Source of the DNA: Mantamonas sphyraenae STR306
Taxonomy: Eukaryota > Protista > CRuMs
Length of the DNA: 64,000 bases
Direction of reading: 5' to 3'
NCBI GenBank assembly: GCA_026936335.1
Contig: JAPMXV010000057.1
Location: 124,001-188,000, forward strand
The translations under genes and the position numbers were made by a program. The notes below the pieces were generated by a model, which saw nothing but the letters and a program-made list of their open reading frames with translations, was not told the DNA's origin and ran no database searches. Shown here piece by piece: positions 1 through 64,000 of this stretch. How positions within the stretch are numbered: position 1 is the first letter of the stretch; each line of letters begins with the position of its first letter.

Positions 1-2812
1 ATGCACCGCGTTCCATCAGTTCCATCTGCGTGTTGACACGCTCCATGTGCCGTTCTGCCTCCGCCATGCGCTCTCCATGCGCCTTGTCCTGTGCCAGTTT
101 CTCTTCGCTCAGCTCGTTGAAATTGTTGCCCAGCTCGATGTGGTCTGCCCACAGCTCGTCGTACTGTTGCTGCAGCTTCTCCACACGCAGCTGCAGCTTG
201 CGTCGCTCCTCCATGAGGTCTGCCGTCTGTGCACTGTGTCGTCCCATCATTCCACCCATCAGCAGCACGCTGTCGTTGTTCTCCTCCTTTGGCGTGTGTG
301 CCTCTGCCTGTCTGTGCCTCGGCGTGTCACCACCACTGTGACTGCCGCCTTCGACGTTCCCTCCTGCCTCTCCCGCCTCGCTGGCTGTCTTGCGCCTCAG
401 GCGCTGCTCCAGCTGCTGCTTCTCACGCTGTGCACGCTGCAGCTTACCCTCGAGCTGCTTCCGTCGCTCCTGTTCACTGGCAAGGGTCTTTTGCACACGG
501 CGAAGCTCCTTGGAGGCGTCACTGCCCTCTTCTGCCGCACGTGCTTCCAGGCTATTGATCTGCACGCTCATCTCCTGGATCAGCGTCTGCCTGCGTGCCA
601 CCTCCTCGGCCAGGTGCTTGCGGTCGGCCTGCAGGGCGCTAAACTGGCTCTGCAGTGTGCTCAGCTGCGCGTGAACGGTGTTAAACTCGTTGTGCACCCT
701 CTCCAACTCCTCCTGCTTGCCCTCCAGCTCGCGTGCGTGCCTTTCCTCCACACTGGCTTGCTGACTCTTGAGCAACTGCAGCTGCCGTTCCATTTCAAAC
801 AGTTCGTTGTTGTAGCTGAGTTCCGTCTGGTTCAACGCCGTGTGTGCCTCGGCTCGCAGATCCGACAACTGTGCATCGCGCTCCTGCGCCGTAAACTGCA
901 GCTGCTCCTCCATCTCTGAGATTTCCATTTCGCAGGACAGCACGTGTCGCTTGGCGGCGGCAATTTCCGCATCGGCATTGATTTGCAACGCCGCGAGTTG
1001 TGTCTGCAGCGCACCTTGCTCGCCACGCAGACGTCCGTTCTCCTTGCGCAGTCGCTCCACGTCTGCCAGCAGCACATTCACACTGCTGCCATCAGACGCA
1101 AACACTTCGTTGCGTGCAGGCAGCGACACCTTGAGACCACGCAGACACTCCAGTCGGAGATCGTAGGCACGCTTCTGGGCGTTGCTTGCTTCCACCAGGA
1201 ACGTCATCTGTTGCAACAGTTTGCTGTGTTCGTCCTCCTCAACGTCGTTGTCGTTGTCGTTGTCGTGGTCGTTGTCGTTGTCATCGTCCTCCTCGCGCTC
1301 GCGTCGTGCCACTGTGATGTTCTTCAACGCCAACAAGTCTTCCAGATGCGTCTGGTAGTTGTTGGCATGTTGCGACTGTGCCCTCTGCATGGCCTGCAGC
1401 TCCGCGTTGGCCTGTTCCAGCTTGGCTTCCAGGTCGCGGTTCAGCATGATCCAATGCTCGTGCGAGTTGCCCGCGTGCAACTGTTCCTCGTAACCTTCCA
1501 CCTGCAGCTGCAGCTCCTGGTTCACCCGTTCCGACTCTGCAGCATGTTCCAACAGCACCTGCATGTGATTCTCCGCCATCTGGTGCTGCGACTCTAGGTA
1601 CATAAACATGTTGTCCAGGATTCGCCTGTGTTCCTGTGCCTGTCGTGCGGCCGCCTCGCTGGGAACGATGGATACGGGTACATTGCGTGTCAGTCGGTCG
1701 TCGGTGGCAGTGGGGAGTGGCAGGTGCGCGGGTGGTTGGGCAGGTTGCACCCCGCACAACACTCGACTCTCTTGTACACTCACATGGCGGCTGCGTTGTG
1801 GTTGCCATCAACGCCGTGTGTGCCGTCTGCTGCGCCCACAGGGACGAGCTGGTCCTCATCGTCGTCATCGTCGTTGTTATTGGCACCGTGTTGGCCTTGT
1901 CGAGTGCCGTGCTGCTGTTGCGGCCTGCTCTGTTGGTCTCCATCTGCAGAGGCGCTTGTCAGCTGCAAGAGCTGAACTTGACATTCTTTCAGCTCTGCGT
2001 GCGCCGCCTCCAACTCCTTGTCGTGGTGTGTGCGCACCACCTCGTACTGCTGCAGACGTCGTTCCACCTGCTCGTTCACACTGTCCTGCACTTCTCCCAA
2101 CTGCATTCCGGAATGTGTGTGCGTGTGCGGGACCATTCGTGTCAGCGCGGGAAAAGCCGTTTCTCCTCTTGGCCCGCCTTGGGCTTGCCACGAGGGAGGC
2201 TGTGATCAACCAGCCCCATGGATGGACACAACACACGCATTCTTCACCCACCTTTGTCTTCAATGCATCGTTTTCGCTCTCGAGCAGCTGCATGCGCGCT
2301 GACAAGAGTTCCTGATTGGCTTCCAGCTCGCCTTTCTGCTTGACCATAAGCCGTACGGTGGACTCCAGCTCCTGGTTGACCCGTTCCAGTTGGCGCATGT
2401 CGCTCTGTGACTCATGACTGGCCATAGAGGCGCTGAATGCCGCCTGGCTGCTCTGCGACCGCGGCGTCCATCCTGCAGCCCCGCTGCCGCTGCCGCCGCC
2501 GCCGCCTCCGCCGCGTGTCCCTCCCTCCACTGCACCCGCACCCGCCGACATGGCGCTGCGGTTGCTCCTTCCACTTGCGGGTGTGGTGGGAAACACAAAC
2601 ACGCGTGAGCCCTGTGTGCCACTGCTGCCTGTGTGGTTGTTGTTGCTGGCCCCACTGCTGCTTGCCCCTCTCTCGCGTCGTCCTCCAGGCGAAAACACAG
2701 ACGGCGAAAACTCGCCACTCATCATCGCGTCAATGTTGCGACTGATGCGTGCGTAGGACGACGCCGACGCAGCCGACTTGGGCGTGCGTGGCGTGCGTGG
2801 ATTGGATGCCAT
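1..2812 (-). CDS. Long coiled-coil protein of unknown function; 3' end runs off the window; at least 2 introns
   Basis: ATG at 2812 (MASNPRTPRTPK...) and a low-complexity N-terminus, then heptad-rich E/Q/L/R exons (~2251-2812, ~1784-2101, <=1659). GT..AG boundaries seen, e.g. intron 1660-1783. Confidence 0.7.
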
Positions 2813-2870
2813 GGGTTGCGGTTGCCTTGCTCCCTCCGCGCAGGCTGACACACACACACATTACAGAAGC

Positions 2871-4584
2871 ATGAGTGGCAAAACGTCCTGCAAGGTTGTG
2901 ATTCTGGTGGGAGGCAACAGGAAAGGGTCGATGTACCGTCCCATGTCGCTGGATACACCGACGCCGCTGGTGCAGGTGGCTGGCAAGCCGATGATTTACC
3001 ACCACCTCGAGGCCTGCACACAGGCCCTCGATACCATCCAGGAAGTGCTTCTCATCGGCTTTTACGACCCCTCGCAGTTTGACGGCTTCATTGACGAGGT
3101 GTCCACGCAGTTGGGTCTCAGCGTGCGCTACCTGCAGGAGGAACGTGCCCTGGGCACTGCTGGCGGCGTCAACTACTTCCGCAAGGAAATCCTTTCCGGG
3201 GACCCCGACTTTTTCCTCCTCTTCCACTGCGACATTGCCTGCAAGTTCCCCATCACTGAGCTGCTGGAACTGCATCACTCCCACTCCGGTTGCATCACCA
3301 TCATGGCCCGCCAGGTGCGTCATGGGCCATCGTAGGGAGGCGTTCTTCCCCTCCGCCCTTCTCTTCGGCCTCCTCCTCCTCCTCCCACACATGTGCAGCT
3401 TTTCCCCTCCTTGCCCGTCCCGTCCATCCTGCGTCCGCCACACCCGCACTTTTTCGTGTGGATGGCTGGTTGCCTGGTGTGTGCGTGGTGCTCCCTTGTG
3501 TGTGCTGCAAGCGTGTGATACTGACCCTGCCTGCGTGCGCGTGGTGTCGCGGATCCATGGCGCGGTTGGGACCTGCAGATCGAGAGGGACCAGACCCAGT
3601 ACTTTGGTGGCCTGGTGATTGACGATGACACCAACCAGGTGCTCCACTACGCCGAAAAGTCCAAACTGGTCAAGACCGACTTTATCAACTGTGGCGTGTA
3701 TGCGTGCAACGCTTCCCTCTTTGACCAGATCAGCCGTCTCCTCAAGGAGCGCGACGAAACCACCAGTGTGTCTCCCTCCGCGTGAGTTATCTTGTCCCAA
3801 GAGAGAAAGAGAGAGAGAGAGAGAGAGGCTGACGTGGTGGGCAATGACCAACAACAGGGCCTTGCTGCAAGACGATCCGGAGTTTCTGCGCCTGGAGCAG
3901 GATGTGCTGTTTTCGCTTTCGGGCATGGAGCAGGTGTATGCATACGTGACGACTGCGTTCTGGATGCAAATCAAGACGGGTGGCGCAGCCCTGGCTGCGG
4001 CTGGCATGTATCTGGATTGCTACGCCGAACAGAAGCCACAACTGCTGGCGGCTGGCAAGGAGCAATCCGCATCCTCCTCCGACTCGCACGACGACCAGCT
4101 TGTGTTTGATTGCTCCATCAAGGGCAACAACGTCATTGCCCAGGACACCGTCATCGATTCGACTGCAGTGGTAGGTTTGTGAAGGGCGCGGGAGCGGGGA
4201 AATGGTGTTTGTGATGTTGCTGCTGCTGCTGCTGCTAACACATCAGATGCGGTTGTGTGTCCCATCACACAGATCGGCCCCAATGTGTGCATTGGCAAGG
4301 GAGTGACCATTGGCAAGGGGGTGCGCCTTCGCAACTGCGTGGTGGGTGACAACAGCGTGATTGACGACCGTGCCGTGATCCAGTATGCTCTCCTGGGCCA
4401 GGGTGTGCAGGTGGGCAAGTGGTCTCGTCTCGAGGGATCCTACACAGGCATTTCCACCACCAAGGAGGGCATCACCCTCGCCGGTGCCAACGTCCAGGTT
4501 GATCCTGAGCTTGTGCTTCGTGACTGCATCATTCTGCCCGATATCCACATCACCAGCAGCTACCAGAATGAAATTGTGCTTTGA
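2871..4584 (+). CDS. GMPPA: Mannose-1-phosphate guanylyltransferase alpha-type subunit; 3 introns
   Basis: N-terminal KVVILVGGNRKGSMYRPMS...GKPMIYHHLEAC, LGTAGG, DIACKFP and FWMQIKT motifs, plus C-terminal hexapeptide repeats IGPNVCIGKGVTIGKGVRL ending YQNEIVL. Exons about 2871-3313, 3579-3766, 3858-4171, 4273-4584. Confidence 0.9.
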
Positions 4585-4648
4585 TTGTCTGTGTCTCTCC
4601 TCTCTCCCCCCTCTCTGTGTGTGTGTGTGTGTGTGTGTGCCGTGTCCA

Positions 4649-5656
4649 TCACATCACCGTCTCGTCATCCTCAAACTGCGTCTCGTCGTCGTCGTCGCCC
4701 ATTCCGCTGTCCTTTGCATCCGACGGCCCATCCGGGTTGCTGTGATTGACACACGCGTGTGTGCACGAGCGAGTGTGAGTATGTGCGTAGCCGATGGGAC
4801 CCGTGGTCGGTAGTGAGGGCGAAAGGAAAAACCTACTCCAGCGCGTCGGGATTCAAGCCCTCAGCCTTGGCCTTGCCCTTGGCCACATTCACCGGCACAC
4901 CCACTCGGATCATCTTGAACAGGTGTGCATAGCGTGGATCCTGTGCCCATGTCAGCCCTCCTGCTCCACTCTGATCGCCACCTGCCTCTCCAGCTGCCTC
5001 TGCCCCGGCCGAGCTTCCAGCGCCTGGCGCTGAGGGGATGCCTGTGTCGTGTCGTCGTTTGTGTGTGTCCACGTCCACACATGAGTGTCAGCATGCACCC
5101 CTCGTATCTCATCTGTATCCTCCCCCCGTCTCATGGTCATGTGTGCGTGTGTGCCCGTGTGGCTGCCTGTGTGCTGCGTCCATACACGCGCACGTGGAAC
5201 TCCGGGCCGCTGGACGACGAAATGGGAGAAACCCTCACAGGCGCCTGTGGGGCCCACCTTTGTCGTGGATGGTACGTCTGTCGGCCCACACGGTCACTTA
5301 CCTCCAGGTGGGGGTGGGGGAGGCGGCGGCGGAGGAGCAGCAGTGCCTCCTGTGCCTGCAGGCGTGCTTGCTGTGTTGCCAGCCGGGCCAGCCGCCGCCG
5401 CTTGTGTCTGTTGGGCGCCGCCTCCGCCTCCAGCAGGCGCATCGACAGCCGGGATGGACGCCAACTTGGCTTCCAGAATGTTCATGGTGATTTCCAGGCG
5501 TTCGACCTTGCGGCTGACGTCGGACAGCTTCTGTTCGCAAAGGAAGGAGAAGCGGTTGATGAACTGCGTCGTGTTGATCACAAAGTGGTTCACCGCAGAC
5601 ACCGTCTTTTTGTAGCTCACCGGGTCGTATTGCGACCCATCGTCCGTCGTCTCCAT
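4649..5656 (-). CDS. WASHC3: WASH complex subunit 3 (CCDC53); multi-exon
   Basis: KTVSAVNHFVINTTQFINRFSFLCEQKLSDVSRKVERLEITMNILEAKLASIP, a poly-Pro tract, and C-terminal QDPRYAHLFKMIRVGVP...KAEGLNPDALE. Confidence 0.9.
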
Positions 5657-5760
5657 GTCTTGTGAACGGTGTCTGGGTGTGTGTGTGTGGGCGCGCAAGT
5701 TGCTCTGTTGACATCCTCCAACGCCCCCCCCTCACCCACCCAACCCAAGCATAACCTGCG

Positions 5761-7943
5761 ATGTCGGCGGCACCCTCCCTGGCAAACGCAGTGCTGAACC
5801 TCGCCTCGTTGCGGGAGCATGCAAAGAAGGAGCTGCTCGGGTGCCTGGAGTCTGTGCGCGGGCAAAAGGCCCTCGTGGTGGACTCGGAACTCATTGGCGA
5901 GATGGGACTGGTCGTGTCGGTGGCCGACATGAAGCAGAGGGGCATTGAGAAGATTTTCTTCTTTGAGCCCACCCTGGACACAGAGCTGGCTTCGGTCATC
6001 TACATTTGCCGGCCTCGCGTCGACCGCGTCAAGTGGCTCGCCAGCCACATTCTCAAGTTCCATGCCAACGGCGACCACAAGAACTACTCGGTGTTCTTTG
6101 TGCCTCGTCGTACCATGGTCTGCGAACGTGTCCTCGAAGACGCAGGCGTGTACGGCGACGTTACCCTCGGCGAGCTGTGAGTTTCTGAAAAGCCCTCCCT
6201 CCCTCGGCCCAGCCTTGTCCCCCTTGCTACATGCTTACATTAGCTCTCCCCTGCCCCGTCTCCACGTTCACCCCGCTCCCCCCGGCACAATCTCACAGCC
6301 ATCTCGACCTGGTGCCCTACGAGGAGGACGTCCTGTCCCTGGAGATGCCGCTGTCGTTCCGCGAGTGTTTCCTCGAGGGCGATCGCACCTCGCTCTTCTA
6401 CGTCGCACGCGCCCTCATGAAGCTCCAGAGCACCTTTGGCATCATCCCGCACCTCAAAGCAAAGGGAGACTGTGCAGCGGTACGTGTGTGTGTGTGTGTG
6501 CGTGTGTGTGTGTGTGTGGTCAGAGTTATGCAAGGGGAAATACCCTTGGAGATGACGAAAATGAGATGCCGAATGGGAATCCACGCGCGGCCGCGGGCAG
6601 CTGACACATGTGACACACGGGGTGGGATGGAATACGCACAGTTGGTCATTGATATGATGCTGCGCATGCGCAAGGAGCTGGGCATGGACGACATGGTGAA
6701 TGCCGTGGCACCGGAGATTGACTCGCTGATCATCATCGACCGCACAGTGGACATGGTGACGCCCATGTGCACACAGCTGACGTACGAAGGACTGATTGAC
6801 GAAATCTACGGGATCAAGGATGGCCTGGTGGACATGAACCAGACGGTGGGCAACGATGTGGGCGGAGGCGACGGCGGCGGCAGCAGTAGCAGCAGCAGCG
6901 CAGGGAAGCGAAAGCCCAAGATCCCGCTGAACAGCAACGACAAACTGTACAGCGAGTACCGAGACCTGAACTTTGGTGTGGTGTTGCCCATGCTGAGTCA
7001 GAAGGCCAAGTACATTGACGAGAACTACAAGGAGAGGCACAGCGCACAGACAGTGACAGAAATCAGGGACTTTATGAAGAAGCTGGGGCCGTTGCAGCAG
7101 GAGCACAAGTCACTGGGCACACACACGGACATTGCAGGCAGCATTGTGACGGTGACGAGCGACAACTCGTTCCACAGGCACCTGGACGTGGAGCATTCAT
7201 TATTCACGGGCGCCGACCTGTGCAACGACTACATCGAAACGATGCTGTACCGTCAGGAGAAGTTGGTCAAGGTGCTGCGTCTGCTGGTCCTCCAAAACAT
7301 TGTCAACAACGGCATCAAGAGCAAACAGTTTGACCACTTTCGCAGGGAAATCCTGCAGTCGTACGGCTACGAACACCTGCTCACCCTGCGCAACCTGGAC
7401 AAACTCCACCTTTTGCACAAGAACGAGAGCCGCAGCAACTTTAGCACCGTCCGCAAGGCCCTCAAACTCGAGGTGGAAGATCTCAACGACGCCGAACCCG
7501 ACGACATTGCTTACGTCTACTCGGGCTACGCTCCCATCAGCGTGCGTCTCGTCCAGAGTGCTTTCCGCCCCGGCTGGAAGCAGATGGAGGATGTGATGAA
7601 GGTGCTGCCGGGCAAGACTGTCCAGGTCGACCAAGAACTGCCGTCCGGGTTGTCCGAAGGCGGCGCATCGTCGTCGTCGTCGTCGTCGTCCTCTTCATCG
7701 TCGTCGGGCGCCGGCAGCAGCAGCAGCAGCAGCAGCGGCAGTGGCAGCAGTAGCACTGGAGGAAGCGCCAGCGGTGGCAAGCGGCCCGTGACAATGGTGT
7801 TTTTCATTGGCGGTGTCACCTTTGCAGAGATTTCTGCGCTGCGCTTCCATAGCCAACAGGAAGGCGTGAACAGGGACTTTGTGGTGGGCACGACCAAGCT
7901 GATCAACGGCTCGACGCTGTTGGAAACCCTCGTTGGCAACTAA
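5761..7943 (+). CDS. VPS33: Sec1/Munc18-family protein Vps33 (HOPS/CORVET); 2 introns
   Basis: FFVPRRTMVCERVLE, LIIIDRTVDMVTPMCTQLTYEGLIDE, DIAYVYSGYAPISVRL, VFFIGGVTFAEISALRF. Confidence 0.95.
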
Positions 7944-8358
7944 GGGTGCAAACGCATGCGGGGGAGCAGAGAACAAGACACTTCATTCAAATTGTCCCTG
8001 TCGTCATGCTCTTGTCCGAGAACTCACATTGAACACAAGCGACGCAGGAGAGGAAGGCGTTTGTTGGAGCTGTTCGTCATCCGTTTCCCAGTTCAACAAG
8101 CACCCTGTCCATCACCTCATCCGGCAGTGTGCTCCATACTGTAGTGCAGTCGGCTCATACCCTTCCATCCCACCACATTCAAACATCACTTCTCGCTCCT
8201 CCCCATTCATCACCAACGCCACCTCCATCGCCGCATCCACGTTCCCCTTCCATCCAATCCAATGCAAGGCCTTCCTCTTCCTGACAGCAACCAGCCTCGG
8301 CGCGGGGGGGGGGGGGGGGGTTCCTTGTTGGGGCGAGGCAACAGTGGGACAGTCATTG

Positions 8359-11300
8359 TCACCGGACAAAGCTTGCGTTTTTGCTGCGAGTGGACCGGAG
8401 CAACATCTCCGACAGCTCTTCGTCGTGGTTGCCATCGTCGCCATCGTCCTGTGAGACCGGATACATCGACGTCCTGCGAGCAGTGCCTGCTGGTGGACTG
8501 GTCCACATGGTGGTTGTGGCGGATGGCGACGTAAAGGCCGGTGGGATCAAGGGACCCGGATCCTGCGGCGGCGCCGACGGAGTGGCACCGCCGAATGACG
8601 AGGACGAGGACGAGGACGAAGATGAGGACGAGGACACACCACCGTTGGAAGGACCCGCACCTGTCATGGAATGGATGGCCGAGGTGATCTGTGCATACTT
8701 GTCCAGCTGTGCGGCGAGTGTGCGATGTTTGTCGCGTAGCGCATCGCGTTGGGCGGCAGTGGCGCGCAGCTCGTCAGCAAGCTTATCTGCGGCCTGTTTC
8801 TGTTCCTGCAACTGATTCTGTACAAAGTCGAGGCGTTTGCGAGCTTGCTGTGCGTCGTGGGCCACCTCTGCAATGTGGTTCTGCATCCGTTGCCGCTCCA
8901 CATTGGCCCTGTTGAGCGAGGCACTCATGGCCTCGAGTTGCTGTGTCTGTTTCTGGCACGCGTCCGTCATTTGCACCAATTTGTTGAATTGTTGCTCCAG
9001 CCTGCTGCTCTGTTCGCCGTTGTGTGCACGCAACCCTTGCATCTCCTCCTCATTCAATTCCAACTGCTGTGCCGCCTCCTGCAACTGCTTCGTCATGGAT
9101 GCCACCTGCTGTCTGGCGTCGCTCAGGCTGCGTTCTGCCTCTTCACATCGGCGTCGCCATCCGTCGGCGTCGCTCGTCGCCTCTTCCAACTGTCCCTCCA
9201 GCGCATTGCCGTGGTGCTTGGCCTCCTCCAGTGCGTGTGCATAGTATGCGGTCTGTTTGCGCATCTGTGCCTCCCACTGGCCCGCGGTGGTGCGGAATTG
9301 CTGCTCCAGCGCGGCCACCGTGGCGTCGTGGATACGTCGTCCCTCTCGCTGGGCCATGGCCAGCTGTTGCAACTCGTTGGCCCTGTTCACAAGCGTCTGA
9401 TTGGCGTCCACAATGCTGTGCACCACTGCGTCCATGGCACCGTGCAGCTGGTTGGCAAAGCCAAAGTGAAGAAACAGCAATGCGTTGCTCACCTCGGCCG
9501 GGTTGGTCGACATGGTCACCGTTTGCGACAATATCGGCGCCAGGGTGCCGTCGTGCAAGTAGGCCATCAGAGCCTCCTGTGTGCCTTGGTCATCCACAAA
9601 GGTGACCACAAACACGAGGATGGCCAATGCCGTGCGTGCCAACACACGTTGACGCATGGCATCGCCGCCGCCGCCGCCGCCTCCTTCTGTCTCCACCTTC
9701 CATCGTGCATGGTCATCCAGCAGCGCGGCCAGCAAATCCAGGGCGGCGTCGATGGGCAGCTGGACAGCCAATTCGGGGCCCAACCCGGCCAGATTGGTGT
9801 GTGCCCACAGCGACACCAATGCCTGCATGGGGGCAGCCACCTTGCGCAGATTCTCGTCACGCAGGGCTTGTGTCAGGGGCAGCTGCAGTTGGGTGTGCAC
9901 GTGGAGTGCCAACCGGTCAAGGACGGTGGCAAAGAGGGCATCCACGTCTGCCAGCTGGGCAACAGCATCGCGGGAGCCGGCGCCGTGCAACGCTGCCAGA
10001 AAGGCGGTGGCACGTGCGGCCGTGAGGGGATGGGAATGGGAGAGGAGATCCAAGAGGGCAAACAGATAGCGGTCGTGTGCAAAGAGGCCGAGAAGGGTGG
10101 TGGTGATGCTTGCCGACGCAAGCATGGATGTCAGCAGCGCAACAAGACTGTCGATGACGGCGTAGTTGTCGGCACTGAGCAGGGTGAGAAGGTGGGCGAG
10201 GGCGTCGTGCAGGTTGGGGTACCGTTCCAGGGCATTGAGGTAACGGGAGGAGTCGACAAAGTCCCGCAGCAGTTGCAACGACGCCAGAAGCAGGTCCATG
10301 GTTTTTCGCCGTGGCAATGATGTTGAAGATGAGTTGGAAGGTTTGGTGGACGTTGTCCTCCTTGAACAGCTTCTGCAGGATTTGACTGGACGAGGCCAGT
10401 GAGGTGAGGCAAGCAAAGGCTTGGATGATCACCCGCAGATCGGCGTGCGACAGATGTGCGATGAGTGAACGATACAGAGTGGACACCCAGGTGGCTTCTT
10501 TCACATAGTATCGCACACTTGCATTGTGTCGCAGCAGCTGTGCCATCAGGGACAGCGTCAGCGACAGCAGATCCGCAGGGCTGCTGCGTCCAGACGCAAC
10601 CTCCTGCACAATGTCCACCAGTGCCTTTGTGTTTTCTGATGGATAGTCGCACCGGAACGCAGGAAGGATGGCGTTGAGGACTTCCATCAGCTGGGAGGGC
10701 AGTTGTCGGCGTAGGGCAATGTGTGCGTGTGTGTGTCAGTGTGTGTCAGTGGGGGAGGTGGGGGAGTGGGTTGGGAGTTTGGCGCGCTTGCCCCGCTGAG
10801 CAACGTACACGGAAAGTCAGCGCTTGCTGCGGGGATTGGGAGGCCCAGGTGGCGTCTGTTTTGCCTTGTGTGGAGGTGGAGGTGGTGGATGACGATGTGG
10901 AGGATGACGATGAGGAGGAGGAGGAGGAGGAAGGGAGGAGTCCCGAGGTGACGACGCAGTGGATGAGAAAGTCGACAAAGTCGGGCTGTGCGGCCAGGAG
11001 GCGTTGAAACGTGGGATTGGTGGCCATGTTGGCAAGGATATAGGCAGAGTGGGAGACAAGGGCTGCGGATTGGAGGGTGACCGGGTTGTGAAGGAGTCGG
11101 ACGAGGAGGAAGAGAAGCGTGCGCGTGTCTTGGTCCTCCTGAAGGGCGTACAAAGCCATCGGGGAAAAGTCTGTGGCCAAAAGCGTGTTCTATGGATGGG
11201 ACAAAAGGAAAACGGGAAGCACAGGTGGGGGCTGAGTGTGAGCAACAACACTGGCGTGGGGCGTGGGAACCAGGGATTGGGGGCGCGATGTGGCGTACGC

Positions 11301-11484
11301 GGAGTGCTGTTTCGAGTTGCAGCTTGACGACATCCAACTGGGCCGGGGAAGTGGACGGGCTTGACGGGTGTTCGGAGGTGGAGGTGGGAGAGGCGAGAGA
11401 GATGGGTGGGCTTGTTTGGGCCGTGTCAAACTCGACGATGGCCTGCTGGAGCAGGTCGATGAGCTCGCGGGTGCTGCCGGCCAT
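8359..11484 (-). CDS. CIP2A: CIP2A (KIAA1524)-like armadillo plus coiled-coil protein; introns and one apparent frameshift at 10302-10306
   Basis: LLRHNASVRYYVK...LYRSLIAHLSH...KLFKEDNVHQTFQLIFNII resembles the CIP2A armadillo region as I recall it; followed by a long C-terminal coiled coil. Confidence 0.8.
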
Positions 11485-11678
11485 GATGACGATGGGTTGC
11501 ATGCGCCAGGGGGGGGAAGGGGGGGGGGGGGGGGCGACAAAAGAAGGGATGGAAGCATGGAAATGGTGTGCATGTGCCACCAACAACACAACATCACCAT
11601 TGAGAGCACTCAGAAGATCAACGGCCACACGACACTGTACATCCTCGTCCTCCCCTCTCCCCCTCCATCCACATTCTG

Positions 11679-12359
11679 TCACGCCCATGTAGTCACCTGC
11701 ACCACCCCATCCTTCAACAAGGCATCCTTCACGGTGGCCGGCTTGCAGTGATCATGACACCGCTCGTTCCGCACCCTCGACCACTTTCCGGGCTCATCCT
11801 CCCCACCACAGCAATCGCACACCCCATCATTCACCCTACCACTGGGAATCACAGCACCGTCGCTGCAATAGAAGCTCCCGTCGCAGGCGCTGGTGGCAAT
11901 CTCGTCGCTCCCGTCCGCGCAGTCGCAGTAGTCGTCGTTCACCCTCTCGAAGGAGATGCTCTGCGAGCCGTCCAAACACGCAAACATGCCATCTTTGTCC
12001 TTGTCTGTGTACTCGCTCACCAGATGCGCCGGCACACGAAACTCCAGCTTGCGTTTTGTCGCGCGTGGATGCACTCCTCCCTTGCCTACGCCCTTGTCCT
12101 CCCCTGCCACAGGTTTGCTCCCGTGTTCAATCCCCTGTACAATCTCCCCTGCGCCCACACCCGCACTATGTGGTGCAGCCGACCCTGGTGGCGCTGCCTC
12201 GGGCGCATTGTTCACCGTTTCCACCGCAATCTTCTTTCCCTCTGCGTGCAGCATGTGTGCGTGTGTCTCGTGCGGCTGCATACTCTCCAGCACCAACAGA
12301 TTTGCCAACACCAACGCGAGCAACAGGCCGCCCACCCAAAACACCGTCGACTTGCGCAT
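11679..12359 (-). CDS. Membrane-anchored protein with a glucosidase II beta (PRKCSH-like) Cys-rich domain
   Basis: N-terminal hydrophobic helix, then FACLDGS...VNDDYCDCADGSDE...SAC...FYC...IPSGRVNDGVCDCCGGEDE. Confidence 0.8.
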   Translation of the reverse strand: MRKSTVFWVGGLLLALVLANLLVLESMQPHETHAHMLHAEGKKIAVETVNNAPEAAPPGSAAPHSAGVGAGEIVQGIEHGSKPVAGEDKGVGKGGVHPRATKRKLEFRVPAHLVSEYTDKDKDGMFACLDGSQSISFERVNDDYCDCADGSDEIATSACDGSFYCSDGAVIPSGRVNDGVCDCCGGEDEPGKWSRVRNERCHDHCKPATVKDALLKDGVVQVTTWA

Positions 12360-12494
12360 TCCTCCCCGTCGTCGACAACGACCTTCTCTGCAATGTGTTG
12401 GCGCCCCCTGCGCTACACCCTCGGCAACAGTGATGATGGCAGTGGGACTGCAAACTTTCTGCATTCTCTTTCACCACTCATCTCACCGATCTCA

Positions 12495-14310
12495 TCACTT
12501 GAGAGCGTTGATGTAGCGGCTGATGCTGTGGCACTGCAGCTTCACAATCAGGTTGTACCAATGGCAGCACGGGGCAATGCACGTCTTGCCGCAGTTCAGG
12601 AAGTACTCCTGCTTGACGTGGCGGTAGCCCTGGACCTTGAGCGGGATGCGCGTGACCAGATCGTAGCCATAGCGGCGCGTGGTGACGGCCTTGACGACCT
12701 TCTTGACACCCTTGGCAACCTTCTTGGCGACCTTCTTGGCACCCTTGGCGACCTTCTTGGCGACCTTCTTGACACCCTTGGCGACCTTCTTGAAGAAGCC
12801 ACCGCGACGGCGGCGACGGCGCCAAAAGTCGTTCTCGTCGTCCTCGTCTGCGACCTCCTGGCCAGACTTGGCACCCCACGGGCACACGCCACCCTTGAAC
12901 TCGTTGGTGAAGCGGATCTCCGTGAACAGGTTGTTGAAGCGGCTGGCAAAGGTGCTGTCACCCACGCGCGGCGAGCCAAAGGTGATCACCTTGAAGCCAC
13001 GGCCGTACTTGGTGTAGCGGCTGATGTCCGTAGCCACCAGTGTGGCCACAGCAGCGCCCAGCGAGTGACCAGACACAATCAGTGCCTTGCCACGGCCCTT
13101 GTAGTAGTTCAGGTCGTTGCGCAGGTTGGTGTTCAGGATGGCGTTGGCGCACTCCTGGAAACCGCTGTGTGCGCGGCCGCCCAGTTGGTAGCCGCGGATG
13201 TTGCACGTGCGCAGCTTGAACTTCAGGTTCATGATCCAGTCCTTGGCCTCTGCGGAGCCCTTGAACACGAGGTACACGTTGTTGCCGTTCTCGTAGAGGG
13301 CGCCAAACGTGCTGGTCTTGTGGTGCTTGTAGTACTTGCGCACAGTGTACTTCTGGTTGCGGAAAGTGATGCTGTTGCCCGTCTTGGGCTCATCGTACAC
13401 GTGCTCCGACAGCTTGGCTGCCGTGTAGGCCTCCGAGCGGCTGTAGCCAAAGTCTCCCTCGGCGTCCTTCAGCAGCTCCTCGTTCGCCTGCTGAGCCTCC
13501 ACATCCTCGGCCGTGTCGCGGGCCATGGCGGCCAGGGTCGCCTGGTCCACGTTCCAGCCAGTGAAGCCGTTGACGTCCACGTCCAGCTTGCTCTTCTCCT
13601 CGTCCGTCACAGACTCGGCCTGCTCGGCGTACATCTGCTTGGCCTCGGCAAAGAACTGATCATCGTACTGCGGCTCGTTCGTCATGTCCTCGTCGTCATC
13701 CTCTGTGTGGTGTGTGTGTGTGTGTGTGTGTGTGTTGTTTGTACGACGCGGTCAGCGTGCGTGCGGTTTGTTGGTGGAAAATCGGCCACTTGGGAAAAAA
13801 AACGAGCATGCCAACACGCGCCACTGCGTTTCCACCCCTCCCGCATGCCAATGTCGTCCACGTGCTGCGCATTGTGCATGACCATACGCAGCCCACATGC
13901 TCTCATGTGTTTTGTGTCTCGGCGTACATCCGCTGCAACATAGGCTGCCGCCACGCCCGATTCTGTGGCGTGCTCAGAGAGAAAAAAAAAGGCCCGGTGG
14001 AAACCCTCGCCGCCCGCGCCCCGCACTCACCGTCGAGCAGCTCCTTGATCTCCTCGTCGTCAAGGTCGTCGTTGGACGAATCCTCGTCCTCGTCGTCCTC
14101 ATCGTCAAAGTCGTTCTCGTTGTCCGACGACTCGACAAGGGGCTCCTCGGCCTCCTCCTCCTCATCGCCCTCCGTCTCTTCCACAGCAGAGTTTTCCGAG
14201 TTCTCGGACAGCTCCGCGGCCGTGTCCAGCTCCGTCGAATCGTCGTCGGATGCAATCACAGCCGTGGCCAAAAGGCCGCACAGCAGCATGATCAGAAGGG
14301 ACTTCTGCAT
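12495..14310 (-). CDS. Secreted class-3 lipase with acidic pro-region and internal cationic repeat insert; intron 13703-14030
   Basis: Signal peptide MQKSLLIMLLCGLLATAVIA. Lipase_3 motifs VYLVFKGS, AHSGF, VSGHSLGAAVA, ITFGSPRVGD, DLVTRIP and C-terminal HSISRY. The splice is in phase (GAC G|AG GAT). Confidence 0.88.
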
Positions 14311-14400
14311 GGTGGTGTTGGTTGGTTTGGTTGGTTTTTTTTTGGTTGGCTCTGAAATTGCCCTCTTTCCCCCCCCCCACACTCGCACAACCCCTTCCCA

Positions 14401-16117
14401 TCACAACACGAATCGCTGCAGGTTGCCCTTCTCCAACATATCTCCCACACGCGCACGCACCTGCGCGGCGTCAATCTCCACCGACGTGCCTGGCTCATAG
14501 TCGGGCGCGTCAAAGCTGATCTCCTCCACGATCCTCTCCATGATCGTGTGCAGGCGCCGTGCGCCGATGTTCTCCACCGTGCGGTTGACCTCTGCCGCCA
14601 CACGCGCTATCTCGCGCACCGCATCCTCTGTAAACTGCAAATGCACGTCTTCCGTGGCCAGCAGCTCCACCTGCTGGTGGATCACGTTGTGCTTCGGCTC
14701 CGTCAGGATCCTGTACAGCTCCTCCTCGCCCAGGCCTTGCAACTCCACACGGATGGGCAGCCTGCCCTGCAGCTCCGCCAGCAAGTCGCTGGGTTTGCAC
14801 GCGTGGAAGCCCCCGAGCAGCAGAACAAGATGTAGTCCGTCTTGATGTTGCCGTACTTGGTGTTGATCGTCGTACCCTCCAGCAGCGGCAACAGGTCACG
14901 CTGCACGCCCTCGCTGCTTGCGTCCACCCCATGGTGGCTTGACGAGCTGCAGATCTTGTCGATCTCGTCGATAAACACAATGCCAGCCTGTTCCACGGCC
15001 GCCACCGCCTCTTTGTTCACCACCGCCTCCACAATCTTCTTGTCTGCCTCGCTCTCCTCCAGTAGCGGCACATACTCTCCGATGGTCATCTTCTGCCGCG
15101 ATCCAGACCCTCGCCCGCCGCCTCCAAAGGCCTTGTCCATGTTCTTCATCAACTCCTGGATATTCAGCATCGGTGTGCCCTGGCCCATGTCCATCATTCC
15201 ATGTCCTCCAGCCTGCCGCGGCGGCTCGGGCACGTCCACTTCGATCACACGGTCGTCCAGTGCCCTTCTCGCAGCATCGCACGGAACGACTCACGTGTGC
15301 TTGCGCGCGCATTGGCCCCACACAGCAGGTCCAACACCTTGTCTTCCACCATCTCGCGTGTTTCCTCAATCATGTCCTTTCGCATGCGTGCACGCACTTG
15401 CTGTACCGCAGAGTCAGCAAGGTCGCGGATGATGCTGTCCACGTCCCGGCCGTGGAATCCCACCTCTGTAAACTTGGTGGCTTCCACTTTGATGAAGGGG
15501 CTGTCTGTCATTTTGGCCAGGCGCCTCGCCACCTCGGTCTTTCCCACACCCGTGGGGCCGATCATCAGGATGTTGCGCGGCACCACGTCTTCTTGCAGCT
15601 CCTGCGACAGCTTTGAGCGACGGTAACGGTTGCGAAGTGCCACAGCCACCGCTCGTTTGGCGTCTCCCTGGCCCACAATGTGTTGGTCCAGCTCAGCCAC
15701 CACCTGCGAGGGACGCAGCTCCGTGCCAAACACCCGCGCTTTGCTTCCGTCGTCGCTTTCCGGCCCTGCTTGTGTCTTGCCTGCTCTCTGCGGCTCCTTC
15801 TTCACCCGATCCTCCACGATGCTGTCCACCTCTGCCTCGTCGTCGTCCACCACAGGGTCTGCCTCCCCGGCTGCGTGCTTGTTGCCGGTTTCCTCCACGC
15901 TCACGCTTCCGTCCGCCGAAATGTTCACCACCTCCGTCGTCCCGTCCCTGCTCAGCACAAACGCCACTGCCTCGTCCTTCTCCTCCTGTTCCTCCTTGTC
16001 TCCCTTTCTCCCTCGCCCTTCCTCCCACACTCCCACCGTGCTGTGCAACCCACGCACCGTCATTGCACTTGTGGTTGCAGTCGCCACCCTCTGCGAACGA
16101 ACAATCCGAGCAAACAT
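14401..16117 (-). CDS. hslU: HslU/ClpY AAA+ ATPase with probable mitochondrial presequence; two apparent homopolymer frameshifts
   Basis: [22 protein letters not shown], Walker [26 protein letters not shown], Walker [43 protein letters not shown]-terminal LQRFVL. Confidence 0.93.
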
Positions 16118-16370
16118 GTTGGCGTGCCCCGCCATGCGCATTCACCAACACTCCCTCCCTCCTATCTCTCCTGCCTTGCTTCCACAACCTGTCTCTCATC
16201 ATCCCCACCCCCCCCCTGTTGTTGTGTGTGTGCCCACGCCCACTCTCAGCCCCAAGAAATTTCTCGTGCGGTCCCTGGCCTCCACCCCTGTACATTTCAC
16301 CCACCCCCTATAGTGAGGCTGTGGTACGCACGCGAAGCAGCAGCAGCAGCAGCAGCAGCAGACGGCGAGG

Positions 16371-19300
16371 ATGTCGAATCGTTCGCGAGCAAGCAGCATG
16401 ATGCTGCACACCTTTCTCGACAACGCCCGCTCGCAGCAGTGGGATGTCTTGAATCTCAACAAGCGCAATCTACAAGACCACCTCTCCATCTATAGGTAAC
16501 GTCCTCGCACGTCACACCCTCTCCCCGGTGCCCACCCAGCACAGGCATCCCTTTTCGTGAAACAACGCGCAGTGATCGCCCTAACCCTCTGGCCGCCCTT
16601 CCTCGTGCTCCGCCGCATCATCCCCGCACAGAGAGGTGTTTGAACTGGTCCATCTCAAGAAGTTGCGCCTGCGCGAGAACGCGCTCCTGTACATTCCAGC
16701 CACGCTGGGCCAACTGACCCAGCTCACGCAGCTCGATTTGTCCGCTAATCAGGTGCGTTGTTGCCCGTGGCCCCTTTGCGCTGGTGCTCGCTCCTTGTCA
16801 CGCACACACACACACACACGCACGTACACGCACTCGCATGCACACACCCTTGTGTGTATCCCATGCCCTGGTCTCCTGCAAACACATGCATGCACATCCA
16901 CAAGGCTGCTCAGGCTGCCCTGAGTCGTCTCGGCCTCAAGGCCCTCCCTGCTCCGCCTGTCCCCACGAGTTTTCTCTCGCCCGTCCCTGGCATTGGCCCG
17001 TGCTTTCCTTCCCCCTCCCCCCTTCCCCCCAAACACACACCACTTGCTTCTACACACGTGCACTGCCCGCCGTTGTCTCCATTCCTATTCCGACTGCAGT
17101 GCTTGCGTCGGCAGCCGATGGATTGATTGTTGCAAACAAAAAGCGACCTGCTCACCCAAACTCCGCCGCCCACACGATCCTGCGCCACCTTCCCGTCACC
17201 CAGATCTGGTATGTGCCAGCAGAAATCGAAAACCTGACCAGTCTTACAGAGCTCAACCTCGCTCGCAATGCGATAGTCTCGTTACCAGCGTCGTAGGTTG
17301 ACTCCACCCGAACCTCGCTCGGGCCCTTTTCTGCCCTGGTCCCGCGCCGCACGTCGCATCCCAACTCACCATTGGTCACCCTGGCTCACCCACGCATTCA
17401 TCCCACCTCCCTTGACGCCACACAGCATCGGCTCTCTCAGCACACTCACGCACCTGGACGTGAGCTGCAACCAGCTGAAGAAATTGCCTTCGGAACTGGG
17501 CAAGTGTGCCTCGTTGACGTACCTCAACGTGGACAACAACTTTGTGTTGCACCTGCCAATGGAACTGTCTGCCCTCACGGCCCTTACGGAGCTGCACATG
17601 GCCAACAATCGGCTGCGCACCATCCTCTCGGGCCTCCTAGCACACATGGACTCCCTGACCACACTGGTGCTCAACGACAACGACCTCCTCGTGCTGCCCA
17701 AGGACCTCGGCCTCCTGGACAGCCTCTCTGTCCTCCACCTCCAGGGCAACCCGGACATCATTCACCCGCCCCCCGAGGTCACCGCAGGAGGACGCACAGA
17801 GGTCGTACGCTACATGCAAGAGGTGCCCGAATCGGACATCACACACACTCTCACTGCTCTCCATCTCGTATGGGACCCCGAAGAGTTTGAATCCGAAGTC
17901 GAGTACTTCAGCTACGAATCCGACAGCGACGACAGCGACAGCGACTGGAGTGACAGCGAAGACAGCGATTCGGGCGCCATGTCCCCACGCAGTAATGCCT
18001 TCTCAGGCAACACCGCCTTGCGCAAAGGTCGCATCCGCAAACGCGTCGGTTCTTTCATCATCGGCGAAACCATCGGCGCCGGCGAGTATGCAAAGGTCAA
18101 AATGGCCACCAATGTGGAAACGGACGAGCGTGTCGCCGTCAAAATCGTGCGACGTGCCTACATCCAAGAGTCCAAGATGCTGGAGCGAGTCCAGCGCGAG
18201 ATCCTCGTCCTGAAGATGATCAAGCACCCAAACATCATTCGCCTCATCGACGTCTTTGACGAGGACGGCGTCTACTACATGTTCATGGAGTATGCAGCAG
18301 GCGGCGAGCTACTTTCGTACCTGCTCGCACGCGGCTCCACCGTCGACGAGAACGAGGCGCGCTTCATCTTTCGCCAGCTGGTCGAGGGCGTCGATTTCGT
18401 CCACCAGTGCGAGGTCATCCACAGGGACTTGAAACTGGAGAACGTACTGTTGGATGGCAACGGAACCGTGAAGCTGGCGGATTTTGGCATGTGCAACATC
18501 CACGAGCCCAACCAACTCTTGCACAGCAGCTGCGGCTCGCCACTGTACGCTGCGCCCGAGTTGCTCCTTGACGAACCCTACGTGGGCAAGGGCGTGGATA
18601 TTTGGTCCCTGGGCGTCATGCTCTACTGTCTCATTTGCGGCTTCTTCCCGTTTGACGACCCCAACGAGTATGTGTTGTTTGACAAGATCCAGGCTGGCGA
18701 GTACCCGCCTCCGTTTGGGTCCGCCGAGGTGCGTGATCTCATCAAACACGTCCTTGTGGTCGATCCCGAGAAGAGGTACACCATCGAACAGATCCGAGCC
18801 CATCCGTGGATGAACCCGGACGGAGGAGGCCTGGCCAAGGAGATTGTTTCGCCCAGTTCCTCGCTCTCGACCATGAAGAGTCGCAACCGCTCGTCAACCA
18901 TCATCACCAGCGCGTCCATGGCCGATGGTGGCGGAGGCTCGTCGTCGCGCCGTGCAAGCATGCGCCCGGTGTCCTGGGGCGACTCGAAGCAGGCTCGGCG
19001 TATCGGCGGAGGTGCAAGCAGCCCCAGCGTGGTGGCGATGAGCAAAGTGGTGCAGAGCAAGTACGAAGAGACAAACGACCCGCTGAAGCTGCTCACCGCC
19101 GAAGACTTTTCCGACATCATCACGCAAAAGATAGCCGCCAAGTTTGGCGGCGACGCAGCTTCACCGTCGCAAAAGGAGGTGCGCAGGCACCAAGAGGCCG
19201 CACGCAAGCGTTCGTCTACCTTTAACGAGGGCCGCCGGCGACGCTTGCAACAGGAGGCGGCAGAGATGGAGCAGCAGCAGGCGGAACAGAACAAGCAACA

Positions 19301-20935
19301 GGAACAGGAAGACAGACGTGCACAGGCAGCGGCGGCCGTAGCACGCGTGGCGGCCAGAAAGGGCCAGGCGGCACACATCAGCGTCACACGCGTGTCGGAA
19401 ATGGGCCCCTTTAGCGACAGCGACGGATCGCCGACCACGTCGACCCGAGGGGACGGGAAGGAGCGCAGCGTGAATGTGGACAACCGCACCTTGGATTGGC
19501 TGGGCATTGGGGACGACTCGTCGGACGAGGACGACGAGGATGGCATCCCCGTGGACGAGGAGACGCTGCGCATGCTGCAGGCTGCACACAACGATCCCAT
19601 GCGCAACGTGGAGCTGGCATGGGGCGGTACCTTTGTCAGTCAAAACGAAAAGGAAAAGCTGGCCAGGCAGCGTGCAGAACGTGAGGCAGCCGCAGCGGCG
19701 CAGCAGAAAGGTGACGACACCGATGGGGACAAAGACGAAGCAGATGAGGAGGACGAGGAGGACGAAGAGGACGAGGAACGCGACGAGGACGAAGAGATGG
19801 GCACAGAGGCTGAAGGCGACGCAGGAAGGGCACCCAGCATGTCTGTGTCGCCACCGGCACAGCAAGCAGAGATGGACAAGCCTGTGAACAAGAGGACGTC
19901 GCGGTTCACCAAGCTGTCGTCCCTGATGCGACGCAAATCAGGCGAAGGGTCCATCGACTCGGAGGATGAAATGGAAGAAGGAGACGCAAGCACAGGCACA
20001 GGTGGCAGTGGAGGATCAGGCGGCAGGCCAAGGTCGCGTTCGCGCGTGCCACAATTTTTCCAGCGCAAAAAGGGCAACGCGTCGCCGCCGTTGCAGCGCA
20101 CCATGTCATCGCCGGGTCTGGCTGTGCGAGGCATGCTGAGTCGAAACAGCAGCTCGCCTGGCACGGGGAGGATGAGCAGTGTGGCAGAGGAAGGGCGGGA
20201 TGATGAGCAGGAGGAACGCTCTCAAGCGAGCACAACCACCACAACCACATCCACCAGCACAAGCTCAGGAAAGGATGCACTCGTACGGCGTTCGAGCGAC
20301 ACACCGGCGATGATAAGCAGCGTGAGCATGGAAGGGAAGATGGGATCATCGAGTGGAGGGAGTGGAGGGAGCGGGAGCTCTGGACGATGGCCAGGACGGC
20401 ACACAACCAAGCGATCGTTTGACGACAAGCGACGACAGAGCGGCGGAGGAGCAGGAGAGGGATTGGGTGGACAGGAGGGCAAGGAAGACGTGTTGAAGAT
20501 CGCAAACGTGTTGCAGAACAAGCAACAGTTCCACGAACACCAGCTGACGCGACGTGCACGCAGCAACAGTGCAGCGGAGAGTTTGCACTCGTTGCGACGT
20601 CGACGTGAGGACAGCGACGAAGGGCAGGGGATGTCGAGCAGCAGCAGCAGCAGCAGCGGAGACAGTCGGATGGAAGGGCGGCCGCGTGTGCTGGACGCAC
20701 AGTCACGCATGCGGGACACAAGCAGCACAGCGCCAAAGGTGACGTTGTGGGGTCTGCTTTCGTCCAAGGCGCGCAACAAAGCCTTCCGCAAGAAGAAGCA
20801 CAACGCAAGCGCAGGCAACGCGGAACCGCAAAAGGAAAGCCGCAAGGAGAAGAGGCGACGCAAGAAGAGGGAAAAAGAGGAAAAGAGGGCGGCCAAAGAG
20901 GCAGCGGCACAGCAACAGTCGACGATGACAATGTT

Positions 20936-20966
<31 letters not shown>

Positions 20967-21155
20967 TCGTCATCGTCATCGTCAAAAACTTTGCAGCGGA
21001 ACAACAGTGGCAGCAGTGCGGGCAGCAGCACGAGCGGATCGGGCTTCGGTTCGATCATGCGACGACAAGGAAGCAGCCACAGCAGCGACAGTTTGTTGGT
21101 GGAGGAGAGCGAAGAATTGGTGGTGGTTGTGGAAGAGGGAGAAATGGCACAATGA
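16371..21155 (+). CDS. Leucine-rich-repeat plus AMPK/SNF1-related (CAMK group) Ser/Thr kinase with long low-complexity tail; about 3 introns in the 5' part
   Basis: LRR exons (LxxLxLxxNxL), then a kinase with GAGEYAKV, VAVK, HRDLKLEN, DFG and CGSPLYAAPE. Confidence 0.88.
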
Positions 21156-21944
21156 TCAGCTTGATTTCTCCGCTTGTTTCCTTGCTTGCGTCTTTGGACG
21201 CACTGTGTGTGGGCGAGGGAGACTTGCACTAAGAGGCATCTTGCTGATGGGCTTCTTGGGCGAGCGAAGAAGCTGTTTGGCCTTGCGTCGCTCCTTTTTG
21301 ACCTGGCTGGCCTTGCGTTGCGGAGCCGGGAGACGACGCAGGCGTTTCGCAAGCTGTGTGGCCATGAAAAGCTTGTGCTGCGACCCAATATAAGGGTCGT
21401 CGAGGAAGCAGTATTCGGGCGGTTGCTCGTGTGGACCAGAGGCCTGCCAAGCAGGACGGGAAGGCGAGCGTCTGGGACGCGATTTGGGTTCCTTGCGTGG
21501 TGAGCGTGGCTGACGCTTGTGCTTGGGACTCTTGGGAGAAGACGGCGATTTGGGTGCAGATTTGGGTGCAGATTTGGGTGCAGACTTTGGACGCGGGCTT
21601 TTTGGAGGCACGAGGCGTTCCAGCAGTTGAGATTGGGCAAGTTTGGAGAGGCGAGGGGATGGAAGCGTGTCGTGGTCGGCGTTTTGGTCGTCGAGTGGCA
21701 GCTGGTTTGCAGTCTTGCGCACCCCTCCGATTTCAGGAAGACCCTCGCGGTGGTAGCAATGGGCCACGGGTGTGTTGGCGAGCCGATCGACCCAGGAGAG
21801 GTCAAGGTCGTCGTCGTCGTCGTCGTTGGCAATGGACCACCGATCGTTGGTGTAGGGTGTGGCCGGGTGCTTGGGCACGATGATGTGATTGCCATGTTTG
21901 GCATAAAAGCGGAACCATAGCATGCGTGGGGGCTCGCTGCTCAT
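21156..21944 (-). CDS. Hypothetical basic, Pro/Lys/Ser-rich protein
   Basis: Open frame of ~260 aa fills the gap between the kinase and Sec3 genes and contains PKSA repeats. No recognisable domain. Confidence 0.45.
   Translation of the reverse strand: MSSEPPRMLWFRFYAKHGNHIIVPKHPATPYTNDRWSIANDDDDDDLDLSWVDRLANTPVAHCYHREGLPEIGGVRKTANQLPLDDQNADHDTLPSPRLSKLAQSQLLERLVPPKSPRPKSAPKSAPKSAPKSPSSPKSPKHKRQPRSPRKEPKSRPRRSPSRPAWQASGPHEQPPEYCFLDDPYIGSQHKLFMATQLAKRLRRLPAPQRKASQVKKERRKAKQLLRSPKKPISKMPLSASLPRPHTVRPKTQARKQAEKSS
21548..21584. repeat. 12-bp tandem repeat x3 (ATTTGGGTGCAG) encoding PKSA on the minus strand
   Basis: Read directly from the sequence. Confidence 0.85.
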
Positions 21945-21978
21945 GCCGTGCCAACCCAGACGAGACTTTTTGGCGGCG

Positions 21979-23247
21979 ATGGCGTTCCGACACGCTCTCA
22001 GCACACACCAATCGGTGGACGCCGAGGCCAAACAAAACGAAATGATTGCCTCTGTGTTGTCGGACATGGAGACGGTGGTCATTGCCATCAAAGTGCTCAA
22101 GGTGGGCCGGCGGGGCAATGCCAAGCAGAAGAACAAACCCCGCTGGCTCATTGTCACAGGTGCGTGGGTGGCGTCGCTCAGAAAAGGGCAGTGTGAGGAG
22201 GCCACAGACGCAAACAGGCCTTGGGTTGCAATCCCGAGCCATGGGTGGCGCTCTAACCAGCTCCACAGAGGCGTGAAAAGCGGCGGCGTGTGTGGCCTGG
22301 AGGAGGGATTTGCGCGGCGGCTGACACTCGTTGGGTGCCGGGTTCTCCACATGTGCATGTGTGGACATACATACACACACACACGCACACACATTGTATT
22401 TGACTGTGTATGCGTGTACCCAAACAGTGTCCCGGGGCAACGACAAGACGGTGCGGTTGCACAAGGTGAAGGAGGACAAGCCGGGCGAACTGACCTCGAA
22501 AAAGACCTGGCGTCTGCTGGACCTGAAGAAGCTGAGTGGAGGAAAGAGCGAACTGGAATTTTCCCTCACGCTGGAGAAACAGTACAAGTGGACATGCTTC
22601 AGTCCTCTGGACCGCAGTGCGCTGCTGTGGGTCATTCTGCGGCTGTGTCAACACACCATCCAAACGCCAGGCCTCAACCTGCAGGATCTGGCCTTTGTCG
22701 CCGAAGCCAATTCCTTTGACGACTTGTACAACCTCAACACAACCACCCTGGACATGATGGGCGCAGGTGCCTCGTCGTCGTCAATGCGCATGACACCAAA
22801 CCTGGGTACGAAGGGGGGAGAAGAGAGACGAACCAGGTGCAGGCAGCAACCCCACAACCCCCCACAGGCACACTCACTCACACAGGCAACAACAACGTTG
22901 AACGCCGTCACCACGTCACACAGCATCGATAGCGTCGGGGGGCAACATGTTGTCGCCAGAAGAGGCAGAGGAGATTGACCGCATTCTCAATCCTGTGGGA
23001 TCGTCGGGAGACGCACAGGTGTCGCCGTTTCAAGACGTGGACGCGTTTACGGAGCGGCTGACGGACGAACTGATGGCTGTGGAAGCAGCCAACATTTTTG
23101 CCATTCTGCACTCTGAAATGGCGGCGGGCACTGTCATGGATTTGATTGATGAGGCCGTGGCGGGGCTGGACGAGGTGCAGCAGTGGATCAGCTCCTACGA
23201 CCACAAGTTTTCACGGCTCAAAGCCAACATTGTGCAAATCGAGGTAA

Positions 23248-23279
<32 letters not shown>

Positions 23280-25381
23280 GGACAAGAGGGAAGGGGACGG
23301 CATGCTGCTGCATGACTGGACTGGAATGGAATTTGCTGACGCTGACGCTGGTGCGGGTGCAGATGCGAAACAACCGGACAGAGATTGTGGGAAAGAACAA
23401 CAAGGCACTGCTGCAAGAGGTGGAACGGATCCTGGAGCAGCTGGAGCTGTCGTCGGGTGACATGGAGTCGCTGAAGCATCCCGACTTTGAGAGCAAGCCT
23501 GGGTTGAAGGCAGCGATCCACTCGGCCAAGGCGCTGGAACGGGCGCTGGAAAGCAATTCGTCGTCCAAGAGTGGATACCATCGCATGAAGGCGTTTTCGG
23601 ACCGTCTTTCGTCGCTGATTGACACGCGGGAACAGTTTGTGTCGCAGATGGAGGCGTTCTTTGTGGATTTGTTTGCGGCGCAGGCGGACAACATTCTGGG
23701 AACCAAGGCACGCTTCTGCGCAAAGAACAAGCTGATTATGCCATCGCACCGTGCGGAACACCACCAACTGTCCAAATATTTGCCGCTGATGTCGTCTCTC
23801 AAAAAGATTCATCCGGAGAAGTTGGTGTCGCTGCAGCTGAAGTACTGCGAACTGTTTGCCAAACCGTACCGCAAGGAGATCAAGGAGCTGTTTCACGAAC
23901 TGTCGCGCAGGGTGCGCAAGGACAACCACGACACACGGCTGCTTCACATCAAGCGCCACCTGCGCAAGTACGGATCGACCACGCGGCGAGGCAAGGAGGC
24001 ACAGGAGTACGGCTCCCAAGCAGAAATCTTTGGTGGCATGGCCAACGTGGGTGCCTCGTCGTCATCCTCATCGTCCAGCAGCAGCAGCAGCAGCAACACG
24101 TTGGCGCCGCCGCGGCCGTCGGTGGACGGACGAGGCCGAGAGTCGATGGAGAGCACACGGACATCGACGACGTCGGAGGCCGGGTCGCGTATCTCGATGG
24201 ACGTGGAACGGATCGACAGGAACACAGAGATTTCGAACAAGGAGAATGTGTTGCGGCTCATCATTATCTCGCTGGCCAAGATTGTGGCCATCACAACGGA
24301 GGAAACCAACTTTTACGGGGCGTTCTTTGTGTACTGGGGCGGGGATGACGACGAGTCGGAGGACGACTACTCGGACGATGACGGGGAGATGGGCGTGGAC
24401 GACGACGGCGTGGAATACTCGCCAGTGGTGTTTCTGTCCAACCAGCAGCGGGTGGAGCTGAACAGCTACGTGGAGCGGCTGTTCAAAGGGGTGGCGGAGG
24501 AGTTCCGACCGCTGATTGAGCTGGCCAACAAGTACGACCAGTTCTATCTCATCACCCTGTTCATGAAAACGGAGACGTACATTTACAACTACAAGGACAG
24601 GTCGTTCCTTGTGCTGGGTCTGATGGCGGAGCTGCAAATTGTGATCAAGCAGCTGTTCAACCAGTTTATCGAGGAGCAGATCAAGAGCGTTCAGGAACTC
24701 AAGGTGCACACAAAGCGGTGCGGAGTGCTGCTGCCGTTCAAGAAGATCGGCATCTTTTTCGACCACATGGAGGCGATGCTGCAAGGCCGCGGCAACAGGT
24801 TCATGGTGGACCAGAGCTACCAGAAACTGACGTTGGCGCTGTTCAAGTGGCTGGAGGAGGTGGCGGCCACCAACGACAAGTACCGCAGCGTGATTCTGAT
24901 GGAAAACTACTACTTTTTCTACCAGATGATGACCAACAAGGAGCATCTGACGGCGCTGGCAAACCACGTGCAGGAGAGCTACGAAAAGTACGAAGAGCAC
25001 CTGAAGCTGTACCTGCACTGGATTCTGTACGACCGCTTCGAAAAGCTGATGACGTACTTTGATGAGGTGGACGTGCTGCTCAAGTCGATGCAGGCCAGCG
25101 ACATCAAGTTTGAAAACAAGTACAGCGTGCAAAACTTCCGCAAGCTGCTCAAGGCGTATCCACGCAAGGAGTTTGAAAAGGGGGTGGCCACCATGCACGA
25201 ACGCATGGATAAGCACCTGGCACAAGAGGCTGGCCTGCTGCCTGTCGCCTGGGAGCGGCTGGGGATGATGTTCAAGCTCAGCTTCCTGCACTTTGAGGAG
25301 GTGACAACGGCCTGCTATGGCAAGGAGAGTCTGAGTATCACAGCGAGCGAGTTGGAGGTGTTGTTTGATTCGATGTATTGA
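21979..25381 (+). CDS. EXOC1: Exocyst subunit Sec3/EXOC1; multi-exon
   Basis: N-terminal PH-like region (KTWRLLDLKKL, EFSLTLEKQYKW), ELMAVEAANIFAIL, KNNKALLQEV, and Sec3-C-type motifs KRCGVL and VILMENYY. Confidence 0.88.
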
Positions 25382-25645
25382 GTATTGAATGCATTTGAGA
25401 AGTGATTGTGCCACAATTTCGCCGCCGGTCTGTTTGTGGGTGAGTGATGGCATGGGTTGGCATCGGGTGCAGAGAAAGACGTTCAAGGTGTGCAGCTCAG
25501 TCGCAAATTACCCTTATGATCATAAAGTTCATCATGGTTCAGGTGACAAATGATATTGCTTCATCACAGCTGCGCACACAAGGGGCGGGAGAAGGGAGGA
25601 AGGGCTTACCTTGCGAGTACGGTGGGAGCCTTGAGGAGGCTGGGT

Positions 25646-25730
25646 GGGATGATGCGGCAGCAGTTGGGCTGTGCGGTGGGAAGTTTCCCAGAGGGATGAT
25701 GCAGCAGCAGTTGGGCTGTGCGGTGGGAAG
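25646..25730. repeat. 38-bp direct repeat x2 (1 mismatch) with 9-bp spacer, intergenic
   Basis: GGGATGATGC(G/A)GCAGCAGTTGGGCTGTGCGGTGGGAAG at 25646-25683 and 25693-25730. Confidence 0.85.
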
Positions 25731-25854
25731 CGGGCAGTGGACTGGACACGCGCGAGGGAAAATCGGCATGTGCGCGTTCTGCATTTGGAGGCCGTCTGGA
25801 ACGCGCCACAGCATGGAGATCAGGAGGGATCCTGGGAGGAATGAAACCAAAAAA

Positions 25855-25883
25855 GTGACGTGGACGCGTCTTGACGTCACGTG
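25855..25883. promoter_or_regulatory. Possible CRE (TGACGTCA) overlapping an E-box (CACGTG) upstream of the membrane-protein cluster
   Basis: TGACGTCA at 25872-25879 and CACGTG at 25878-25883, inside an imperfect inverted repeat GTGACGT..ACGTCAC. Function is inferred only. Confidence 0.3.
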
Positions 25884-26070
25884 GGAAAATTGACAGATTG
25901 TGCCATGCAGGTGTGGAAAGGAATGATTTGTGCTGGACGTCGTGGCGCTGCCGCATCTCACACGCAAGTGTGCATCAGCCACCAACTCCCACACTCTCCT
26001 CGCGGGGCACTTTTCATGCAATGAACACAATGACATCCCGTCTCCACCACCCGGTTCGCCATCCCCACCA

Positions 26071-27897
26071 ATGAAAGCACTTTGGACGCCGCATCGGGTG
26101 CTTCTGCTCCGATTCTACGCCTTGGTGCTTGCATGGTGCATCCTGCTCGTCGTGTATTTCAAAAACGTTCAATTGATTGACTGGGTGTGGGTGGACATCA
26201 CGCAGGCCATGGTGGTGACCACCAACATGGTCTACTATTACGAGCCTGCCGGGGTCCACACAATAGCAGATCATCTCCTGGCACTTGCAATGGACCTCAT
26301 TGTCGGTGGGTTGCCCACAATATTGCCAGCGGCGTTGGGGTTGAACAACGTCCTGGTGAGCGACAGCGGCGGACGAACGTCGGCAACCAGCGACTCTATC
26401 TGGCTGGTGATCACCACAGGAAGCACGCTTCTGGCCCATCAGCTGGTGGTTCCAGGGTACTACGAGTACACCATGCGCAAGCGGCTCGGCTGGCCAATGC
26501 CGACTTGGGACATGGTGGGAAGGTTGCTGCCCGCTGGTGGGAATCTGCTTGCCGCCAACACTTCCTCTGCAGAAACGGCGGTCGAGTTGCCCTCCCGCCC
26601 TGGCCCCAAACAAAAATATGTACAGCACCACGACAGCCAACGCCCAAGCATCGGCGGGGGCACCATGGCTGTGGTCGAGGTCGAGGTCGAGGCAGCACAG
26701 GCTCCCGGACAAGCAGAGGCGCGGAATGCACTGTACCCACCACGACCCGCCAACCTGCGCAAGCCGGCAAACTCTCGCGCAATGTTGGTCATTCTCGTGC
26801 TCACCGCCATCAATTATCTTCTGAACGGAATCCTGATCGGATTCAAGGTTTTGGACCCGCTGTTGCTGAGTGTGTTTTCCCTGCTCGTCTCTCTCGCTGT
26901 GCTTGTGTTTGTGGCCTACGAGTTTGACAACCGCTCGCCACCGGTGAACCACTCGCGTGCATATCTCTCCTTCCTGCTGCACTACCTGGCTGGGGCCCAG
27001 GTGATTGTGCGGAGCATCGTCTACCTCCAGCTGTCTCTGCCACCGGGTCTGGCAAATGTGGGGCATACACAGCCTACCTTGTGGTCATGATGCTCACAGT
27101 GACGCTGGTGCACAAGTTCACAGTGCTTGCCACCGACACGTGGCGTAGTTTGCCCCTTCTGATGACCCTCAGCGCCCTGGACGACTTGCTGGCAGACACT
27201 CTGTTTCTCAACAGCGATGGATACAGCGTGTTTTACGGCCCTCATGGCCGCCCTTCTGGTTGTGCGCCTGATTTTGCGCGATGTGGGATTGCTGGAAAAG
27301 TGGGTCGAGGACGTGAAACACTGCTTCGTGGCAAACAAACATGAGCAGATTGCAGAGTCGCTGCCGACGCCACAGCAACAGCAAGAGTACCGTCTGTATC
27401 GCAAGGTGTTGCGTGTGCGCAAGTACTGGCTGTTTGCGGCGCAGGACCTGCTCACCGAGCATCTGAGCGCAGTCGTGGTCCCATTCTTCCTCCTGACAGA
27501 CGTGTGGTTGGGCGAGCCGTGTCTGCTTGCCTGTCAGTACATGAACGACTCTGAAGGCCTGTGGACGGCAGTCTCGCTCTTCTTTGTGCTGCTCGTGGTC
27601 AAAATCGGAGGCAACGAGATTGTCTGGCGCATCAGCGTGCGCAACGTGGAGCGCGTCGAAGCTGAGGTCGCCGAATACGCCGCACGATGGGGAGAGCTGG
27701 CCGACGACTCACCCTTGCGCATGTGGAGCGACTACCTGTCGCGTGAGGAGCAGGACAAGCTGTCGCTTGTGGAACAGAGCAAGATTGTCGAACGCAAGCA
27801 TCTGCAACGCCACCAATGGCTGTTTTTCTGCGATTGCGCACACGCCTGTCTGCAAGCTCTGGCAATTGGACCAGGGATGCTTGTGACGCGGTCATGA
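26071..27897 (+). CDS. Multi-pass membrane protein, paralog A of an unknown family; two compensating homopolymer frameshifts (27060-63, 27231-34)
   Basis: After frame repair it aligns end to end with paralogs B and C (RLILRDVG, QEYRLYRKVLxxRKYWLxAxQDLLxEHLSAVV, SPLRMWSDY). Confidence 0.75.
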
Positions 27898-28002
27898 TCA
27901 TGAACAAAAACGAGGCCCCAAATCGGGGAAAACCGCCGTGGCACCCAACCTGTTCTCTTCACTGCACCACTCTTCCTTTGCAGCCCCGTTTGCATCACAT
28001 CC

Positions 28003-29724
28003 ATGGTCCATTTGACCCTGACGCCGCACACGCAGCGCATCAGCTCGTTCTTTGCGGCTTGCTGCGCGTTCTCGGCCGCCTGCATCCTATTCTACCAGAA
28101 CGTGGTGTACTACGACTTTGCCCTGTTTGATGTGGCGTCGTTGGCTGCGTGTCTGCTCCTCACTGTGCGCTACTATCCGCCAGGTGCCCTCACACGGGGC
28201 CAGATCGCCACGGTGTTTCTGGTCTCGCTGCCGTTTCTCTTGGCCGAGGAAGTCCACGGCCCACTCAGTGACACCTCTCGCTACGAGGTGGTCCTGCCGT
28301 CCAACCGACCCGTGTATAGACAGGTGCAGCCCACACGTATCTGGTCACTGGGTACCACGTTTGTGGTCATCACCGGCACCCTCCCGTTCCTCACAGAATA
28401 CTTCTTCCGCGCCAACCAACGCCGCAACCGCAATGGCGCGTACGCGGACCGCCAGGTCGAGCTCGTGCAGGTTGCAGATGGTAAACGCACACCCAAAACC
28501 ACTGCCACGGAAGAAGTGGAAGCAGCACCGGCGCCACCCAGCCAAGATACTGCTCTGCATGGCAGCAGGAGGGACGAGTCTGTGGAAGGCATCGACGAAC
28601 GGTATGGGCCCTGGGAAGCCAGCACCGTCACCATTTCCCTCAAGGCCATGTTGGTGCAAAGTGTATTGCAATATGTGGTCACTGGCGTCCTGCGCGGCTA
28701 CGTCCTCTCCTCGGGACTCGCTGCAGCGGTCAATCTCGCGTTGGTGTTCATTCAAATCGCACTCGTCTCATGGGAGGCGCACAAGGGGAACGTGCGCCGT
28801 GCCAGAGGTCATCTCATTGGACTTTATATTGTCCTCATGGGGGTATTTCTCCTCACACGCATCGTCACCCTCATCCAGCAGGAGACCGATCCGGGGTTGG
28901 CATCCTTCTTTGTCTTTCTCCTCGTCCTCTTTGCCCTCTTCATGGGCCAGCTCTACTTTTGGCGCTCTGCCATCCTCATCACCAATGTGTGGGAGGCACT
29001 GCCGTTGGTGTACCCCATGCAGACGGTGGACGATCTCATGTCCGATTTTCTCGTCTCCACCAACCTCGCCTACGACCTCAGCACCTTTCTCATGTTCATT
29101 GCCCTGTTGGCACGTCTCATCCTCCGTGACGTGGGCTACTTTGAAGACGGCTACAACTGGCTGCGCGCGAAAATGTTTGGCGATGTGCACGAGGCGCGCG
29201 CGCAGTCGTTTGGCAGCGAGAAGCTGGCACAAGAGTATCGATTGTACAGAAAGGTGCTGCATGCACGCAAGTATTGGCTGTATGCCAGCCAGGATCTGCT
29301 GAGTGAACATCTGAGCGCTGTGGTGCTGCCAACGCTCATGCTGGTCGATTTCTACGGTGGTGGCTGGTGCATTGTCTCTTGCCAAATCAAAAGCGAAGAG
29401 GTGCTGTGGACGGCGGTGTCCATCTTTGGGGTGTTGCTTGTGTTGAAGCTGGTGGCCAACGAGATCGTGTGGCGGCTGAGCAAGCGGAACATGGAGCAAG
29501 TTGAGGTCGAAGTCAAGCTGTTTGAGGCTGAACACGGCATGCTGCCTGCAGAGTCTCCCTTGCGCATGTGGAGTGACTACGACGTCGACCAGACGTTGCC
29601 GCTTGTGGAGCAGTGTGACGTTGTGTCCAAGCTGCACATCAAGCGCCACTACTGGTTCTTCCTCGCGTGCACATTCACCGCCATCCTCGCCTCCATCAGT
29701 GCGGGAGGGCAACTAGACTTTTGA
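28003..29724 (+). CDS. Multi-pass membrane protein, paralog B (about 11-13 hydrophobic segments by eye), intronless
   Basis: 573-aa ORF homologous to its neighbours on both sides. Confidence 0.85.
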   Translation: MVHLTLTPHTQRISSFFAACCAFSAACILFYQNVVYYDFALFDVASLAACLLLTVRYYPPGALTRGQIATVFLVSLPFLLAEEVHGPLSDTSRYEVVLPSNRPVYRQVQPTRIWSLGTTFVVITGTLPFLTEYFFRANQRRNRNGAYADRQVELVQVADGKRTPKTTATEEVEAAPAPPSQDTALHGSRRDESVEGIDERYGPWEASTVTISLKAMLVQSVLQYVVTGVLRGYVLSSGLAAAVNLALVFIQIALVSWEAHKGNVRRARGHLIGLYIVLMGVFLLTRIVTLIQQETDPGLASFFVFLLVLFALFMGQLYFWRSAILITNVWEALPLVYPMQTVDDLMSDFLVSTNLAYDLSTFLMFIALLARLILRDVGYFEDGYNWLRAKMFGDVHEARAQSFGSEKLAQEYRLYRKVLHARKYWLYASQDLLSEHLSAVVLPTLMLVDFYGGGWCIVSCQIKSEEVLWTAVSIFGVLLVLKLVANEIVWRLSKRNMEQVEVEVKLFEAEHGMLPAESPLRMWSDYDVDQTLPLVEQCDVVSKLHIKRHYWFFLACTFTAILASISAGGQLDF

Positions 29725-30432
29725 CCAATGAAAGCAAACATGCATTTATACTACTGGTTCTTCCTCGCGTGCACATATCCTCCTCAGTCAGTGCCAACTA
29801 GACTGACCACCAGCACATGCACTATACAGATATCCTCAGTAGAATGGCAGCACTCACTGCAGCATGGCGTCGACGACAAAAAGAACCAAAAGTGGCGCTT
29901 GATGTGCAGCTTTGAAACCGAGTCACACTGCTCCACAAGCGGCAACGTCTGGTCGACGTCGTAGTCACTCCACATGCGCAAGGGAGACTCTGCAGGCAGC
30001 ATGCCGTGTTCAGCCTCAAACAGCTTGACTTCGACTTCAACTTGCTCCATGTTCCGCTTGCTCAGCCGCCACACGATCTCGTTGGCCACCAGCTTCAACA
30101 CAAGCAACACCCCAAAGATGGACACCGCCGTCCACAGCACCTCTTCGCTCTTGACATCACATGACACAATGCACCAGCCACCAGAGTAAAAATCAAACAA
30201 CAGCAGCGTTGGCAGCACCACAGCGCTCAGATGTTCACTCAGCAGATCCTGACTGGCATAAAGCCAATACTTGCGTGCATGCAGCACCTTTCTGTACAAT
30301 CGATACTCTTGTGCCAGCTTCTCGCTGCCAAACGACTGCGCACGCGCCTCGTGCTCGTCTCCCAGAAATTTCGCGCGCAGCCAGTTGTAGCCGTCCTCAA
30401 AGTAGCCCACGTCACGGAGGATGAGACGTGCC
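29104..30432. repeat. Large inverted repeat formed by the 3' parts of paralogs B and C (arms ~29104-29663 and ~29879-30432)
   Basis: 29392-29619 is the reverse complement of 29923-30149 with about one mismatch by eye. Confidence 0.9.
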
Positions 30433-31559
30433 ATGAGTGCCACCAGCATGCCGATGGTGGCTGCGTCGTAGCCCAGGTTGGTGGAGACGAGAAAGTCGGA
30501 CATGAGATCGTCCACGCTCTGCACCACATACACCAGCGGCAACGCCTCCCACACATTGGTCATCAGAATCGACGCACGCCAGATGTACAGCTGGGCCAGC
30601 AGCAGGGCGGAGATAACCAGCACAAACACAAACACTTGCGCAAGGCCGCTCTCGGCCGTCTGCTGCACCAGAGCGACCGTTCGTGGAAGCAGAAACATGC
30701 CTCCAATCAGCAGCGAGAGAGGCAACAGATGGCCACGTGCACGTCGGATGGGAGGACGACGCCAGCTCTCCAGCACCACCACACCCACACTGAGGAACTG
30801 AAGGCCCATGTTGATCGCCGCCGCCTCACCGTTCGTGAGGAGCCAGTTGCGCATCACCGCGCTCACACAGAACTGCAACGCACACACGAGGCCTCCCAAA
30901 TACAACGACACGCTCCTCTGTGACGGAGCAAACGGCGAGTAACGCGCATCTGCGCCTTCCACCGTGTCGTCCCAGCCGGACGACGTCCGTGTGGAAGTGC
31001 CCGCGTTTGCAAGTGTCTCCTTGTCCGCTCCCACCGCGTCTGCTGCCTGTGCCCCGCTCGCCAGCCGTTCCGAACGCACCTGTTGCAACTCCACGGGGTC
31101 CACTTGTTCCACATACACCATTCTTTGGCCCTCCTCCCTCTGGTTGCGCCTGTAGACCAGTTCGACAAGTCCGGGAATCACCACCAGCAACGTCCCGAAA
31201 GTCGATATGCCGCCAAACATTTGCTGCGTAGGCGTCAACAGCAGCACCGGTCGTCCAGAAGGCTGCCTGGGTACTTTGGCCCCCTGTCCAGGTGAAAGTG
31301 GACTGGACAGATCCTCCCACAGGAGGATGGGCGCTACGATGGCAAAAATCGCAAACCACTGCCGGCGCGTCAACGCCCCCCGCGGGTAGTAGTGATGGTA
31401 CGAAAACATCACCACAATGCCACTCATTACATCGTACAATGAAAAGTCGATCCACAGCACCTGCTTGAAAAACGCAAGGCACGCCGCGGAGAAAAGGCAG
31501 GCGACGCTGAAGAACGCGCCCACCCGTTTCGCGTGTGCGCTCAACGCCACGTGAACCAT
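29784..31559 (-). CDS. Multi-pass membrane protein, paralog C, intronless; last helix replaced by an unrelated tail
   Basis: 591-aa ORF. The C-terminal third is near-identical to paralog B up to KRHFWFFL. Confidence 0.85.
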   Translation of the reverse strand: MVHVALSAHAKRVGAFFSVACLFSAACLAFFKQVLWIDFSLYDVMSGIVVMFSYHHYYPRGALTRRQWFAIFAIVAPILLWEDLSSPLSPGQGAKVPRQPSGRPVLLLTPTQQMFGGISTFGTLLVVIPGLVELVYRRNQREEGQRMVYVEQVDPVELQQVRSERLASGAQAADAVGADKETLANAGTSTRTSSGWDDTVEGADARYSPFAPSQRSVSLYLGGLVCALQFCVSAVMRNWLLTNGEAAAINMGLQFLSVGVVVLESWRRPPIRRARGHLLPLSLLIGGMFLLPRTVALVQQTAESGLAQVFVFVLVISALLLAQLYIWRASILMTNVWEALPLVYVVQSVDDLMSDFLVSTNLGYDAATIGMLVALMARLILRDVGYFEDGYNWLRAKFLGDEHEARAQSFGSEKLAQEYRLYRKVLHARKYWLYASQDLLSEHLSAVVLPTLLLFDFYSGGWCIVSCDVKSEEVLWTAVSIFGVLLVLKLVANEIVWRLSKRNMEQVEVEVKLFEAEHGMLPAESPLRMWSDYDVDQTLPLVEQCDSVSKLHIKRHFWFFLSSTPCCSECCHSTEDICIVHVLVVSLVGTD

Positions 31560-31731
31560 CGCCTTGCCTCGATATCTGCTCCCGCGCTCTCCTTGCTGCT
31601 ATCCTGTGCCGGCGTTGTCTGCCGGTCGATTTGAAGATGGAAGGTTTGCATCCAGAAGGGCGAGCCGCTGACCAGGCAAAACACACCACTTCCACACGCA
31701 TCTACCACACGCACAGCCCGACACCGGCACC

Positions 31732-32057
31732 ATGCCAGCACCAAAGCCAAAGTCCAACAAGGCATTGGGCATCGGTCTGTCCATCTTTGCTGTGGCCGCC
31801 TTTGCAGGCCCAGCTGTGTACATTGCTGCCCAGACTCCGGATCGCAACCTGTTTCTTTCCGACCGGCCGCTCACAGGCACCCAAATTGTCCGTGGAAACT
31901 ACCTCAACTCAGGGTGAGTGTGTGTTGTCTGTTGTCCACAACAACCCCGCACTCACACTTTGTCCGTGATCCCTATCCACGCAGCACCAAGGACCTGGGG
32001 CTCGACCCGGCCGCAGTCCAGCGCAACAAACGTCTCCAGGAGCAAGACAGCGAGTGA
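31732..32057 (+). CDS. Small single-pass membrane protein (~84 aa); intron 31914-31984
   Basis: MPAPKPKSNKALGIGLSIFAVAAFAGPAVYIAA...RGNYLNSG|TKDLGLDP...DSE*, with an in-phase GT-AG splice. Confidence 0.7.
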
Positions 32058-32123
32058 AATCCCATCCCCGTTTCTCCCACGGTGTATCCAATTCAGGTTG
32101 TATTCATTCAGTGTCCTTTTGTC

Positions 32124-34856
32124 TCATGCGGAGGTCTGTTGCACAGGCTGTGCCGCGAAAATCTGCACACCCTGCTGTTGCTGCTGCTGCTGGCCTGCCT
32201 GCAGGTTGCCCGGTTGCCATCCCACAGGCAGAGGCCCCGTGACGGGTTCGTTGGCGGCCTGTGCACGTGCCAGAGCCTCCTCGTCCTCCTTGACAATGGT
32301 GAGAAAGACCTGCTCGAGGCTGGCCATGGTCAGGCCGTACGTCTTGACACCCAACGAGTCCAGGTTGTCATCCAGCGCCTCAAACAGGGTGGCAAAGTTG
32401 CTCACCTGCTCCGAGGGAATGGTGAAGGAAATGTCGCGCGTGGTGACCGATGCCACCGCTGCACCTTGCACGTGCTGCGACAGAAAGTCCAGCAGGGAGT
32501 CGGCATGCACACCCTGCCTCACGCTGGTAGACAGACGGTATCCCACGTGGAAGGCCCGCTTGAGGTCGAGGGACGAGCCCATGCATCGCAGCTGGCCGTG
32601 GGACATGATCATGATGCGGTCAGCCAGCAGGTCAGCCTCCTCCATGTAGTGGGTGCTCATCACAATCGTACGCTGCGATTTGATCTCTTGGATCAGGTTG
32701 TACACCTGCCTGCGCGAGTATGCATCCATGCCGTTTGTGCACTCGTCCAAGAAAAGGATTTCCGAGTCGCCAATCAGGGCCATGGCCAGACTCAGTTTGC
32801 GTCGCTGCCCCCCACTCAGCGACTGGCTTGCCTTGCCCAGTGCACTGCGCTCCAACGACACCTGCTTCAGACGCAGATCCACCTCTCCAGCCACCTCCTC
32901 CTCGGGCACGTTCTTCAGCGCGGCAAACAGGCGCAGGTGCTCCTCCGTCGTCAGGTGCTCAAAGTGGATGTCGTGCTGCGGACACACGCCCAAACGCTGT
33001 CGAATCACGTCAAAGGCACTCTCTACGGGGTACCCATGCACAAACGCACGGCCCGATGTCTGCGGATACAGACCCGTGAGCACGGAGATGGTGGATGTTT
33101 TGCCTGCGCCGTTGTGGCCCAGAATGGCAAACGTTTCGCCTTTGCGCACCTTGAAGCTCAGATTGGTCACTGCGTGCACGTCCTTGCTCCCTCCGGTGTC
33201 CTTGGCACGGAACACCTTGCACAAGTCAAACACCTCGATGCCGAACGTTTGCTCGTCCACCTCTGTGGAACGCAGCAGACGAGGCTCGGGCGGCGACCAG
33301 TAGGACCACGAAAAGCAAAATGTGGCCGATTTGGGAGTGCCGTACTCGCCCGGGAACACTTGGCTCACATACCATGCAACAGCGGACCACAACAGCACAT
33401 CCACCAGCAGCCAGTTCAACGCCATGCCCGCTGTGTACTGGCCGTACGTGTACATGTTGCCAAACTGCAGGCCGATGCCCTTGCGTTCGAGTTGCTCCAC
33501 GATGAACCAGAAGAAGGCGTTGGGCACGGGTGCCAGCAGAGACATGTAGTTGGCCGCAGCAAACACGCCCGCCGACGGCGCAAACGTGGCAATGGACACG
33601 GTGATGGCCACAGCAAACATACCCAGCAACTCAATGAGCATCACCACCAGCATGGCCACCTTTTGGTTCTTGCACAACGAGCCTGCCAATGCACCCACAG
33701 TGCTGTTCCACAGGCCGTGCAGCTGCAGCACCAGCCACAGCAGTAGAGGGTTGCTGTGCGCAAACGAACCCACGGCGTAGCCCACAATGAGAAACACGGT
33801 GAGGGAAGCCATCCACTTGATCTGCATCGTCACGAACCAGGAGGTCCAGTACGCGCTCTCCAGCATGCCCATCATACGCATGCCCTCCTTCAGCTTCTTC
33901 ACCTTTTCGTCCACCAGTTGCGCCGCAAAGTAGCGCGTCGACAGACCATACATGAGTGTAAAGTACAGCGGCCACAGCAGGGAGAAGCTGAAGTCCGAGC
34001 TGGAGGCGTACCGCGGGAATTTTTGCAGATCCACACGCATCTCCACCGTCTGGTTGAGATGGGTGATGCGCGAGTTGATAAATGCTTCGTGGAAGCTGTG
34101 CTGCAGAGCCACATATGCACGTTGCAGTTGCTGCGGCGCATGGAACAGCGTCTCGTTGAGCCGCAACGTGTACTGCACCGAGTCACTCAGTTTGTCAAAG
34201 TATACGGCCCCCCAAAACTGTCCTGTGCGTGTGCCCACTGCATTCTGCAGGCTGTCTTTGTCCGCAAAGGCTCGTGCGCCTGCCAGCGCGCTGTTGTTTG
34301 TCATCCGCTCGATCACCTCTCGCGCCGCCGTCGTGTTGGGCGCAAAGGCGAGGCCGCGGCACTCCGACGAACTCGTGTTTGTGTTGAGCATGGGACAAAA
34401 CACACTCAAGTCGTCAATGCGCTGCGGCTGTGGGTTCAAATCTGCGTGCGGTGTGCGTGTGCGTACACGCCGCGAGTGAGCGTGACGAGTTTGCGTGCCA
34501 CAGGCTGTGTTCACACCGTCCCTGCGCTTTCGAGAGACGCTGAACGCAGCCGTTTTGAGCCACACTCACCTGCAGGAAGGTCACTGATGGTGATCTGGCC
34601 CACTTGGGCCAGGACGATGATCATGACCAGGTAGTAGACCGGATAAATCAACTCGCCCAGCATTTGTTTGCGCTGCCGCTTCTGCAGGATCGATCTGTGT
34701 CAGCTTGGGGATGTGCTGTGGGCACAGAGAAGGAAGAATGGGGGTTAAGGGGGGGGGGGCAGGGGACAACCACCACCCACCACGTACCGACACCACATAG
34801 TTTTTGTGCAATAGCAGCCTGGTCTGCCTCTTCCACTTTGCAAACCAGTTCTTCAT
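32124..34856 (-). CDS. ABC transporter subfamily A, half-size (one TMD plus one NBD); 2 introns near the 5' end
   Basis: RQTRLLLHKNY, LVDEKVKKLKEGMRMMGMLESAYWTSW, PGEYGTP, Walker A GHNGAGKT, LGVCPQHD, signature LSGGQRRK, STHYMEEAD, SLEQVF. Confidence 0.93.
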
Positions 34857-34983
34857 CGCCTCGTTGTGTTGGAGCAATGTCCGCGCTCAATGCTCCGTTC
34901 ACACTGGCACATGTGGATTGTGCCCATGGTGACCATGGTGAGACTTGTGTGCGCAGCGCCCGTCAGCCAATCCATCTGCACCG

Positions 34984-36839
34984 ATGTCGACCAAGAAGAT
35001 GCAGCGGTTCCTGCATGCCCGCAACACGGGCACGCGCACCACAGGCTCGCTGGTGGAGCGACTGATGGAAAAGAAGCGCAGACGGGAGGACAGTGAGGAT
35101 GGAGATGAGGAGAGTGCGAGCAAAAGGCAGCAGGAGACGACAGAGACGGATTCGGTGCATGGAGCAGACGACAAGAGGCAACGCACAGACAGCAGCGCAG
35201 GCGGCAAGAAGAAGAAAAAGAAGAAATCGAAGAAACGGGGCGCTGGCAATCCTGGTGCAGAGGCAGGAGGACAGGAGGGACGTGCAGCGAGCAGCAGCAG
35301 CAGCAGTGGTGGCGATGCAGGCGAGGACACCTCTTCACCAGGCACGGACGACATCTGGAAGCCGCACCCGGAACGGATCGACAGCGTGGCCAACAGCACA
35401 AAGTACAGCAAGGCCTGGTTTGAATGGCTGATCTATCCGGTGACTGTGGAGCAGTTCTACGCAACATACTGGCAGAACGAACCGCTGGTGCTGGCCGGCC
35501 ACAGTTCGCGCGACCGCTCCTGGTTCGAGGGCTGGTTTTCCAAGCAGGATATGGACGATATGCTGCGTACGGGCGAGTTGCAGTACACCAAACACGTCGA
35601 CGTGGCCAAATACGACGGAGGCAAGCGTAGCACGTGGAATCTGGGCAACCGGAACGCAGCCGACGCCAAAACGGTGTGGAAGTGAGTTGGATGGTCAAAG
35701 AGAGAACGATCCGTCATGCCCCAAGCATGCCACTGTGTCCCATTGTCCCCTTTGTATGCCTCTGACACACACGCCATTCCAATCACAACCGCGACAGGCT
35801 GTTCAAGGAGGGCCACTCGATCCGCATGAAGAGCATCGAAGAGTTCCACGAGGGCCTGTGGCGCATGCAATCTGTGCTGCAGGAGTGGTTCAACGCAGCC
35901 GTGGGCTCCAACACCTACCTGACACCCGCCAACTCGCAGGGGTTTGCGCCGCACTACGACGACGTGGACGTGTTCATCCTGCAGATGGAGGGCAGCAAGC
36001 GGTGGCGGCTGTATGCGCCGCGAGAGGCGAGCGAGATGCTTGCACGCAAGTCATCCAATGACTTTACCCAGGATGAGATCGGTGAACCTGTGGTGGACAC
36101 TGTGTTGCACCCTGGCGATCTGTTGTACCTGCCAAAGGCGATGATCCACCAAGCGGTGTGCACAGAGGAGCACTCGCTGCACGTGACGCTGTCCACCACG
36201 TACCACACCACCTGGTACGACTACTTGAAGCTGGGATTGGACCGTGCATTGGAGCTGGCCCAGGAAGAGAATGTGGAGTTTCGGCGTGCCCTGCCTCGCC
36301 AGCTGCTGCACCACGTGGGCGTGGTTCACGCGGACAACGAAGGCGACGAGGCACGAGAATTTTGCACACAAATCACACGGCAGCTGATCACCACCCTGGG
36401 TGATCATTTCCCCTATGACGCAGCTGCAGACGCCATGGCCACACAGTACATGCGGGAGACGCTGCCGCCCATGGTCAGTGACGCCGAAGCAGAAGCGTTG
36501 GAGACATGGGAGGACACACCGCTGCTACAATCGTCCCGTCTGCGCTTGTTGCGTCGCAACATCCTGCGACTTACGGTCGACGGCGAAAATGCAATCGTCT
36601 ACCACGCCGGCGAGAACGACCGTGTGGCCTACAGCCAATCATGGCGCGATGACGAGGACATGGGCCGTCTTGTGTATCCGCTGGAGTATGCCGAGGCCAT
36701 CGAACACTTTGTCAGCACCTATCCCAAGTTTACCAGCATCCGTAGCATTCCGCTGCAGGACCCGGAAGAGCGAATGGAGCTCGTCAAGCAGCTCTGTGCC
36801 ATGAATCTGCTCATCCGTAAGCCGGAGAAATCAACATGA
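34984..36839 (+). CDS. RIOX1: JmjC ribosomal oxygenase NO66/RIOX1-like; 1 intron
   Basis: NTYLTPANSQGFAPHYDD, LQMEGSKRWRLY, PGDLLYLP..IHQA, HSLHVTLST, EFRRALP. Confidence 0.9.
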
Positions 36840-36935
36840 AAAGAAAGGATGGTGTGTGGGTGAGGAACAGTGTCAATGTCATCAAAGCTCGCAGGCGCAG
36901 GCAAACCCAAACATTCCCATTCTTGCTCCTCCACA

Positions 36936-39751
36936 ATGTCCTCTGGCCGTGAGGAGTTTGTGGAGTACGACTATGCGGGCATTGCGATGGACGGCGTGAC
37001 GTACACGTGGTACTCCGGGCCCGAACTGAATGCCAACAAGGAGAAGCTGGAAGGGTGGATGGATGTGCGTTACCTTGTGCTTCGCAAGCCGCTGAACATG
37101 ACTCGGCAGCAGTGTGTGCGCAGCTACGACTTTGACGAGCCCACCATGCACCTGCTGGCAGAGTATCAGAAGGACAACGGGCCCGAGGTGACGTTGGGGG
37201 TGGTGTCGTTGTACCCACTCCGTCGCTCGGAGCACCCGCACAAGTACAAACTGTACCAAATGGCTGTGGTGGACCCCATGCAGTCGCGTGGCCTGGGTTC
37301 GATGATGGTGCAGCGTGTGATTCACCGCGTGCGCTCGCTGGTCGAGTCGGACACAAAGTACATCTTGCTTGTGTGTGCCGCTCGCTACTACGCCGTGCCT
37401 TTCTACGAGCACAACGGCTTCAACGTCACGGGCGAGCCGTTTGAAGAGGTGGGGATGCCCCATCGTCACATGGAGCTGCCCGTGTGGAGTGCAGACAGCT
37501 CCCACGCAGGCGTCGACCTTGCCTGGGACGCACAACGCGACGGCGGCGCCCTGCTCGGCCCGCCTGCCGCTCTTCGTTCGTGGCTCAACGCACGCAGGCG
37601 AAAGGTCAAGCGAAAGCAGTTTGCACAAGGTATGTAGATACAAAGGCAGTGTGGTGTGGCACACTCTGTGTGTGCGTTGCCGTCCTTGCCCACGCGTGGC
37701 AGGCCCCACACGGAGGGGGTTCGTGCCGCTGTTCATTTGCCTTGGCCTTGTGACATACTTCTCGCCTACACACGCACCGACGCACTCCTCACGCCCCGTT
37801 GCATCCCACACACGCTCCACACAGTTTCTGGAACACAGCTCACAGGCAACGCACGCCTGTTTGGCCACTCATCTGGAAAGAGCCGCGGCGGCAAGAAAAA
37901 GCGTGCGTTGCCCTCTTCTCTTGTGATCTCGCGCACCCTCGTGCGTGTGCGTCATCCACACACACTCACACGCCGTCACACTCTCACGGTATGCACACGT
38001 TGTGCACATTGCGTGTGTTCCGTCCACACAGTGACTCTGGAGGAGGAGGGCTATGTCAAGTACACGGTGTCGGACAGCGACACGCTGGCAGGGATCGCCC
38101 TTCGCACAGGCATGGGCATGGCCGAACTCAAGCGTGTGAACGAAGATCTCAGCAATCTGTATCCTGGCCAGGAGATCTACATTACATCGTCGTCATCGTC
38201 GTCGTCGGGCAACAGCTCGTCGTCCACGGGTGACGCGAAACCTGGACGGTCGTCGTCCGGAAGCAAGTGCGTTGCGTTTTTGCTTCCATGACACATGCAC
38301 ACGGTTTCCTTTGTCTGGCACACGAGGACACTGACCCACGCTGTGCTTGCACGCTGCCCCTGCCCATGTACCCTCCCCCCTCTGCCCCCCACAGAAAACC
38401 CAAGTTTGGTGCGTCGGTCATCTCGCCAAAGACTCGCTCTGCGTCCGAGTCGGAGGCGGACGGAGTCGAGCTGGAAGTGTACCAGGCCAAAGTGTCGTAC
38501 TGCGTGCAGAGCGTGCGTGTGATGGGCGAGGTCACCCTGACGCCCAGCTATTTTATCTTTATGCCGAGTTTGACGGATCCGTACGTGCGCGAGCGCGGCC
38601 AGCAGCCGTACACGCTCAACTTTGCCATGTCTGCGGTCGCCAGTGCCACCTTTGTGGAACATCTGACGGCTGAGACGGGCCACGTGGACGAGGACGACGC
38701 AAAGGTGATGGGCGCTGCAAAACACACGCAGTACCTGCAGATGATTGTGCGCACAGGCAACGGCGGTGGAGCCATGCACTTTTTCGCCGTGCCCAACGAC
38801 TCTGTCGACTCATTCCTGGCCAAGATGCTCAAGTTTATCCAGCCGTACGACCAGGTGTGGAAGGGGACGCGCGACGCGGTGATTGAATCTGCAAAGGAGG
38901 CAGCTGCAAGGGCGGCCGAACTGGCCAGCCAGGGAAAGCGCGGCGGCATGTTTGGACGCTTCACACGTCCCAAGCGCACGTCGTCCAATTCGAGTGTAAA
39001 CAGCCAGGATGGCAGCAGCAGCGGTTCCTTTCTGTGGGGCAGCGGCAAGAGCCAGGATGAAAGCGGCAGTGACAGCAACAGTGTGGATGAGAGCAATGAT
39101 GCAGATGGTGGCAGCAGCAGCAGCGGTGGTGGAGAAAGCGGTGTTGCAGCTGCAGGAGGAGTCGGCAAAGCGCAAACGCGCATGGCTCGGGTCGATTCGT
39201 ACGACCAACTGTTTTCTGCGTTTGAGGTCAAAGTGCACGGCGAGGGCGATTGTCTGTTGGACGACGAACTGGTGGGACGCGTGTGCAAGTATCTGCCACG
39301 CAGGCTGCAGCGCAGCCATTGGAAACTGGTGTACAGCACGGCGGTGCACGGCATCAGCTTGCGCACGCTGTACAACAACTGCACCAAGGCCGGACCTGTG
39401 GTCACCCTTGTGCAGGATCGCAAAGGGTACGTGTTTGGCGCGTTCACCACCGACGGGTGGAACCACCGCCACGAGGGTTACTACGGCACCGGCGAATCCT
39501 TTGTCTTTAAGGCCAAGCCCGACTTTGAGGTGTTTTCATGGACCCGCAAGAACAACTACGTGATGCTGGCGGAGGAACACAGCCTTGCCATCGGTGGAGG
39601 AGGCGATGGCTTCTCCATCTTCCTCAACGAGGATCTGGAGGTTGGGTCCTCCCGCTGCTCCGACACCTTTGGCAACGAGTGTCTCGCCAGCGAAGAGGAT
39701 TTCCTCGCTGTGGTTGTGCAGGTGTACAAGTTTGGCAAGAGCAACTACTGA
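36936..39751 (+). CDS. GNAT acetyltransferase probably spliced to a LysM-GRAM-TLDc (OXR1/NCOA7-like) module
   Basis: GNAT motifs VRYLVLRKPL, QMAVVDPMQSRGLGS and AVPFYEHNGF. LysM YTVSDSDTLAGIALRTGM..ELKRVN. TLDc WKLVYSTAVHGISLRTLY..YYGTGESFVF..LAIGGG. Proposed exons: 36936-37629, 37825-37902, 38032-38266, 38395-39751. Confidence 0.75.
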
Positions 39752-39769
39752 ATGGAGCGCATGGGCCAA

Positions 39770-40675
39770 CTAGAATGGTTGTTGTTTCTCTTGTTGCTGC
39801 TCCTCGTCCACCACCTTGGCAACAACTTCGGCGTCGGGAATCCAAAGACCGTTGGGGTCGATGGAACCCGTGACGAGGGTTCGCCAGTGACGCCAGCCCT
39901 GTGCAATGACATCCATGGCGACGTCGACGCTTTGCGCCGCATTGGCGTACCTATTCTCGGGCTTGCCATCGGCCGTCTTGTACAGCCTGTACCAATCCAT
40001 GATTTCTTGGAGGTGCGATGCATCCATGCTCTCCAAATTGATGTACTGCTCAGCGTCCGGGTGGTCTGCACGGATGGCCAGCAGTTTCCAGTCGCACTCG
40101 CCTTCGTCCTCCAGCGGCAGGGCACCAAACACACGCACAGGCACCACCATGCCTCGAGTCAACGGTTCCCTGCTGATTTCAATCACATCCAACGGGTCGT
40201 TGTCGCCACGCAAGCCAGTAATGGCGTCGGGCTCGTATGGCGACTCCCACGTCTGCGGCAAGCAGCCATAGTTGCACACAGTGGCACCGTAATGGAACAC
40301 TCGCAGTTCTCCCTCCTTGGTGGTGTCTTGCTTCATGGGGTTGAACGGCAAACTCGTGTTGATCTCCCACTTTTCCGTCGTGCCGCAGGGAATCTCCACC
40401 ACCATGTTAAAGAGCAGCGGGTCGTTGCTGTGGATGGCTGGGCACTGATGCCACATGCTCAACGGCTCTCCTTCCACGGTTTCGTATTGCAGCCGGTGCT
40501 CGTGCGTGCCCGGCTCGCCCACTTCGTCCAGCACAGCCTGGATGCGGCTGGAGTTGTTTGACAACCATCGTCGCTGCACGCCACACACTTCCCCCACAAC
40601 TCCGCCTGCCTGTTTGCTTGCGCCTTGGCTCAGTGTCACCCTGTGGGTGCTCACGGCTCGCACACGACCAAACAT
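39770..40675 (-). CDS. Family I soluble inorganic pyrophosphatase, probable mitochondrial presequence
   Basis: NMVVEIP, NYGCLPQTWE, GDNDPLDVIEI, DEGECDWK, YKTADGKPEN. Confidence 0.93.
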   Translation of the reverse strand: MFGRVRAVSTHRVTLSQGASKQAGGVVGEVCGVQRRWLSNNSSRIQAVLDEVGEPGTHEHRLQYETVEGEPLSMWHQCPAIHSNDPLLFNMVVEIPCGTTEKWEINTSLPFNPMKQDTTKEGELRVFHYGATVCNYGCLPQTWESPYEPDAITGLRGDNDPLDVIEISREPLTRGMVVPVRVFGALPLEDEGECDWKLLAIRADHPDAEQYINLESMDASHLQEIMDWYRLYKTADGKPENRYANAAQSVDVAMDVIAQGWRHWRTLVTGSIDPNGLWIPDAEVVAKVVDEEQQQEKQQPF

Positions 40676-40733
40676 ATCCTCTGTTTGACTTGCGGGTGGC
40701 CGCGCCGTCGCAGACCAGCACACACACACACAC

Positions 40734-41930
40734 ATGTCGGAACGACGGCTGAGCGAACAGCGGCTGAAGCAGTTTGTGGAAGAGCAGGCGCAGAAGGAAA
40801 GGGAGCAACGGGGCGAGGATGAGGACGAGGTGGCACTTCAGGGCATGGGTTATGCAAAGTACAAGGCTGCGGCGAGGATCAATGTGCGCGGAGGCGTGGA
40901 CAAGGCCATCGAACGCGTGGAGAGCTGGCACGTGGACACACATGCGTATGAAGTGGATGTGGTGGCACAGGATCTGGGCAACCACACGGACAACTCTGCA
41001 CAGAACAGCCCCGGGGGAAGCGGACGGCTGAGCGTGTCGCCCGCGCTCGCCAAACCGCCCATGCTCATGAACGAAGGCGACATTGAAGATGCACAGAGAG
41101 GGGTGGGTGTGTATGGAAGGGGCAGTGAACGAGAAGAAGATGATGATGATGATGGTGGTGATGTTGATGGGACACAGAAGGAGGAACAAGCTGCACAGCA
41201 GCGGGAATGGGCCAGCGACGACTACTTTCGCTCGCAATGGAGCCACAGCCAGACGGAGCACGGGAGCACGGGACGCAGCAGCCAACAGGCGTATATGGGC
41301 TGGACAGAAGAGGAGGAAGGGGATGAAAGAACGGGGAGGCAGGCGGTGGTGGCGGCGAAAGCGGTGGGGGCGGCGGAAGACGAGGACGAACTGACAAACA
41401 CATTGGAGCGCCTGGGAGGACACAATGAGTACAGCCGTCCGTCGCATGTGGTGAACGCTGCCATGTTGGGCTGGAGCAGCACGCAGGCAGGGGAGCACTT
41501 TGAACACCACCGACGCAGTTTGAGCAAGGCGGCAGGTGGACAGAAGCTGGGCTGCAGTATGTATCGTATCGCACCGGGAAAGACTGCGTTCCCCTACCAT
41601 TACCATCTGGCCAACGAGGAGGCCATCTATGTCCTGTCGGGCAAGGGCACCCTGCGGTTGGGTGACGAGTTTGTGGACATTGGTCTGGGCGACTACGTGG
41701 CGTTGCCTGTGGGCGAAGCCACGGGACACCAGATCTGCAACACGCACGAGAGCCAGGATTTGCTGTATCTGTGCATGTCCACCATGATCGAACCCGACGT
41801 CATGATCTACCCGGACAGCGGAAAGGTGGGCGTGCTTGCCGGCTCTGCTCCAGGAGGCCCCAAGGAATTGCGCTCCGTACAAGAGTTTTACTACCGCAAT
41901 CCAGTTGGGTATTGGGAAGGTGAAGTGTGA
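40734..41930 (+). CDS. Acidic N-terminal region plus prokaryote-like cupin domain, intronless
   Basis: LGCSMYRIAPGKTAFPYHYHLANEEAIYVLSGKGTLRLG...GDYVALP...GHQICN..YPDSGKVGV..YWEGE. Confidence 0.85.
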   Translation: MSERRLSEQRLKQFVEEQAQKEREQRGEDEDEVALQGMGYAKYKAAARINVRGGVDKAIERVESWHVDTHAYEVDVVAQDLGNHTDNSAQNSPGGSGRLSVSPALAKPPMLMNEGDIEDAQRGVGVYGRGSEREEDDDDDGGDVDGTQKEEQAAQQREWASDDYFRSQWSHSQTEHGSTGRSSQQAYMGWTEEEEGDERTGRQAVVAAKAVGAAEDEDELTNTLERLGGHNEYSRPSHVVNAAMLGWSSTQAGEHFEHHRRSLSKAAGGQKLGCSMYRIAPGKTAFPYHYHLANEEAIYVLSGKGTLRLGDEFVDIGLGDYVALPVGEATGHQICNTHESQDLLYLCMSTMIEPDVMIYPDSGKVGVLAGSAPGGPKELRSVQEFYYRNPVGYWEGEV

Positions 41931-41993
41931 GGGGTGAGATTTGGTGGTGGAAGGAGGTTGCGACTCCTGGAGAAACAAAAACCAGCTCGGCGG

Positions 41994-43829
41994 ATGTCCT
42001 TTGCCTCGTTGCAGGACTTGGACGAACCGTCTGAATCGACGGTGATTGCACTCAATCAACCGTTGGGGCGACGCACACATGAACTGTCACCGTTGGGTGG
42101 CGGGGCAGTGGCCAGCTCCTATCGGTTTGTGTTTCCTGAAGGAGGCAAACCAAAGGCCAGGGCGGCGGCAGGGACAGAGGAGAAGAGTGGTGTGCACGCT
42201 GCAGTGGCCAGTGCACCGACACTGACCAGCTTCTCGTCGTTGAACAACACTCCGAAGCTGGGAGGGACGCAAGGGGCGCCAGGAAACAAGGAGAAGCGAA
42301 GCCACCTGGATTTGGATGCGTACCTGCTGCAGCAGTACGTGAGGTACCAGGACAAGGGTCAAACGGATGGGAAGCACAGGTCGCAGGGACGACACCACAG
42401 ACATGGAAGCAGGCGTAAGGAGAGGAGGAGACGCAGGAGAAGGCGGCACAGGCGAACGAGGGACGACGACGATTCGGACAGCGAATGGTCCTCGGACAGC
42501 GACGGCAGCGACGAGGAGTGGGACAGTGATGACAGCGCCAGCGATTGGAGCGGGAGCAGCGATGGGTCGTCGTCTCGCTCGCGGTCCAGGTCGCGGTCGC
42601 GGTCGCGGGAGAGGAGAAGGAGGAGGAGAAGGAGGACGAGGAGGAGGCAGGGCGACGGTTACGCGTATCGAAGCAGGCACGGATCGGAGCGCAGGCGACA
42701 CCACAGGGCCCGCGAGCGGGATCACAGACGGGCAAGTGGAGACAGGAGGAGACAGGGACGGCGGAATCTGGTCAAGGAGTACGCGCTGCGAGATTACAAG
42801 CACGAGTTTCGGACGCATCTGGCAACGCAAGAGGCGGCGGCAGTGGAGGTGCAACGAGTGTACCGCGGATACAGGGAACGCAAGCGAGTGGAAAAGTATC
42901 GTCTTTGGGTGGAGATGCGACGCAAGACACTGGCAAACAAGGTGGTGGACGACCTGGTGGAAGAGTTTCTGAAGGAGGAGCTGCTGCCGGAGGTGTTGGT
43001 GCAACTGTTCACAGGGGACGAGGCAGATGAATTCCGTGCGGATTCGGACGAGCAGCTGTTTGCATACCTGGGCTCGCAGGCTGTGGTGGAAGACGTGTTG
43101 GCCGACATGTGTCGCGAGGTGGTTGTGGAAAGCATGGATTCGCTGGTGGAGGCGTACTTTCGCGAGGTCAAGGCCCATCGCGGCAAGACTACAGTGGAAC
43201 AGGTGTACCACAGCGAGCTCATGATGCCGGTGGTGCGTGAGCAGTGTGCCGTGGTCGCTCGCGAGGTGATTGCCGAGCTCGTGGACGAGTACTTTGTCAA
43301 AACGCGCGCCGACGTGGTGCAAGATTCGTGGATGGAGAGCGTGCTGCCAGAGCTGGTGGAGCAGGTGGCTGCAGAGGCAATGCAGGAGGCACACGAGGAG
43401 CAGCTGGCAGATCAATTGTTGGAAGAGGTGCTCCTGGGGCAAGCGACGGTGGTGGCCACGCGGGAGCTGCGACGCAGCCAGGGACGCGAGCTGGAGCAGG
43501 CTCGTGAACAGGAGTTTGCAGAAGTGTCGCGGATGGGCGACAAGGTGGTGGACAACATCATGATGGACTTGCTGGTGGACCAGTATGCCAACGGGGGCGA
43601 GGAACTGGTTGTCCGGGAACAGGCGCAGATGGTGCTGGACATGCTCTTGGCAGATGTGCTGACCAGCAAAATTGACGACACACGCAAACAGGTGGAATTG
43701 GTGCAGGAGAACCGCATCCTGTCTCGCATGCACCACAAATGGACCAGTCAGGCGGCCATGAGTGCCCTGCGCACTGCGAGCCAACGCGAAAGCAGCAGCA
43801 GCAGCAGCAGCAGTGGAAACAACAGGTGA
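41994..43829 (+). CDS. IQ-motif protein with an RS/R-rich region and a helical C-terminus
   Basis: AAVEVQRVYRGYRERKRV is an IQ motif within a long ORF. Confidence 0.7.
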   Translation: MSFASLQDLDEPSESTVIALNQPLGRRTHELSPLGGGAVASSYRFVFPEGGKPKARAAAGTEEKSGVHAAVASAPTLTSFSSLNNTPKLGGTQGAPGNKEKRSHLDLDAYLLQQYVRYQDKGQTDGKHRSQGRHHRHGSRRKERRRRRRRRHRRTRDDDDSDSEWSSDSDGSDEEWDSDDSASDWSGSSDGSSSRSRSRSRSRSRERRRRRRRRTRRRQGDGYAYRSRHGSERRRHHRARERDHRRASGDRRRQGRRNLVKEYALRDYKHEFRTHLATQEAAAVEVQRVYRGYRERKRVEKYRLWVEMRRKTLANKVVDDLVEEFLKEELLPEVLVQLFTGDEADEFRADSDEQLFAYLGSQAVVEDVLADMCREVVVESMDSLVEAYFREVKAHRGKTTVEQVYHSELMMPVVREQCAVVAREVIAELVDEYFVKTRADVVQDSWMESVLPELVEQVAAEAMQEAHEEQLADQLLEEVLLGQATVVATRELRRSQGRELEQAREQEFAEVSRMGDKVVDNIMMDLLVDQYANGGEELVVREQAQMVLDMLLADVLTSKIDDTRKQVELVQENRILSRMHHKWTSQAAMSALRTASQRESSSSSSSSGNNR

Positions 43830-43868
43830 ACCATGGACGTCATTGGGGCGCATTGGAAACTGCATGCT

Positions 43869-44765
43869 ATGTCACCGGCGCCCAAGGTGACGCGGTCGCC
43901 GTTGCGGGAGCTGAACGGGGCTCAGCGAGACACAATGCTTGTTTGCCCCCTGTGTGAGAAACGTGTGCATCATCAGGCCATGGACGAGCATGTGGACGAG
44001 TGTGAGGACGGTTTGGACGCTGGGACTCGGTATGGGACAGTGGAGCCACATGCAGGGCCAGCAGACTGCGGTGCGCAGGTGGCCGTTGGCAACAATGGCG
44101 GGCACTCGTCGACAACCTGTTCCGAGGCCACTCTGGCCGAGAACCAAGCCCTTGCAGTGCAACTGGATAACATCAACCCGCCACAGAAGAGCAGGTTTGC
44201 AGACAAGAGGCATCTGGACTGGGTGGACACGGACATGGAGGAGAACGCGCGTGTGTTTGCTGAATTGACGCAGGCGGTGGCCCAGGCAGAGCAGAGGCAG
44301 AACAACACTGTCACGGAACACATGTCCCTGCAACCACAGGCAAATGATACTGACGTTGGCTTGTCACCGTCGTTGGTGCTCATTCGGAAGCTGATGGAAG
44401 ACGAGCTGGCAGGAGTTCGACGCGACGAGGCACATGCTGCGTCGCAGCATGACCAGGACGCTGAGCTGGCACGACGACTGTGGGAAGAAGAGCAGACGGG
44501 CCACGGCATGGACGATGTGGATGATGGGCACGCAGGTCACGCGGGCACACAAAGGAAGAAGAAGGAGGCGAACAAGGCGAAATCGGGCAAATCCCGCTTC
44601 CGATGGTTTCGCAAAAGGATGGGCAAGCAACCAAAGGAGGAGACGGAGGCGGAGAAGGCGACGGAGGAGAGTGTGGATGGGGCGGGACGGAACAAGCCCA
44701 AGCGCACGTGGAAATGGTGGGGGAGGAGATCCAACGGTGATGCGTACGCAGTGGACAGGGTGTAG
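43869..44765 (+). CDS. Putative ubiquitin-binding protein (UBZ/Rad18-type zinc finger plus MIU/UIM-like motif)
   Basis: CPLCEKRVHHQAMDEHVDEC and DAELARRLWEEE. Confidence 0.6.
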   Translation: MSPAPKVTRSPLRELNGAQRDTMLVCPLCEKRVHHQAMDEHVDECEDGLDAGTRYGTVEPHAGPADCGAQVAVGNNGGHSSTTCSEATLAENQALAVQLDNINPPQKSRFADKRHLDWVDTDMEENARVFAELTQAVAQAEQRQNNTVTEHMSLQPQANDTDVGLSPSLVLIRKLMEDELAGVRRDEAHAASQHDQDAELARRLWEEEQTGHGMDDVDDGHAGHAGTQRKKKEANKAKSGKSRFRWFRKRMGKQPKEETEAEKATEESVDGAGRNKPKRTWKWWGRRSNGDAYAVDRV

Positions 44766-44829
44766 CTATGAAAATAATGTTATATTCGTTAAGGGGGAAG
44801 GGAAGGATGCCCATGCGTTCAGTTCACAA

Positions 44830-45735
44830 TCACTTTTCGGCAATTGTGGCCAGCATCTCGAGCAGTTTTGGGCGAAATTCCTCGCGAACGGTGTTGAGAT
44901 CTGCCCCGTGGTCGATCATCATGGCCACGTGGTCGGAGAAGCCCATGCCGACGCAAATCTCCAATGCACAAACGGCTCCCTGGACCGTCTGTGCGTGCAC
45001 GTCTGCCCCATGACGCAGGAGGGCGTCGATGGAACGCCCACGCGCAGCGAGCATGGCTCGCATCAACGGCGTCCACCCACTTTCCTGTGCAATGTTGACT
45101 TGCGCGCCGTACTCCAGCAGCAGGTCGAGTGTGCTGACGTCGTAGGCTTCGGCAGCGCGGAGAAGAGCTGTTTCGCCGTCGAACGGGGTCGCTGCGTTGA
45201 TGTCCACCCCATGGTCCAGCAAGGCACGCACTGTGTCCACGTGCGACTGTTGCGCAGCGTAAACAAGGGGAAACACCTTGTGGGACCCACCATGCTCCTC
45301 CATGTGCTGCAGGAGCAGCAGTGTTGCTTCAGTGAACCCTTTCGATGCGGCCAGCTCCACCGGTGCCTGCTGTTCTGTGTTGCCACTTGTGTCTGCTCCA
45401 TGCTCCAGCAAGATGGCCACTGTTTCCGTGTGGCCGCCGTCCGCAGCAAGCATCAGGGTCGACAGGCCGTCCTTGCTGGTTGCGTCGACGTCTGCCCCAG
45501 CCTCCACAAGCACTGCCACAGTGTCTGTGTGACCACACGCTGCCGCATGCATCAGTGCTGTCCATTCATCCTTGCCTTTTTGGTGCACAAGACTCTCCTG
45601 CACCGCTTCGGCCTCCCGTGCGTTTGTGATCGCCCCCCACACCTTGGCAACCATGGACTGCCCCTTGGCTTCGTCATCCAGGAGCTGTGACACCCGTTTG
45701 GTGTCGCCAGACATAGCTGCTTCGTGGATGGACAT
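44830..45735 (-). CDS. Ankyrin-repeat protein
   Basis: Repeated TALMHAAACGH..V..L...GADV motifs. Confidence 0.9.
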   Translation of the reverse strand: MSIHEAAMSGDTKRVSQLLDDEAKGQSMVAKVWGAITNAREAEAVQESLVHQKGKDEWTALMHAAACGHTDTVAVLVEAGADVDATSKDGLSTLMLAADGGHTETVAILLEHGADTSGNTEQQAPVELAASKGFTEATLLLLQHMEEHGGSHKVFPLVYAAQQSHVDTVRALLDHGVDINAATPFDGETALLRAAEAYDVSTLDLLLEYGAQVNIAQESGWTPLMRAMLAARGRSIDALLRHGADVHAQTVQGAVCALEICVGMGFSDHVAMMIDHGADLNTVREEFRPKLLEMLATIAEK

Positions 45736-45806
45736 GTGCGTGGGTCGGTGTTGGCATTGGATGTCGGGGGCAGCGCAACTGCGCCCAACTCGCGCGCTTC
45801 TTCAGC

Positions 45807-46739
45807 ATGGGCAACCTGTTTGACCGGTGCCTAGAGTCTTCGGACAACAACGCAAAGCATGTGACGCTGGACGAGGTGACGCTGGACGCAAAGCATGCCG
45901 GTGAGTTGTCATTGTGTGGCACGTGTCCCCAAAGGGCTGGGCGGAAGCGCTAACTCACGTGTGTGTGGCTTCATTCTGTGTCGATCCGGGTCACACAGGC
46001 AGCAAAATCACCCTGGAGGAAGACAACTCGGTGTGTAGCGGCTACGGATGTGTGTTGGGAACGGCGCCGCTTGCGCAGATGCGCGCTTATTATGAAATCG
46101 TGGTGCGAAAAGAAGGTGAGTGCCGTCGCCCCGACACACCAACACGCGTCTCCCGCTCACACGCACTCACCTGGCTCTTGGCTGACACAACCTACCCCAC
46201 ACGCGTGTGCCGTTGTGTCCCCCTGTGGCACCCGATGCACACGTGCACGTTCCTCCGCGCAGGATTCATTGGCATCGGCGTGGCAAGGTAACGCGTTGTT
46301 TTCAGGCCGAGGGAAGACGGCCAAGATGAGCGAAACAGGGACACCCACACGCTGACACACACACCACACGTGGGACGGTGGCATCCACAGGCGAAATGCA
46401 GACCTGGACAAGAAGCTGGGTGAGGACGCAAAGGGCTGGGCGTTGTGGTCCAGCGGATATACAGTCAACAAGAACACGGCGGCGCAGGTGACCCTGCCCA
46501 GCTTCAGCGCTGGCGATGTCATCGGAGTGACCTTCAACCAAAGCGAGGTGCCCACCCTCAGCTACCTGCACAACGGCACTCAAATCAATTGCGTCATCAC
46601 AGGCATCCAGGGCGAGGTGTATCCCGCGTTTTTTGTGGGTGACGACGCACAAATCCAGGTCAACTTCACCGACGACACCTTCCGTCAGAAGCCGCCCTCC
46701 CACTACGACGCCATCATGGTTGAACGCTCGATTCTGTAA
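45807..46739 (+). CDS. SPRYD7: SPRY domain protein 7-like, possible N-myristoylation; 3 introns
   Basis: MGNLFDRC...; SGYGCVLGTAPLAQMRAYYEI; GDVIGVTFNQ; GIQGEVYPAFFVGDDA; FRQKPPSHYDAIMVERSIL. Confidence 0.8.
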
Positions 46740-46766
46740 TGCAAACACAGCCCACCACCCACCCTC

Positions 46767-49700
46767 TCACCCCAGCTCCACCGCTTCCACGTGCACGGCC
46801 TTGTGCAACGAAAACAGCTCCAGCGGCGCTCCAAATCGGTTGCTGGCCGCCTTGAGCCTGGCCACCGTTTGGGAACGCATACGTTGCGCTTGTTGGTGCT
46901 GTTGCTTCCCGTCCGTGTCGCCGTGTGCGTGTGGCCCTGCGCCATCCTCGCGCAGCTCGGCGAAAAACTCAAACTTAAAGGTGCCTGGGCGCAGGAAGCA
47001 CAGCTGGACCTGATGCACATGCTTCTGCCCTGAAGCCAAAACGGGCAGTTGGATCTGGTTGAGAGATCCCACCCACACCATGCGGTGTGTCATGTCCAAC
47101 GACCGCGTGCTGTCCCTTCCGTCGTCCTGGTACGGTACCACAGTGAGGTTGAGTGCCATGTCGCCGTGCGAATGGTTGTGCACACTCACATTCAGCGTCT
47201 GGAAGCGTTTTGTGGCGTAGTAACGTGCCCCGCCACCGCTGGCGTCGCCGTCATGGACGCTGTATGGAAGATGCAGGTCGCTGTTGGCCTTGTCAGCCAA
47301 CTGCTGTGCTGTCATGCCATTCAAGCGCACGCCAATGCTCACGGCCTCGGGTTTGAGAAGCTTCAGGGTGATTGGCATCAGCGAACGCTGCAGGTACAAA
47401 CGACCATTCTGGTTGCAGCTGTTGGTCCAATGGAACTCCACCAACGTCTGCAGGGCTGCGTTGTACCATCGCAGTTCATCAACAACCAATCGTTCCCCGG
47501 GTGTAAAGTCCGGGTGTTCGGTCACCAGGAACTGGCCTTCCGGAATGTACGGATCCGGCATTGCCAGCATGCTCTCCTCCAGCTGGAAGCGACGCATGGG
47601 CAGCGCCACACGCTTCACACTGCTCGGCTCCACGTAGTGTTGCCTTTCATACACATACGGTGCGGCAGGCTGCAGATCCTCACGCACAGCGAATGCAACC
47701 TCAAAGGCCATCTGCGTCACGTTGGTCACCTCAAACACCAGATAGCAGTACGAGTCGTCCTGTGCCTCATCATGACCAGTCGCCTCGTCGTGGCCCACTT
47801 CCGCCTCTACAGCTGCCTCACCATCTCCCGCTTGGCCATTGGCGTTGCCGCTGCTACTGCTGCCGTGCTCGCTGCTGTCGCCCGGCTGTGCGTCCGCTCT
47901 GTGCTGTGAGTGGAAGGCCAACACGTCAAAGTTTGTCAGGCGGATCCCTTGCACAATGTTGAGATTGACGATAAAGTCGTACTGGCGGTAGTATGTGGCG
48001 GTGCTGTGCTGGGAGTACTGGAAAGCCAACCGTGCCTGCAGGCGAGGCATGTTGCCTGCATGCGCACGGATGGTAAAGGGAAACTTGAAGACGGCGTTGG
48101 CTGCAAGGGGCAGGTTGGTGTCGATCCACTCGCTGTCCCACTCAAACTCGCTTTGGCGTGTCTTGTACAGGTAGTGGTTGACCATCTGGAAGGGCTCTGC
48201 CTTTTGGCCCGGATGCAGGCCCATCTCCAGGCTAATGCGCACCTCGTCCACGGGCAGGTCGCCCACATTGCGGATTTCAATGTACGCGTGGTGCACCTCG
48301 CCGTCCAGGAGAGTCAGTTCGCATGCACCCTGGCTTACGGTGTCCGCAAAGAGCAGATGGGGCATGCTGGGCAACACGCGCACCAGCATCGGCTCAAACG
48401 CACTTCCCATCAACGCTATGCGGTCCATGCTCACGGGTTCGCCGTCCGCGTTGACCGGCTGCACCGTGACCATGTTGCAGAAACGCAGCATGCACCCGAC
48501 AATGGTCAAGTTGCCTGCCTCCAGCGCCTTGCCACTGATGCTCACCTCCACGTCCTTGGCATTGGCTTGCAGAAACAGTGACACCGGGAACGATTGGAAG
48601 CGGGCACCCACGGTGCGCAAACTGATCGACTCCACGTCCACAGCCACACTCAACGGATTGGAGATGCGCACACGCACGTGGCTCAGTTCGTTCTGCACCC
48701 ACTCGATGGGTTCTGTTTTCTTCTTGGCTCCGTCCCCCCTGCGGCTGTTTGCAAACGGATCAAACAGAAACACGGACGACGTGCTCGTGTCTGCCGCCCC
48801 CGGCCGCTCTCGCTTCCGCGGCCGCTTGCTCTCCTCCACGGGCACCGGTTGCAACGACTGCACACGCACAATGCTCTGCATGGATGGCTGGTGCAGGGGC
48901 GGCAGGTGCAACGTCAGCGCCTTCAGCTCACGCAGCATGCGGAACTGCGCGTTCGCATCCAGTGTCCCATACAGATGGTTGATGCTGAAGTAAAGGTACC
49001 GCGACGTCATATGCGACTCGTTCAGACTCTTGGCTGCCGTCACCAGGTGGTTCAGCACAGTTCGCTGCAATTCATACCACCCGTGGCTTCCCATCAACTT
49101 GGTTTGCTTCCTCTGCGCGCGTGTCAGTTTCCCATTCGACAAAGCAGATGAGGAGGATGAGGATGATGAGGAGGATGAGGATGACGCATCCTCGTTGGCC
49201 GTCTGCTGATCGCCGCCGCTGCTACCGCCGCTGCTGCCTTGCGGTGCATCGACTGCCCATGTGCTGCTCAGCAGGCGGTCAAAGGTGTCTGTGTCCACCA
49301 ATTTGCGCTCCAGGTTGCCCAGCTGGAAGTAGCGGGACACCAGGAGCATGAGACTCTGGGCTGTGTTCAGGTTGTACTGATCCTGATACAAGAACGCAGT
49401 TTCCAGGATGTGAAAGGCAAACTTGCGGAAGCATTGCATGCGTTCGTAGATGAGCGCCAAGGTGCTACACAAGCGGATGCGGTCGGCCGTGTTGAGGTCG
49501 TTGCCCACACTGTGGGCTTCGCGAAGCAAACGGAAGGCCTCGGTGTAGTCGCCGGCCTCCTCATGCATGCGTGTCAGACGCAGGCACGCCTCTGCCTCCA
49601 GCAACGCCGCGCCTGCCTTGCGGTAGGCTTTGAGCACGTCTGTGTACTTGTCGGCCACCAGCTCGGTGACACTCTCCTGCACCTGTTCGCCCTCGGAGAC

Positions 49701-50771
49701 CACCAGCGCGGTGCACAGGCCCTCCATGGCGCTGGCACACCACACGTTGTCACTATTCGACTTGAGACTGTCCACTGCGTCGGTGTACAGTTCGATGGCC
49801 TTGTCCACGGCGCCGGCCATCAACGCCAAGTCTGCCGCCGCCTTTTTCACGCGTGCAGGCCTTCGTTTGCGCACATTGCGCGACGACGCGTCCGTTTCCT
49901 GCTCCACAAGTGGACATTGAAGGATGGCCACGTCGCTCATTCCACTGTTGATCTGCGTTTCCCAGTTGTGCAGCAACGACGCCACAAAGTCCGTCAGCAG
50001 CGTGCTGATGTAAAACCCCAGATGCACCGCGTCGCCGTTCGGCACCATCACAAAGTTGGGCTGCATAATGTCCTCTTGGTTGCTGCGGGGTTCGAACGCA
50101 TAACAGCGCACCGGCAGTCCTGTGTGTGGAACCAGAGCACAAGTCCCGGAGAGGCAAACACCCAGGCAAACGCAGCTCGTGTCAGCGATTTCCCCTCCTT
50201 GCTTGAAACGGCCTCTCACGCAGCTGCGGCCGCCCCCACGTCCCACGCTTACCCTCTTGAGACTGGTTGGGTGTTAATTGTTTCAGCACACGCCGAAACT
50301 CCTCGTTGGCATCCTTCATGCTCTCGTACTGCGGGCAGTGAACGATGCCGATGGCCTGCGCCGGCGTGGTGGAAACAGCAATGCAAATGAGAACACGCAC
50401 CCGATGTCAGTGTTGTGGGTGTGGGGGGGTGGGAGCGAGTAGGGCATACCAACGAAGGCCAGTCACAGACGGCCACCACCTACCCCTTGGATCTTTGCGT
50501 ACTGCCGCAGTTCGCCCACGTAGGCTGGAGTGACTCCGCTCGGATATTCTACATAGTTGAGTTGCACCACGCCAGAGTCCCACGCCCCCTGGCCAAAAGG
50601 ACTTGCGTTTTGCTGGTCGATGCGAGTCACCGTGGCCAGGCCGATGCGCTTGTGAAGCTGCAACGCTGCGCAGTACTTGCGGAACGTGCTTGCAGGCATG
50701 CGTCCCACGGCAAACACCACCACTTGGGTTTGCGTGGCGTCTGCAAATGTCTCGCCAATGCCCAGTGTCAT
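46767..50771 (-). CDS. TRAPPC9: TRAPP II subunit TRAPPC9/Trs120; 2 introns near the 5' end
   Basis: ARVKKAAADLALMAG..A...Y, DNVWCASAMEG, FRKFAF, WVQNELSHVRVRISNPL, plus C-terminal Ig-like region. Confidence 0.88.
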
Positions 50772-50844
50772 GGAGGGGCGTCGCACAGGTCACGTGCTTT
50801 GTGTGGGGCTTTGTTTGGCGCCGTGTGGGCCAACATTCCACCGG

Positions 50845-50883
<39 letters not shown>
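50845..50883. repeat. (CA)n microsatellite between the divergent TRAPPC9 and HAP40 start codons
   Basis: Read directly. Similar (CA)/(GT) runs occur at ~2848, 4615, 6484, 13710, 16803, 23247, 40719 and 54908. Confidence 0.9.
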
Positions 50884-50885
<2 letters not shown>

Positions 50886-50893
50886 ACACCACG

Positions 50894-51928
50894 ATGAGCG
50901 ATGCCTCCGAGGTACCAGAGGTCATGCAGGAATACCATCGGATCCAGGGCAAGCTGAATCGCAAGGGCCTGGGCAAACGCTTCTTCCGCAAGGCGACGGT
51001 AAACACAGCGAAGGAGGATTTGCAGAGTCTGCACGACGCATTGCGCAAGGAGGGAAACCTGCGCTACACGGCGTTTGTGGCCATGGCGCTGGCGAGATGC
51101 GAACAGAGTGTGCACAACACCACAAAACAGGGCCAGCACCTGGTGGACGCCGGAGACATGTTGCTGGAATGCACGCTGGAAGGCCACCAGTTGAGTGAGT
51201 ATGACCTCAGCGACTGTCTGGTGGATGCCGAGGCATGCTACCTGGAAACGGTGGCCATCTGCAGGGAAAAGAACCGTGATGAGATGGCTGCCATCCTTTT
51301 GCAGGAGCTGGGCAACGTCATGCGCATCCTGGACATTCTCGACAATGCCGCACACTATTACCAAGAGGCAGCAGCGGCCCACCTCAAGCAGGGGGCACAC
51401 ACCAGCGCTCTGCTGTGTCTGGAAAGCGCAGCCGAGGTGTTTTTGCAGCAGAAGGACCTCAACAGTGTGCAGGACGTGTACGAACACATGGTCGGCCTGT
51501 CAACCAAGATGAAGAACAAGTTTTCGCAACAAATCCAGGCTGGTGACGAGCTGGACGCGGGTCACGACAGCGCATACGATGCCTCCGCCGCCTCTACCAT
51601 GGGTCTGAGTTCCATGGCGCCGTCCCTCAAGACACCCTCGAGTGTGTATGAGAGCCTTTCGCTGCGTTTGCGCCTCTCTCTGTTTCTGTGCCACGTGCAG
51701 ACGGGCGAGTTTGACAAGAGCAAGAATCAGCTGCTCGAGCTGGTCGAGCTCGCGTTCACAGGCACCGATCTTCACTCCAACGCCCTTCTGGACCTGTTGG
51801 GGTCGCTTCAAGTGGCTTGCGAGCACGACGACAGCGACGACGTGCGAGAGTTGTGCGAATTGTTGAAGGAGCACTGCGACGACCAGCAGCTGAGCATTGT
51901 GGACGAGATTCTGCGTGTTCGGTTGTGA
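50894..51928 (+). CDS. F8A1: 40-kDa huntingtin-associated protein (HAP40/F8A)-like TPR protein, intronless
   Basis: EYHRIQGKL...KRFFRKATVNTAKEDLQSL...LRYTAFVAMALARCEQ resembles the HAP40 N-terminus (Y..V..KL.KRFLRKPNV.EA...YAA.C.LA.ARCQQ), followed by SNAP/TPR-like helices. Confidence 0.78.
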   Translation: MSDASEVPEVMQEYHRIQGKLNRKGLGKRFFRKATVNTAKEDLQSLHDALRKEGNLRYTAFVAMALARCEQSVHNTTKQGQHLVDAGDMLLECTLEGHQLSEYDLSDCLVDAEACYLETVAICREKNRDEMAAILLQELGNVMRILDILDNAAHYYQEAAAAHLKQGAHTSALLCLESAAEVFLQQKDLNSVQDVYEHMVGLSTKMKNKFSQQIQAGDELDAGHDSAYDASAASTMGLSSMAPSLKTPSSVYESLSLRLRLSLFLCHVQTGEFDKSKNQLLELVELAFTGTDLHSNALLDLLGSLQVACEHDDSDDVRELCELLKEHCDDQQLSIVDEILRVRL

Positions 51929-51975
51929 GAGAGACAATGAAAAGCAACCAAAACATGAATGTGGGTGTACTCTTG

Positions 51976-53458
51976 TCACCCATCTGCCTCTTCGTCGTCA
52001 TCCTCTGCTGCGGCCTCGGGGTCAAAGTCGGTGTCGATGACAATCGGGTCGCCGATGTAAATCAGATCGTTGGCATTGTTGCGAAACTGGGGTCTGCGGT
52101 ACTGCAACCCCATGAGGGCAAACAGGTGGCGCTCGCTTTCGACGTGGAGACGGTACAGGACATCGTCCTCGTTGAGGCCAGTTCGCAGCAGCGCGTGTTC
52201 GTTGACGCGAATATTGTTGCGCAACCGGGACCAGTATCGCATTCTTCTGTTCATAGCCTCGCTTCCTGTGAAATATGTGATTGCAGTGGCCCATTCGTGG
52301 CGCGGGATGGATCGCAGGTCGACCCTACGCGCCAGACGTGGCTTGCTTGGCGTGCGTCCCAGACGCTTGTCCTCAGCCTCGAGTGACGCGATGCCGTTGT
52401 ACTTGTCGTTTAGCCTGTGTGTGAGGTGGGCGATCAGAAAGCCGCGCTGCGTGAGCCTGTTGACAATCGGCACCAACACGTCCTGCACCCGCTTGCAGTT
52501 GGCCACGTCGTCGCCCATGTCCTCTTTGGAGGAGATGAGGCAATCGATATCGCCACACGACGTCTTTCCTCGCCGGTAGGAGCCACAAATGGTCACCGTC
52601 AGGCCCGGATCGACCTCGGCGACCACTTGCTCGATGACCATGCGCATCTGCGTCACTTCGTTACGTGGAATACGTTGTTGCAGGTCGTCGTAGTAGCGTA
52701 TGCCCTGCTGCTGGGCATGAGTGAGGTCAGCATGCTCGCGCAGGTCGTCCAGGGTTCGGTAGCCTTTTGCGTACCATTGCTTGCTCTTTACCGGACCCAC
52801 GCCGTAAATGCCACGAAACAGCCGCAAGGTGCTGTTCATCTCGTCCTGTTTGCGCACGCGCAGCTTCTCCAGCTTGCCCGTCTCGATGATCTCGTCGATC
52901 TTTTTCGCCGTTTTGGGCCCCACGCCAGGGAGGGTGGCAGCGACCCCCAGCGTCAGTGGCTTGTCGTACGCACGGATGGCATTGACTGCCTTGCGGTACG
53001 CAATGGCACGCCACTGGTCGTTGTCCATCTGGCCCGCGCCAACCACGTCGCCCAATTCGCCCAGCAACTGGACCACCAGATTGTTTACGTTGCTTGCTTG
53101 CGCCTGAGACTCTTCTTCCTCCACCTGCGCCTCCTCTTGCTGCTCCTGTGCCTCCTCCTCTGTGCCCTTGGCGTGGTATGTGCGCTTGGTAGGTTGTTGC
53201 CCCGCTCCACGTCGCTCTGCCTCGGATGCATGTCGATCCAGCAGCTCGTCCAGCAGTGGATGCGAGTCGTACTCGTCCAGAGGCGGGGCGGCAGGCTGCA
53301 GGTGAGCCAGAGGCACCGGGTCGTGGCGCGTCAGCTCAGCGGGCATCGGCGACAACGACCACGAAGCGTGCATAAAGTCAAAAAAACTTGATTTGGTCGT
53401 TGGAGGCCATCACCTGCATGTCTTCAGCCAATCCTGTGTCGTTTGCTGTGTCTTCTGA

Positions 53459-53494
<36 letters not shown>

Positions 53495-54016
53495 ACGGGC
53501 TGCAGCCGACCTGCGCCGGGTTCCTGACAACGCCTCGACGGCTGCCGGGAGCCTCATCTTGCGCACCACACAACGCGTGAGCCACTCCAGTGTGTGGAAC
53601 TCCACCTGCTCTGGCTGTTTGCGCATCCATTCGGGCAGATGAGTGCGCAGCTCGTCAAACGAGCGTAGCGTGGTGAGGACGACAAGCGGCGACTGCTCCA
53701 CCGGTGCAGACACGTCGTCCACCAGCTCGCCGCCATGCTTGAGCACAATATTGCGACGCAGTTGTTCTTCTGTGTGTGACAGTGACACACGCACCACGTG
53801 GATGGCCGTCTCATGCAAGAATCCACCGTGGCGTGGTGTCGACGACGAGGCTGCAGACGTCGACGACACAATCTCGTCCGAGACTGAGCCCACCCCACCG
53901 CCTGCACCTGCGTCGCCCTGCACATCGACTGCCCCAACCCGCTGTCGTTTGTGTTGGCCCTCGTTGACGTCACGCGTGCGTTTGCGTTTGGCCGCCAGCA
54001 ACGAGTTCCAATCCAT
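51976..54016 (-). CDS. X-family DNA polymerase (lambda-like) with N-terminal BRCT; apparent frameshift at 53380-53386
   Basis: BRCT-like IVLKHGGELV..HTLEWLTRCV; WRAIAYRKAVNAI, LPGVGPK, GIYGVGP, CGSYRRGKTSCGDIDCLI, RRVDL, YFTGS. Confidence 0.9.
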
Positions 54017-54116
54017 TACTGTAGTGTCAACAGCGCTCCATTCTCCACTCTATGCTTCCCCCCTTTCCCCCACCACCACCTCCTCCACGCACTGTTGGTC
54101 GTGTCCCGTGGACCAG

Positions 54117-55385
54117 TTACAACAAGAGCTCCAGGTCGTTGTCCAGGGGCTTGAAATATTCGTCCACCATCGCCGGGGTGATCTGTGCCAGGTCGTCCGG
54201 CTGCCATTGCGGTTTGTTGTCGCGGTCGACGAGGACAGAGCGTACGCCCTCGAAAAAGTCTTCACCCTGCATGCAGCGCTGGGACATGCGATACTCCATA
54301 ACAAAGCAATCTGCAAAGGACTTGGTGGCGCCTTCCTGCAGCTGACGGTGCGTGATCTTCATGGAGATGGGCGACATGGTGAGCATGCGATCGGCGGTGC
54401 GGTTGGCCCATTCGGAGCCATTGGTGCGCAGACGCTCCAGGATCTCCTCGACCGAATCGGCCGTGAAGCATTCCTGGATCAACGGCAACTTGTCCTGCAG
54501 CGAGAACGCAGGCACCTCGCCCTGCATTTCCAGCACGGCGTTGCGCACTCCGTCCAGATCAGCGTGGTCCAATTCGCCCAGGCGTTGTTCCAGGTGGCCG
54601 ATGCGAGCGTGCGGCACAAAGTGCGTGGCGATTCCTGCGTGCACCGTGTCCGTGGCTTTGAGTCGGTCGCCCGTCAAGCCAAGGTACATGCCCAGGCCCG
54701 GATGTGCCAGTCGACTCAGCAGGTAGCTGCCTCCCACGTCCGGAAACAGTCCAATGGCCGTCTCTGGGAAGCTGAACACCGTGTTTTCCGTGCACACACG
54801 CACCTGTCCGTGCACAGACAATCCCACACCGCCTCCCACTGTGTGCCCATCACACCGTTCCATTGTTCCATTGTATGCGAGTGTGAGTGTGTGCATGTGC
54901 ATGTGCATGTGTGTGTGTGTGTGTGTGCTGGGCTGGCACCCCGTTTCGTTTGCGCGCTACGTACTCGTGATCCCGTCAATCAATGCCACGTGGGGTGTCT
55001 CCAGCGATCCAATCAGATGATCCAGCTGGTATTCCTCGCGGAAAAAGTCCTGGGCAATGGTGTCTTTGCCGGCGTTGGGTCCCTTGACTGCGTCGTAGAT
55101 GGCTCGAATGTCGCCGCCTGCACAGAACGCCTTGCCTCCGGCCCCCTTGAGGACAATGACCTTGACGTGCGGGTTGGCTTCCAGCTCTTGGTACAGGGGC
55201 AGCATGGTGCGGATCATGGGCAGGTTGAGGGCGTTGAGGGCGCGCGGACGGTTGAGCACCACCGACACACAGTTGGTGTCCCTCTCCACAAGCACCTCGG
55301 GCTCTGCGGTGCTCATCGAGCGCAGTCCGCCAAGCTGCATGGCGTTGACACTGCCTCGCACACGTGTGGCACTGCGCGTGAACAT
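54117..55385 (-). CDS. HIBCH: 3-hydroxyisobutyryl-CoA hydrolase, mitochondrial; 1 intron
   Basis: LNRPRALNALN, AFCAGGDIR, FFREEYQLD, FPETAIGLFPDVGGS, FFEGVRSVLVDRDNKPQW. Confidence 0.95.
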
Positions 55386-55452
55386 GGGCTACTGGGATTC
55401 CTGCCTGCGCCTGCGCGGCCACTCATCCCGCTCACCGCTTTCCCCTCATGCC

Positions 55453-56657
55453 ATGGCCGCTGACGACGAGCTGAGCCACGCACAGCGTCTCGAACAACGC
55501 AAACAACGCCTGCGGGACATGTACGCGCAGCAGTGGTGGTTTGGTGAGTGTGGCACTCACCAAAAGCGGTCGCCGCTTCTCTGAAAGCCCTGGCTTCGGT
55601 CCGCTGACGCGCCGCGCATGCAGAACGCATGTTTGACCAGCTCAGCTGCCCCATGCTGCTAGGCATCCTTCTCCTCGTCGCTGCTCTGGGTGCCGCCACA
55701 GCCCTCCTTGCCGAGGGCAAGCTTGGTGCCGTGCTGGGTCTCGAGCTGCCTCCCGTGGAGCTGAAAGTGGCCATCCTGTTTGCCGATCGCAGCCAGGACG
55801 AGTTTGCGGCCGCCGGCCGCCTTCGCACACACATCCGCACCGCCTTTCGCGCCTACAAACTCTCCTTGGGTCAACGCAGACGTGCCACCATGCTTGTGGA
55901 CTTGCTCCATGCCCAAGGGCGTGAGGACGGGCCCGCGCTAGCCAAACGCCTTTCCCGCTACTCCCTCGTCGTCCTCCTCCACACAGGCTTTGCCTTTGCC
56001 GACGGCGACGCGGTCGCCCAGGCACTCACCTCGTATCTGGACACCCGTGGAGGACATGTTGTCTTTACAGGCAACACCCTCGCCGAGCAACACCTGCTGT
56101 GCGACGAACCCGTCGATTGCGAGCCGCTGCAACGGCTCCTCCCGGCTTCCGGTTGGGCTCCCACTCTCCTCGACGGTCCCTCGGCCCTGGCGGTGGACCA
56201 ACCCGACCATCCGTTGCTGCACAACGTGTCGCTGCCTTCTACACAGTGTACACAGTGTGCACGCGTCATCCTCACCGCCAAACCGTCCGCTGCAGTGCTT
56301 GCACGCTGGTCCGATGGCAACCTGCCCCTCCTTCTCGTCTCTTCCTCCTCCGACGTCGTTGCCCTCAACCTTGATCCCCTCGAGCAGAGTGTGCAGACAC
56401 GTGCTGCGCAGTTGTTGTTTAACGCTGCGCTGCAGAGTGTGGGCATTGCACCCGCCGCATGGTACGTTGTACAGCTGTGTGGATCTGATTGCTATCCGCA
56501 CTGCTTGCACCTGCGTTCCCCAAAAACCGAGATATACTCAGCGCCCTGGGAGCAGCTGCCGTACACGGTCGCTGCACTGATCTTGGCGTCCCTTTTTTTA
56601 TCACTTTCACTCGGGAGATTGATTCCGGCAAACGGACCCGTACGCGGGTCGCCATGA
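55453..56657 (+). CDS. Membrane protein with a class I glutamine amidotransferase/ThuA-like soluble domain; intron ~55544-55623; may extend to 56725
   Basis: In-phase splice F G|AA R M F. Hydrophobic helix, then ...LTSYLDTRGGHVV..DHPLLHNV..VLARWSDG.PL..VVALNL, then a C-terminal hydrophobic helix. Confidence 0.55.
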
Positions 56658-57505
56658 CTTTCCTTTTACTGCTTCTTCCCACTGCGTTTGAGGTATATAT
56701 TGGCGAGACAGCTCACCTCGTGTGATTATCCACGCACTGCAGAAGGACAGATTGCCCGCCCGCCGGGGGAAGGAAGAAGCTGCAGCACTGGAAGACACGA
56801 ACGGCCATGGTGAGTGCGTGCACATGCGCCAGCCCACCCAGCCACCGAGGGGAATAATTAAACGGGCTGTGTTGCCAAGCCATGCCGCAGCCTGGTCGAC
56901 CTCCTCGCAGAGAATCCTGCCAATGGCCGATGGACGTCCTGTCCTCGCCAAGGACCACAGGGCAGTGTGTCCAGGATGGCTGACCCACGCCGATGTTCCA
57001 TCAGGCGTTCCATTCCACTCACTCCGTTCTCTGCACATGCTCAACAGTGCGATCAGCCCACACGAAAAAGGTCAGTGGATTCCTGTGTTTCTTTGCGAAG
57101 CCGTTCTGTTCTGTGCATGCATGGGCCGCCAAGAAAGAGATTTCCAAGACGCTCGCAGGCGTGATTTCCTGCACTTGTGTCCATGGATCCTCCCTTCCAA
57201 GACGCCCTAGAGCAGTGGGGACTGCCAACGCCCATGCCTCGAAGCGGTGCTTGCATCGCAACGAGTGCCGGCCAGGCAATTCCATGTCCCCGCCATTTGC
57301 TACTTGGTGCCTTCGCAAGCACTTGTTGCTGATTTCTCACCGAAGCTCACTCTCGCCGCATTTGGCACATCCTTTTGCGCAGATCCTACAGATTTCTGGT
57401 CCCTGGAATGCCCGCTGCTGACTCGTCCGATGCCCCAATGCACTCAGATTTCCAATTTTCAGTTTCCACTTCATTCCCCAGTCTCCATCATTGTCTCTAT
57501 CATCA

Positions 57506-59401
57506 TCATCTGCTCCCTCGCTCAAGTTGGTCAAATCTGCGCGACGCCTCCTCCAACTTGGCATCCAGCGCACGCGTTGCTCTTCGGTTCTTCTCGAAAT
57601 CCTCCTTCAGCTGCTGCAGCTCTGCGTTCATCACGTTATTGTTGTTGCTGTTGCTACTTCCACCGCTGCTGCTGTTGCCTCCACCCGACCGCCCGCCGCG
57701 GCTGCTGCTGCTGCTGCTGTTGTACTTGCTGTTGTGGCCTCCTCCTCGCTTCCCTCCACCGCCTCCGCCTCCGCCGCCGCCACCCCCGCCTCGCGCATAC
57801 TTGCCGTTGCTTGTGTTCCTGCCATAGTCCCGTCGCCCGCCACTGCGTGGTCCTCCTTGATACCTTCCGCCGCTGCCCCCGCTTCCTCCTGCGTTGCGTC
57901 CGCTTCCGCTTCCGCCTCCGCCTCCTCCCACACCTCCGTGGCCGTGTCTCCTGTTGTTGGTGTTGTTGCCGCCGGTGTTGTTGCTGTGGCCCCTGCTATC
58001 CCCTCGCGAGCCGCCTCCCTTGCCACCACGGTATCCACTCTTGTATCCACCGCCCCTGTGTTGCCTTGTGTCTTGGCTCCTCCCTCGCTTCTGCGGCGAC
58101 GTCCGCTCCTGACGTTCGCTCGACTTGCCCACCACGCGCCTGTGTTCGCTTCCGTCTTCCGATCCTTCCGACTCGTCCTCCGTGCCTTCCCTCTGCCTGC
58201 GTGTCTTGTCAAGACGACGTCCACGCTTGTCCTCTCCTTGCGAGCGCGTCTCGTCCTCGTCCTCGTCATCCTCATCCTCATCCTCATCGTCATCCTCGTC
58301 ATCATCCTCGTCCACCTCACTTTCATGTGTCTTGGCCATCACGTGACTTTGCATCCTCTGTGCATGTGCCTGAGCCTGGGCGTGCACCGCCTGCTCCATG
58401 TTATGCACGGCTTGCGCCTGCGCCTGCAGTTGTGCCTGCATCTGGTGCTGCGCCTGCACTGCCTGCATTTGCGCAACCTGCATCGCCTGTGTTTCTTCGT
58501 TCACCGCCAAACCACCACCTCCACCCCACGTGTTCCCCTGCACAAACATCATTGGGAACGACATGTACGACTGAAACTCGCCCCCACCCCCAACACCACC
58601 ACCACCACCGCCGGCCCCGGCCCCTCCAAACACATCCTCGCCATCATTGCTGCTACCCCATCCGTGCATGCCTCCTCTGTGCGTGCCCGTGCTCTGGCTG
58701 CCCTCCTCGCTCGCCAGCCCATGCACGGGTGCCATGCCAACAAACGCCGCTGCCCCTCCTGCGCCACCGGGCTGTCCATTCTGCTGTTGCCCTTGCGGCA
58801 CTTGTCCAGGAGGCGGGGCAAACAGAGAGCCACCCATCATCCCATACATGGGAGCGAACCCTCCTCCGCCTGACCCTGCCCCGCCTCCACTGCTGCCCCA
58901 CATTCCCCCACCGCTGTACATGCTGTGTCCTTGTGCCGCCTGAGCCGCCTGTGCCTGCTGCACTTGTGCCTGTGCAGCCATCATTTGCTGCTCCCGCTCC
59001 ACCCCGTGCTCTGGCATCCCCAACCCAGCGCCTGGGTTTCCGCCGCCCTCCCCGCTCTGCAGCACCTCGCCCATCGACCCCAGGCCTCCCGAAGCCGCAA
59101 ACGAGATGTTTACGTTGGGCAACAGCGCCTGAAACTGTTGTTGCAGATCGAACCCGCTTGCTGCGCCGCCCTTCGGACCTTCCTCCTCGCCGTGCTGGCC
59201 GTGCGCAAACCCAAATCGCGATCGCTCCTCCTCCGCCGCACGCTCCTTCTGTGTGAGCACGCTCTCTGCCATTCGGTTCACCTCTTCCATCGATCCCAGC
59301 CATCCATGCCTCTGCGACTCTTCCTCTGCACGGCGTTGCTGCTCCCGTCGGTCGGCCTCAGCCTCGCTCGACCGCTCTGCAACCAATGCTTGCACGCGTC
59401 C

Positions 59402-59433
<32 letters not shown>

Positions 59434-61494
59434 TGTCGTCATTCACCTCTTCGTCCTCTCCGTCCATGGCTTCATCGTCACCCTCTTCTTCTCCCGTCAC
59501 ACGTGCCATGATGCGCTTCGCTTGCGGCTCCCTGGCTGCTTCTTTCTCAGCCCCATCATCCTCACCACTGCCCTGTTGTTGTTCCCTGTGCCCTCGCCTG
59601 CTGTCTGCCTGCTGTCGCTGTTGCTTCTTCTTGCTCCCGCCGCTGCTGTTGTCTCCCGTCCCAGACGCAGTCGTCGCCTTGGACGGCCCGCTCTTTACCA
59701 TGTTGGCCCAGTTTGGCCCGCTGTATGCTTCCTCCTCCTCCTCCTCCTCATCCTCTTCTTCGCTCTCGCCACCCACACTTCTGTTGCGACGTCCTCCGGT
59801 CCCGCCACCGTGCCTGTCGTGATGCCTTCCACGACGCTCGTTCTTGTATCGTCCTCCGCTTCCGCTTCGACGTCCGTTGTTGCCTCCGCTTCCGTTTCCT
59901 CCCGCTCCGCTGCGTCCTCCACGTCCGTTGTTGTTGCGTCCCACGTTTCCTCCTGTGCGCCCGCGGCGCCCGTCGTGGCTGCCCCGCCCGCGCGTTGTGC
60001 CGCTGCTGGTGTTGTGTGGTGCGTGGTTTATGTCTGCGCTGCCTCCGCCTCCTCCGCCTCCTCCGCTTCCCGCCTGTGTGTGCTCCTCCTCAAAGTCGGC
60101 GTCTGTTAATTCGTACCGTGGCGGCGGCATGGCTGTGGTGCATCCGTGTGGCAGTGTGTGCGGCTTGCGTTTGCCGTTTCCCTTTTCCAAATGCTTCCCG
60201 GCGGCCATTTCGTCCAGTGTGAACACGTCCTCGTCCTTGCCAAACTCGTGCAGGTAAATGCACTCCCGGTTGTGGCACTCTCGACTTCGCAGAAAGTTGA
60301 CGCAGTACTTGGTTGTGCCGAACGACACGCGCAGCACGCGGTGCTCGGTCAGGAATCCATCCACAGACCGGATGGCACACTGCGCCATGTGACTTTCCTC
60401 ATACGTTATGTATGCACTGTACGACAGCTTGTCGCCTGTCTGGTGCGGCGTGGTGTTCAGCACCAGTTTCTTGATCTGCCCGTATTGGCCAAAGTGCTCT
60501 TCGTCCCCAAGCACCTGTCCACGTGTGCCCCACACCCGTCCATCCATGCCATCCCATTTGCGTCAGCCTCTCTCGCCTGTGGCCACCTCTCACTGCCTTC
60601 CACTCGGCCTCCTTCTCCGCTGCTCAGGCTGCACGTCTCATGCATGCGAGGGCCCCGTTCACGCCCTTTTCCTTTGCCCTTCCTCCTCCCACACCTGTCC
60701 CTGTACACTCACCTCTTCCGATGCCATCGACGGCGGGATTCCGATGGCGTACACGAGATCCCTTTGAATCACCCGCATGTTGTGGTATTCCTTCACGCTC
60801 ACGTTCCCGCGCCGGTCCTTCTTTTGCCGCTTCTCCTCCATTTCCACGATGCTGTGTCATCATCGCACGCACACCCCACGCCGCACGCGTGTGTTTCCTT
60901 CCGTGTCAGTGCCTTTTCCTGTCCTCCTGCCCCTTTCTTCGTCCGCTACGCCGCCTCAGACCCGCTCCCGGATTTCTCCTGCACCAGCCCATTCGGGCTC
61001 GCACACGCAACACTCTTCCACTTTCCGGCCTCCCTGCACTTTCCGCCCTCCTCCGCCTCGTCCCTACGCCACACCACGCCTCTCTGCACATGTTTGCCCG
61101 CTCCATGCCCGTCCAATCCCCTCCCAGCTCCTCTCCTTCGCCACGTCGCCTCACCCCCCGTGCGCCTTGCCCGCAACCTACTTTTCTGGAGGCTCAAAGT
61201 TGGCCTGTTCGTCGGTGTACGGCCTCCGGCATGCCGGACACAGGCCGTTCACGTCTTCTTTGATCTGGTGGTAGCACCACAGACACACCTGCGCTCGTTC
61301 AGGTGCGTTGTTCACCACGGGGAGTCCTTGCATCAGCCTTTGCAATTGCACACCTCCGCTCACCCTCTTCTTTTCTCTCCCCGCCTGCACGCCCCACCCA
61401 CCTTGAATCCACATTCGCAAGGTGTGAAGCTTCTATCTGTAAGATCCATCTCCTCTGCACAGATGGGGCAAAGGTGATCGTCCGCCTCGCTCAT
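57506..61494 (-). CDS. CNOT4: CCR4-NOT E3 ligase subunit NOT4 (RING-RRM-C3H) with long low-complexity tail; 3 introns
   Basis: CPICAEEMDLTDRSFTPCECGFK|VCLWCYHQI..GLCPACRRPY; RVIQRDLVY; FGQYGQIKK; SFGTTKYC..FLR...C.NRECIYLHE. Confidence 0.93.
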
Positions 61495-61653
61495 GGCCCC
61501 CCAAAAAAAGTTATTCCTGGCCTGCAACGCGCCACCACAACCTCAAACACACATTCCCCCCCGCCCCCCCCCCCCGGCCTGCCACACATTGCACGTCAAA
61601 CATCGTTTCCCTTTTCATTCCCACTCCCAATCTCGTCTCTGCCCACGACACGC

Positions 61654-64000
61654 TTACGAAACGGGCGTCATCACCGAGAAGTAGATCCATACGGCCGCAA
61701 CAGCACCCGGGTACGCAGCCACATGCACACCAAACGCAAACTTGGCGTTGCTGTTGGTTTCCTGGTGAAAGTCGTACCGGGTCATCATCTCCTTGCGGAT
61801 GCGCTTGGCATCGGTGAAAAAGAAGCAGATGGGCACACCGCGGAACTTGTGCGAGGGCGGGCAGGCCATCGACACCTTGCCCTTCCACGAGCTAATGTCG
61901 TTGACAAACTCCTCTGGGTCGAACGACACCTTTTGGTTCTCCATCAACTCCATGCCCTCCTTCAGCACAGGCGCCATCTCGTGCATGATCTCCGTCTCCA
62001 TGTGCTCGCCGTGGCGCCAGTTGGTCACTCCTGCACACACTTCGTGGTAGATTGCCTGCTCCAGCGCCTCCAGACGGCCTCCGCGCAGCGACGGGCCCAG
62101 GTTGCGCGGCGTAAAGAAGCACTTGTGCTCCTCCACGAAATCCTCCTGCGGGTCCACAAAGGGCCTCCACTGCAGCGGGTCGTTGATGTCATACTTGATC
62201 TTGGTCGGGTCGCTGTGTTGGATGTTGGCCCAAATGTTTTCCGCGTTGAACAGCGTCTCAATGGACATGTATGGCACGTTGACCTTCACCAGCTTCTCCG
62301 ACCCCTTGGGCAGGGACATCTGCGGGCCGTCGTCCACCTCAAACACCTCCACCTCTTCCGCCTCATAGGCTGCGTTCTCTCGCTGGATGTCCTGGCGGTC
62401 CAGCACCACGTCCTCGTCATCGCGCAGCATGTCCGCCGTGATCTTACCCTTGCCCTTGTTGTCCGCCGACACGTCCACCGCCACGTCGCCCATGTCCACC
62501 TCCTCCTCTTCCTCGTCCGAGTCATCGTCGTCGCCCATCAGCGCGTACCGCTGGTGTTCCTCGTCGCCAAGCCAGCGCTCAGGCAGCACGTACCGCTTGC
62601 CGTTTGTTGTCTCCCAAAAGATCACCGAGCCGTCGTTCTCCAGCGTCACCACCCACGTGTGATCCTCGCCGTTCTTGGTTTTGCCGTTTGCGCAAAACGC
62701 GTTGATTTTGGTTGGCGGCTTGCCCTCGACCTCCTTGACCGTGAGACCCAGAAACAGGTTGCACATGAGCATGGCGTGCTCCTCTGCGTCGCCCTTTTTC
62801 ATGTCCAGGAAGTAGTTGGTGGAGCACCACACGTCGTCCATGCCCTGGAATGCGTCGACGTCGCTGGAAAAGGTGAAGCACTGCACGGTGCGTGCCACCT
62901 TCAACGTGTTGCCCTGCAGGTCCTTGGGCGGGTTGATGGGTTGGATAAAGGTGGGGAGGAAGCGCAGGGCGCCCGATTCGTCGCCTGCCTCGATGAAGTA
63001 CTCTCCGTCCTTGAGCAGGGCGGCCGGGATGCCCTCGCGCCAGGTGACTTCGCGCTCTTTGTACACGGGCGGCAGCTCGCGCAACTGACTGGTCATGTCC
63101 TTTTCCAACACCATGCTGGACGGAAAGTCTGGCTGGAACCAGGCGGCAAAGTCGACTGTGGCCTCGCTGGGCTCGTCTGCGTTTGCGGTGAACAGCTGCT
63201 GGGCCGCGTTCTTGTACATGCGCGTGTTGCTCTTGTTGTTCTTGGGGTCGTACTGGTCGGTGGCGCCGTTGAGGATGTCGTAGAGGTCGATGTCAAACTG
63301 ACCCTGCTGGTCGTTGCCGGCCTCGTCCCAATCCCACGCGTACACCTTGACAGGACCCTTCTTGGCGAGGGCGTCGGGGGTGTCGCTCACAAGACGCACG
63401 GGGAAGTACAGCGTCTCGTCGAACTTTGGGTTGAGGTTGCGCTTGACAATCTTGGTGGTTTGCGTGACGCCGCCCCAGGTGATGGTGAAGAAACAATCGG
63501 TGGAGCCGTTGTCGTCTGTGGCACGAAGGTTGCTGGCCGAGTTGATCTTCACGGCCAGGTAGCGCATGCCCGGAACAGGGATAACAATGTCACCCTCCTG
63601 CTCAAAGCGAGGCAGGGTGTCCGAGGTCACCATGCCCTCGAGACCGCCCGCGGGGGTCACTTCGATAAGCGTCTCGCCGTTGCGAGTGACCTTTTTGGTC
63701 TCGCGGATCTCCAGGTCCATGGAGCCGTAGTCGAGGACACCACGCATGAGCACGTCCGCGGAGCCGATGAGGTCGTCCTTGCCGACCTGATCCCAGTCGA
63801 AGCACTCGATCTTGATGATTTCGTTCTCCAGCTCGCTGCGTGTGCCACGGTAGGTGATCTCGCCGACCTCGGACCAGGTGGGCTGCAGTGTTTTGATGCA
63901 GTGTTCGCTCTGGCAACTGCGGTTGAGGCCGCCCTGGAACATCTGCGACCAGTTGTTGTCAAACTTGATCTTGATGTACGGATCCGAGGTGCCGCTGCTG
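61654..64000 (-). CDS. Multi-C2-domain CEP76/CC2D2A-family protein; 5' end outside the window
   Basis: Two C2 domains (DPYIKI..FDWDQVGKDDLIG; DDNGSTDCFF..WDWDEAGND), then WCSTNYFLDMKKGDAEEHAMLMCNLFL, HTWVVT..FWETTNG, NIWANIQ, AVWIYF. Confidence 0.82.
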   Translation of the reverse strand, partial: SSGTSDPYIKIKFDNNWSQMFQGGLNRSCQSEHCIKTLQPTWSEVGEITYRGTRSELENEIIKIECFDWDQVGKDDLIGSADVLMRGVLDYGSMDLEIRETKKVTRNGETLIEVTPAGGLEGMVTSDTLPRFEQEGDIVIPVPGMRYLAVKINSASNLRATDDNGSTDCFFTITWGGVTQTTKIVKRNLNPKFDETLYFPVRLVSDTPDALAKKGPVKVYAWDWDEAGNDQQGQFDIDLYDILNGATDQYDPKNNKSNTRMYKNAAQQLFTANADEPSEATVDFAAWFQPDFPSSMVLEKDMTSQLRELPPVYKEREVTWREGIPAALLKDGEYFIEAGDESGALRFLPTFIQPINPPKDLQGNTLKVARTVQCFTFSSDVDAFQGMDDVWCSTNYFLDMKKGDAEEHAMLMCNLFLGLTVKEVEGKPPTKINAFCANGKTKNGEDHTWVVTLENDGSVIFWETTNGKRYVLPERWLGDEEHQRYALMGDDDDSDEEEEEVDMGDVAVDVSADNKGKGKITADMLRDDEDVVLDRQDIQRENAAYEAEEVEVFEVDDGPQMSLPKGSEKLVKVNVPYMSIETLFNAENIWANIQHSDPTKIKYDINDPLQWRPFVDPQEDFVEEHKCFFTPRNLGPSLRGGRLEALEQAIYHEVCAGVTNWRHGEHMETEIMHEMAPVLKEGMELMENQKVSFDPEEFVNDISSWKGKVSMACPPSHKFRGVPICFFFTDAKRIRKEMMTRYDFHQETNSNAKFAFGVHVAAYPGAVAAVWIYFSVMTPVS

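Follow-up and report, generated by a model that had tools for sequence, protein, structure and literature searches.

What is the function of a segment resembling an antimicrobial peptide (AMP) that lies inside the catalytic domain of a lipase? The question is raised by a gene of Mantamonas sphyraenae STR306 located in the window, the 64,000 nt stretch of contig JAPMXV010000057.1 analysed here. Between the strand motif RFTN and the catalytic-Asp motif DLVTRIP, the original prediction described a poly-Arg run followed by a Lys-rich tandem repeat; that peptide string is present exactly where it was placed, on the minus strand. Window coordinates are used throughout, and all features located below lie on the minus strand.

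A two-exon lipase gene

Reading of the sequence together with the list of open reading frames gives a lipase gene of two exons, running from 14310 to 12495. Exon 1 (14031..14310), for which ATG/GT and composition were checked, carries the start codon, a signal peptide and the beginning of an acidic pro-region. By eye, the signal peptide (MQKSLLIMLLCGLLATAVIA, followed by SDDD) consists of an n-region, a 17-residue hydrophobic core and V-x-A at -3/-1. The 73 aa that follow it in exon 1 include 18 D, 21 E and 1 K, for a net charge of -38. A 328 nt phase 1 intron is predicted at 13703..14030 from splice signals and frame continuity; it has the boundaries GTGAGT...CACAG, a (CA)16 tract and stops in the exon frame, and Tandem Repeats Finder reports a TG repeat at 13704-13735 within it. 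Exon 2 (12495..13702) encodes the remaining acidic helical N-terminal region and the lipase domain with its insert, and ends in a TGA stop at 12495-12497. The exon 2 open reading frame spans 12495-13685 (396 aa); residue numbers refer to this frame, and the exons were handled separately. The signal peptide and Asp/Glu-rich pro-region previously assigned to the gene are therefore present, but mostly in the upstream exon on the far side of the intron and not in the same open reading frame as the lipase. By composition, the charge of the lipase precursor is almost balanced, in blocks.

Residues 138-261 (12903..13274) form the N-terminal part of a Lipase_3 domain (Pfam PF01764; 83.5 bits against a cut-off of 22, E 1.7e-23), the only other Pfam match of the open reading frame being a weak one to Abhydrolase_6. 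This part includes a lid-like helix (AKDWIMNL) and the GHSLG nucleophile elbow of Ser208 (13056-13070). The C-terminal lipase part (12498..12662; pLDDT ~90) includes catalytic Asp342 (12660-12662) in DLVTRIP (342-348), a clade-specific Cys cluster, C365/C369/C373/C374 (12564-12593), and catalytic His386 (12528-12530). Conservation was read from two alignments: A1, with 30 sequences (26 ordinary Lipase_3 proteins, the window gene, P0001, L002 and L003), and A3, with five insert-bearing lipases (the window gene, P0001, L002, L003 and P0252). GHSLG (G206, H207, S208 and G210) and D342 are invariant in 30/30 sequences of A1, while His386 falls in the DH/H column and is the same residue in 5/5 clade members of A3; the Ser208/Asp342/His386 triad is intact. 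The AF2 model of the lipase core has a pLDDT > 90, and Foldseek matches it with probability 1.00 and E ~1e-10 to 1UZA, 3NGM, 6QPP, 4TGL and 6XOK, the top matches being fungal lipases and feruloyl esterase, at only 16-25% identity to the solved structures. Judged from its sequence, the product of this mantamonad gene is a class-3 lipase of the fungal type, made in pre-pro form and secreted. A secreted class-3 lipase is what was originally proposed. Lipolytic activity is predicted, with triacylglycerol, phospholipid or feruloyl ester as possible substrates.

The fungal-type class-3 lipases and feruloyl esterase A (Rhizomucor miehei 4TGL/6QPP, Thermomyces lanuginosus, Gibberella zeae 3NGM, Aspergillus niger FaeA 1UZA) share with the window lipase the alpha/beta-hydrolase core, GHSLG, the Ser/Asp/His triad, the acid motif D-x-V-[PT]-x-[IL]-P and the lid-like helix (DW..NL). 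Likewise, the R. miehei lipase is secreted and has an N-terminal pro-region (propeptide complex 6QPP). However, the window lipase differs from these enzymes in having a pro-region that is much longer and far more acidic, four extra cysteines (C268, C369, C373 and C374) and an 80-residue cationic insert in the two-residue gap between the strand and the catalytic Asp.

The cationic insert

The insert comprises residues 262-341 (12663..12902), between RFTN (258-261) and DLVTRIP. Spacing from the RFTN-equivalent strand to D-x-V is two residues in 26/26 ordinary Lipase_3 proteins of A1; the alignment called for by the original prediction thus confirms a true insertion between motifs normally a few residues apart, although its length is 80 and not 'about 75' residues. 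At its N-side base stands Cys268 (12882..12884). An acidic patch, EVADEDDEND (residues 277-286; 12828..12857), precedes an aromatic pair and poly-Arg run, FW-RRRRRR (287-294; 12804..12827), the R6 of which (289-294) is a candidate convertase cleavage site. Next comes a 40 aa cationic amphipathic core (12684..12803), made up of GGFF, three copies of an 11-mer (KKVAKGVKKVA; repeats at 12693-12791) and KAV. A dibasic RR (337-338; 12672..12677), four residues ahead of Asp342, is a possible second cleavage site.

Tandem Repeats Finder reports a 33 bp unit in 3.1 copies at 12690-12792 (94% matches, score 185), in agreement with the 33 bp/11 aa repeat first described. The earlier count of 16 Lys and no acidic residue holds for the core, GGFF...KAV, which lacks both Asp and Glu and has a charge of +16; the entire insert has 18 Lys and 8 Arg and a net charge of +18. 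The Eisenberg hydrophobic moment of the core is 0.72, whereas shuffled versions give 0.16 +/- 0.09 and 0/5000 reach 0.72. The moment is maximal at 99 degrees, close to 360 x 3/11, and on a helical wheel at 98.2 degrees five Lys are contiguous, as are V, V, V, A and A. The amphipathicity of the core is far beyond chance. In composition and moment the core is a cationic amphipathic helix of the type found in cecropin/magainin AMPs, and its three 11-mers provide the 11-residue periodicity and continuous hydrophobic stripe that had been anticipated. AF2 predicts the core to be helical at low confidence and models the insert as flexible (pLDDT ~50).

The insert looks, from its sequence, like coding sequence and not an intron. 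A cryptic intron is made unlikely by gene-like GC3 (0.84 in the insert against 0.88 in the remainder of the gene) and codon choice (AAG for 18/18 insert Lys codons), by the lack of any GTRAGT splice donor within the insert, and by retention of the cassette in two Mantamonas plastica transcripts. The original prediction presupposed that the segment is not spliced out, and splicing is indeed unlikely.

Of the A1 sequences, four carry the insert (the window gene, P0001, L002 and L003) and all 26 ordinary Lipase_3 proteins lack it; it also occurs in P0252, a second M. plastica lipase transcript. P0001, likewise a transcript of M. plastica, is 40% identical to the window gene overall and reads DFW-R8-GGFFKKV... 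at nearly the same length. Identity between the two cassettes is 66%, above the protein average. The Arg run is degenerate in L002 (RARKLRK) and P0252 (FFRRATRW), which makes a universal cleavage site less credible. In the paralogue L003 this site is filled by an acidic, Ser-rich insert in which AWFFRRSSKK is no more than a vestige; therefore, a cationic helix is not obligatory in this lipase clade. The position of RR (337-338) is occupied by KKR, KVR, KTR and TK in the relatives of A3, and only the last basic residue is conserved. C268, C369, C373 and C374 are invariant in 5/5 insert-bearing lipases, which places candidate Cys on both sides of the insert.

A recurring module and an encoded convertase

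The genome search proposed for the R-rich and GGFFKK cassette was productive. A module of an acidic run, an aromatic pair, 5-11 Arg, Gly and a cationic amphipathic helix is found at at least 10 other loci, and most of these genes have a signal-peptide first exon upstream. In the module frames, an acidic spacer is followed by [DN]x[WF](G)R5-11G(FF) and then by a cationic helix; D12, W14, R16 and R18 are shared by all 7 module copies of alignment A2, an acidic run stands ahead of the poly-Arg in every other copy, and each locus has long acidic regions. Matches of the module profile HMM outside its training set have E values of 2e-7 to 7e-4. Profile searching was far more effective than exact-pattern searching: F-W-R-R-R-R gave 42 matches in the genome against 28 in a reversed control, mostly out-of-frame noise, and a single real extra module copy (C28:33.8k). 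Among the module loci are tandem polyproteins with four units of ~135 aa. A word-index search of limited sensitivity returned no relatives of one polyprotein, L053, at E <= 0.001, and Pfam assigned no significant family to ten other cassette proteins, except Lipase_3 in L046. A brief look just outside the window (C57:191.5-211k) revealed secreted acidic-block open reading frames and no clear DFW-polyArg module.

An enzyme that might act on the Arg run is encoded in the same genome. A 766 aa open reading frame matches the kexin/furin-type convertases (Peptidase_S8 3.9e-44 and P_proprotein 2.1e-28), and there is a second locus with a P-domain. Thus, a polybasic site in a secretory protein and a convertase are both present.

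Known helical AMP precursors combine a signal peptide, an acidic piece, a polybasic site and a Gly-initiated cationic helix. The window gene resembles those of cecropin, magainin, dermaseptin and Drosophila Baramicin A in having each of these parts, with a Lys-rich helix free of acidic residues, and the tandem multi-unit arrangement of AMP polyproteins is seen likewise at other loci of this genome. In contrast to AMP precursors, the window cassette is not a stand-alone precursor but is embedded in the catalytic domain of an enzyme, and the module of this genome has 6-11 Arg after the aromatic pair instead of the usual KR/RR site. The Pfam scan of the open reading frame revealed no homology to described AMP families (cecropin, magainin).

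Proposed mechanism and alternatives

The reading favoured here, to which we give close to an even chance, is that of a zymogen-like lipase that is cut at the poly-Arg run, with the helix then anchoring the active site to anionic prey membranes. The architecture is that of a charge-neutralised precursor, in which the acidic region may mask the cationic segment. A kexin/furin-type convertase of the kind encoded would cut the Arg run in the secretory or phagosomal pathway, and the co-conservation of C268 with C369/C373/C374 suggests that the two resulting chains may be held together by these clade-specific Cys. The freed 40-residue Lys/Val/Ala helix, with its 11/3 periodicity, its face of five Lys and its opposite face of Val/Ala, could then lie flat on an anionic, bacterial-type membrane and keep the adjoining active site against the substrate membrane. 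Lipase and membrane-perturbing helix would act as a single unit attacking prey membranes. The bifunctional effector first proposed is thereby supported in part: the secreted lipase, the insertion, its cationic amphipathic character and the recurrence of the cassette are borne out, and cleavage at the Arg sites, peptide release, masking, lytic or docking activity and a role in prey killing are predictions. Mantamonads are small flagellates, and they are voracious bacterivores (PMC10492846).

A loop of comparable topology occurs in Legionella pneumophila PlaA/PlaC, which, like the window lipase, are secreted lipolytic alpha/beta hydrolases with an extra loop directly upstream of the catalytic Asp. 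PlaA, a lysophospholipase, is activated when a disulfide loop just ahead of its catalytic Asp is cut; until then the loop screens the triad and weakens membrane interaction, and a disulfide keeps the cut chains linked (bioRxiv 10.1101/2023.03.24.534060). The window lipase parallels this topology with candidate bracketing Cys and candidate protease sites. However, the two are alike in mechanism and topology only: PlaA/PlaC are enzymes of a bacterial pathogen and belong to the GDSL family and not to Lipase_3, the loop of PlaA is short and has no cationic amphipathic repeat, and PlaA is cut by a metalloprotease and not at a polybasic site.

Masking of a polycation by a neighbouring acidic run has a synthetic counterpart. 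Activatable cell-penetrating peptides join a polyanion through a cleavable linker to poly-Arg, and the polycation becomes membrane-active only once the linker is cut. The window insert similarly has an acidic run beside an Arg run, with a putative protease site between; it differs in that the Arg run itself may be the cleavage site, the active part being the Lys/Val/Ala helix that follows.

The main rival to docking is cleavage on both sides of the cassette (R6|GG and RR|YGY), which would free a ~42-residue peptide, GGFF...KAVTT, to permeabilize prey bacteria and leave a separate two-chain lipase, as in the release of the proinsulin C-peptide. This was the first of the two options in the original prediction, and we regard it as unlikely. 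It draws on the likeness to AMP precursors set out above, on the encoded convertase, on the basic sites flanking the cassette in both the window gene (R6, RR) and P0001 (R8, KKR), and on the module's occurrence in tandem polyproteins with the acidic spacers usual in multi-peptide precursors; furin-processed AMP polyproteins do exist, an example being Drosophila BaraA (PMC10041126). The difficulty lies at the C-side site, which retains a single conserved basic residue (RR, KKR, KVR, KTR, TK) and sits four residues ahead of the catalytic Asp, where a core beta-strand begins (E338-341), so that a cut there beside Asp342 would put the triad at risk. Complete excision of a free peptide is thus possible, though less likely than docking. 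Degeneracy of the poly-Arg in L002 and P0252 would agree with a loop that is never cut and stays in the chain for good, as a polycationic arm or an additional lid that binds LPS, teichoic acids, the cell's own glycocalyx or anionic lipid, with poly-Arg as a binding surface. The charge of the insert (+18) and the conservation of helix length between species agree with this, as does a precedent: the oleate hydratase C-terminus is a cationic helical appendage that docks a soluble lipid enzyme on PG membranes without processing (PMC10847778). An uncleaved arm nevertheless appears distinctly unlikely, for it leaves unexplained both the clade-specific Cys around the insert and a sharply conserved junction (acidic run, D-F-W, Rn, G-FF) common to unrelated secreted precursors and polyproteins. 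Basic clusters are known as binding surfaces in other secreted enzymes; those of lipoprotein lipase and EC-SOD bind heparan sulfate.

Two further explanations dispense with a weapon. That the acidic and poly-basic blocks are a sorting or packaging signal, condensing cargo and routing it to a regulated secretory organelle (extrusome or dense granule), would suit the presence of the module in many unrelated loci, mostly with an upstream signal-peptide exon and each with long acidic regions, as well as the almost balanced block charges of the lipase precursor. Sorting, however, needs neither a perfect 11/3 amphipathic helix with a Val/Ala face nor a location inside the catalytic domain beside the active-site Asp, and we consider it improbable. 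Lastly, the 94% identity of the three DNA units points to slippage or conversion in the recent past, and the loop is modelled as flexible; the 33 bp repeat could be neutral low-complexity DNA, made by slippage and tolerated in a surface loop. This is disfavoured and very improbable, as the cassette and its length are kept in an orthologue of 40% identity, where the cassette itself is 66% identical, as the cassette is also found in a paralogue pair, and as the module recurs genome-wide. Random low-complexity expansion is rejected as the main reading in view of the orthologue conservation and the preserved amphipathic phase.

Beyond the lipase, the module loci raise the possibility of an undescribed, modular pre-pro effector system in mantamonads, which are deep-branching CRuMs. 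Its portable cassette of an acidic mask, an aromatic pair, a poly-Arg convertase site and a cationic membrane-active helix would serve on its own, be strung into tandem polyproteins, or be grafted onto enzymes or into them. The lipase would then carry its warhead inside the catalytic domain, as a two-chain, self-targeting enzyme directed against prey membranes. We put this forward tentatively and consider it doubtful. If true, animal-style AMP precursor logic would have an origin or a parallel in protists, and the lipase would be a natural chimera of enzyme and AMP. From the wider module it seems that protists possess this logic (signal, acidic pro-piece, polybasic site, cationic helix) and shuffle it from gene to gene. 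Neither a lipase in which an AMP-like helix is embedded nor an AMP of Mantamonas came to light in literature searches. To our knowledge, the killing and digestion of bacterial prey by heterotrophic flagellates is largely unknown outside amoebae and ciliates, and a lipase with its own anionic-membrane-seeking helix would, if true, be a concrete effector for attacking prey membranes in a lineage that lies close to the base of Amorphea. Candidates for new membrane-active peptides are the 40-mer and its relatives; the insert itself is a predicted natural example of enzyme targeting to anionic membranes.

The repeat geometry of the core is shared with the 11-mer-repeat helices of perilipins, apolipoproteins, alpha-synuclein and CCT domain M, which have the same exact 11-residue periodicity and 11/3 helix with a straight hydrophobic stripe able to lie flat on lipid. 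Perilipin 11-mer repeats target proteins to lipid surfaces (PMC10694602 and PMC13753571). In contrast to these families, the window core has a pure-Lys polar face and three repeats only, and is extracellular or luminal and not cytosolic. With no acidic residue, the core lacks a mixed-charge polar face, and the Pfam scan gave no match that would indicate homology to perilipin, apolipoprotein or synuclein. A pure-Lys polar face without acidic residues is expected to be selective for anionic surfaces. As a separate observation, which speaks against a helix-lipid reading, LPS, polysaccharide or nucleic acid would be as plausible a ligand as lipid for a polar face made of Lys only.

A secreted class-3 lipase with a cationic insertion

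As read from the sequence, the lipase gene has two exons on the minus strand (14310 to 12495). Exon 1 (14310..14031, minus strand) opens with an ATG and encodes a signal peptide that is typical as judged by eye (MQKSLLIMLLCGLLATAVIA|SDDD); the 73 residues that follow form an acidic region with 18 Asp, 21 Glu and 1 Lys (net charge −38). A predicted phase 1 intron of 328 nt (14030..13703, minus strand; GTGAGT...CACAG), modelled from splice signals and frame, contains stop codons and a (CA)n tract. Exon 2 (13702..12495, minus strand) continues in frame, the junction codon being split as one base plus two. The tract is a (TG)16/(CA)16 microsatellite at 13704–13735, directly ahead of the acceptor. 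The next gene downstream (11679–12464, minus strand), only ~30 nt beyond the lipase stop, codes for a short protein whose N-terminal segment is hydrophobic and which contains a PRKCSH-like (glucosidase II beta) domain (1.3e-22). A long G-rich run (~25 G, broken by AA) lies at 11507–11535, close to the neighbouring genes in intergenic or 5′ sequence.

The query in all searches was the exon-2 ORF (12495–13685, 396 aa). Against Pfam it matched Lipase_3 with 83.5 bits (cut-off 22). The GHSLG elbow (Ser208) and Asp342 of DLVTRIP are invariant in an alignment of 30 Lipase_3 sequences; His386 falls in its catalytic-His column and is invariant in 5/5 clade members. The lipase core was modelled by AlphaFold2 with pLDDT >90, and the PDB entries that Foldseek matched best (1UZA, 3NGM, 6QPP, 4TGL and 6XOK; E ~1e-10, probability 1.00) belong to fungal class-3 lipases and to feruloyl esterase A. 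Membership of the class-3 lipase family is thus solid.

The insertion claimed in the original prediction was confirmed: 80 residues (12663–12902) separate RFTN (258–261) from DLVTRIP (342–348), whereas the equivalent spacing is two residues in all 26 ordinary Lipase_3 proteins aligned. Its N-side reads EFKGGVC268PWGAKSGQ, an acidic patch (EVADEDDEND), FW, RRRRRR and GGFF; its C-side reads KKVAKGVKKVA, KKVAKGAKKVA, KKVAKGVKKVV, KAVTT, RR and YGY. The 33-bp/11-aa tandem repeat described earlier also held (3.1 copies, 94 % matches, TRF score 185), as did the count of 16 Lys and zero acidic residues in the 40-residue core. The Eisenberg hydrophobic moment of this core peaks at 0.72 at 99 degrees, in agreement with the amphipathic helix proposed; shuffled cores gave 0.16 ± 0.09, and 0 of 5000 were as high. 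On an 11/3 wheel, five Lys of each 11-mer are contiguous, with three Val and two Ala on the opposite face. AlphaFold2 predicts helices in the insert, with a pLDDT of only ~50.

Coding status and conservation of the insert

That the insert is an intron was rejected as unlikely: its GC3 (0.84) matches the value for the remaining gene (0.88), AAG encodes every one of the 18 Lys, no GTRAGT donor is present within it, and it occurs in sister-species mRNA. Coding-like composition and conservation of the cassette in Mantamonas plastica likewise speak against junk sequence. In two very large databases no protein came closer than P0001 (471 aa, 40 % identical by BLASTP), which derives from a Trinity transcript of M. 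plastica (EukProt EP00003), and therefore the cassette is present in the mRNA of the sister species. P0001 keeps the insert (...DSDFW-R8-GGFFKKVGKGISKAAKKVAKGVKKVAKGVAKVAKKVVKAV-VGKKR-TGRDLVTRIP) with a helix of nearly equal length, and cassette identity (66 %) exceeds the protein average. P0252, another lipase transcript of M. plastica, likewise carries a cassette at this position (FFRRATRW-VKKTANKVGKSVKKVAKKVATGVKKVAKKVGKAIVGKTR-YQTDLIPRLP). When 1.84 billion cluster representatives were scanned exhaustively with HMMER, P0001 alone fell below 1e-30, and no further insert-bearing lipase was found beyond the M. plastica pair P0106/P0252. Given this scarcity, the clade looks lineage-restricted.

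P0106 and P0252 are Trinity isoforms that diverge exactly after FFRRATRW, where the Arg/aromatic junction gives way to the Lys-rich helix. The shorter resembles an intron-retention product; in that case an intron of the M. plastica gene lies at the module boundary, possibly a trace of exon shuffling.

Paralogues and the genome-wide module

The genome searched comprised 78 contigs with 25,061,354 bases in total; for Mantamonas sphyraenae, the FALCON assembly in the literature is 25.06 Mb in 78 primary contigs with 59.19 % GC (PMC10492846). Searching with the lipase returned two insert-bearing paralogues and several non-lipase loci. In the long open frame of the paralogue L002 (L046:1–2697; contig C32, ~113.8–118.8k, minus strand, lipase at 115k), several acidic/basic modules with paired Cys (e.g. 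DTDMWF-R5-GSLFKNLTKKIAGGKR...C...C) precede the Lipase_3 domain, and the pre-Asp site is again occupied by a cationic cassette. The third lipase of the group (L003:1054–2298; C44, ~264.5–265.8k, minus strand) has a ~115-aa insert at the same site; this insert is rich in Ser and acidic residues and keeps no more than a vestigial AWFFRRSSKK, which suggests from sequence that the cationic helix diverged or decayed in one copy.

A search for the cassette in other secreted proteins, advised in the original prediction, was productive. A profile of seven copies detected further independent loci (E 2e-7 to 7e-4), and the cassette is a module used genome-wide. In the frames read, the common junction is [long D/E/S run]-[D/N]-x-[F/Y/L/M/W]-[W/F]-(G)-R5-11-G-(G)-F-F-[R/K-rich amphipathic helix]. 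Most module genes have a short signal-peptide first exon just upstream, as does the lipase. Junctions include DADFWGRRRRRGFFRRIARVGRRIGRF... at C42:217k (L043:1099–2664, ~216.8–218.3k, plus strand; cassette DADFWG-R5-GFFRRIARVGRRIGRF...), DMDFWRRRSFSRGWRRFRRGVRRVARRV... with a ~120-aa cationic helix (C69:118k), DTDYWGRRVFRRIGRAFRRVGRAV... (C54:163.7k), and NDFW-R11-GFH... (C28:33.8k), where the next stretch is non-repetitive and not a cationic helix. A signal peptide and acidic run precede DLWG-R7-GG at C52:222.8k and DTWF-R6-GESFVKKVMGKV at C22:213.7k; further module loci lie at C32:350k and 353k, C51:563.6k and C75:120.6k. Two tandem polyproteins, L051:1–1659 (~292.4–294.1k) and L053:748–2022 (~306.7–308.0k), are encoded on the minus strand of the window's contig (C57). 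Each has a signal-peptide exon upstream and four ~135-aa units (EEELEDFDFG-R7-GFFRRIGGFVRKAVGFV..., Gly/Arg-rich) between acidic Ser/Asp/Glu spacers. Pfam gave no significant family for any further module locus, polyproteins included, and a word-index search with L053, the sole polyprotein searched, found no relatives.

Past its cassette, L043 has a Cys-rich C-terminal domain in which W..C..GY motifs recur and which matches nothing in Pfam. The two C32 module genes, L049 (~349.7–351.8k, plus) and L052 (~352.2–354.3k, minus), are nearly identical and lie ~3.4 kb apart on opposite strands; in each, an acidic region is followed by MFFRR, then by an Arg-rich amphipathic helix and a hydrophobic, Gly-rich segment (NSPFFKIASMAISFIPGIGTAFG...) that is also found in L043, L053 and the locus L060.

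The lipase may sit within a new family of secreted pre-pro modules. In its expected behaviour the insert resembles helical antimicrobial peptide (AMP) precursors and 11-mer lipid-binding helices, but tests showed homology to neither; the topology resembles that of disulfide-loop-activated GDSL lipases, whose catalytic family differs. Literature searches found no description of a lipase with such an embedded cassette or of these mantamonad modules. The novelty is that a class-3 lipase bears an AMP-like insertion which is conserved and lineage-specific.

Proposed processing and alternatives

Of the bifunctional prey-killing effector originally envisaged, the secreted lipase architecture, cationic amphipathic insert and recurring module stand; masking, cleavage and membrane docking enter as proposed steps. 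The precursor would be harmless through charge neutralisation of the insert (+18) by the acidic pro-region (−38) and the N-terminal part of exon 2 (−12). A convertase would then cut the Arg run, and both chains would remain disulfide-linked. Among the eight Cys of the ORF, Cys268 sits at the insert's N-side base, while Cys369, Cys373 and Cys374 follow the catalytic Asp; these four do not vary across 5/5 insert-bearing lipases, the pattern expected if a disulfide holds both halves after the loop is cut. The GGFF-(KKVAKGVKKVA)3 helix, then exposed at the N-terminus of the C-chain, could dock on anionic membranes and keep the active site there. This helix runs directly into the strand bearing the catalytic Asp, and in alpha/beta hydrolases the acid loop lies at the substrate-binding edge of the sheet. 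Precedent for the topology is Legionella PlaA: until a protease cuts it, a disulfide loop immediately ahead of the catalytic Asp shields the triad and lowers membrane interaction (bioRxiv 10.1101/2023.03.24.534060). As a whole, this mechanism is plausible, if just short of probable.

Complete excision of a free peptide of ~42 aa is unlikely. An uncleaved arm binding polyanions is quite unlikely, and a granule sorting or condensation signal is very doubtful. A neutral repeat expansion, which the 33-bp periodicity might suggest, is highly improbable beside the conservation of the cassette in M. plastica.

For the proposed cut in the Arg run, the genome offers a candidate enzyme. Kexin/furin-type convertases cut after polybasic sites in the secretory pathway, and two loci encode a proprotein-convertase P domain. 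One, L073:94–2391 (C45, ~304.3–306.6k, plus strand), is a kexin/furin-type convertase with a 766-aa ORF comprising Peptidase_S8 (3.9e-44), P_proprotein (2.1e-28) and a C-terminal SH3 domain. Among proprotein convertases, a domain combination ending in SH3 is unusual.
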